DNA of 34,575 nucleotides from Candidatus Nomurabacteria bacterium RIFCSPLOWO2_12_FULL_44_11 (GTDB lineage: Bacteria; Patescibacteriota; Minisyncoccia; Phycocordibacterales; UBA9973): NCBI GenBank assembly GCA_001787125.1, contig MFVU01000015.1:19992-54566 (forward strand), given 5' to 3'. Shown here in pieces: positions 1-34,575 of this stretch. Both the position numbers and the translations under genes were made by a program. Under the pieces are notes generated by a model, which saw only the letters and a list, made by a program, of their open reading frames with translations, was not told the origin of the DNA and made no database searches. Numbering within the stretch: position 1 is the stretch's first letter; each line of letters starts with the position of its first letter.

Positions 1-129
1 TTTTTTGGTCATGTTCAGCCCTTCGACAACAATTTTGCCCTCGCGCGGCAAAGCCCGGACAACTTTTCCTTTTTTGCCTTTATCTTTGCCTGTGATTATT
101 ACTACATTGTCTCCCTTTTTGATTTTCAT
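1..129 (-). CDS. rplX: 50S ribosomal protein L24, N-terminal part (runs off window)
   Basis: Manual translation [39 protein letters not shown] (KOW motif); follows rplN. Confidence 0.96.
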
Positions 130-131
130 AA

Positions 132-211
132 ATATGATACCAATATGCTAATTTTTACTAAAGATACGAATTTTATTTGTATAATTGGTAGTCATTTGTA
201 TATTTGTATCG
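132..211. repeat. Degenerate AT-rich short repeats forming an imperfect inverted repeat between rplN and rplX
   Basis: ATACCAAT/ATGCTAAT/TTACTAAA/ATACGAAT followed by ATTTGTAT/ATTGGTAG/ATTTGTAT/ATTTGTAT. Confidence 0.5.
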
Positions 212-583
212 TTAAATGACTTCGGGGGCCAAAGAAATGATCTTCTGGAAGCCCTTCTCCGCAAGCTCACGGGGAATCGGCCCGAAGATACGCCCCGCCT
301 TCGGGTCCATCTTATCTTTTTCTAATATAACTACCGCGTTGTCGTCAAAGCGAATATAAGAGCCATCCTTTCGCCGATAGGCATTCATGGTGCGAACAAC
401 CACCGCCTGATGCACGTCTTTCTTTTTTACCATTTTACGAGGGCTCGCAACTTTGACGGAAATAACCACCAAGTCGCCGATAGTAGCATAACGTTTCTTG
501 GAAGAGCCAAGCACTTTGAAAACGGCCCCAATGGTGCCCCCAGCGTTGTCTGTAATTTTTACTAAACTTCGTGGCTGAATCAT
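212..583 (-). CDS. rplN: 50S ribosomal protein L14
   Basis: MIQ...DNAG...RKDGSYIRFDDNAVV...RIFGPIPREL...SLAPEVI. Confidence 0.98.
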   Translation of the reverse strand: MIQPRSLVKITDNAGGTIGAVFKVLGSSKKRYATIGDLVVISVKVASPRKMVKKKDVHQAVVVRTMNAYRRKDGSYIRFDDNAVVILEKDKMDPKAGRIFGPIPRELAEKGFQKIISLAPEVI

Positions 584-587
584 AGCT

Positions 588-827
588 TTAAATTACTCTA
601 AACTTTTTGTCTTTACTAATAGGCCTGGTTTCAACAATTTCCACAGTGTCTCCGATTTTATATTTATTTTCGGGGTCGTGTGCTTTATATTTTTTGTTTA
701 TTTTATAATACTTTCCGTAAAGCGGGTGCTTGACGAAGCGCGACACCGAAACCACAATGGTCTTATCCATTTTATCTGAAACCACTACTCCCTTCAATGC
801 ACTTCTTTTGGATTTTTCTTTGGTCAT
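588..827 (-). CDS. rpsQ: 30S ribosomal protein S17
   Basis: [14 protein letters not shown]...HPLYGK...ETRPISKDK. Confidence 0.98.
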
Positions 828-828
828 T

Positions 829-1017
829 TTATTTTTGATTTATCGCGGTTAAAACCCGGGCGATGTTTTTTCTTAAAGCTAAACTTTCCTTGACATTTTT
901 TGACTTGGCGCCTTCCGTTTTAAACCTAATCACTCGCAGGTCCTCCCGCAGAGCCACAAGCTTTTTCGAGAGTTCGTCCTGGCTTAATTCTCTTAAATTT
1001 TCCTTTTTCTTTGACAT
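829..1017 (-). CDS. rpmC: 50S ribosomal protein L29
   Basis: LRELS..EL...LR..RF...RKNIARVLT; located between rplP and rpsQ. Confidence 0.95.
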
Positions 1018-1028
1018 CGTTACTAGAA

Positions 1029-1457
1029 TTATTTATGCACTCGAGCCACCACGCGGCCTTTAATCGGGAGTTTAGTGCCGGCCTTGCGGAGCGCCTCCCG
1101 AGCAACGGTCTCTTCGACTCCGTCCACTTCGAAAATAATCCGCCCGGGAAAAACCTCGACGCAGTAGCCCTGCGGGTCGCCCTTGCCTTTGCCCATGCCC
1201 ACTTCGGCGGCTTTGGCGGTATAGGGACGGTCGGGAAAGACACGGATCCAATACTTGCCGGCTTTGGTTAAGGTTCGGGCGATAACTTTGCGGGCGGACT
1301 CGAGCTGGATGGACTTAATTCGCGCGTCCGTCTCCGCTTTCAGGCCAAAAGATCCGAAGGCTAGTTTGATGCCGCGTGTATCGGGCGAGATGGTCTTCCG
1401 ATTAATGCGCTTGGTCTGCCACTTCCTAAATTTTACTTTTTTTGGTAAAAGAGCCAT
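1029..1457 (-). CDS. rplP: 50S ribosomal protein L16
   Basis: LLPKKVKFRK...WIRVFPDRPYT...MGKGKG...GRIIFE...KLP. Confidence 0.98.
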   Translation of the reverse strand: MALLPKKVKFRKWQTKRINRKTISPDTRGIKLAFGSFGLKAETDARIKSIQLESARKVIARTLTKAGKYWIRVFPDRPYTAKAAEVGMGKGKGDPQGYCVEVFPGRIIFEVDGVEETVAREALRKAGTKLPIKGRVVARVHK

Positions 1458-1463
1458 GGTTTT

Positions 1464-2159
1464 TTAATTTCCGCCAAGGGCGGATCCGCCTCGGGCGGAA
1501 TTTTTTTCCGCGAAGATCTTGCCGCGATAAATCCAAACCTTGACCCCAATGGTGCCATAGGACATAATGGCGCGTTCTCTTTTAAAATCAATGTCCGCGC
1601 GGAAGGTCTGCAGCGGGATAGAGCCGCGCTTGAGCTCCTCGGTGCGGGCAATATCGGCCCCGCCCAGGCGCCCGGCGAGTAATATGCGCGCGCCCTCCAC
1701 ACCTCGGGCCGCCATGACCTTCTCCATTATTTGCTTGATAACTCTGCGGTAGGGCATCCGTTTTTCCAGTCCTTCGGCAACCATGTAGGCCACGATTGCG
1801 GCATCGGCTTCCGGATTTCCTACTTCCACGATCTCTAGTTTGAAATCTTCCGGTCGGGGAATTTTCAAACTGTCCATTTTTCTTAAAATTGCTTCTTTTA
1901 GTTTGGCGGCGCCCTCCCCGCTTCGTCCGATAATGAGTCCCGGTCGCGAGGTTCGAATGATAAAGCGAGTGGCTTTGCGACTTCTCTCAATTTCAATTGA
2001 GGAAACATACAGTCCGCGCAGTTTCTTCTCTAAATATTCGCGAACCAGAACATCTTCTTTTAAATAGGCAACATATTTTTTTGGATCGGCAAACCAGCGG
2101 GACTTCCAATCTCGGAGCTGAATCAATCTATGCGCGTATGGATGAACTATCTTTGACAT
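1464..2159 (-). CDS. rpsC: 30S ribosomal protein S3 (C-terminal tail encoded by a palindromic element)
   Basis: HPYAHRL...WKSRWFA...RPGLIIGRSG...GRLGGADIARTE...PLQTFRADID...GTIGVKVWI. Confidence 0.98.
   Translation of the reverse strand: MSKIVHPYAHRLIQLRDWKSRWFADPKKYVAYLKEDVLVREYLEKKLRGLYVSSIEIERSRKATRFIIRTSRPGLIIGRSGEGAAKLKEAILRKMDSLKIPRPEDFKLEIVEVGNPEADAAIVAYMVAEGLEKRMPYRRVIKQIMEKVMAARGVEGARILLAGRLGGADIARTEELKRGSIPLQTFRADIDFKRERAIMSYGTIGVKVWIYRGKIFAEKNSARGGSALGGN
1469..1500. repeat. Double-hairpin palindromic element, copy 1
   Basis: TTCCGCC-AAG-GGCGGA-TCCGCC-TCG-GGCGGAA; near copy at 34219-34249. Confidence 0.85.
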
Positions 2160-2167
2160 AAATGTTT

Positions 2168-2253
2168 AATTTCTAAATTCGAATATCGAAATCCTAAACT
2201 TTCTTTTTTAATTTGGTAATTTTTTCGGATTTCGTTTTTCGTGCTTCGGGTTT
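2168..2253. repeat. Heptamer-periodic imperfect inverted repeat overlapping the rplV 3' end
   Basis: TTCTAAA TTCGAAT ATCGAAA TCCTAAA ... TTTCGGA TTTCGTT TTTCGTG CTTCGGG. Confidence 0.6.
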
Positions 2254-2577
2254 GGCTTGTTCTGCAAGAATAAGCGTAATGTTGCTGGTGCGCTTGTTAA
2301 TGCGATGACCGCTGCCCATGGCTGCCGGCATCATTCTTTTCATGGTAACGCCCTGATTTACCAGAAGTTCTTTGATCATCAAATTTTCTTTGTCCACGCC
2401 GGCTTGCTTGGCATTGGCTACGGCGGAAAGTAAAAGTTTTTTAAGCGGCAATCCGGCGCGCTTTGCCAAGAAGTCGAGCTCGGCAATCGCCTGTGGCACG
2501 CTTCGGCCCTTGATCACATTGGCGACCAAGCGGACTTTCCTAGGTGACTGTCTGTAATTTTTTAAAAATGCTCGCAT
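2194..2577 (-). CDS. rplV: 50S ribosomal protein L22
   Basis: Start moved to ATG 2577 (MRAFLKNYRQSPRKVRLVA); SAVANA and INKRTSNIT motifs. Confidence 0.97.
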   Translation of the reverse strand: MRAFLKNYRQSPRKVRLVANVIKGRSVPQAIAELDFLAKRAGLPLKKLLLSAVANAKQAGVDKENLMIKELLVNQGVTMKRMMPAAMGSGHRINKRTSNITLILAEQAKPEARKTKSEKITKLKKKV

Positions 2578-2602
2578 GTAAGTTATAAAGTTTGTAAAGT
2601 AA

Positions 2603-2965
2603 TTATTTGGCGGCAGGGGCGGCTTTAATGCCCGCGCCTGTTTGCGCAGTTGCTGCTTGCGCCTGCGCAATTTCCGCTTCCTTTTTCGCTTGCTCGAGCT
2701 CTTTCTGCATGCGTCCGCCGTGCTTGATAAATTTCTTGGTTGGGGAAAATTCCCCCAAGCGATGCCCGACCATGTCTTCCGTCACTAAAACTTCGATGTG
2801 AGTTTTTCCGTTATAGACGCCAAAAGTGAACCCAAGCATATCGGGAGAAATTTGGCAGGCACGGTTCCACGTCTTGACCATGGGGGTCTTCATTGGATCG
2901 CGGCCGGCGATCTTTTTCAAAAGCCGTTCGTCCGTGTATATTCCTTTCTTTATTGAGCGTGTCAT
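2603..2965 (-). CDS. rpsS: 30S ribosomal protein S19 with Ala-rich C-terminal extension
   Basis: Start ATG 2965 MTRSIKKG; VYNGKTH...MVGHRLGEFSPT. Confidence 0.97.
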   Translation of the reverse strand: MTRSIKKGIYTDERLLKKIAGRDPMKTPMVKTWNRACQISPDMLGFTFGVYNGKTHIEVLVTEDMVGHRLGEFSPTKKFIKHGGRMQKELEQAKKEAEIAQAQAATAQTGAGIKAAPAAK

Positions 2966-2997
2966 ATAAAAACGAGCTCGCAATGGAGCTTGAAAAC

Positions 2998-3025
2998 ATA
3001 CTAGCAAATAAGGTTAAAAAGTCAA
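2998..3025 (-). promoter_or_regulatory. Putative sigma70 promoter restarting transcription at rpsS
   Basis: TTGACT-16 nt-TAGTAT with TG extended -10. Confidence 0.55.
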
Positions 3026-3026
3026 A

Positions 3027-3064
3027 CAAAAAGAATGGGGGGAAACGATGGATTGTTTCCCCCC
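3027..3064 (-). terminator. Intrinsic terminator
   Basis: GGGGGGAAAC/GTTTCCCCCC 10-bp stem followed by ATTCTTTTTGTTT on minus strand. Confidence 0.8.
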
Positions 3065-3379
3065 TTTCGTGCACGATGGTGACTAGCACCACTGGAGGAC
3101 TGTTAGGCCTCCTTTTTGTGGGAGCGCTGAGGTGGCTCCGCATGACCCTTGGGGCTATGGGGACCCCATCCCGGCTCTTGGAAAATACTAACTCTGACTA
3201 GCATTTACCATGAGCACCAACGACTTGGTTGAGGAACACTAGGGCGATTCCTCTTTACCCTTGGAGCGGAATTTTCATCACGACTCCCAGCGACTCGGCC
3301 ACTCGGCCGAGAGAACGGAGTGACTTCCACCATGCCCTAGATGGCCACCGTCATAGAGTACCCTCCCTTCTCTTTCCAT
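3027..3379 (-). ncRNA. Candidate structured non-coding RNA of unknown family
   Basis: Own promoter and terminator, GC-rich, about 8 stems, G-U pairs favouring minus strand, loop-loop complementarity CUAGGGC/GCCCUAG. Confidence 0.55.
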
Positions 3380-3384
3380 TTAGG

Positions 3385-3412
3385 AATATAGTCCTTTTAA
3401 AAAATAAATCAA
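3385..3412 (-). promoter_or_regulatory. Putative sigma70 promoter of the rplB-rpsS intergenic unit
   Basis: TTGATT-16 nt-TATATT. Confidence 0.5.
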
Positions 3413-3428
3413 CTAAAAAAGTGAATAA

Positions 3429-4271
3429 CTATTCTTTCTTGCCGGACTTGCGTCGGTGGGAGACAATAAATATATTCGAGTATTTTTTCGGAGTGCGGGT
3501 CTTGCGTCCGCCGGTAACTTTGCCCCACTTGGTCTTCGGGCGCTTGATACCGCGGCCTTGGCGGCCCTCACCCCCTCCGTAGGGATGGTCCACCGGGTTC
3601 ATAGCCGTGCCGCGCACCGTCGGGCGAATGCCTTTCCAGCGGCTACGCCCGGCCTTGCCGAAATTCTGCAAATGATACTCTTCGTTCGAGACAACCCCGA
3701 CGGAGGCCCAGCAATTTTCATTTATTTTGCGGATTTCAGTGGAAGGCATCTTCAAATTTGTGTAGCCCTCGGCATTTGCCACCACTTGGGCAAAAATTCC
3801 CGCGGAGCGGCCAATCTTGGCGCCGCCTTGCGGCTTTATTTCAATATTGTAAACAAAAGTTCCGACCGGAATATTTTTCAGAGGCAAGCGATTGCCCGGG
3901 TTAAGTTCTGCTTTTTCGGAAACAATGAAAGAACTTCCCGGCTTGACTGATTTTGGTAAAACCACATATCTTTTCTCTCCATCCTTGTAGATAGCAAGTC
4001 CGATGAAAGCGGAGCGGTTCGGATCGTATTCGACGGAAGTTATCCTAGCCGGGATATCGCGCTTGTTATAGAGAAAATCCACGTCGCGGTACAGGCGCTT
4101 GTGCCCGCCACCCTTATGCCGCATGGTAATGCGGCCGGCGCTGTTGCGACCCACGCTACGCCGGAAACCGTGAAGAAGCGACTTGGTCGGCTCCGTCTGA
4201 GAAAGAACTCCGCGGTAAGTCACATGGGTCATTTGTCGCCTGGATTTACTTGTAGGTTTGTATGATTTCAT
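3429..4271 (-). CDS. rplB: 50S ribosomal protein L2
   Basis: GRNSAGRITMRHKGGGHKR, EYDPNRSA, RPTVRGTAMNPVDHPYGGGEG. Confidence 0.99.
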   Translation of the reverse strand: MKSYKPTSKSRRQMTHVTYRGVLSQTEPTKSLLHGFRRSVGRNSAGRITMRHKGGGHKRLYRDVDFLYNKRDIPARITSVEYDPNRSAFIGLAIYKDGEKRYVVLPKSVKPGSSFIVSEKAELNPGNRLPLKNIPVGTFVYNIEIKPQGGAKIGRSAGIFAQVVANAEGYTNLKMPSTEIRKINENCWASVGVVSNEEYHLQNFGKAGRSRWKGIRPTVRGTAMNPVDHPYGGGEGRQGRGIKRPKTKWGKVTGGRKTRTPKKYSNIFIVSHRRKSGKKE

Positions 4272-4541
4272 TTAGATAAATTCTATTTTGTCTCCTTCTT
4301 TTAAATACACAAGCGCCTTGCGACCGCCGCCTTTGGTAAAAGGCACGCCGCGGACTTTCGTGTTCTTTTTGGGAACTTTGGCCACATTGACCCGCACCGG
4401 TTTTACTTTGTAGATGGCAAAGATCGCTTTTCTAATTTCGTTCTTGCTTGCTTTATCGGCCACATCAAAAGTGTAAACGTTGCCTTCCAGCAGGTTGGAC
4501 GCTTTTTCGGTAATTCTCGGATTTTTAATTATCTGGTTCAT
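4272..4541 (-). CDS. rplW: 50S ribosomal protein L23
   Basis: PRITEKA...YTFDV...ASKNEIRKA...KALVYLKEG. Confidence 0.96.
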   Translation of the reverse strand: MNQIIKNPRITEKASNLLEGNVYTFDVADKASKNEIRKAIFAIYKVKPVRVNVAKVPKKNTKVRGVPFTKGGGRKALVYLKEGDKIEFI

Positions 4542-4544
4542 TAA

Positions 4545-4567
4545 TGCGTGTTACGTGTTACGTGCTT
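4545..4567. repeat. Tandem heptamer repeat (RCGTGYT)
   Basis: GCGTGTT ACGTGTT ACGTGCT; related arrays at 5234-5267 and 17727-17749. Confidence 0.7.
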
Positions 4568-5227
4568 TTATCCTCGGCTGGCTAAAAATTTAACACTCTC
4601 TTCCGGGTTTTCTATTAAAAGGTATTTGTGGTTTAAAACATCCAATGGATTGAGGTTTTTTAAAAAAGAAATTTCGAGGGTAGAAATATTGCGCAAACTT
4701 TTTTCGGCATTTGGATTGCGCTCGTAAAGAGCTGTTAAAATCCTCGGCTTTCTGCTCTTCTTGCCGGCATCAAATTTCAGAACTTTCGCCAAACTCTTTA
4801 TAACTTCCACGCCGGTTTTTGTTTTGATCGGGGTTATATTAAGAGAATCTACAAAAATTATTTCCTCGTCTTTCATTTTCTTAGAAAGCACGGAGAATAA
4901 TGCTTGGGCGCGCATTTTTTTGGAAATTTTTCGCTTGTAATTTTTCTCCGCCAAAGGGCCATGGGTTACCCCACCGCCTACCCAGATCGGGCTCCTTGAG
5001 GAGCCGTGACGGGCTCGGCCGGTACCTTTTTGTTTCCATGGTTTGCGACCACCGCCGCGGACTTCGCTGCGATCTTTGGTGTCTGCAGTGCCGGCACGTT
5101 TATTGCTTCGCATGCTCTCCACTACTTGGTGCACCAAATCCGCGCGCCATTTAACGGCAAAAACTTTTGCCGGTAGATTGATCTCCCCTGACTCCTTCCC
5201 TTTTTGATTGTAAATTTTTGCATCCAT
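4568..5227 (-). CDS. rplD: 50S ribosomal protein L4
   Basis: TKDRSEVRGGGRKPWKQKGTGRARHGSSRSPIWVGGG. Confidence 0.98.
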   Translation of the reverse strand: MDAKIYNQKGKESGEINLPAKVFAVKWRADLVHQVVESMRSNKRAGTADTKDRSEVRGGGRKPWKQKGTGRARHGSSRSPIWVGGGVTHGPLAEKNYKRKISKKMRAQALFSVLSKKMKDEEIIFVDSLNITPIKTKTGVEVIKSLAKVLKFDAGKKSRKPRILTALYERNPNAEKSLRNISTLEISFLKNLNPLDVLNHKYLLIENPEESVKFLASRG

Positions 5228-5233
5228 TTTTTT

Positions 5234-5267
5234 TGTTGCGTGTTGCGTGTTACGTGCTATGTGTTAC
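5234..5267. repeat. Tandem heptamer repeat
   Basis: GCGTGTT GCGTGTT ACGTGCT ATGTGTT. Confidence 0.7.
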
Positions 5268-5833
5268 CTGCTCACTATTTCCACTAATGTGCCTCGGCGG
5301 CCGGTTATCGCCCCTTTGACTAAAAGTAAATTATTTTCCGGGTCCACAAATACTACTTTCAGATTTTTCTGGGTAATGCGGTCTCCGCCCATGCGGCCAC
5401 CCATGCGCATACCGGCCGGCACGTGAGTTCGCAACCCGCCGCCGATCGAACCCGGCTCGCGTTCCGAATGTTTCTGGCCGTGCGTTCGGGGCCCGCCGTG
5501 GAATCCATGGCGCTTGACCACCCCCTGAAAACCCTTACCTTTGGAGATACTCGAGACCTGAAGCTTGTCGCCTGGCGCAAAGACGGAAACATCGATGGTG
5601 TCTCCTTTTTTTGCTTCACTTTTATCCCCGGGCTTCAGCCGGAATTCTTTAATCTTTTCTTTCTTTCCCAAGGTGAAGCCCACCTGCACGGAATCGTAGC
5701 CATCCTTGGCTTTCTCGAAAATGTGTTTAACTTTCACCGGCCCGGCGGTTACGACCGTCACGGGAACAACTTCCCCCTCGGGGGTAAAATATTCGGTCAT
5801 TTCTTCTTTTGTTCCTAAAATAAACTTTACCAT
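5264..5833 (-). CDS. rplC: 50S ribosomal protein L3 (short form)
   Basis: SKGKGFQGVVKRHGF...HG...REPGSIG...RMGGRMG...LLVKGA. Confidence 0.97.
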   Translation of the reverse strand: MVKFILGTKEEMTEYFTPEGEVVPVTVVTAGPVKVKHIFEKAKDGYDSVQVGFTLGKKEKIKEFRLKPGDKSEAKKGDTIDVSVFAPGDKLQVSSISKGKGFQGVVKRHGFHGGPRTHGQKHSEREPGSIGGGLRTHVPAGMRMGGRMGGDRITQKNLKVVFVDPENNLLLVKGAITGRRGTLVEIVSR

Positions 5834-5838
5834 AATTT

Positions 5839-6273
5839 CTAAAGCATTTTCACGTCAATATCAACTCCGGAGGGCAGTGAAAGGTTCGTAAGCGCTTCGA
5901 TGGTTTTCTGATTGGGATTGATGATATCAATTAATCTTTTGTGCACGCGAATTTCAAATTGTTCTCGCGTATTTTTGTAAATGAACGCAGAACGATTGAC
6001 GGTATATTTTTTGATCTCGGTTGGCAGGGGTACGGGACCGACGATAGTGGCATCGTAGCGGGTAGCTGTATCCATAATCTGTTTCACCGAGGCATCCAGA
6101 ATTTTGCTCTCGTAAGCACGAACCCGGATGCGCAAAATCACCTTGGTCTCTTCCCCCGCCGGCTTCTTTTTTTTTTTGAAAACAATTTTTGGCTTGGCGG
6201 ATTTCGCCCCAACCTTCACCGGAGTCCCGACTTTGGTCGGGAGTTTCTTGGTTTTTGTTTCTTTCATTACCAT
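5839..6273 (-). CDS. rpsJ: 30S ribosomal protein S10 with ~40-aa basic N-terminal extension
   Basis: LRIRVRAYE...GPVPLPT...REQFEIRVHKRLIDI...LPSGVDI. Confidence 0.96.
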   Translation of the reverse strand: MVMKETKTKKLPTKVGTPVKVGAKSAKPKIVFKKKKKPAGEETKVILRIRVRAYESKILDASVKQIMDTATRYDATIVGPVPLPTEIKKYTVNRSAFIYKNTREQFEIRVHKRLIDIINPNQKTIEALTNLSLPSGVDIDVKML

Positions 6274-6276
6274 GTA

Positions 6277-7467
6277 TTACCCGAGAATTTTTGTGACTAC
6301 TCCCGCACCTACCGTCTTACCACCTTCGCGAACAGCGAATCTTTGCTGTTCCTCGAGCGCCACCGGAGTAACCAATTTAACCGTTATTTTAACTGTGTCT
6401 CCCGGCATTACCATCTCTGTGCCCTCGGCAAGTGTTACGTCGCCGGTCACGTCTGTAGTTCGGATGTAGAACTGCGGCTTGTAACCTTTGAAGAATGGGG
6501 TGTGGCGTCCGCCTTCCTCTTTTTTCAAAATGTAAATCTCGGCCGTAAAGTTATCATGCGGAGTAGTTGTTCCTGGTTTACAAAGAACTTGTCCGCGAGT
6601 GATATCTTCTTTCTTTAGACCGCGAAGCAGGACTCCGGCATTGTCGCCGGCCATACCTTCCTGCAAGTTCTTGTTGAACATTTCGATTCCGGTAACAGTC
6701 GTCTTTTGAGTTGGTTTGATACCGACCACTTCCACGTCTTCACCGACTTTCACGATGCCTCTCTCGATTTTACCGGTTACAACTGTGCCGCGACCTTCAA
6801 TCGAGAAAATATCTTCAACCGGCATAAGGAATGGCTTGGCAGTATCACGAACTGGGATAGGAATGTAAGTATCAAGCGCATTCACGAGCTCGAGAACTTT
6901 CTTAGCCCATTCGTCATCAACTGATTTGGATTCCAGGGCTTTCAGGGCAGAGCCACGGATAACCGGGCAGTCCTTATCAAAGCCTTGTTTAGCTAGCAAT
7001 TCGCGAATTTCCTCTTCAACGAGGTCGATCATGTCTTTGTCATCAACCATGTCGCACTTGTTTAAGAAAACAATTATCTTCGGCACACCAACTTGCTTCG
7101 CAAGCAAAACGTGCTCCCTGGTCTGCGGCATGGCGCCGTCAGTCGCCGCCACCACCAGCACCGCGCCGTCCATCTGCGCCGCGCCGGTAATCATGTTCTT
7201 AATGTAATCCGCGTGCCCCGGAGCATCAATGTGAGCGTAGTGACGAGTGTCCGTAGCGTACTCGTTGTGAGAAATGTTAATAGTGATTCCTCGGGCCTTT
7301 TCTTCCGGAGCGTTGTCAATTTGGTCAACACCTCGAAGGCGAACTGTCTTGCCTGCCATGTTTAACACATGGAGGATTGCCGCGGTTAAAGTAGTTTTAC
7401 CATGGTCCACGTGACCGATAGTGCCTACGTTAATGTGCGGCTTATCTCTTTTAAATTCTTCTGCCAT
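6277..7467 (-). CDS. tuf: Elongation factor Tu
   Basis: [49 protein letters not shown]. Confidence 0.99.
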
Positions 7468-7634
7468 ATAATTTCTCCGCCAGCTGGCGGACTTTAATAA
7501 TGAGGACCCAGCGTACGAGAACCAGTCACTAAGGCCTAATTACTAACTACGTTAAAAACATTAATAATATCTAGTGTTTTTATGATTTTTTACAAAAAAG
7601 CAATAGAAAAACTGCCAAAAGTGCAGTTATTATT

Positions 7635-7662
7635 ATATTAGCAGATTACGAAACGTTGTCAA
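7635..7662 (-). promoter_or_regulatory. Putative tuf promoter
   Basis: TTGACA-16 nt-TAATAT with TG extended -10. Confidence 0.55.
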
Positions 7663-7669
7663 ATAGGGC

Positions 7670-8164
7670 TTATCTATCTTTAGCTCCTTCGTTTCGAATG
7701 ATTATGTCGGCCGCAGGACCACTTTTTTCATTTACTATAAATTCTTTTCCTGGCCGGTACACACCAATATAAAAATCAGCATAGGTGTCAATCTCTCCGG
7801 GAGCATTCGGGTTGGCTGTTAGTATAATATCTCGAATGTTTTCTCCTTTTCTTTGCTTTATACCTTCATGTATAGTTATCCATACTACTTGTATGCCAGG
7901 TCTTTTAGAAGCCCTAAAGACATGTATACTTTCAACATTTCTTAAAGTTAATTCAGATTGTATGGCAGATAAAAGAAAACTTTTACCTACTTCATGCCAG
8001 GAACCATTGATAATTACATAAACATCTCTTTTAAGAGATTCCATTAAATTCAAAATTCTTTCAACTGCAATTTTTACTCCTTCTTCAAAGGAATACTCGG
8101 GAATTTTAATATCTGGTGATTTTGGTTTTGGGTCTTCTCCCCCTGGTGTTTGTCCTATTGGCAT
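7670..8164 (-). CDS. Hypothetical protein with degenerate P-loop
   Basis: VIINGSWHEVGKS; start ATG 8164 lies 6 nt after TATAAT. Confidence 0.65.
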   Translation of the reverse strand: MPIGQTPGGEDPKPKSPDIKIPEYSFEEGVKIAVERILNLMESLKRDVYVIINGSWHEVGKSFLLSAIQSELTLRNVESIHVFRASKRPGIQVVWITIHEGIKQRKGENIRDIILTANPNAPGEIDTYADFYIGVYRPGKEFIVNEKSGPAADIIIRNEGAKDR

Positions 8165-8171
8165 AAATGTA

Positions 8172-8546
8172 TTATAAATTATGCCAATCAATATCAGTGG
8201 GCTTTATCTTTGGTAATCCTGTGCCACCCTCGAGATTTTTCCCTCCTGTTGTTACGTAGTCCTCTATAATCCTACAGGCTTTACCGAAAAGAACCATATC
8301 TATGGACCCATCTTGTACCTGTATTCTCTGGGTAAGGGCTGTTGTATCTACTGTACCAGTACTTGCTAGCTCTTCAGTAATCAGTGCTTTATAGGTTTCT
8401 TTTAACTGACTTTGTGGTGTAAGATTTGGATTAGTCAATCTTTTTCTATATTCCACAGCTTTTGCAACTATAGCTTCCCTGCCTTCGATAAGAACAATTT
8501 TAGCCGGAACTTGTTTTATGTTTGTTGGTTCTCTTTCTTGTTTCAT
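8172..8546 (-). CDS. Hypothetical protein
   Basis: 124-aa ORF starting 3 nt after the pyrF stop. Confidence 0.65.
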   Translation of the reverse strand: MKQEREPTNIKQVPAKIVLIEGREAIVAKAVEYRKRLTNPNLTPQSQLKETYKALITEELASTGTVDTTALTQRIQVQDGSIDMVLFGKACRIIEDYVTTGGKNLEGGTGLPKIKPTDIDWHNL

Positions 8547-8549
8547 AAA

Positions 8550-9356
8550 TTACTTATATTTCCTTATCTCCTCACAAAGTTTTTGGGCTTCGGCTTTTGG
8601 ATCAGCGGAGAAAATTATGCCACGAGAGGAATTGATGATGAGCCCGAGGCCCGCTGAATTAAGCCCTGCTTTAACTATTGCTTCAACTGATCCGCCCTGA
8701 GCACCCACACCCGGCACAAGAAAAGTCATGCCACCAGTTATTTCACGGATCTTTTTCATTTCTTCTGGATACGTGGCACCTACGACAAGCATGCAGTTAT
8801 TATTTTTATTCCAAATTTTCGAGACCCGCTCTGCAATGACTTCCCAGAGCGACACTTGTCGACCTGCGAGGTCGACAAGTTGATCCTGCAGTTCTCCAGC
8901 TCCTGGATTTGATGTTCTACATAAAATAATACTACCTTTATCTTTCCTGTCTAAAAATGGCTGGACCGCTTCCTGCCCCAGATACGGATTTACTGTAACG
9001 GCATCGAAGCCGAGCCAATCAAAAAGTGAAATAACGTAACCTTCATTAGTGTTGCCTATGTCCGCACGCTTAGCGTCGCAAATAGTAAAAATTTTCGGGT
9101 GATTCTTTTGCAAATACTCCATGGTCATTTTGAGTTCCCGGATGCCTTGGTCGCCGCGAGCTTCATAGAAAGCAATATTTAATTTAAAAGCGGCAGCATA
9201 CTCATGCGTCTGCTCGATAATCCATTTATTGAATTCAAACTGCGGAGTATGATTCTGCTTGAATTTCTCCGAAATTTTCTCGAAATCTGAATCCAGCCCA
9301 ACGCATAGTAGCGAATTTATTTCTTTGGCTCTTTTGTTGTATTTATCTATTATCAT
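8550..9356 (-). CDS. pyrF: Orotidine-5'-phosphate decarboxylase
   Basis: LCVGLD, FKLNIAFYE, DAKRADIGNT, CRTSNPG, VVGAT, PGVGAQGG, NSSRGI. Confidence 0.95.
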   Translation of the reverse strand: MIIDKYNKRAKEINSLLCVGLDSDFEKISEKFKQNHTPQFEFNKWIIEQTHEYAAAFKLNIAFYEARGDQGIRELKMTMEYLQKNHPKIFTICDAKRADIGNTNEGYVISLFDWLGFDAVTVNPYLGQEAVQPFLDRKDKGSIILCRTSNPGAGELQDQLVDLAGRQVSLWEVIAERVSKIWNKNNNCMLVVGATYPEEMKKIREITGGMTFLVPGVGAQGGSVEAIVKAGLNSAGLGLIINSSRGIIFSADPKAEAQKLCEEIRKYK

Positions 9357-9383
9357 TATTTTTATACGTATATGTATACGTAT

Positions 9384-10004
9384 TTATTTTTTCAACTCCA
9401 AAAACTTCTTCCCATGACCAAGCGTAGTATTTATCGGAACTCCCTTTTTACATAAAGGGCACTCCTCTGCAGTATAAGTTGTAACGGGTAATTCCGAAAG
9501 AGAATCGAATGGAATTCCTAAAACTTTTGCATTTATTTTTTCAGGATCTTTGTTCACCATAACACAAACTCCTATAACTTTTCCGCCGGCCTGTTCTACC
9601 GACCTAGCTACTTTTATAACTGATCCACCAGTTTGGGTAGAATCTTCTAACACTAATACTTTTTTACCTTTAACATATTCGTCGTATCCTCGTTTAAATA
9701 TTTGGTCGTTTTCCGAAGTTTTTTCCGTAAATACGCTCAAAACTTCTTTGCCCGTAAATTTAGTTAAATGGTAGGCAGTCCATTGTGAAAAAGGGATACC
9801 TGCTACGGCGGGCGAGACCACAACTTCCACTCCTTTATCTTTATACTTTTCGGCAAAGAGTTTACAAATCCCTGACACCGATTCAGTATGCGGAAGTAAT
9901 GCATCCTTATTAACATAAGTATCAAAATGAAGCCCAGAGGTTCCGACAAAGTGACTATCGGTTATTATCGCACCAACCTTCTTTAATATAGAAATAATAT
10001 CCAT
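9384..10004 (-). CDS. pyrE: Orotate phosphoribosyltransferase
   Basis: HFVGTSGLH..YVNK, PRPP-binding VLVLEDSTQTGGS; adjacent to pyrF. Confidence 0.85.
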   Translation of the reverse strand: MDIISILKKVGAIITDSHFVGTSGLHFDTYVNKDALLPHTESVSGICKLFAEKYKDKGVEVVVSPAVAGIPFSQWTAYHLTKFTGKEVLSVFTEKTSENDQIFKRGYDEYVKGKKVLVLEDSTQTGGSVIKVARSVEQAGGKVIGVCVMVNKDPEKINAKVLGIPFDSLSELPVTTYTAEECPLCKKGVPINTTLGHGKKFLELKK

Positions 10005-10009
10005 TGTCT

Positions 10010-11077
10010 TTATCTTAACCTCTCTTTAATCTCTTTCGCAAGGTAGGGGTTCCACATCGCTCCAATCGCCGACATAACAATATCGGCTCCAGCATTTCGG
10101 TATTCGAAAAAGTCATCGGCGTTTGTCACTCCTCCGACCCCGATGATAGTGTATCTATAGCCGAACTCCTCCCGAAATTTTTTTAATTTCTTGGTCATCT
10201 CGAGCCCAGCCCATTTAATCGGTGAACCACAGGTCCCGCTAGTAACTCTTCCACCAGTTAAAGCGGGCTTGCCCTCATCGTCAATAATTTTAGCGGGCAT
10301 TGTATTGATTGCCGAAATCGCTTGGACCATGGGCGCTACCGCTTCGACGAATTTCCTCAGGTGCTCGGTGTCTGGAAAATAAGAAATTTTTATAATTATA
10401 GGGGTGTCGCCTATTTCATTTCGAACTGCTTCGACGACTATCTTTGAGCGCTCAACATCTAAACACAATAAATTGTTTATACCTTCATTCGGGCAAGCCA
10501 GGTTAAGCTCAATAATTTTTACTTCGGTTTCTTTCATCAATTTCGCTATTAATATAAAATCTTTTAGATAAAGTTCGAAGCCACCAACCTTCGGGAGGGT
10601 GCCTTGAATTCCACCCACCACAATTTGTCCTTTTTTGGCATATGAGATAGAATCGCGTAAATCTGCTTGCCAAAAACTCGGGTCCATTGATGGTATGCCG
10701 AAAGAGTTTGTAGTCGAGAGCGGTTCGGTAAAAGATTTCGCTATTTTCACTCCCTTCGAAGCGAGCTCTAAAGTCATATCTCCTACTACTTCTAGTGGAG
10801 CAATGTTAGGCAAAGGGTGACAAGGATGCATGTGAGCTCTGGTGTCCTTGTATTCCACAATATCGAATCCCTTATCTAGAGCAGCTTTCACAAAATTACC
10901 ATTTATCAATGGCCCGTTTGCAATCCCAAATGGTGAATTTACTTTAAAACCCAGAAAATCGTAGGTTTTTTTAGAGCTATTCTCTATAACAACCCCATCT
11001 GCAAAGGCGCCAAATGGCCCCTCCTTAAAGTTCTCCTCATAAGTTTTATTGGGGTCGTAGAATGGTTCGTGAAGCAT
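10010..11077 (-). CDS. Dihydroorotate dehydrogenase-like FMN enzyme (class 1-like)
   Basis: NSFG, ELNLACPN, IKI, AINT, IIGVGGV...AGAD; upstream of pyrE-pyrF. Confidence 0.8.
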   Translation of the reverse strand: MLHEPFYDPNKTYEENFKEGPFGAFADGVVIENSSKKTYDFLGFKVNSPFGIANGPLINGNFVKAALDKGFDIVEYKDTRAHMHPCHPLPNIAPLEVVGDMTLELASKGVKIAKSFTEPLSTTNSFGIPSMDPSFWQADLRDSISYAKKGQIVVGGIQGTLPKVGGFELYLKDFILIAKLMKETEVKIIELNLACPNEGINNLLCLDVERSKIVVEAVRNEIGDTPIIIKISYFPDTEHLRKFVEAVAPMVQAISAINTMPAKIIDDEGKPALTGGRVTSGTCGSPIKWAGLEMTKKLKKFREEFGYRYTIIGVGGVTNADDFFEYRNAGADIVMSAIGAMWNPYLAKEIKERLR

Positions 11078-11098
11078 TCTATTTATACTAACAGAAAA

Positions 11099-11791
11099 CT
11101 AAGGAATATTCACTGGGGACTCTTTGAAGCTATGGCGAAACATAAAGTATACAAAAATTGCGCCCACTAAAATGAGAATGTTGACATGATTAAGAAGAAT
11201 GGAGCCAAAATGATAAAACAAAATGGTCCATAAAGTGTTCCAAATAGTTATTGAGATTAAAGAATAGAGCGCGAATTTTAAAAATGAAAGATGGAGTATT
11301 CCCGCCGCGGTAGCGGCAAGTGCGCCGAAGTTAGGATGAACATAGGTGGTAAAAAGTATTTTAAGCCCCTTCTCGCCTATTTTCGTTTGCACTTTTTCCA
11401 AAGGCGCTCGCAAGCCAAATTTTAAGAGCACATGATACCAGCCAAATCTGCCTAAGACATAATTAAAAATTGCGGTAAGAAAAAATCCAAAGATGACTAG
11501 AAGAAGCATAAAAGGGACATCAAGCCCCGCCTCGCGCGCAATCACCACGCCCAGGGCCACCACAATTGAACCCGGGAAATACCAATTTATCAGTAACAGC
11601 CCTTCACCGATGGCGCCCAAGAGAACCACCCAGTAGCCGTATTTTTCATAGTAAACCGTGGTGAATTTTATTATTTCTTCGGGCTTAGGCAGGCCCAGGA
11701 GGTTGTAGGTAAATAAAAATATTAGATACGCGGCGACAATTACAAGTAAAACTCCAATGTAACGAAAAAATTTCTTCCACTGCTCTGTCAT
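11099..11791 (-). CDS. DedA family membrane protein
   Basis: YGYWVV..A..EG......FPG, NYVLGRFG, AG......KF..YS...W. Confidence 0.8.
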   Translation of the reverse strand: MTEQWKKFFRYIGVLLVIVAAYLIFLFTYNLLGLPKPEEIIKFTTVYYEKYGYWVVLLGAIGEGLLLINWYFPGSIVVALGVVIAREAGLDVPFMLLLVIFGFFLTAIFNYVLGRFGWYHVLLKFGLRAPLEKVQTKIGEKGLKILFTTYVHPNFGALAATAAGILHLSFLKFALYSLISITIWNTLWTILFYHFGSILLNHVNILILVGAIFVYFMFRHSFKESPVNIP

Positions 11792-11816
11792 CAACAAAGT
11801 TTAGCATAAAACGAAA

Positions 11817-11843
11817 CGCCGGAGAGCGCGAAGCCCCCCGGAC
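11817..11843 (-). terminator. Putative intrinsic terminator
   Basis: CCGGGGGGC-TTCGC-GCTCTCCGG followed by CGTTTCGTTTT on minus strand. Confidence 0.55.
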
Positions 11844-11852
11844 GGTGTGTGA

Positions 11853-12182
11853 TTACTGGCAAGCACGTCTATCGTACTCGTAGCTCGCGCGAGCGGCAGC
11901 GAGAATCAACCGGCGGTGATATCCCCGCTCAGATTGATTGCGTCCGCCAAGCCGACCGATCGCGCTTTCGAGGATATCATCGGAGATCTGGCCACTAAGC
12001 GCCCAGCCCCGATCATGGATAATCCACCCGCCCTTGCTTTTGACCCACGAAGCTCGTTTGACTCCGAGGGAATCAAAAACGTAATGCCCTTCCGAGGCCG
12101 CGTTAAGGGCAGAAGCTAGGGCGTGAGCCGCAGCATCTTCAGCCAGAGAACCAGCCATCTTGCGAAAATCAACTTCAGTCAA
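11853..12182 (-). CDS. Hypothetical protein
   Basis: AGGAGAGG SD before TTG, own promoter-like boxes and terminator. Confidence 0.6.
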   Translation of the reverse strand: MTEVDFRKMAGSLAEDAAAHALASALNAASEGHYVFDSLGVKRASWVKSKGGWIIHDRGWALSGQISDDILESAIGRLGGRNQSERGYHRRLILAAARASYEYDRRACQ

Positions 12183-12235
12183 GGTACCTCTCCTCGCCCA
12201 CTTTATATCACACTTTGTGAAAATTACAATAAGGA

Positions 12236-12721
12236 TTACTCTGTAAGTCTAATTTCTTTTCTGTCTTTCCATTCGGGCCAATGAGAAATTATTTTTTCGG
12301 CTTGCGCTTTAGTGGATCTCAGAAAAAAACGAATGAGCTTTGTTGCTTCCTCAGGTAAAATCTCTACCGCAGATGGAAAATGCTCCCAAAGTTCTGAGGC
12401 CATGGTTTTGTTATGACTTACACCAGCATTATCCTCCCAAGTAAGCATGTGGGCTTCCCAGATTTGCCCGGCGAGACCGGTGAGGTAAATGTCAATAGAC
12501 GGATGGCCTTCGGTAACCAAATCGACAAAGAATTTTTCCTCGGCTTCCGTTAGGTTCGGTACTTCGCCTGGTCTAAGTTCGGAAAGTTTCTGCGGTAAAC
12601 CGGGGGCCCTCGTCGCCATGAAATCGATAAATTCCTGGCCGAGCCAGCGCAGATTAAAAAAAATCTCTCTCTTTGGAGCAAGGAGCTTATCCCCTGGACC
12701 TCCTGGAACGCCGGGATTCAT
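12236..12721 (-). CDS. Hypothetical protein
   Basis: 161-aa ORF; TATAAT 7 nt before ATG. Confidence 0.65.
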   Translation of the reverse strand: MNPGVPGGPGDKLLAPKREIFFNLRWLGQEFIDFMATRAPGLPQKLSELRPGEVPNLTEAEEKFFVDLVTEGHPSIDIYLTGLAGQIWEAHMLTWEDNAGVSHNKTMASELWEHFPSAVEILPEEATKLIRFFLRSTKAQAEKIISHWPEWKDRKEIRLTE

Positions 12722-12724
12722 ATG

Positions 12725-13444
12725 TTATATTATAGCTCTCTTTTCTAAAAAATTCTCGGCATCAATTTCACCTTGCTTGATAGTTTTTTTGATTCTCTCT
12801 TTATTGGTATCCAAGCTATTTAGAAGCGGCATCCGGCTCGGTTCCAAAATTTCCCTCAGACCGTAAATTTGGTTGAAATATTTATTGGAAATAACCCCGA
12901 TAACTTCATCGTAAGCTTTTAATTCCTCTTGCAGAATATTTCTAAATTTTCTGACTGGAGTCATGCGACCGTCTACATATCGCCGACCGCCTATAAAAAC
13001 TTTCTTAGGGTAAAGAAGAGGCAAGGCACATGCGGCACGCATGAGATCGAAAATATTATTTTGTTTCAAGTCCATCAGTATCGGCTCCTTGGTTTCCCAG
13101 TCAGTGATAAAAGTATACAAATTGGCTTTCGAGTTCTCCATCGCTCTAATATTCAAGCGTGTTTTTAAAATATTAATCAAGTAATCTAAATCGAGGATTG
13201 GTTTTTTACGAAGTGGATTCAGGAAATTTATTAGTTTTCTGCCGGAGCTGTATTCTACCCACACTTCTTCAAGTTCCTCCATCTGGTTCGTGACAAAGGG
13301 CACTTGCTCAAATATTCCCACGGAAGTGGAAAAAATAGTGTCAAAATATTCTTTCCCCAATTCTCTTTCAAAAACTTTAAGCACTCCCACAAAATAAGCC
13401 CCGCGCATCGTCCCGCCCTGGATAATTAATGCTCTTTTAGGCAT
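12725..13444 (-). CDS. Patatin-like phospholipase family protein
   Basis: QGGTMRG oxyanion motif, STSVG nucleophile elbow, RAACALP, YVDG; ATG 13444 overlaps upstream stop. Confidence 0.88.
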   Translation of the reverse strand: MPKRALIIQGGTMRGAYFVGVLKVFERELGKEYFDTIFSTSVGIFEQVPFVTNQMEELEEVWVEYSSGRKLINFLNPLRKKPILDLDYLINILKTRLNIRAMENSKANLYTFITDWETKEPILMDLKQNNIFDLMRAACALPLLYPKKVFIGGRRYVDGRMTPVRKFRNILQEELKAYDEVIGVISNKYFNQIYGLREILEPSRMPLLNSLDTNKERIKKTIKQGEIDAENFLEKRAII

Positions 13445-14375
13445 GACGATCAAAGACCCTTTTTAAATTTCCTTGCGCCACATCAGCCATGAATGCTTTG
13501 GCTTTAGCCTCAAACGCTAACTTGAGAGCTACGTCTATAAGCACCTGAAGGTGAATATCCTTTTTTCTCTTTTGATATTCTTCTATTAAAGTAAGTCCTT
13601 TTTTTGCCTGCTCCTTGCACCATTGTAAAACACCTGGGTGATTTTTATATTTCCGCGACTTTAAAGTATCTATTGTGATATCTAATCTCTCACAATCCTC
13701 TGCTGAAATGTTTACCAATCCAGCTTTCAAATCCTCTTTGAGGTCTCGAAGATTATAGTAAATTCGATCGGCTTCACCAAGTGGTTGAATGGCACTAAAA
13801 TGCTCTGGGGACTCTCCGCACGCTTTCAATGCCCCTCCAATAACTCCTCTAATATCTAATTTATAGAAGTGATCATAGAGTTCTTGCCCGCTAAAAATTT
13901 GGTGAGTACCTTTGCGTTTTGCGTCAAAAAGTAAGGATTCTAAAATATCTACAGTCTCTTCGCTGATATCGAAGCCTGCTTCCTTTGCTAATTTAAAACA
14001 AAGTTTAAATAATTCGTCTACTTTATCCTTTGGTAACCCTCGTGCTGTTAGATTATCAATTTTTTGTTGTACGTAATCCGCGGAACTTGCATAACCATCC
14101 GGTAAAGGAACATCCCCATCCGCCACATCATCAACGAAACGCATAGCGATGTAATAATTTTCCATAAGATGACTTCGTTCAAAAGAACCGGAAAGCCTTC
14201 GAAGAATTCTAATGCCGAGAATAAACCATTTGTATTCTGGTTTTCCTCGTTCTAGCATTTGGTTGAAGACGTCTTCGCGAACAGAAGCAAATTCAGCAAC
14301 TTCTGAATTTAATTGAGAAATACGTTCTTTCTTGGCATGTTCAGCTGCGAGCGTTTCTAGGCTCTTAATTTTCAT
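13437..14375 (-). CDS. Squalene/phytoene synthase family (head-to-head prenyltransferase fold) protein
   Basis: RFVDDVADGD and YNLRDLKEDLKAG Asp-rich motifs at the expected spacing. Confidence 0.8.
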   Translation of the reverse strand: MKIKSLETLAAEHAKKERISQLNSEVAEFASVREDVFNQMLERGKPEYKWFILGIRILRRLSGSFERSHLMENYYIAMRFVDDVADGDVPLPDGYASSADYVQQKIDNLTARGLPKDKVDELFKLCFKLAKEAGFDISEETVDILESLLFDAKRKGTHQIFSGQELYDHFYKLDIRGVIGGALKACGESPEHFSAIQPLGEADRIYYNLRDLKEDLKAGLVNISAEDCERLDITIDTLKSRKYKNHPGVLQWCKEQAKKGLTLIEEYQKRKKDIHLQVLIDVALKLAFEAKAKAFMADVAQGNLKRVFDRHA

Positions 14376-14402
14376 AACCATATTCTACTAGTAAGTACCA
14401 GT

Positions 14403-14430
14403 AAAAACCACCCTTTCGGGTGGCTTTTTT
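14403..14430. terminator. Intrinsic terminator downstream of fusA
   Basis: AAAAA-CCACCC-TTTC-GGGTGG-CTTTTTT. Confidence 0.7.
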
Positions 14431-14455
14431 ATTTTCTCGCTGCAATGATGGTTTC

Positions 14456-14499
14456 CGCCACCCCAGAACCAAAGCCTTCGGCTTGGTACAGGGCAGGCG
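14456..14499. repeat. Long imperfect hairpin after fusA
   Basis: CGCCACCCCAGAACCAAAGCC-TTC-GGCTTGGTACAGGGCAGGCG. Confidence 0.5.
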
Positions 14500-14509
14500 T
14501 TATTCGGCA

Positions 14510-16657
14510 TTACTTACGAGCGGCTATTATTGTTTCAGCGACATTATTGGGAACCGTATCATACCTCAAGAATTCCATAGTGAAGGAGGCGCGGCCTTCG
14601 GTCATGGAGCGCAGGCCGGTCATATAGCCGAACATTTCAGAAAGCGGCACGATAGCGCGCATAACTTTATTCATGCCGCGATCTTCCATGCCCTCTATTA
14701 GTCCGCGCTTACTCGAGAGGTTGCCAGTAACATCACCCATAAACTTTTCCGGAGTTACTACTTCCACTTTCATCATTGGCTCCAGGATCACCGGGCGCGC
14801 TGAACGGCACGCGTCTTGCACGGCCATGGAGGCGGCAATTTTGAAAGCCATTTCGTTCGAGTCCACTTCGTGATAACTGCCGTCCCAGAGGTCCACCGAA
14901 ACATTGACCATCTTAAAGCCCGCCACGATCCCACGATCCAGCCCTTCCTTGAATCCTTTTTCACAGGCCGGAATATATTCCTGCGGAATCACGCCGCCTC
15001 TGATTGAGTTTACAAATTCAAATCCCGGACTGCGCTTGGTATTTTTCGGCAGGTCTTCCAACTCTTCTTTGGTGAGCGCCTCCATCGGCTTGACACGGAT
15101 CTTCACATGGCCATAGTTACCGCGACCGCCGGACTGCTTGATGTATTTGCCTTCAGCTTCAGAACTAGCAGAGATAGTTTCGCGGTAGGCCACTTGCGGT
15201 TTGCCCACATTCGCCTCCACGGTAAATTCCCGCTTCATACGATCCACAATAATTTCAAGATGAAGTTCACCCATGCCGGCAATAATGGTCTCCCCTGTCT
15301 CCTGATCGGTAGAGACCTTGAAAGTTGGGTCCTCCTGCGCGAGACGGTTTAAGGCCATACCCATTTTTTCCTGGTCGGCCTTGGTCTTCGGTTCAATACG
15401 CAGCGAGATAACCGGTTCCGGGAAAACGATACGATCAAGTGCTACCGGGTGGTTCTCGTCGCAGATAGTATCGGAGGTGATAGTGTCCTTGAGTCCCACC
15501 GCCGCGGCGATTTCTCCGGCGAAGACTTCTTTCACTTCTTCACGGTCGTTGGCATGCATTCGAAGTATGCGTCCGATGCGCTCTTTGTTTCTTGTGCGCG
15601 GGTTATATACATAACTTCCTGCGGCCAGTGTTCCGGAGTAGACCCGGAAGAAAATTAGCTGGCCCACGAAGGGATCCGTCGCCACCTTGAAAGCCAGTGC
15701 GGCAAAGGGTTCGGCGTCCGAGGCGTGCCTTTCTACTTCCTCGTCGGTGTCCGGATTGATGCCTTTGATGGCCGGAATATCGGTCGGCGCTGGCAGATAA
15801 TCCACCACGGCATCAAGCACGAGCTGGACGCCTTTATTCTTGAGTGCGCTTCCCGCAAAAACCGGGAAAATTTTATTAGCAATTACGGCTTTGCGGAGAG
15901 TTGCTTTCAGGGTATCGAATTTGGGCACGAGGCCGTCTAAATATTCAGTCATCAAGGTGTCATCTGTTTCTACAATTTTTTCAATTAATTCATTGTGATA
16001 TTTAAGCGCGTCGGCTTCCAGCTCCTTTGGAATTTCTTTTTCAATAACCTTATTGCCCATTTCACCTTCAAAATAGTAGGCCTTCATACGCAGAACATCT
16101 ACCACGCCTTCATGTTTCTCTTCCAGGCCGATGGGTATTTGCATGCGTACCGCATTTTTATTCAAACGGTCTAAAATTGTGGCAAAAGAACGTTCAAAAG
16201 ATGCACCGGTGCGGTCAAGCTTGTTGATGAAACATACCCGTGGAACTTTCGCTTCGTCTGCATAGCGCCAGTTTGTTTCGGATTGTGGCTCCACGCCAGC
16301 CACGCCGTCGAAAACAACCACTGCGCCGTCTAGCACTCGGAGTGATCTTTTAACTTCCACGGTAAAGTCAATGTGACCCGGAGTGTCAATAATATTGAAA
16401 CGATGTTTTTTAGTTTTATCGCCTGCGGCATACGTTGGCGTCCAGAAACATGTTACCGCCGCGGAAGTAATAGTAATTCCACGCTCGCGCTCCTGTTCCA
16501 TCCAATCGGTCACCGTATCGCCCTCATGCACCTCCCCTATTTTGTGCGAAACGCCGGTATAAAAAAGCACACGCTCGGTCGTAGTCGTTTTGCCCGCGTC
16601 AATGTGGGCGATAATTCCAAAATTTCTAACTTTTTCTAAGGGGTAATCTCTTGACAT
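14510..16657 (-). CDS. fusA: Elongation factor G
   Basis: [43 protein letters not shown]. Confidence 0.99.
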
Positions 16658-16757
16658 GGTAATAAAAAAGCGCCTGATGCGCTTGAAACACTATATAATA
16701 TAACCCATCTTTTTGCAAACCAAAAGCCACATTTTGGTGGCCTTCGAAATCAAATTA

Positions 16758-16991
16758 TTATTCTGTTTTTAGTTCTTCGGGCGGTTTAAAATAATCGCTT
16801 ATTTCTTGATTCAATTTTCTTTCTGCAGATGACATCATTTGCCAGACAGCAAGAGGAATATTTCCACTATATTTAAGCATTAACTCCATAAGCAATTTAG
16901 CAGCATCTGCTGTTCCTTCTAAACTAAACGGTTTCCCCTTCGCATCTTTTCTGTTAACTGGTAATTGACCACTTCCAGGTGTAGTTTCCAT
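16758..16991 (-). CDS. Hypothetical protein
   Basis: 77-aa ORF between rpsG and fusA, followed by a small hairpin. Confidence 0.5.
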   Translation of the reverse strand: METTPGSGQLPVNRKDAKGKPFSLEGTADAAKLLMELMLKYSGNIPLAVWQMMSSAERKLNQEISDYFKPPEELKTE

Positions 16992-17066
16992 ATATTTAAA
17001 CTGAATTATCTATTAATATCTAAAGTGTACCCCCTGACACGTGCTGTCAAGGAAGAAAAGCAACTT

Positions 17067-17216
17067 ATCCCAGCCCAAATTTTGCAAGATAAAAAATGAA
17101 AATCTGCTTCGCGCATAAGGTATGGCCTATTCGGCCCCGCAGATTTTATTTTCAAACGTAGGGTAAGTGGTTATTTAAAATATAGGGAGCAAACGACGGC
17201 AAAATTTGAGCGGGAT
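17067..17216. repeat. Nested inverted-repeat element (MITE/REP-like)
   Basis: Outer ATCCCAGCCCAAATTTTGC / GCAAAATTTGAGCGGGAT; inner AAAATCTGC / GCAGATTTT. Confidence 0.65.
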
Positions 17217-17251
17217 GATGAAAACATAGTCGCTACGCTCCTTGTTTTCTA

Positions 17252-17722
17252 TCACCATGCGAAATGCGCAAAGGCCTTGTTGGCTTCGGCCATTTTGTGA
17301 GTGTCTTCTTTCTTCTTTACGGCCACGCCTTCGTTTTTTGAGGCAGCGATGAGTTCATCGGCGAGTTTCAAATGCATGGGTTTGCCTTTACCGCCGCGGG
17401 CGGCATCGCGAATCCAGCGCACCGCGAGCGCGAAGCGCCGCTCCGGCCGGACTTCGCGAGGCACCTGATAGTTGGCACCACCAATCCGCTTGGAGCGGAC
17501 TTCCGTCATCGGACCGGCGTTCCGAATAGCCGCATCGAAAATTTCCAAGGGGTTAGGATTACCAGTTTTTTCCTTGATTGTATCAAAGGCGCTGTAAACC
17601 ACCTTGCGGGCAGTTTCTTTTTTCCCGGACCATATAATGCAATTGATAAACTTCTCCAATTTTTGAGAATTGTAGATAAAATCCGGACTAACTTCTTTTC
17701 TTGCTTTTATTTTGCGTCTCAT
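17252..17722 (-). CDS. rpsG: 30S ribosomal protein S7
   Basis: EVRSKRIGGANYQVP...HKMAEANKAFAHF. Confidence 0.99.
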   Translation of the reverse strand: MRRKIKARKEVSPDFIYNSQKLEKFINCIIWSGKKETARKVVYSAFDTIKEKTGNPNPLEIFDAAIRNAGPMTEVRSKRIGGANYQVPREVRPERRFALAVRWIRDAARGGKGKPMHLKLADELIAASKNEGVAVKKKEDTHKMAEANKAFAHFAW

Positions 17723-17726
17723 TTTT

Positions 17727-17749
17727 TGTTATGTGTTACGTGTTATGTG
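17727..17749. repeat. Tandem heptamer repeat
   Basis: TGTT ATGTGTT ACGTGTT ATGTG. Confidence 0.65.
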
Positions 17750-17751
17750 AA

Positions 17752-18177
17752 TTATTTGGCTTTAGCTTCCTTTGGTCTCTTGTTTCCGTATAAAGATCGG
17801 CCCTGGCGTCTCTTCTCTACCCCTTGAGTATCAAGCACTCCGCGCACGATATGATATCGGACTCCGATTAAGTCCTTCACGCGACCGCCGCGAAGCAGGA
17901 CCACCGAGTGCTCTTGCAGATTGTGGCCCTCGCCAGGAATATAAGCGGTAACTTCCATACCGTTGGTAAGGCGCACGCGAGCGATTTTACGAAGAGCGGA
18001 GTTCGGCTTCTTCGGGGTAGTAGTGGAAACCTTGGTGCAGACACCGCGCTTGAAGGGCGAGAAGAAAGAGACCGGCCGGTTTTTGAGCACGTTGAATCCG
18101 CGCGTCAAAGCCACCGTTTTATCTTTCGGCTGGGGCTTGGTTCTATTTTTTCTGATTAGTTGATTGATTGTCGGCAT
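17752..18177 (-). CDS. rpsL: 30S ribosomal protein S12
   Basis: [37 protein letters not shown]. Confidence 0.99.
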
Positions 18178-18215
18178 GATTAATTTTTAAGGAATGAAAT
18201 GACTAAAAAAATATC

Positions 18216-18273
18216 ACCATGTGAAATAACAATCCTAAGGATTGTTCCTTGCTTTGCAAGGATTTCACGGGGT
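18216..18273. repeat. Y-shaped palindromic element upstream of rpsL
   Basis: Outer ACCATGTGAAAT/ATTTCACGGGGT; inner AACAATCCT-A-AGGATTGTT and TCCTTGC-TTT-GCAAGGA. Confidence 0.7.
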
Positions 18274-18326
18274 AAAGAAAACCATAGTCACTAGTTCCTT
18301 GGTTTTCTAATATACTATTTTGTTAC

Positions 18327-18947
18327 CTAAATTGCAAGACCGGTAATTAGCTTGAAAAGATAAGCCATTGTTGGAAAAAGGTAGTTGGAAAAATAGACGA
18401 TGAAAAGAATGAGTAGGATAAAAGAAAACTGTTCCAGAACTATCACGACTTCATAGAAGGATCTTGGCAGAAAAGAAAAGAGGATTTTGGAACCGTCCAG
18501 GGGTGGAATGGGTATAAGGTTGAAGATCGCCAATACTAAATTTGTTATAACAATCATGAAGGTTATTGAATAAAATGCATCAGGCAAAGAGAAACTTGAG
18601 GAGAAGCGAATTACCAGACCAAAAAAGATTGCAATGAAAAAATTAGCGAGCACGCCGGCCGCGGCAACGGCTATGGTTCCCCACTTGCGATTGCTTAGAT
18701 TATCCGGATTGTAGGGCACCGGCTTCGCCCAGCCGAAGAGGAAGGGAGAGTGGGTAAGAACCAAAAGTGCCGGTAACAAAATAGAGCCGAACATGTCTAA
18801 ATGTTTGAGCGGGTTTAAAGTAAGTCGTCCGGCGAAACGAGCGGTTTTATCACCAAAACGCTCGGCCATGAAGCCGTGCGAGACCTCGTGAATAACTACG
18901 GACATTATCAATATAGTTATATAAAAAATTACATCAATTCCTTGCAT
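18327..18947 (-). CDS. Site-2 protease (M50 family) zinc metalloprotease
   Basis: HEVSH, GRLTLNPLKHLD, FNLIPIPPLDG. Confidence 0.93.
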   Translation of the reverse strand: MQGIDVIFYITILIMSVVIHEVSHGFMAERFGDKTARFAGRLTLNPLKHLDMFGSILLPALLVLTHSPFLFGWAKPVPYNPDNLSNRKWGTIAVAAAGVLANFFIAIFFGLVIRFSSSFSLPDAFYSITFMIVITNLVLAIFNLIPIPPLDGSKILFSFLPRSFYEVVIVLEQFSFILLILFIVYFSNYLFPTMAYLFKLITGLAI

Positions 18948-18979
18948 ATTCAATATTTTAATGATAGCATAGAAAAACT

Positions 18980-19231
18980 ATGGCGAAAATATGCGACATA
19001 ACAAAGATGGGTTCACTTGTCGGAGGCGGATACTCCAACCGCACTCGTGCGACCCAGTTCAACCCCACCGGAGCAAAACGCAAATACCCGAATCTTCAAA
19101 AGAAGAAGGTTTTTATCCCGGAATTAAATAAGTCAATAAACATAGAGGTTTCCGCCCGCGGCCTGCGCACTATGAAAAAGCGCGGCGCCTACATCACCCT
19201 GCTCAAAGCAGGACTCATTGAGGCAAAATAA
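18980..19231 (+). CDS. rpmB: 50S ribosomal protein L28
   Basis: MAKICDIT...KRKYPNLQ...VSARGLRTM. Confidence 0.9.
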   Translation: MAKICDITKMGSLVGGGYSNRTRATQFNPTGAKRKYPNLQKKKVFIPELNKSINIEVSARGLRTMKKRGAYITLLKAGLIEAK

Positions 19232-19233
19232 AT

Positions 19234-19288
19234 AAAAAAAAATCCTCGCGGAAGGGTCCAGCTTGCTGGAGGAAGCGGGATTTTTTTA
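19234..19288. terminator. Bidirectional terminator-like structure between convergent rpmB and helicase genes
   Basis: A-run-ATCCTCGC...GCGGGAT-T-run with inner TCCAGC-TT-GCTGGA. Confidence 0.55.
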
Positions 19289-19301
19289 TTTCTTTATGGG
19301 A

Positions 19302-20531
19302 CTACGCCGGGATAAAAGTTAGGGCTGTCCCCTTTTTGCCAGAGCGACCGGTGCGGCCGATGCGGTGCACATAGGTATCGTAGGTTTGCGGCACATCGTA
19401 GTTGATGACGTGGGTTACGTCCGGAATATCGAGCCCGCGAGCGGCGACGTCGGTAGCAATTAAGATATTTATTTTGTCGTGTTTGAATGAATCAAGTATA
19501 CGAATTCTTTCTCTACTTCTTTTATCTCCATGGATCCCGCTAACCTTAAACCCTGCTTGCGCAAGCTCTTTAGTTAAGGAATCCACGCTGTGCTTCATCT
19601 CGCGGAAAATTAATACTTTATCGGATCCATCTTTTAATAGAACTTCATTAAGTTTCACCAGTTTTTCTTCTTTGCTTCGCACGCGAATTATATCTTGATC
19701 AATATTGTTTAGTGTCTCACCGGAAATTACAGAAATGAAAATCGGGTCTTTTAAATATTGAGTAGTTAGCTTTTTGATGTCGGGCGAGAGCGTTGCGGAA
19801 AAACAAAGTGTCTGTCTTTCCTTTGGAGTTTTGCCTATGATATATATCATGTCATCCCGGAAACCCATATCGAGCATGCGATCGGCTTCATCCAGCACAA
19901 CAGAGTAGCAAGTCGAAAGGTCTAAAATTTTTTTATCCATCAGATCGCGCAAGCGCCCCGGCGTGCCGATAATGAACGAGACACCTAAATTAATTTCCCT
20001 AATTTGTTTATTAATCGGAAGTCCGCCCACGCAGGCGACCGAAAACATGCCGAAGCCGAAAGCAAGTTTTTTAAAATCGGACTCTATCTGTAGTGCGAGC
20101 TCGCGGGTCGGCGCCATGATTAAAACTTTTTCTCTTTTATTCTGCCCCTTGGTCTTGGCAATTTTTTCTATGAGTGGTAAAAGAAATGCCGCCGTCTTGC
20201 CTGTCCCGGTGTTGGCCATGCCGAAAACATCTTTGCCCTTTAGTACCGTTGGAATAGCTTGATCTTGAATCGGCCGCGGGTGTAAATACCCCGCGCTGGT
20301 TATATTTTTATACAGTTGTGGGTTAAAAGGAAAATCAGCAAAAGTGTGTCTGGAAACATACGGTGCCTCTATAATATGTGTTCCCTTTTTAATAAAACGT
20401 GAAAAATCTATCCGCTCGCCTCTGCGTATCGGTTTTCGGAAGTTCCTATTTCTTTTTCCTACGAATCCTGGTGCAAAACGAGAATGAGAAGAATGAGAAC
20501 TTTTATTAGATTTTCTGTAAACGTAAGTGAT
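19302..20531 (-). CDS. DEAD-box RNA helicase (start uncertain, probably non-canonical)
   Basis: ANTGTGKT, PTRELA, TPGR, DEAD, SAT, TDVAARGLD, HRIGRTGR; frame stays open upstream through Q-motif GYLHPRPIQ. Confidence 0.9.
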   Translation of the reverse strand: MTYVYRKSNKSSHSSHSRFAPGFVGKRNRNFRKPIRRGERIDFSRFIKKGTHIIEAPYVSRHTFADFPFNPQLYKNITSAGYLHPRPIQDQAIPTVLKGKDVFGMANTGTGKTAAFLLPLIEKIAKTKGQNKREKVLIMAPTRELALQIESDFKKLAFGFGMFSVACVGGLPINKQIREINLGVSFIIGTPGRLRDLMDKKILDLSTCYSVVLDEADRMLDMGFRDDMIYIIGKTPKERQTLCFSATLSPDIKKLTTQYLKDPIFISVISGETLNNIDQDIIRVRSKEEKLVKLNEVLLKDGSDKVLIFREMKHSVDSLTKELAQAGFKVSGIHGDKRSRERIRILDSFKHDKINILIATDVAARGLDIPDVTHVINYDVPQTYDTYVHRIGRTGRSGKKGTALTFIPA

Positions 20532-20537
20532 GCTTTG

Positions 20538-20566
20538 AATATAGCATTTAATGCATCATTTGTCAA
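20538..20566 (-). promoter_or_regulatory. Near-consensus sigma70 promoter for the helicase
   Basis: TTGACA-17 nt-TATATT with TG extended -10. Confidence 0.75.
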
Positions 20567-20602
20567 TGATTCTTATTGGAAGAGAAAAGCTATAATGAAA
20601 AT

Positions 20603-21451
20603 ATGAGGATTTATCTCGACGCGCTTAAAAAAATAATGACGGAAGGAAACGACCGAGAGGGCCGATATGGCCCGACCCGAGCTATGTTTGCGGTTCCGTT
20701 GCGTTTTAAAATGAAAGATGGCTTCCCGGCGATGACGACCAAAAAACTTGCCTTCAGAAGCGTTGCTGCAGAATTGCTATGGTTTATTTCTGGCAGCGGA
20801 GACAATCGAGAACTAAATAGATTGGGTTGTCATATTTGGGATGCAAACAGTAGCGCCGATTACTGGAAGCCGAAAACAAAATTCGAGGGGGATCTAGGAA
20901 GAATTTACGGGGTTCAGTGGCGCCATTGGCGGAAGCCGGATGGGAGCGAAACAGATCAGTTAAAAGAAATTATTGAACGGATAAAGTCCAATCCTTATGA
21001 CCGGCGTCTGATAGTAAGCGCCTGGAACCCGGGAGAATTGAACCAGATGGCTCTACCTCCTTGTCACATGATTTTCCAGTTTTTTGTCTCAGGCGGAAAA
21101 CTTTCTATGCATATGTATCAAAGAAGCGCCGATATGTTCCTAGGGGTACCCTTCAATATCGCCTCTTACGCATTGCTACTACATATCGTCGCGAGATTGA
21201 CCAATTTGGAGCCCGATGAACTTGTGATGACTCTGGGGGATGCCCATGTGGTGCACAACCATTTTGATGCGGTTAAAGAACAGCTGACCAGAGAGCCGTT
21301 GCCCCTCTGCAAGCTCTGGTTGAGCCCGGACATAAAAAGTTTGGAAGACCTGAATACGGCCCAATTTAATGAACCCGACGATATATTTAAAATTATTAAA
21401 TTGGTGGATTATCAATCTCACCCGGCGATTAAAGCGCCCATGGGGATATGA
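20603..21451 (+). CDS. thyA: Thymidylate synthase
   Basis: ELLWF, DLGRIYGVQWR, RRLIVSAWNP, LPPCH, YQRSADMFLGVPFNIASY. Confidence 0.96.
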   Translation: MRIYLDALKKIMTEGNDREGRYGPTRAMFAVPLRFKMKDGFPAMTTKKLAFRSVAAELLWFISGSGDNRELNRLGCHIWDANSSADYWKPKTKFEGDLGRIYGVQWRHWRKPDGSETDQLKEIIERIKSNPYDRRLIVSAWNPGELNQMALPPCHMIFQFFVSGGKLSMHMYQRSADMFLGVPFNIASYALLLHIVARLTNLEPDELVMTLGDAHVVHNHFDAVKEQLTREPLPLCKLWLSPDIKSLEDLNTAQFNEPDDIFKIIKLVDYQSHPAIKAPMGI

Positions 21452-21942
21452 TTTCTCTTATCGCCGCCATCGGAAAAAACAACGAGATCGGAAAGAAAAA
21501 TTCCCTCCTTTGGAATTTGCCTGCAGATATGAAGCATTTTCGCGATACTACCCGCGGCCATACAGTAATTATGGGAGACAAAACTTTTGAATCCATCGGC
21601 AAACCCTTGCCGAATCGTAGGAACATTGTGGCAACTTTAGATAAAAACTACAAGGTACTCGGGGTAGAAATTTCCAACAATTTACAGAAAACGGTAGCAA
21701 AATTTAAAAAAAGTTCGGAAGAAGTTTTTGTAATCGGCGGCGCTCAAATTTATGCTCTAACTATTGCCGGCGCGGATCGACTCTACATTACGCACGTAGA
21801 GGCAAGTTTCCCGGAAGCGGATGCTTTTTTCCCTGAAATAAGTTCAGATATTTGGGAAGAGATTGAGCATAAAAAACATATAAAAGATTCTGAGAACCCA
21901 TACAATTACACATTTTCGGTTTATGAAAAATTGACAAAATAG
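21448..21942 (+). CDS. folA: Dihydrofolate reductase
   Basis: W.LPADMKHFR, VIMG.KTFESIGKPLPNRRN, IGGAQIY, DAFFP; ATGA overlap with thyA. Confidence 0.95.
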   Translation: MISLIAAIGKNNEIGKKNSLLWNLPADMKHFRDTTRGHTVIMGDKTFESIGKPLPNRRNIVATLDKNYKVLGVEISNNLQKTVAKFKKSSEEVFVIGGAQIYALTIAGADRLYITHVEASFPEADAFFPEISSDIWEEIEHKKHIKDSENPYNYTFSVYEKLTK

Positions 21943-21964
21943 CTGATTGTGCGAAACTGGCGAT

Positions 21965-22501
21965 ATGATTCTATCGGATAAAAAAATTCTGGAGGAAATG
22001 AAGAAAGGCAATATTGTGATCAGGCCCTTCAACCTTCAAAATATGGGTGGCAATTCTTACGATGTGCATTTGAGTAAATATTTTGCTCAATACGTTGATA
22101 AAACTTTGGACGCAAAAAAACACAATAAGGTAAAACATTTTGAAATCCAAGAAAAGGGTTTCGTGCTCAAGCCAGGTCAGCTCTATCTAGGCACCACGAC
22201 GGAATACACAGAGACACATAAATTTGTTCCTTTCCTGGAAGGCAAGTCCTCTACCGGCCGGCTCGGAATCGATATCCATGCAACGGCGGGTAAGGGTGAT
22301 GTCGGATTTTGCGGATACTGGACGATGGAAATATCTACCTCCAAGCCGGTTCGTGTTTATCCCGAAATGCCAATCGCTCAGCTTATATATTATGTCGTAG
22401 AAGGAAAAGTGGAACGCCCGTATAACAAAAAAGCAAGTGCTAAATACGGCAATAAAGAAAAATGGCCAAAGGAATCAATGATGTGGAAGAATTTTAAGTA
22501 G
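21965..22501 (+). CDS. dcd: dCTP deaminase
   Basis: MILSD, SYDV, LEGKSSTGRLG, TAGKGDVGF.G..TME. Confidence 0.93.
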   Translation: MILSDKKILEEMKKGNIVIRPFNLQNMGGNSYDVHLSKYFAQYVDKTLDAKKHNKVKHFEIQEKGFVLKPGQLYLGTTTEYTETHKFVPFLEGKSSTGRLGIDIHATAGKGDVGFCGYWTMEISTSKPVRVYPEMPIAQLIYYVVEGKVERPYNKKASAKYGNKEKWPKESMMWKNFK

Positions 22502-22504
22502 CTG

Positions 22505-23518
22505 CTAATCTTTCTTCCCGAGAGCTTTGAGAATTTTTAAATACATCGCCTCGACTATCTTCCGCTGTCTGGCTCCAGTGGTCACATAGTGATCTAGTCC
22601 AGGCGCTGCATTTATTTCAATAATATAATACTTGCATCTCTTCGGGTCCTTCGTTATATCCCCTTCCATCACCATAATATCTACTCCGGAAATGCGAAGT
22701 CCCATTTCGCGAGTAAGATCGATGGCGATTTTCTTGAACCCAGGATGGATTGTTCTCGTAACATCAACACTATCCCCTCCGGTGGAAAGGTTGGCATTAT
22801 CCAGTAGATAAATTTTTTCTCCCTTGGCCAAAATGCTGCCGAGAATATAGCCCTCTCGGCGCAATTTCAATTTTATTCTTGAATCTATAAAATTTATTTT
22901 TGTGTCGCGTCCTTTCTTTATAAAATCTCCCTGTTTTTGCCTAAGCAGAGCGAGAATAGAGCGTCGCCCGTCACCGGTGACAGAGAGAGCGATGCGTTCA
23001 TAGGCAGAAATGATTTCTCCATCCAGCACCACAATTCGATAGTCGCGCCCGGGTAAATATTTTTCAATGAGAGCTACTTTATCCACTTTGAATATCTCAA
23101 GGAATGCTCGCCGCAACTCCCTAGCATCATAAACGAGGGAGACCTCGGCTCCCTGGCTTTGACTGTTCGGTTTGGCAATCACGGGGTAATTCAATCTTTT
23201 TGCGTATTGCAGTCCAGCGGGAATTTTGCGGTTGCTTTTTATGGTGTTCGCCCAGCTATCCTTAAAAAAGGTCCGCCCGGGAGCGACGGGGTAACCCTTT
23301 TTCTTCATAAAAAATTTTGCATAGTCCTTGTCTTTAGCAATATCGGAAGAAGCAATGTGATTGAGATCTAGCGAATACATTCGGAGCGATCGGACCACGC
23401 CATTTTTGTAAATTACCTGCGCAGCAATACCCCACTCGGGCTCGATTACTACCTTAGCGCCCACTTTGGGAGCAAGTTTTTTAATTAAGTTTGTCAAATA
23501 AGGGTGCATATACATCAT
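22505..23518 (-). CDS. ATP-grasp ligase (cyanophycin synthetase/GshAB-like ATP-grasp domain only)
   Basis: DKDYAK, YPVIAKP, IEKY..GRDYR, VTGDG, ANLSTGG, GVDI, EINAAPG; start may be 23509. Confidence 0.85.
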   Translation of the reverse strand: MMYMHPYLTNLIKKLAPKVGAKVVIEPEWGIAAQVIYKNGVVRSLRMYSLDLNHIASSDIAKDKDYAKFFMKKKGYPVAPGRTFFKDSWANTIKSNRKIPAGLQYAKRLNYPVIAKPNSQSQGAEVSLVYDARELRRAFLEIFKVDKVALIEKYLPGRDYRIVVLDGEIISAYERIALSVTGDGRRSILALLRQKQGDFIKKGRDTKINFIDSRIKLKLRREGYILGSILAKGEKIYLLDNANLSTGGDSVDVTRTIHPGFKKIAIDLTREMGLRISGVDIMVMEGDITKDPKRCKYYIIEINAAPGLDHYVTTGARQRKIVEAMYLKILKALGKKD

Positions 23519-24173
23519 TCTTGGGATTTATTGTTAATTCTCCTCGCTTCGTACCTCTGACAAAGTCAGCCGGGGCGTCTGTAATCACCGCAAGGGGCTG
23601 TCGTTCTCTCCCCTCACCCATACAAATAGCCGCTGCGGTCGCGAAACTATCCGCCACGTTAACTTTTGAATAAACGAATTTGCGACCGAAAATATCGGGT
23701 TGCCCGATATAACTCTTTACTCCTTGGAAGCCCGCATAGCCGAGGGCCATGCCAATAACGCCGTTTCGGAGCGGGAGTAAGCCCGAGTCCGAAATAATAA
23801 CTCCGAGATTTTTTATTTTTAATTTACGACAGAGAGTTTTATGCAGTTTTTGAGCTGTGCGAAAGCTGTCCTTGGGTAAAAGGATTAATTTTTTATCAGC
23901 ATTGGACTCATCAATGCCCGCGTCCGCCATAATGGTGTTATCTTTGATGGTAAGCCAAACATGTTTGCTCTTCCATGTAAAATCGCTTTCCTGTTTAATT
24001 AAATCTTCTTTTTTTCTTACGTCCAAAGAAGTTCGCCCCTCCGATAGAGCGACAATTTTGGAAGCTACAACCAAAATAGAACTTTCTGGGATCTTTTTTA
24101 TATATTTAAAAATAAAAGAATTTAAATCTTCATTTTCTCGAAATATCCTGGTTTTTATCGCTCTAATTTCCAT
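23481..24173 (-). CDS. CofE-like (F420-0:gamma-glutamyl ligase family) putative folate glutamate ligase
   Basis: SKIVALSEGR, AGIDESNA, LLPKD, GVIISDS..PLRNG..G.A.G..G, MGEG.E.QPLAVI. Confidence 0.85.
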   Translation of the reverse strand: MEIRAIKTRIFRENEDLNSFIFKYIKKIPESSILVVASKIVALSEGRTSLDVRKKEDLIKQESDFTWKSKHVWLTIKDNTIMADAGIDESNADKKLILLPKDSFRTAQKLHKTLCRKLKIKNLGVIISDSGLLPLRNGVIGMALGYAGFQGVKSYIGQPDIFGRKFVYSKVNVADSFATAAAICMGEGRERQPLAVITDAPADFVRGTKRGELTINPKNDVYAPLFDKLN

Positions 24174-24705
24174 ATTTATATTTTAACAAGAGAGTGCCGG
24201 ATTTGTTGAGTTTTTTCACCAATACCAGAGAAAATTTATATTTTTTGAACTTGCCTCCTTGAAACATCGGAACACCGGCGGTAAAAACATATGGCTCGAC
24301 AGTTACGTAAAACTCATCGAGCATGTTATGGCGCAGACAATAGTCATAAATTTGCGACCCGCCCAATATGGCTACGGTCTTATAATGTTTCTTGCGCAGG
24401 AAATTTTTCAAATTTGATGTCCTGGGGTTGAAAAAAACTGTTCGCGCTTCTGTTTTCGGCCGGTGGACTTTGGAAGTAATAACAATGGCATTCCGACGCC
24501 TTAAGCGACTTTCCGCTACTTTAAAGGTAGCATGGCCGACGATTACCGCATCGATTTTTTTAAGTGATTGTTGGAAAAAATTCCAGTCCTCTTTACTTGT
24601 CCAATCTGTACCCGAGTGATTATTTTGTGCTATTCGCCCGTCAATGCTAGTGGCAACATAAGCGACATAAAGAATTTTTTTATATGGATTTCTAACGGGA
24701 TTCAT
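24163..24705 (-). CDS. DHFR/RibD C-terminal family reductase
   Basis: VATSIDGRIA, DAVIVGHATF, ILGGSQIY, LDEFYVTVEP. Confidence 0.85.
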   Translation of the reverse strand: MNPVRNPYKKILYVAYVATSIDGRIAQNNHSGTDWTSKEDWNFFQQSLKKIDAVIVGHATFKVAESRLRRRNAIVITSKVHRPKTEARTVFFNPRTSNLKNFLRKKHYKTVAILGGSQIYDYCLRHNMLDEFYVTVEPYVFTAGVPMFQGGKFKKYKFSLVLVKKLNKSGTLLLKYKYGN

Positions 24706-25396
24706 TGCGAAGCACGCCAAAAAGATATTTTGACTCTATCATAAAACCAAGATTTAAGATACGCTTTTTTGCCAAAAGGGCCAGAAGATTGTTAACTAGA
24801 ACGAAAGATACACAGATTCCTAGAGCGAACAAGCTACGCTCTAAAGCCACCACGGGTATAAGCGATATCCAGATCGGCGCCGGTAAAGCGAAAACCCACA
24901 TCCATAAAGCTCCTCCGACCGCATGTGCGGTAAAAGTGGCACCAAGCGCTCGCGCCAAGAGGAACCTGTCGCGCAGATAGTAAGCAATTATCGGAATAAT
25001 CCAGAAAAGAGTAAAATACCAAACCTCCCGACCAATCGGATGCGCCACAAAAGCTATAATGGCGATTATTGGAATAACTAGATTAAATTTTCCTTTGCGG
25101 GTAAAATATAAAACCGCAAAAAGCATCGGCAAAAATCGGATAATCGTTCCAGCATCCTCTACTACCGCCCCGTGCACCACAAAATTCACAAACTGCATCA
25201 AAAATACCGCCACTACGCCAGGTAGTGTGCCAATAAAAGCGCCGGCCACCGGTGCGAAAGCGTCGTAAACCATAAACTTCGCTTTTGACCCCTCTAGTTG
25301 AGTAATCGGAATCTGCAACGCGATAAAACCCAAAACTGTAAAAATAATTATAAAAAGAACTTTTTTCTTGGTAAAATATTGTTTAATGTTTGACAT
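24692..25396 (-). CDS. Integral membrane protein, ECF S-component-like
   Basis: About 6-7 hydrophobic segments; IP...F...FAPVAGAFIG..PG resembles S-component helices 2-3. Confidence 0.55.
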   Translation of the reverse strand: MSNIKQYFTKKKVLFIIIFTVLGFIALQIPITQLEGSKAKFMVYDAFAPVAGAFIGTLPGVVAVFLMQFVNFVVHGAVVEDAGTIIRFLPMLFAVLYFTRKGKFNLVIPIIAIIAFVAHPIGREVWYFTLFWIIPIIAYYLRDRFLLARALGATFTAHAVGGALWMWVFALPAPIWISLIPVVALERSLFALGICVSFVLVNNLLALLAKKRILNLGFMIESKYLFGVLRNESR

Positions 25397-25423
25397 ATGA
25401 ATATCTTAACACAAATTTCGCTC

Positions 25424-25849
25424 CTATCCTTTGACATCTATCCCCATCGACCGGGCGGAGCCGGCAATAATAGCAATTGCCCCGTCGTCGTTTTTAGAAT
25501 TTAAATCCTGCATTTTCTTTTTGGCAATCTCCAGTGCCTGGGCCTTGGTGATCTTGCCGGCTTTGGCGGAATTCGGAGTGCCGGAACCCTTCTCTACCCC
25601 GGCCGCTTTCAAAATAAGACCGGTAACCGGCGGTGTCTTAATGACAAAATCATAACTACGGTCCTCGTAGACGGTAATAGATACCCCTACTCTATCTCCG
25701 GCCATTTTCTCTGTTGCCTTATTGAATTTGGTTACGAAGTCGCCGATATTTATTCCGGCTTGGCCAAGCGCTGGACCAAGAGGCGGCGCCGGGGTTGCCT
25801 TAGCTGCCTGAATTTGTAATTTTATTTTTTTGGTAATTTTTTTTGCCAT
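25424..25849 (-). CDS. rplK: 50S ribosomal protein L11
   Basis: [24 protein letters not shown]. Confidence 0.98.
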
Positions 25850-25867
25850 GTGAATCTATAGATTATA

Positions 25868-26413
25868 TTAAATTTTCTTAACTTGCAAGAAATCCAACTC
25901 CACCGGGGTTTCTCGGCCGAACATAGAAACCAAAACTTTTACTTTTCCCCGTTCTTGATCAACAGAATTTACCTTGCCTTCCAGCTCCTTAAACGGACCA
26001 TCGGTAATGAGCACGCTCTCTCCTGTGCTCAAATCAATATTGTGCTTGGTAGTACTTGTATCCATTTTCTTGAAAAGATATTCGACTTCTTCTTTTTTAA
26101 GTGGAACTGGATTCACGCCCGCACCTACGAAACCGGTCACTCGGGGAGTATTGCGCACCACATACCAGGAATCATCCGTGACAATCATATCTACCAAAAC
26201 GTAGCCGGGGTAAATTTTCTCTTCCACCTCCACGCGCTTGCCCCCTTTTATTTTTATTTTCTTCTCGACTGGAATGATGACATTGAAAATTTTGTCATTC
26301 ATGCCTAATGAGTCGATACGCTGTTTGAGATTTCGCAGTACCACATTTTCATACCCGGCGTAGGTGTGAATGGCATACCAACTTCTAGTTCCTTGTGTTT
26401 CCTGTTTAGACAT
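25868..26413 (-). CDS. nusG: Transcription factor NusG
   Basis: WYAIHTYAGYE, YPGYVLV, VRNTPRVTGFVG, MFGRETPVEL. Confidence 0.98.
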   Translation of the reverse strand: MSKQETQGTRSWYAIHTYAGYENVVLRNLKQRIDSLGMNDKIFNVIIPVEKKIKIKGGKRVEVEEKIYPGYVLVDMIVTDDSWYVVRNTPRVTGFVGAGVNPVPLKKEEVEYLFKKMDTSTTKHNIDLSTGESVLITDGPFKELEGKVNSVDQERGKVKVLVSMFGRETPVELDFLQVKKI

Positions 26414-26441
26414 CTTTCTGGCTTTATGAACTTTATAACTT

Positions 26442-26627
26442 TTAACTACCCAGTATTTTCCCTAACCCGGTTGAAAATATAAAATCAAAAATACCCAAAA
26501 AGTAAGCAATAAGTGCGGAGAGCGCAACAACGATCAAGGTATAGTAAACCGTCTGACTTCGAGAAGGCCAAATTACGTGTTTGAGCTCGGTCTTTGTATC
26601 TTTTAAATATTGGGTAATTTTTGACAT
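26442..26627 (-). CDS. secE: Preprotein translocase subunit SecE
   Basis: ELKHVIWPSR plus one TM segment; upstream of nusG. Confidence 0.95.
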   Translation of the reverse strand: MSKITQYLKDTKTELKHVIWPSRSQTVYYTLIVVALSALIAYFLGIFDFIFSTGLGKILGS

Positions 26628-26646
26628 AGATATATTCCTTGTTTAT

Positions 26647-26672
26647 AAAAAAGCCCCTCACAGGGCTCTTTT
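26647..26672. terminator. Putative terminator downstream of the SIMPL gene
   Basis: AAAAAAGCCC-CTCACA-GGGCTCTTTT. Confidence 0.5.
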
Positions 26673-26710
26673 AATGATACTCCTTTTGAGCGGAATAGTC
26701 AATCGGAAAT

Positions 26711-27511
26711 TTATCTTATTTCGTAGGTTATAGTTACGTCGGAAGTTATAGTATTTTCTCCCGCAGGGATTTCGGATGGCACCGACGCGGAACTTACACT
26801 GTCCGCCTCCATCATAGCTTTGCCGTAAAATATTGGTCCCGGATAACCGGACTCACTAAAGTTAGCGACTCGGCCTAATCTCACTCCTAAATCTTTAGCC
26901 AGCACTTCTGCTTTGGCCTTCGCGTCAGCAATGGCCTCTTTTCTTGCCTTGGCCTGGAGAGCATCCGGGTCATCAATCGTGAAATTCGGCCCGGACATGT
27001 TCGTCACCCCGATCTTGTTTAGGCCGTCAACTATTTTTGATACATCGTCAACCTTTCGAATTTTTACACTGATATTTTGGGACACGGTGTAGCCGATAAT
27101 CTTTGACTCGCTACGACAGGGCGGCATTATGCTATTCGGACTATAATACAGGGGGCAGGGCTCTGGATTTGAATACTTGGGGTAGGAATTATATCCTTCG
27201 GTTTTAATATCGCGTTCGGTTATCCCGGATGATTTTAGAAAATCAAGAATGCTTTTTGTCTTAGTATTCACTTCATCACTTGAAGCGCTCTGCGTTGCCT
27301 TGCTTGACTCTATCGTAAAGTAAACACTCGCAATATCCGGAACGGCTTCCACTTCCCCGTGGCCGGAGAGCGTGATGGTATTGGCCTCGCTTGAACCCAT
27401 CATGCCATAGGCGCGGAATTCAGCCAATAATTTAACGGCAAAAAACAAAGAAAGGATAACGATAAAGACGAGAGACGCTCGATATAAATTTTTTATGTAT
27501 TCGGCTTGCAT
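26711..27511 (-). CDS. SIMPL (DUF541) domain protein
   Basis: TITLSGHGEVEAVPD, ARKEAIADAKAKAEVLA..LGV.LG, VTITYEI. Confidence 0.9.
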   Translation of the reverse strand: MQAEYIKNLYRASLVFIVILSLFFAVKLLAEFRAYGMMGSSEANTITLSGHGEVEAVPDIASVYFTIESSKATQSASSDEVNTKTKSILDFLKSSGITERDIKTEGYNSYPKYSNPEPCPLYYSPNSIMPPCRSESKIIGYTVSQNISVKIRKVDDVSKIVDGLNKIGVTNMSGPNFTIDDPDALQAKARKEAIADAKAKAEVLAKDLGVRLGRVANFSESGYPGPIFYGKAMMEADSVSSASVPSEIPAGENTITSDVTITYEIR

Positions 27512-27537
27512 CCGACAATTATACACCCTCGGTCGCC

Positions 27538-28569
27538 TTAAATCAAATTGACTTCTGGGGTAAGTTTAAGGCCAAATTTTTTAAATACTGAATCAATGAT
27601 TTCTTCAGCGAGTTCCTTTACCGCCTGGCCGCTAGCGCCGCCGTAATTCACCAGAACTAGCGCCTGTCGTTTGTGCACGCCAGTATTCCCCACCCGATAA
27701 CCCTTCCAGCTTGTTCCGTTTTCGGGACCGCATTGTTCAATGAGCCAGGCCGCCGGAATTTTATGCACTCCCCCCTCCCGAAAGTAGGGCATATCCGGAT
27801 AGAGTGTGAGAAACTCCCCTAGTTTTTTTTCTTCGACAAAAACATTTTTGAAAAAACTCCCGGCGTTGCCGATAATCGTCGGGTCGGGTAATTTGCTTTT
27901 TCTTATGGAAGTTACCGCCTCGCTTATGTCCTTCGCGGCCTTAGGTTCAAGTTTGTTCTTCTCAAAGTATTCCCGTAAAACTTTATAGCTTAGATTTTTA
28001 CGCTCCAATTTGCTCAGCCGGAGAGTGATAGCGAGAATAAAATATTTATCCTTCAGCTCCTGCTTAAAAATACTGTCACGATAGCCGAGCTGGCACTCTG
28101 CCATTGAAAAAGTTCGCAGGTGGCCGCTTTTAACTTCGATCGTTTCGACGCTCTCTAAAACATTCTTGAGTTCCGCTCCATAAGCGCCAATATTTTGCAT
28201 TGGCGCGGCCCCGACCGTGCCGGGGATGAAAGACAAATTCTCTATGCCCCACAGAGAACGTTCGACGGCAAAATTCACCAGGTCGTGCCACACCTCTCCG
28301 CTCATCGCTCGAATTTGCATACTCTCCTCGTCCTCGTCTAGAACTGTGATTTCTTTTAATCTATTGACAATCACTATGCCCGGAAAATCGCCGAGGAGCA
28401 AAATATTGCTGCCTCCGCCTAAAAACAATTTTTTATTATTTTTAAACTCTTTGGAATCGAAAAGTTCCCCGAGGTCTGCCTCGTTTGTAATTTCGGCAAA
28501 AAATTTAGCTCGCGCCGATATACCGAAGGTGTTTAATTTAGTTAGATCGTAGTCTTTTTTGATTGTCAT
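27538..28569 (-). CDS. murB: UDP-N-acetylenolpyruvoylglucosamine reductase
   Basis: LGGGSN, IPGTVGAAPMQNIGAYG, GYRDSIFK, GNAGSFFKN, QALVLVN. Confidence 0.96.
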   Translation of the reverse strand: MTIKKDYDLTKLNTFGISARAKFFAEITNEADLGELFDSKEFKNNKKLFLGGGSNILLLGDFPGIVIVNRLKEITVLDEDEESMQIRAMSGEVWHDLVNFAVERSLWGIENLSFIPGTVGAAPMQNIGAYGAELKNVLESVETIEVKSGHLRTFSMAECQLGYRDSIFKQELKDKYFILAITLRLSKLERKNLSYKVLREYFEKNKLEPKAAKDISEAVTSIRKSKLPDPTIIGNAGSFFKNVFVEEKKLGEFLTLYPDMPYFREGGVHKIPAAWLIEQCGPENGTSWKGYRVGNTGVHKRQALVLVNYGGASGQAVKELAEEIIDSVFKKFGLKLTPEVNLI

Positions 28570-28570
28570 G

Positions 28571-29068
28571 CTATTCTCGAAGTATAGTTATTGATCCATC
28601 AGCATGCAATCTAATAACTTTGGACGCTCTTGCGGTAATAGTTCCGCCGTCTATGTACAAATCAACTTGGTTGCCGAAATATTTTCTCGCCTCATCGATA
28701 TTTTGAGCAGGCGGCAAATCCTCTGGATTAGCGGAGGGCGCTACTAGTGGCCCGGTTTTGCGGATGAGCTCTCTCAGATTTTCATTTTGCGGCAAACGAA
28801 AAGAAATATCCTCCAAGATAACACTGGTGGGCTCATTAAATTGCGGAATTTTAAATTTCTTTGGGTCAATGCGGAATTTTTTTATATCTTCCCAGTCCGC
28901 AATCAAGTTTATAAGCTTTTTCTCCGGAGATCTTTTCTTAATTTTATAAATTTTTTCTACGGTACTGGCATTCTGCGCTCTGCCAACAATCCCATAAAGA
29001 GTGTCAGTGGGCATAACTACTACCCCATCACCTTTGAGGACTTTAAGAAGATTCGGGTCGCTCCACAT
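28571..29068 (-). CDS. tsaC: L-threonylcarbamoyladenylate synthase (Sua5/YrdC family)
   Basis: PTDTLYG, K.R...K, APSAN, GG.....SK. Confidence 0.88.
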   Translation of the reverse strand: MWSDPNLLKVLKGDGVVVMPTDTLYGIVGRAQNASTVEKIYKIKKRSPEKKLINLIADWEDIKKFRIDPKKFKIPQFNEPTSVILEDISFRLPQNENLRELIRKTGPLVAPSANPEDLPPAQNIDEARKYFGNQVDLYIDGGTITARASKVIRLHADGSITILRE

Positions 29069-29078
29069 AAATATCGAT

Positions 29079-29624
29079 TTATAAAATTTCTCTCTCTAAC
29101 CTTTTTTCTATTTCCCCCTCGCTGACCGGTCGAAGCATTTTTTTCAGTTCCGGATCCTGCGAGATATCTATCCCCTGCTTCTCTAAGAGTAGAGCGATCA
29201 TTTTCATAATTTTAGTAATTTCCCGCTCCGCAATGAGATTGAGTTGCAGATGGGTCTCTTCGCGCAGATCGTCTACCTTGGCGGTGCGGTTTTGGGAAAT
29301 GAGCACAAACACGGAGAGAATGATTGCTTCCAAAGAAACTATCATGGTTAAAAGATTGAAAGGATATGGATCAAAGGGAGCTATGCCCTTTACTTGACTG
29401 GTATTGATAAGTATCCAGACGGCAAAGAGCAGTACGTTCAGCACTAAAAAAGTCATCGTTCCGAAACTAGAAGTCATGTTGTCGGCAATTTTCTCAACCG
29501 TCGTCCTTTTGGCGTTCGCCTTCGCTTTCATACTGCGAAATATCCGCTTCTGCGGCTCTTCGCTTTCACCAAACAACGCTCGTAGAAATGAAAGATGATG
29601 ACTGGCCATGTTTTTGTAATTCAC
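29079..29624 (-). CDS. DUF1003 family membrane protein
   Basis: W...N...FDPYPFNLL...SLEAI.LS.FVLISQNR; start may be ATG 29609. Confidence 0.85.
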   Translation of the reverse strand: MNYKNMASHHLSFLRALFGESEEPQKRIFRSMKAKANAKRTTVEKIADNMTSSFGTMTFLVLNVLLFAVWILINTSQVKGIAPFDPYPFNLLTMIVSLEAIILSVFVLISQNRTAKVDDLREETHLQLNLIAEREITKIMKMIALLLEKQGIDISQDPELKKMLRPVSEGEIEKRLEREIL

Positions 29625-29647
29625 CTATATTATAACATAGGGTAAAA

Positions 29648-29722
29648 TGGGGTGCCTATCCGGGGTTGAACCGGAACTAAAAGCTCCACAAGCTTCTGTG
29701 CTGCCGCTACACCATAGGCACC
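29648..29722 (-). tRNA. tRNA-His(GTG), with G-1 and CCA encoded
   Basis: G-GTGCCTA...GAAGC-TT-GTG-GA-GCTTT...GGTTCAACCC...TAGGCAC-C-CCA. Confidence 0.95.
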
Positions 29723-29733
29723 GTATATCAAAG

Positions 29734-30153
29734 TTATAGCACGCTGAAAATAAAAATAAAAGTAGAGACGGCAGCGGAGACGAAACACCAGGAGCATCCT
29801 TTTTTAAGAGCAAAAATTTGCACCCCGATAAGATAAAGAGAAAAAAGAAAGGCCATCACCGAAAGGATAAGGGAAGAATTGATTAAAAAATCAAGCGAGG
29901 AAATTTGCGGGAAAAGTAATACGGCGTGTAAAAGAGTGATCAGAGAATAATAGAACATGCCCAAAATTTCAACCGGTATGCCAAAAAATCTGGAGTAATC
30001 GCTATTGACCACCGTATTGCAGTCAAAACGGATGGGACAAACCAGGACGAGTCCCGCTTTTTTATGGTTGTAGATGTGCTTGGCAACGAAAAAGCCACAG
30101 ACGCCGAGTATCACGATCGCAAAATGCATCACAACATCGTTTGGTAATATCAT
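29734..30153 (-). CDS. Vitamin K epoxide reductase (VKOR) family protein
   Basis: C-x5-C..V..S.YS..FGIP..G..Y, CSWC. Confidence 0.9.
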   Translation of the reverse strand: MILPNDVVMHFAIVILGVCGFFVAKHIYNHKKAGLVLVCPIRFDCNTVVNSDYSRFFGIPVEILGMFYYSLITLLHAVLLFPQISSLDFLINSSLILSVMAFLFSLYLIGVQIFALKKGCSWCFVSAAVSTFIFIFSVL

Positions 30154-30175
30154 GAACCAAGTATAGCAGTTTAAT

Positions 30176-30571
30176 CTACTCTTTCAAATCTAGGCAAACG
30201 GAATTGAGACAGTAATGTTTGCCTGTTTTTGCTTCAGGATCTTCAAAAATGTGGCCTAAGTGGGAATTGCATTTAGCGCAGGTAACTTCGGTCCTAGCCA
30301 TGCCATGAGAAGTATCACGTTCAAATTTTACTGCTCCAGGCAATGCTTGATCAAAGGATGGCCAACCGGAAAGTCCCAGTGCGTTAGAACCAAATTTAGC
30401 ATCTGAAGAAAATAAAGGGCTCCCGCAGGCCGCACAGACATAGGTCCCATTTTTTTTCTCATGCAAATATTTTCCAGAAAAAGGAGCTTCGGTGCCCTTC
30501 TCGCGTAAAACTTTGTATTGTTCTGGGGTGAGTTTCTTTTTCCAAATTTTTTCTTTGTCTTCGTCGATCAT
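30176..30571 (-). CDS. msrB: Peptide-methionine (R)-S-oxide reductase
   Basis: GTEAPFSG, CAAC..PLF, GWPSF, RTEVTC..C.SHLGHIF.D, YCLNS. Confidence 0.95.
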   Translation of the reverse strand: MIDEDKEKIWKKKLTPEQYKVLREKGTEAPFSGKYLHEKKNGTYVCAACGSPLFSSDAKFGSNALGLSGWPSFDQALPGAVKFERDTSHGMARTEVTCAKCNSHLGHIFEDPEAKTGKHYCLNSVCLDLKE

Positions 30572-30594
30572 TTTATTATTCTACCATAATTAAT

Positions 30595-30633
30595 ATCGCG
30601 CCGGACGAGGGGATGAAACCCTGCCGGCGCGAT
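30595..30633. terminator. GC-rich hairpin downstream of small ORF
   Basis: ATCGCGCCGG...CCGGCGCGAT 10-bp inverted repeat. Confidence 0.5.
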
Positions 30634-30642
30634 GCGTGCTTG

Positions 30643-30855
30643 CTACCTCGGGAGGCAGCCGATCATGTTGAGTGCCGCTTGCCGGCGCGTTTGGCCGAAA
30701 CCTACTGCGCCACCCGTCGCTACGGGTGCAGTTGGATCACGGTAACAAAACCGCATCCAAGCATACGACGAATTCGGATCGTGATCTGGTCGATACAGAA
30801 AACCTCGGGCCTCGATGATAGCTTTGGCTTCCAGTTCTTCTCCACTCTCAGTCAT
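30643..30855 (-). CDS. Small hypothetical protein (70 aa)
   Basis: GAGG SD before ATG 30855 (MTESGEELEAKAII); hairpin downstream. Confidence 0.5.
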   Translation of the reverse strand: MTESGEELEAKAIIEARGFLYRPDHDPNSSYAWMRFCYRDPTAPVATGGAVGFGQTRRQAALNMIGCLPR

Positions 30856-30936
30856 TGCTATATACCTCGTGATCAAAAAGGTTCGAAAGAAGAATAACAT
30901 ATGTTTTGTGAAACACAAAAAGAGGGATACTTCCGG

Positions 30937-31020
30937 TGCGCGGGGGGAGATTTGAACTCCCATGCTCTTGCGAGCGCTACCACCTCAAGGTAGTACGTCT
31001 ACCAGTTTCGCCACCCGCGC
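30937..31020 (-). tRNA. tRNA-Leu(GAG)
   Basis: GCGCGGG...CTACC-TT-GAG-GT-GGTAG, long variable arm, GTTCAAATC, CCCGCGC-A. Confidence 0.95.
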
Positions 31021-31040
31021 TCGACTAGATTATATCAAAA

Positions 31041-31517
31041 TTATTCAGCTTTGACCCCGCCTGAATGAACTTCAGGTCGGGCGGGTTTTGTCACTTCTTC
31101 TTCCTCATCAACAATAGTGCTGCGCATCTTGCGGCGGACGTCCTTCACCGCCTTGGTACGAATGTAGTAGAGTTTGGAGCGTCCGGTGTTTGCTCTTTTT
31201 ACAATCTCAATTTTATCAACCATCGGGGAATAAAGCGGAAAAATTCTCTCCACCCCAACGCCCGAGGCCACGCGCCTTACGGTAAAAGTCCCGCCCGGTT
31301 CCGTGCCGTGCTTGCGCGCCAAGACCGTGCCCTCAAACGCCTGCAGGCGGAATTTTACTGTTTTTTCGCTTTTTTTATCTGCCCTAGTCGAAAATTTTTC
31401 TTCGGCAATTTTGGACCAGACCCGCACGGTATCGCCGGAACGAAAATCCAGTTTCCTCCGCGCCTCAATGTCCACCGGGCTAAATTTAATTTTGTTTAAT
31501 AAGGCAGTATTTGCCAT
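31041..31517 (-). CDS. rplS: 50S ribosomal protein L19
   Basis: FRSGDTVRV, RLQAFEG, TFTVRRVASGVGVERIFPLYSP, KLYYIR; start ATG 31517. Confidence 0.96.
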   Translation of the reverse strand: MANTALLNKIKFSPVDIEARRKLDFRSGDTVRVWSKIAEEKFSTRADKKSEKTVKFRLQAFEGTVLARKHGTEPGGTFTVRRVASGVGVERIFPLYSPMVDKIEIVKRANTGRSKLYYIRTKAVKDVRRKMRSTIVDEEEEVTKPARPEVHSGGVKAE

Positions 31518-31555
31518 CCGGGACAATTTATCATAAAGCCCCGGTTTAAGCAAAT

Positions 31556-33257
31556 TCAGAGAAATTCAGCTTGGTAGCATTTCTCGCAATAAACAATCTC
31601 CGGCCGGTCTGGCGAATAGGAAGTTTTTATTGGCATTTGGCATTTCATGCATTCGCGGTGATAAAGTTTAGGCATGTTTGTTTGTACGAAACGTGCTCGA
31701 TGGCGACATTCAGAGCAATAGCGCGGAATGGGTAAACCAAATTTTCCTAAAAAATTTAATTCATTTTCTATTATTTTATACCCGCGTTTACATTTCATAC
31801 ATTCAATCACTTCCTGAAGGATATTTTTGTTGACATCTTTTAGGTCGTCTGGCAGATCAGCCGCTTTTTTGGTGATTTTGTAGACTGGCTTTTCCTTCTC
31901 GAACCAACTAAGTCCTTTTTTTGGTGGCCTCGGTTTCAGTAGTTGGGAAATATTCCTGAGCAATTGTTTCGTTATACCCAAAAGGAGACAGTATAAGTGG
32001 AAAATATTCTCCGTACTTGTAAACTTTTCCTTTCTCGTCGATATAGGGATTTTTATCCATATCCCCAATAATCTTAAATTTTAAAGTTTCGTATTCTTGT
32101 TTTGAGTATTGCTTATTCAAGATACAATATTGTTTCTTCTTTAAGTTGATGCAACCAAAAGAATCTTTTGAGCTGTTAGCTGCGTAAATACAATATTCTA
32201 GATTGCGTGCATTAGAGAAACACTCACTACAAAAACGGCAATTGGATGCTCCTTCCCCTACGACGCAACACTCGTATAGCTTTTCTGAGTTATTGCCCCA
32301 ACCAGTATAATCATAAGCATCTTTCGTTTTCGGCAGGGTTAAAAATTGAACAAATCGACTATCTTCTACGCCGACCCCTATGTACACGTCGTGGGCATTT
32401 TTTGACTGGTATACATATTCCCCGGAAACCTTTTTATTCCGACTGTCACCCATGTAGAAGCGACGAGGAAATTGGAAGGAAAATTCCTGAAATTCTTTTA
32501 AGGTTAGCTCAACTGTTTGCCAGGAAGCCATATTTATTTGGGCTACTTTTTCTTTGTAATCCTCTTTAGTATGTTGCTTATTCCAAATGCAGTAATTTTT
32601 ATTCCGTAAATTCACACATCCAAAACAATTTGAGCAATCATAACAATTACGAGAAAAGTGCACGTCGTGGCAATCTCCACAATCAATGGTAAAATGGCAA
32701 TTATATAATTTATGGCCACCGATACTACCGTAGCAAAGTTCGGATTCATCTATGTGATAGCAATCCATGCAATCCCGAATGTGAGCCAAAATAGTACTGT
32801 AAAGAGAATTTTCTACATAATCCCCAAAATAAGTTAGATACGAATTTTTCTGCCAAGCAGTATAGTTCGTGTACGGAGTATTAATGTTTGTGGTATAGGT
32901 ACATTCCAATGCCATATAAGGAGATTTACTTTGCAGCTCTTTCATTTGTTCAAAAAAAGAGCGTGAGGGATCGTAATTCATTCCATATTCTGTGCCATCC
33001 CAACTATCGCCCCACCAGCAGGGATTACAGTAGACCTTTAATTTTTTGTCTCTGTGGAACATCGAGATTATACTTGCGCCACAGAGATCACAGGATCTTT
33101 TATAAAGTGTCCTAATGTTCACAAATGAAAACCTTCGGATCATCCGGCACTCTGGGCACCAGGTCGGCGGCGGGACTTGCATCTTTTCGTAGAATTTAAA
33201 ATCCTCCGGCTCTATATTAAAGTCCTTTTTGCAATTCTGGCATGTTCTTGTTTCCAC
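31556..33257 (-). pseudogene. Cys-rich zinc-ribbon/repeat protein split by a 1-nt frameshift at 31916-31922
   Basis: N-part CQNC, CPEC, CDLC, CNPC and CFGCVNL repeats; C-part CMKC, CSEC, YCEKCY; deleting one A fuses them. Confidence 0.75.
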
Positions 33258-33370
33258 GCCCAAATTATATAATTAAATTTTAAAACGTCAATTTAAATAT
33301 TGATTGTCGATAAGAAGTACTTATGCTACTTGATAATTTTAAGGAAGTTTATAATAAAGTGTCAATTTTC

Positions 33371-33398
33371 TTGACATTTTTCTAGGTTAATATATACT
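33371..33398 (+). promoter_or_regulatory. Putative promoter of TrmB-like gene
   Basis: TTGACA-16 nt-TATACT, ATG 6 nt downstream. Confidence 0.65.
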
Positions 33399-33404
33399 AG
33401 ATTG

Positions 33405-34163
33405 ATGAATCCGATAGAGACTTTGAAACAATTGGGATTGCATGAAAAACAAGCGGGGATATACCTGGCCCTTCTTGAACTAGGCGAGTCCTCTATGACC
33501 GAGATAGCCCGGAAGGCAAACTTAAAACGCCCTACGGTATATCTGATGATAGATGAGTTAATAATCCTCGGTCTTTGCTCGGAGCTGACCAAGGGAAAGA
33601 AAAAGTTTTACTCTGCCATTCACCCGCGCCGACTGGTGGAAATGACTCATTTCAGGAATAAGCAAGCGGAAAAATTATTGCCGGAGTTAGTAGCACTTCA
33701 AAATACCGCTGGGAAACCAAAGGTTAGAATGTTGGAAGGAATCGAGGGTATGCATATAGCTTATGAGGAAGCTTATTCTTCGTTAAACAATAAGGAGGAG
33801 GGATTATGGATAACAAATATAGATTTTTTGGAAGAAAAGTTTCCGGAGGTCATAAAACTATATTTAAAAACTCTAGAGAGACTGCGCAATCCCCCGATTC
33901 GGGAAATAGTCCAAGGCGGAGAAATAAGTAAAAATTACATTAAACGGGTGATAAATCTTAAAAAAGGAAAAAATTATAAAATAAGATACGTGCCTCAAAC
34001 ATACTTATTCGGATATACCGACCAATTAATAATTGGCGACAAAGTCATGACCTTCGTCCTGGGTAAAGAAATTTTCGTCCTTATCGTAGAGAGCAAAGAC
34101 AACGCCCAAACTCAGCGCGGAATTTTCGAACTGGCCTGGGGTGGGGCGGAAAAAATAAACTAA
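33405..34163 (+). CDS. TrmB family transcriptional regulator
   Basis: LKQLGLHEKQAGIYLALLELGE....IAR..NLKRPTVY wHTH; PKVR..EG.EG. Confidence 0.88.
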   Translation: MNPIETLKQLGLHEKQAGIYLALLELGESSMTEIARKANLKRPTVYLMIDELIILGLCSELTKGKKKFYSAIHPRRLVEMTHFRNKQAEKLLPELVALQNTAGKPKVRMLEGIEGMHIAYEEAYSSLNNKEEGLWITNIDFLEEKFPEVIKLYLKTLERLRNPPIREIVQGGEISKNYIKRVINLKKGKNYKIRYVPQTYLFGYTDQLIIGDKVMTFVLGKEIFVLIVESKDNAQTQRGIFELAWGGAEKIN

Positions 34164-34575
34164 AGGAATTTTTGGAACTCTTTTGGCAGGGGTGATTCTA
34201 TTTTGATTGTTTTGTTTTTTCCGCCAGAGGCGGATCCGCCTAGAGCGGAGAATTCTATTGACTTAGCGTGGAGTGCCATGCGTTTAATGCCTTTCGGGCA
34301 GGGACCGTCCGGGTTATAAAGTGAATCGCAGACAATTGGGTGATTTAAGTATTTCATATGCACTCTTATTTGGTGCGTCCGGCCGGTCTTGGGGCGGATT
34401 TCAAGAAAACTGAATTTCACCCCCTCGGCCTTTGGCCACTCTCCCTTCGCAGGGCGAGATTGTTGGATGTTTCCCTCCCTGCGAAGGGAGGGCGCAGGGA
34501 GGGTGAACCGCTTGAGTACCCTGTATTCCGTTACCGCTTCCCGCATTTCCCCCCTGGCACCTCGACCCGCGAGAT
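34160..34575 (-). CDS. RluA-family pseudouridine synthase, C-terminal part
   Basis: REAVTEY, PKTGRTHQIRVH, HPIVCD.LY, LHA. Confidence 0.92.
   Translation of the reverse strand, partial: LAGRGARGEMREAVTEYRVLKRFTLPAPSLRREGNIQQSRPAKGEWPKAEGVKFSFLEIRPKTGRTHQIRVHMKYLNHPIVCDSLYNPDGPCPKGIKRMALHAKSIEFSALGGSASGGKNKTIKIESPLPKEFQKFL
34219..34249. repeat. Double-hairpin palindromic element, copy 2
   Basis: TTCCGCC-AGA-GGCGGA-TCCGCC-TAGA-GCGGA. Confidence 0.85.
34416..34507. repeat. REP-like multi-hairpin element in-frame in the RluA-family gene
   Basis: TTCACCC...GGGTGAA enclosing GGCC-TTT-GGCC, CCCT-TCGC-AGGG and CCCTCCCT-GCGA-AGGGAGGG. Confidence 0.75.

What the first reader, a model, noticed from the sequence alone, without database searches (positions are those of the whole stretch)
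3027..3412. Candidate novel ~350-nt structured RNA with a kissing-loop pseudoknot, as its own transcription unit inside the S10 operon
Established: rplB and rpsS are normally nearly adjacent. Seen: a 463-bp gap with, on the minus strand, a promoter (TTGATT-16-TATATT, 3412-3385), a GC-rich body, a 10-bp terminator stem with U-tract (3064-3027), then a new promoter for rpsS. Pairings in the body: AGAGAA-G-GGAG/CUCC-G-UUCUCU (3373-3363 with 3320-3310); CUCGGCC-GAGU-GGCCGAG (3311-3294); GAGGAA/UUCCUC (3253-3231); ACCAA-GUCG-UUGGU; AAAUGCUAG/UUAGUAUUU (3206-3183, two G-U pairs that only work on the minus strand) extended by UGG/CCA and GCUC/GAGC; AUGGG/CCCAU; GGAGC/GCUCC; GGAGG/CCUCC; UGGUG/CACCA. 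Apical CUAGGGC (3340-3334) is perfectly complementary to loop GCCCUAG (3245-3239). I could not find tmRNA, RNase P or tRNA signatures. Inference: a functional ncRNA or ribozyme; a 33-aa leaderless peptide (ATG 3379, MEREGRVLYDGG...) is the alternative.
Basis: partly seen in the sequence, partly recalled or inferred. Interest (0 to 1): 0.82.

Follow-up and report, generated by a model that had tools for sequence, protein, structure and literature searches.

The report
Orphan hairpin-rich RNA unit between rplB and rpsS
The long spacer between two ribosomal protein genes of this tiny groundwater bacterium holds a real, unusually well-folding unit with its own start and stop signals and no convincing gene, but it sits in a slot that every relative fills with something different, and nothing shows that it is a conserved RNA machine.

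Summary
The sequence features are real. rplB (3429-4271) and rpsS (2603-2968) lie 460 nt apart on the minus strand. The gap holds a sigma-70-like promoter, a GC-rich body of about 315 nt made of local hairpins, a 10-bp terminator, then a second promoter for rpsS. The body folds better than shuffles (z -3.4; -5.8 with the terminator) and is the best-folding of 63 tiled stretches of the window. It matches no Rfam family. RNase P RNA and tmRNA lie elsewhere in the genome.

No homologue of the body was found by sequence or by covariance model, so there is no covariation evidence. This holds for 211 genomes of the genus (relatives titled Candidatus Nomurabacteria), 400 of the order, 80 metagenome loci, phages and plasmids. 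The 7-nt "kissing" complementarity is no more than chance.

The rplB-rpsS junction is a variable slot in this lineage, 83-1635 nt in 68 species. It holds toxin-antitoxin genes, transposase-like genes, small basic-protein mini-genes (44 of 65 GC-rich inserts) or ORF-less units. Only the cassette promoter and the rpsS promoter/leader are shared.

Best reading: a species-specific, ORF-less cassette transcript of unknown or no function. A ribozyme-like RNA is unsupported but not excluded, because the nearest relative is distant (RplB 94%).

The parts
3429..4271 (-). rplB (ribosomal protein L2), 280 aa; upstream neighbour. No terminator lies between its stop codon and the cassette promoter.
   Evidence: Pfam Ribosomal_L2_N 3.4e-30 and L2_C 1.3e-50; translation; terminator scan
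3385..3412 (-). Cassette promoter-like site, TTGATT-16-TATATT. This AT-rich stretch is the only part of the unit that resembles relatives' spacers.
   Evidence: Promoter scan 9/12. The only blastn matches of gap nt 1-58 are to the start of relatives' gaps: L027 3.7e-4, L072 and L070 0.007; L093 1.8e-7, L134 0.001, L123 0.004.
3065..3379 (-). GC-rich body (GC 0.55) of the predicted transcript. In the centroid fold it is a chain of local hairpins. Long-range pairs appear only in the minimum-energy fold.
   Evidence: Folds and z-scores; GC. No homologue found.
3310..3373 (-). 5' stem AGAGAAGGGAG / CUCCGUUCUCU (one G-G mismatch), enclosing the SD-like GGGAGGG, the mini-ORF and the CUAGGGC 7-mer.
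   Evidence: Coordinates verified; present in the centroid and local folds
3337..3367 (-). SD-like GGGAGGG (3367-3361), ATG 3354, 5-codon ORF MTVAI, TAG 3339-3337. The same GGAGG(G)TAC-N-ATG motif leads ORFs of 31 aa or more, up to 77 aa, in four relatives.
   Evidence: Sequence; motif in 5 of 176 gaps on the gene strand and 0 on the reverse strand
3294..3311 (-). Hairpin CUCGGCC-GAGU-GGCCGAG (7 bp).
3231..3253 (-). Hairpin GAGGAA-loop-UUCCUC. Its loop holds GCCCUAG (3245-3239), complementary to CUAGGGC (3340-3334).
   Evidence: chance test
3174..3229 (-). Hairpin ACCAA-GUCG-UUGGU (3229-3216), then a long hairpin GCUC..AAAUGCUAG-UCAGAG-UUAGUAUUU..GAGC (3215-3174) with two G-U pairs that work only on the minus strand.
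3077..3112 (-). Two small hairpins, GGAGG/CCUCC and UGGUG/CACCA.
3027..3064 (-). Intrinsic terminator: 10-bp stem with 7 G-C pairs, 8-nt loop, T-run.
   Evidence: Terminator scan; sequence
2969..3025 (-). rpsS promoter-like site TTGACT-16-TAGTAT (3025-2998) and leader hairpin AGCUC-loop-GAGCU (2990-2975). This is the stretch conserved across the genus.
   Evidence: blastn shows the last 60-90 nt of the gaps are shared across the genus. Hairpin census.
2603..2968 (-). rpsS (ribosomal protein S19), ATG at 2968.
   Evidence: Pfam Ribosomal_S19 2e-29; translation

Best explanation
The stretch is this species' private cargo in a variable slot that the whole lineage keeps between rplB and rpsS.

Inferred from consensus signals: RNA polymerase starts at the cassette promoter near 3379, and can also read in from rplB because no terminator intervenes. 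It transcribes about 315 nt of GC-rich sequence that folds into a chain of local hairpins. It stops at the strong terminator 3064-3037. rpsS is then restarted from its own conserved promoter (3025-2998).

The product is an ORF-less, hairpin-rich RNA of about 340 nt. It is not RNase P RNA, tmRNA, SRP RNA, a known riboswitch or a known ribozyme.

Its most likely origin is the cassette type seen in relatives: promoter, 5' hairpin, strong SD, small basic protein, terminator. Here only a 5-codon ORF follows the SD.

Shown: the signals, the excess folding, the lack of any family match, the variability of the slot, and the coding nature of many relatives' inserts. Inferred: transcription, the non-coding nature, and the origin.

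Any function would be species-specific and at the RNA level. Possibilities are an sRNA, or simply the terminator-bearing end of the upstream unit.
For: Signals at the stated places.

Folding:
- z -5.79 with the terminator and -3.36 without it; 0 of 100 shuffles as stable in each.
- A coding control gives z +0.07.
- The target is the most negative of 63 tiled stretches.
- The minus strand folds better than the plus strand.

Composition: the body GC is 0.55 against 0.44 for the window. The other spacers over 200 nt in a crude ORF map have GC 0.34-0.39.

Coding: the longest SD-led ORF in the gap is 13 codons. Pfam finds nothing in 5 gap ORFs.

Rfam: nothing at gathering score on the window except one tRNA. 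Only two junk matches (E 1.6 and 3.7) appear at E<=10 on 2900-3550.

RNase P RNA lies at C21 (103 bits) and tmRNA at C15:3191-3593 (107 bits).

The slot:
- 68 complete gaps of 80 species loci measure 83-1635 nt, median 538.5.
- In 29 other families of the order, 14 gaps measure 56-1164 nt, and 14 have rplB more than about 1.5 kb away.

Cargo in relatives: HicA, PemK/MazF plus a Phd-like protein, GIY-YIG, an IS200-like Y1 transposase and Fic/DOC.

Small ORFs in relatives:
- 44 of 65 GC-rich inserts carry an SD-led ORF of 40 aa or more on the gene strand, against 14 of 65 on the reverse strand.
- One 4-member small-protein family shows third-position bias and 12-20 synonymous codon swaps per pair.

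An ORF-less unit bounded by a promoter and a terminator is shared by L167 and L172. Its mismatches show no 3-periodicity (32/29/26).
Against: - No transcript evidence of any kind. No RNA run holds the stretch.
- The promoter is a 9/12 consensus match.
- No homologue of the body exists, so neither RNA-level nor protein-level constraint can be shown.
- Profile searches do not link any frame of the window to relatives' small proteins. The 'decayed mini-gene' origin therefore rests only on the shared SD-ATG motif.
- In a 0.64-Mb genome with about 90% coding (crude estimate), a functionless 460-nt GC-rich spacer would be expected to decay or be deleted. That argues for some function.
- Excess folding is also seen in relatives' protein-coding cassettes (z -1.3 to -7.4 in 9 relatives). 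Folding alone therefore does not mean non-coding.
Confidence: 0.45

Rival explanations
1. A functional, lineage-specific structured RNA with tertiary contacts: a roughly 340-nt ncRNA or ribozyme whose loops CUAGGGC and GCCCUAG kiss.
For: - Excess folding and strand asymmetry.
- GC-rich in an AT-richer genome where other spacers are AT-rich.
- Two G-U pairs work only on the minus strand.
0 of 200 shuffles gave a loop-loop run of 7.
- The nearest relative is distant (RplB 94%, RpsS 86%), so missing homologues are weak evidence against.
- An ORF-less unit exists in the same slot in L167/L172.
Against: - No Rfam family, including all curated ribozymes and riboswitches.
- No sequence homologue in 211 genus genomes or 80 metagenome loci. 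Across 400 genomes of the order there were only 7 short, chance-level hits.
- No structural homologue with model R1 in 200 loci or 150 genomes.
- 7-mer complementarity is at chance level (2 observed against 2.9 expected).
- Predicted folds do not expose both 7-mers.
- Long-range helices are absent from the centroid.
Confidence: 0.15
2. A decayed small-protein mini-gene. The cassette once encoded a small basic protein like those of relatives and is now broken (TAG at codon 6). The transcript is a relic.
For: - The motif GGAGG(G)TAC-N-ATG occurs in 5 of 176 gaps on the gene strand and 0 on the reverse. It leads ORFs of 31 aa or more, up to 77 aa, in four relatives and a 5-codon ORF here.
- The same frame stays open, apart from three stops, for 108 codons.
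- 44 of 65 GC-rich inserts in relatives carry an SD-led ORF.
Against: - No profile or pairwise similarity between any window frame and relatives' small proteins.
- The read-through frame finds only a tandem-repeat artefact among 1.84 billion proteins.
- Three stops in 108 codons is about what a random frame gives (my arithmetic).
- The GC-richness is retained.
Confidence: 0.2
3. A small-peptide gene: the 33-aa leaderless ORF (3379-3278) or the 42-aa ORF (3333-3205) is the product.
For: - The ATG at 3379 lies 6 nt after the -10 box, the right place for a leaderless mRNA.
- Relatives' cassettes do encode small proteins.
Against: - No Pfam match.
- The 42-aa ORF has no relative in the 5.8-billion-protein index and no SD.
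- L018, L019 and L031 keep an ATG at the same spot after their -10 box, but their ORFs there are 10, 20 and 15 codons with different ends.
- The 33-aa ORF could be tested only against Pfam. It was too short.
Confidence: 0.1
4. No separate transcript. The stretch is only the long structured 3' tail and terminator of the rpsJ-rplB transcript, and the promoter-like site is inactive.
For: - There is no terminator between the rplB stop and the body.
- The terminator at 3064-3037 is the first one downstream of rplB.
- The promoter is only a 9/12 match.
Against: - The AT-rich promoter stretch is the one part shared with relatives.
- Many relatives have a terminator right after rplB followed by the same kind of promoter.
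Confidence: 0.1

Closest known systems
Species-specific bacterial sRNA genes (own promoter, Rho-independent terminator, no ORF)
   Same: Architecture: a sigma-70-like promoter, an ORF-poor structured body, a strong intrinsic terminator, and no conservation beyond close kin.
   Different: About 340 nt is long for an sRNA. No target, chaperone or transcript is known. It lies inside the S10 ribosomal protein cluster.
Long GC-rich intergenic structured RNAs (OLE, ROOL, GOLLD, HEARO, raiA and others curated in Rfam)
   Same: The longest spacer of the window and the GC-richest of the long ones, in an AT-richer genome, with excess predicted folding.
   Different: No match to any of the 4227 Rfam models even at E<=10. 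Those classes are defined by many homologues with covariation, and here there is none.
Ribosomal protein operon leaders and attenuators (for example the L4-controlled S10 leader)
   Same: Structured RNA inside the S10 cluster, ending in a terminator.
   Different: The terminator is followed by a separate conserved promoter for rpsS, so it cannot attenuate rpsS. The body is not conserved among relatives. There is no Rfam leader match.
Structured mRNAs of small toxin genes (type I toxin-antitoxin style) and other addiction cargo in variable islets flanked by core genes
   Same: The slot holds HicA, PemK/MazF and Fic/DOC genes in relatives. Relatives' small-gene transcripts are strongly folded, with a 5' hairpin before the SD.
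   Different: The window has no hydrophobic peptide ORF, and no antisense promoter or partner gene was seen. The resemblance concerns the neighbourhood, not a tested membership.

Membership tests
Bacterial RNase P RNA (RF00010/RF00011) | Match to the covariance model; one essential copy per genome | tested here: not met
   No RNase P match on 2900-3550 even at E<=10. The genome's copy is at C21:9573-9945, 103.1 bits.
tmRNA (RF00023) | tRNA-like domain plus tag reading frame; model match | tested here: not met
   ARAGORN finds no tmRNA in the window. The genome's copy is at C15:3191-3593, 107.4 bits.
SRP RNA (RF00169, RF01854) | Domain IV helix; model match; an Ffh partner | tested here: not met
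   No match in the region or anywhere in the genome. No Ffh M domain and no SRP54 GTPase over the cut-off in the genome. The slot's variability also excludes an essential RNA.
Known self-cleaving ribozymes, riboswitches and r-protein leaders (all Rfam 15 families) | Covariance-model match | tested here: not met
   Gathering scan of the window finds only a tRNA. The E<=10 scan of 2900-3550 finds snoR99 (E 3.7) and BSR0626 (E 1.6), both far below gathering score.
Conserved structured ncRNA (any new class) | Homologues with compensatory base-pair changes | tested here: inconclusive
   No homologue was found, so covariation cannot be counted. Contigs of 4 runs show the same strain with 0-3 differences. 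The nearest relative has RplB 94%.
Independent transcription unit | Promoter and intrinsic terminator on the same strand | tested here: met
   Consensus scans only. The promoter stretch resembles relatives'. No transcript data.
Small-protein cassettes of relatives (the APPDAxQ family in L034/L043/L085/L127, the PRPWQ group, the GGAGGTAC-led group) | SD-led ORF of 40 aa or more with profile similarity | tested here: not met
   The longest SD-led ORF is 13 codons. hmmsearch, phmmer and jackhmmer give no hit to any window frame below E 9.9.
Type I toxin-antitoxin locus | Small hydrophobic toxin ORF plus an overlapping antisense RNA | not tested
   By reading only, the 33-aa and 42-aa ORFs are not hydrophobic. 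No antisense promoter was reported inside the body by the scan. No dedicated tool was run.

The most novel reading that the evidence does not exclude
The junction between rplB and rpsS, in the middle of the most conserved gene cluster of bacteria, is a cargo slot throughout this Patescibacteria order. It is bounded by a shared cassette promoter and by the rpsS promoter/leader. It is refilled in each species with toxin-antitoxin genes, small basic-protein mini-genes or ORF-less folded RNAs. In this reading, the window's roughly 340-nt unit is a functional, species-specific structured RNA of that cargo class. It might be an RNA regulator, or an antitoxin-like or decoy RNA, with the 7-nt loop-loop contact being real.
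Probability: 0.15. Interest if true: 0.65.

Novelty: new variant of a known kind. Interest (0 to 1): 0.4.

Why it matters
If the unit is transcribed and functional, it would be a new long structured RNA in a phylum with almost no experimentally known regulatory RNAs.

The better-supported point is the context. A whole order of ultra-small bacteria splits the S10 cluster at rplB|rpsS and uses the break as a variable slot for small genes, addiction modules and folded RNAs. That would give a defined place to look for fast-evolving small proteins and RNAs in uncultured Patescibacteria. It is also a caution for annotators, who treat this cluster as invariant.

As it stands, the single orphan sequence cannot carry the claim of a ribozyme.

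Tried and rejected
**Known RNA families.** RNase P RNA, tmRNA and SRP RNA were rejected. So was any other Rfam family, including in 20 relatives' loci.

**Sequence homologues of the body.**
- Own genome: single copy.
- 40 relatives: 0.
- 211 genomes of the genus: 0.
- 400 genomes of the order: 7 short hits of 21-45 nt at per-genome E 5e-4 to 0.009. About 4 are expected by chance. They are scattered over the query and none lies in a tRNA.
- nhmmer and relaxed blastn against 70 and then 80 more spacers matched only the promoter part.
- Phages: no match. Plasmids: no match.
- IMG/VR exact 24-mer: 0.

**Structural homologues.** Covariance model R1 (3172-3312, 48 pairs, built from the single sequence with its predicted fold) gave 0 hits at E<=5 in 200 loci and 0 of 150 genus genomes. 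The model is weak, so this is not strong evidence.

**Protein readings.**
- Pfam on gap ORFs and on relatives' small ORFs: nothing.
- 42-aa ORF against the protein index: nothing.
- Frame read through with X at its three stops, against 1.84 billion representatives: one hit, E 1.8e-4. It is a tandem-repeat protein matching five times an 18-aa stretch translated from the terminator region, and I treat it as an artefact.
- My impression of a shared 'ENSA-R' motif with L013, L023 and L067 was not borne out by hmmsearch.
- An iterative nhmmer promoter profile found only the window itself.

**Expression and population data.**
- No RNA holder was listed among 20 runs.
- Contigs of 4 DNA runs gave no usable variation in the gap.
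- A joint 3032->3466 in one contig of X9 (side 20) was not followed.

**Papers.** Four searches gave nothing on this locus. I saw only the listings and the starts of abstracts, and read no paper. Supplements were closed and not needed.

**Tallies that include unpublished genomes.** Searches flagged three genomes as unpublished (G075, G121, G122). The genus-wide searches may also have drawn on them. No sequence of theirs was fetched or shown.

Full report
**What is there.** On the minus strand, rplB ends at 3429 and rpsS starts at 2968. Both are confirmed by Pfam and translation. The gap between them is 460 nt.

The consensus scan finds these sites:
- TTGATT-16-TATATT at 3412-3385;
- a terminator at 3064-3037 with a 10-bp stem, 7 G-C pairs and a T-run;
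- TTGACT-16-TAGTAT at 3025-2998;
- a small hairpin at 2990-2975 just before rpsS.

In 2500-4000 the scan found 4 promoter-like sites, against 1.2 +/- 1.2 in shuffles, and 4 terminator-like sites, against 2.5 +/- 1.9.

**Is it more than chance?**
- The stretch 3027-3385(-) folds at -149.4 kcal/mol, z -5.79, with 0 of 100 shuffles as stable. The plus strand gives z -3.70.
- Without the terminator (3070-3380) the minus strand gives z -3.36 (0 of 100) and the plus strand -2.13 (2 of 100).
- A 311-nt piece of rplB gives z +0.07.
- My own runs with fewer shuffles gave -3.3 and -2.9 for nearly the same stretch.
- Of 63 tiled 311-nt stretches of the window on the minus strand (mean z -0.47, sd 0.95), the most negative (-3.8) is the one on the target. 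The next is -2.6.
- The centroid keeps the local hairpins but not the long-range helices of the minimum-energy fold.
- The body has GC 0.55 against 0.44 for the window. In a crude ORF map, the other spacers over 200 nt have GC 0.34-0.39.

The kissing-loop claim does not pass. The body has 2 perfectly complementary 7-mer pairs, against 2.9 on average in 1000 shuffles. Neither a global nor a local fold leaves both 7-mers unpaired in hairpin loops. However, those hairpins were chosen after seeing the match.

**What it is not.**
- Rfam at gathering score finds only a tRNA in the window.
- At E<=10 on 2900-3550 it finds two junk matches.
- ARAGORN finds two tRNAs and no tmRNA.
- The genome's RNase P RNA and tmRNA lie elsewhere.
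- No ORF of the gap matches Pfam.

**Relatives.** Record titles of the nearest genomes read Candidatus Nomurabacteria, Paceibacterota or Patescibacteria. The body has no sequence match anywhere I could look:

| Searched | Result |
|---|---|
| 40 relatives | 0 |
| 211 genomes of the genus | 0 |
| 400 genomes of the order | 7 short chance-level hits |
| 144 spacers from genus genomes and metagenome contigs | only the AT-rich promoter part (gap nt 1-58) matches |
| phages, plasmids, IMG/VR | no match |

A covariance model of the best-supported hairpin cluster found nothing. Contigs from four sequencing runs carry the same strain, with 0-3 differences. No RNA run holds the stretch. No covariation test is therefore possible.

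This is weaker evidence against function than it looks. The nearest relative has RplB 94% and RpsS 86% identity, and at that distance many genuine sRNAs are not conserved.

**The context changes the reading.** In this lineage rplB and rpsS are not adjacent.
- In 80 species loci, 68 complete gaps measure 83-1635 nt, median 538.5.
- In 29 other families of the order, 14 gaps measure 56-1164 nt, 14 have rplB more than about 1.5 kb away, and one contig ends.
- Only two parts are shared: the last 60-90 nt (the rpsS promoter and leader hairpin) and the promoter-like start.

The rest differs from species to species.
- Some gaps hold HicA, PemK/MazF with a Phd-like partner, GIY-YIG, an IS200-like Y1 transposase or Fic/DOC genes.
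- Many hold GC-rich inserts with a common plan, seen by eye. There is often a terminator after rplB, then a promoter, a 5' hairpin, a strong SD, a small basic ORF, a 3' part, a terminator, and the rpsS promoter.
- Of 65 GC-rich inserts of 300-1300 nt, 44 have an SD-led ORF of 40 aa or more on the gene strand, against 14 on the reverse strand. These came from 176 unique spacers. Only exact duplicates were removed, so near-duplicates remain.
- One family of four (73-82 aa) is clearly coding. Changes concentrate at third positions, and 12-20 identical residues per pair use different codons.
- These coding cassettes also fold well (z -1.3 to -7.4 in nine relatives).
- 21 of the 65, the window among them, lack such an ORF.
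- L167 and L172 share an ORF-less unit bounded by a promoter and a terminator. Its mismatches show no codon periodicity, and I saw one compensatory pair by eye.

**The window's unit.**
- After the promoter comes GGGAGGG, 6 nt, then an ATG at 3354. The ORF stops after five codons.
- The motif GGAGG(G)TAC-N-ATG occurs in 5 of 176 gaps on the gene strand and in none on the reverse. In the other four it leads ORFs of 31 aa or more, up to 77 aa.
- This hints that the unit descends from a mini-gene. However, no profile links any frame of the window to relatives' proteins.
- The frame read through with X finds only a repeat artefact among 1.84 billion proteins.
- The 42-aa ORF has no relative in the protein index.
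- The 33-aa leaderless ORF starts at an ATG that L018, L019 and L031 also have after their -10 box. Their ORFs there are 10, 20 and 15 codons long.

The unit is best described as a species-specific, ORF-less, hairpin-rich cassette in a variable slot of the S10 cluster. It is probably transcribed from its own promoter and ended by a strong terminator. It has no demonstrable conservation and belongs to no known family.

I give 0.45 to that reading (function unknown or none), 0.2 to a decayed mini-gene, 0.15 to a truly functional tertiary-structured RNA, 0.1 to a peptide gene, and 0.1 to a mere 3' tail of the rplB transcript. The slot itself, not the orphan sequence, is the more interesting result.

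Noticed in passing
whole genome G000 and relatives (not in the window): No SRP system was detected. There is no small or large SRP RNA in the own genome. 0 of 30 other genus genomes reach the SRP RNA cut-off, and one has a weak 19.7-bit hit. The own genome has no Ffh M domain and no SRP54-type GTPase over the cut-off. The same holds in 40 relatives of 17 genera: only P-loop fragments, with one borderline 22.8-bit match. Controls rang in 13-14 of 14 known genomes. If true, Ffh, FtsY and SRP RNA are missing across this order.
   Followed up: partly
window 2969-3025 and the last ~80 nt of relatives' gaps: The rpsS promoter and a leader hairpin (AAGCUC-loop-GAGCUU) just before the start codon are conserved across the genus. 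125 of 170 spacer ends have a hairpin of 6-7 consecutive pairs in the last 48 nt. A variant, AGGCUC/GAGCCU, keeps the pairing. This could be an r-protein leader. There is no Rfam match.
   Followed up: partly
L034, L043, L085, L127 (rplB-rpsS gaps of relatives): A conserved small protein of 73-82 aa with the motif EAPL..LR..APPDAxQ. It is GC-rich (0.59-0.67), preceded by TTCGGAGG, and under purifying selection by codon pattern. It has no Pfam family. Function unknown.
   Followed up: partly
L014, L025, L026, L036, L037 (relatives' gaps): The same slot carries HicA, PemK/MazF with a Phd/YefM-like protein (28.9 bits, just under the cut-off), an IS200-like Y1 transposase, Fic/DOC and GIY-YIG genes.
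   Followed up: yes
L024 (relative's gap, 528 nt): Two successive short units made almost only of near-perfect GC-rich hairpins, each ending in a terminator, with no ORF. These look like folded RNAs or palindromic elements.
   Followed up: no
L050 (G079:C11, relative): rplB and rpsS appear to lie in one open frame of 404 aa with no gap. This could be a fusion or an assembly or frame artefact.
   Followed up: no
window 3032-3466: One contig of run X9 joins 3032 to 3466 and skips the cassette (depth 5.2, short side 20 nt). It is probably a relative with another cargo rather than a deletion variant.
   Followed up: no
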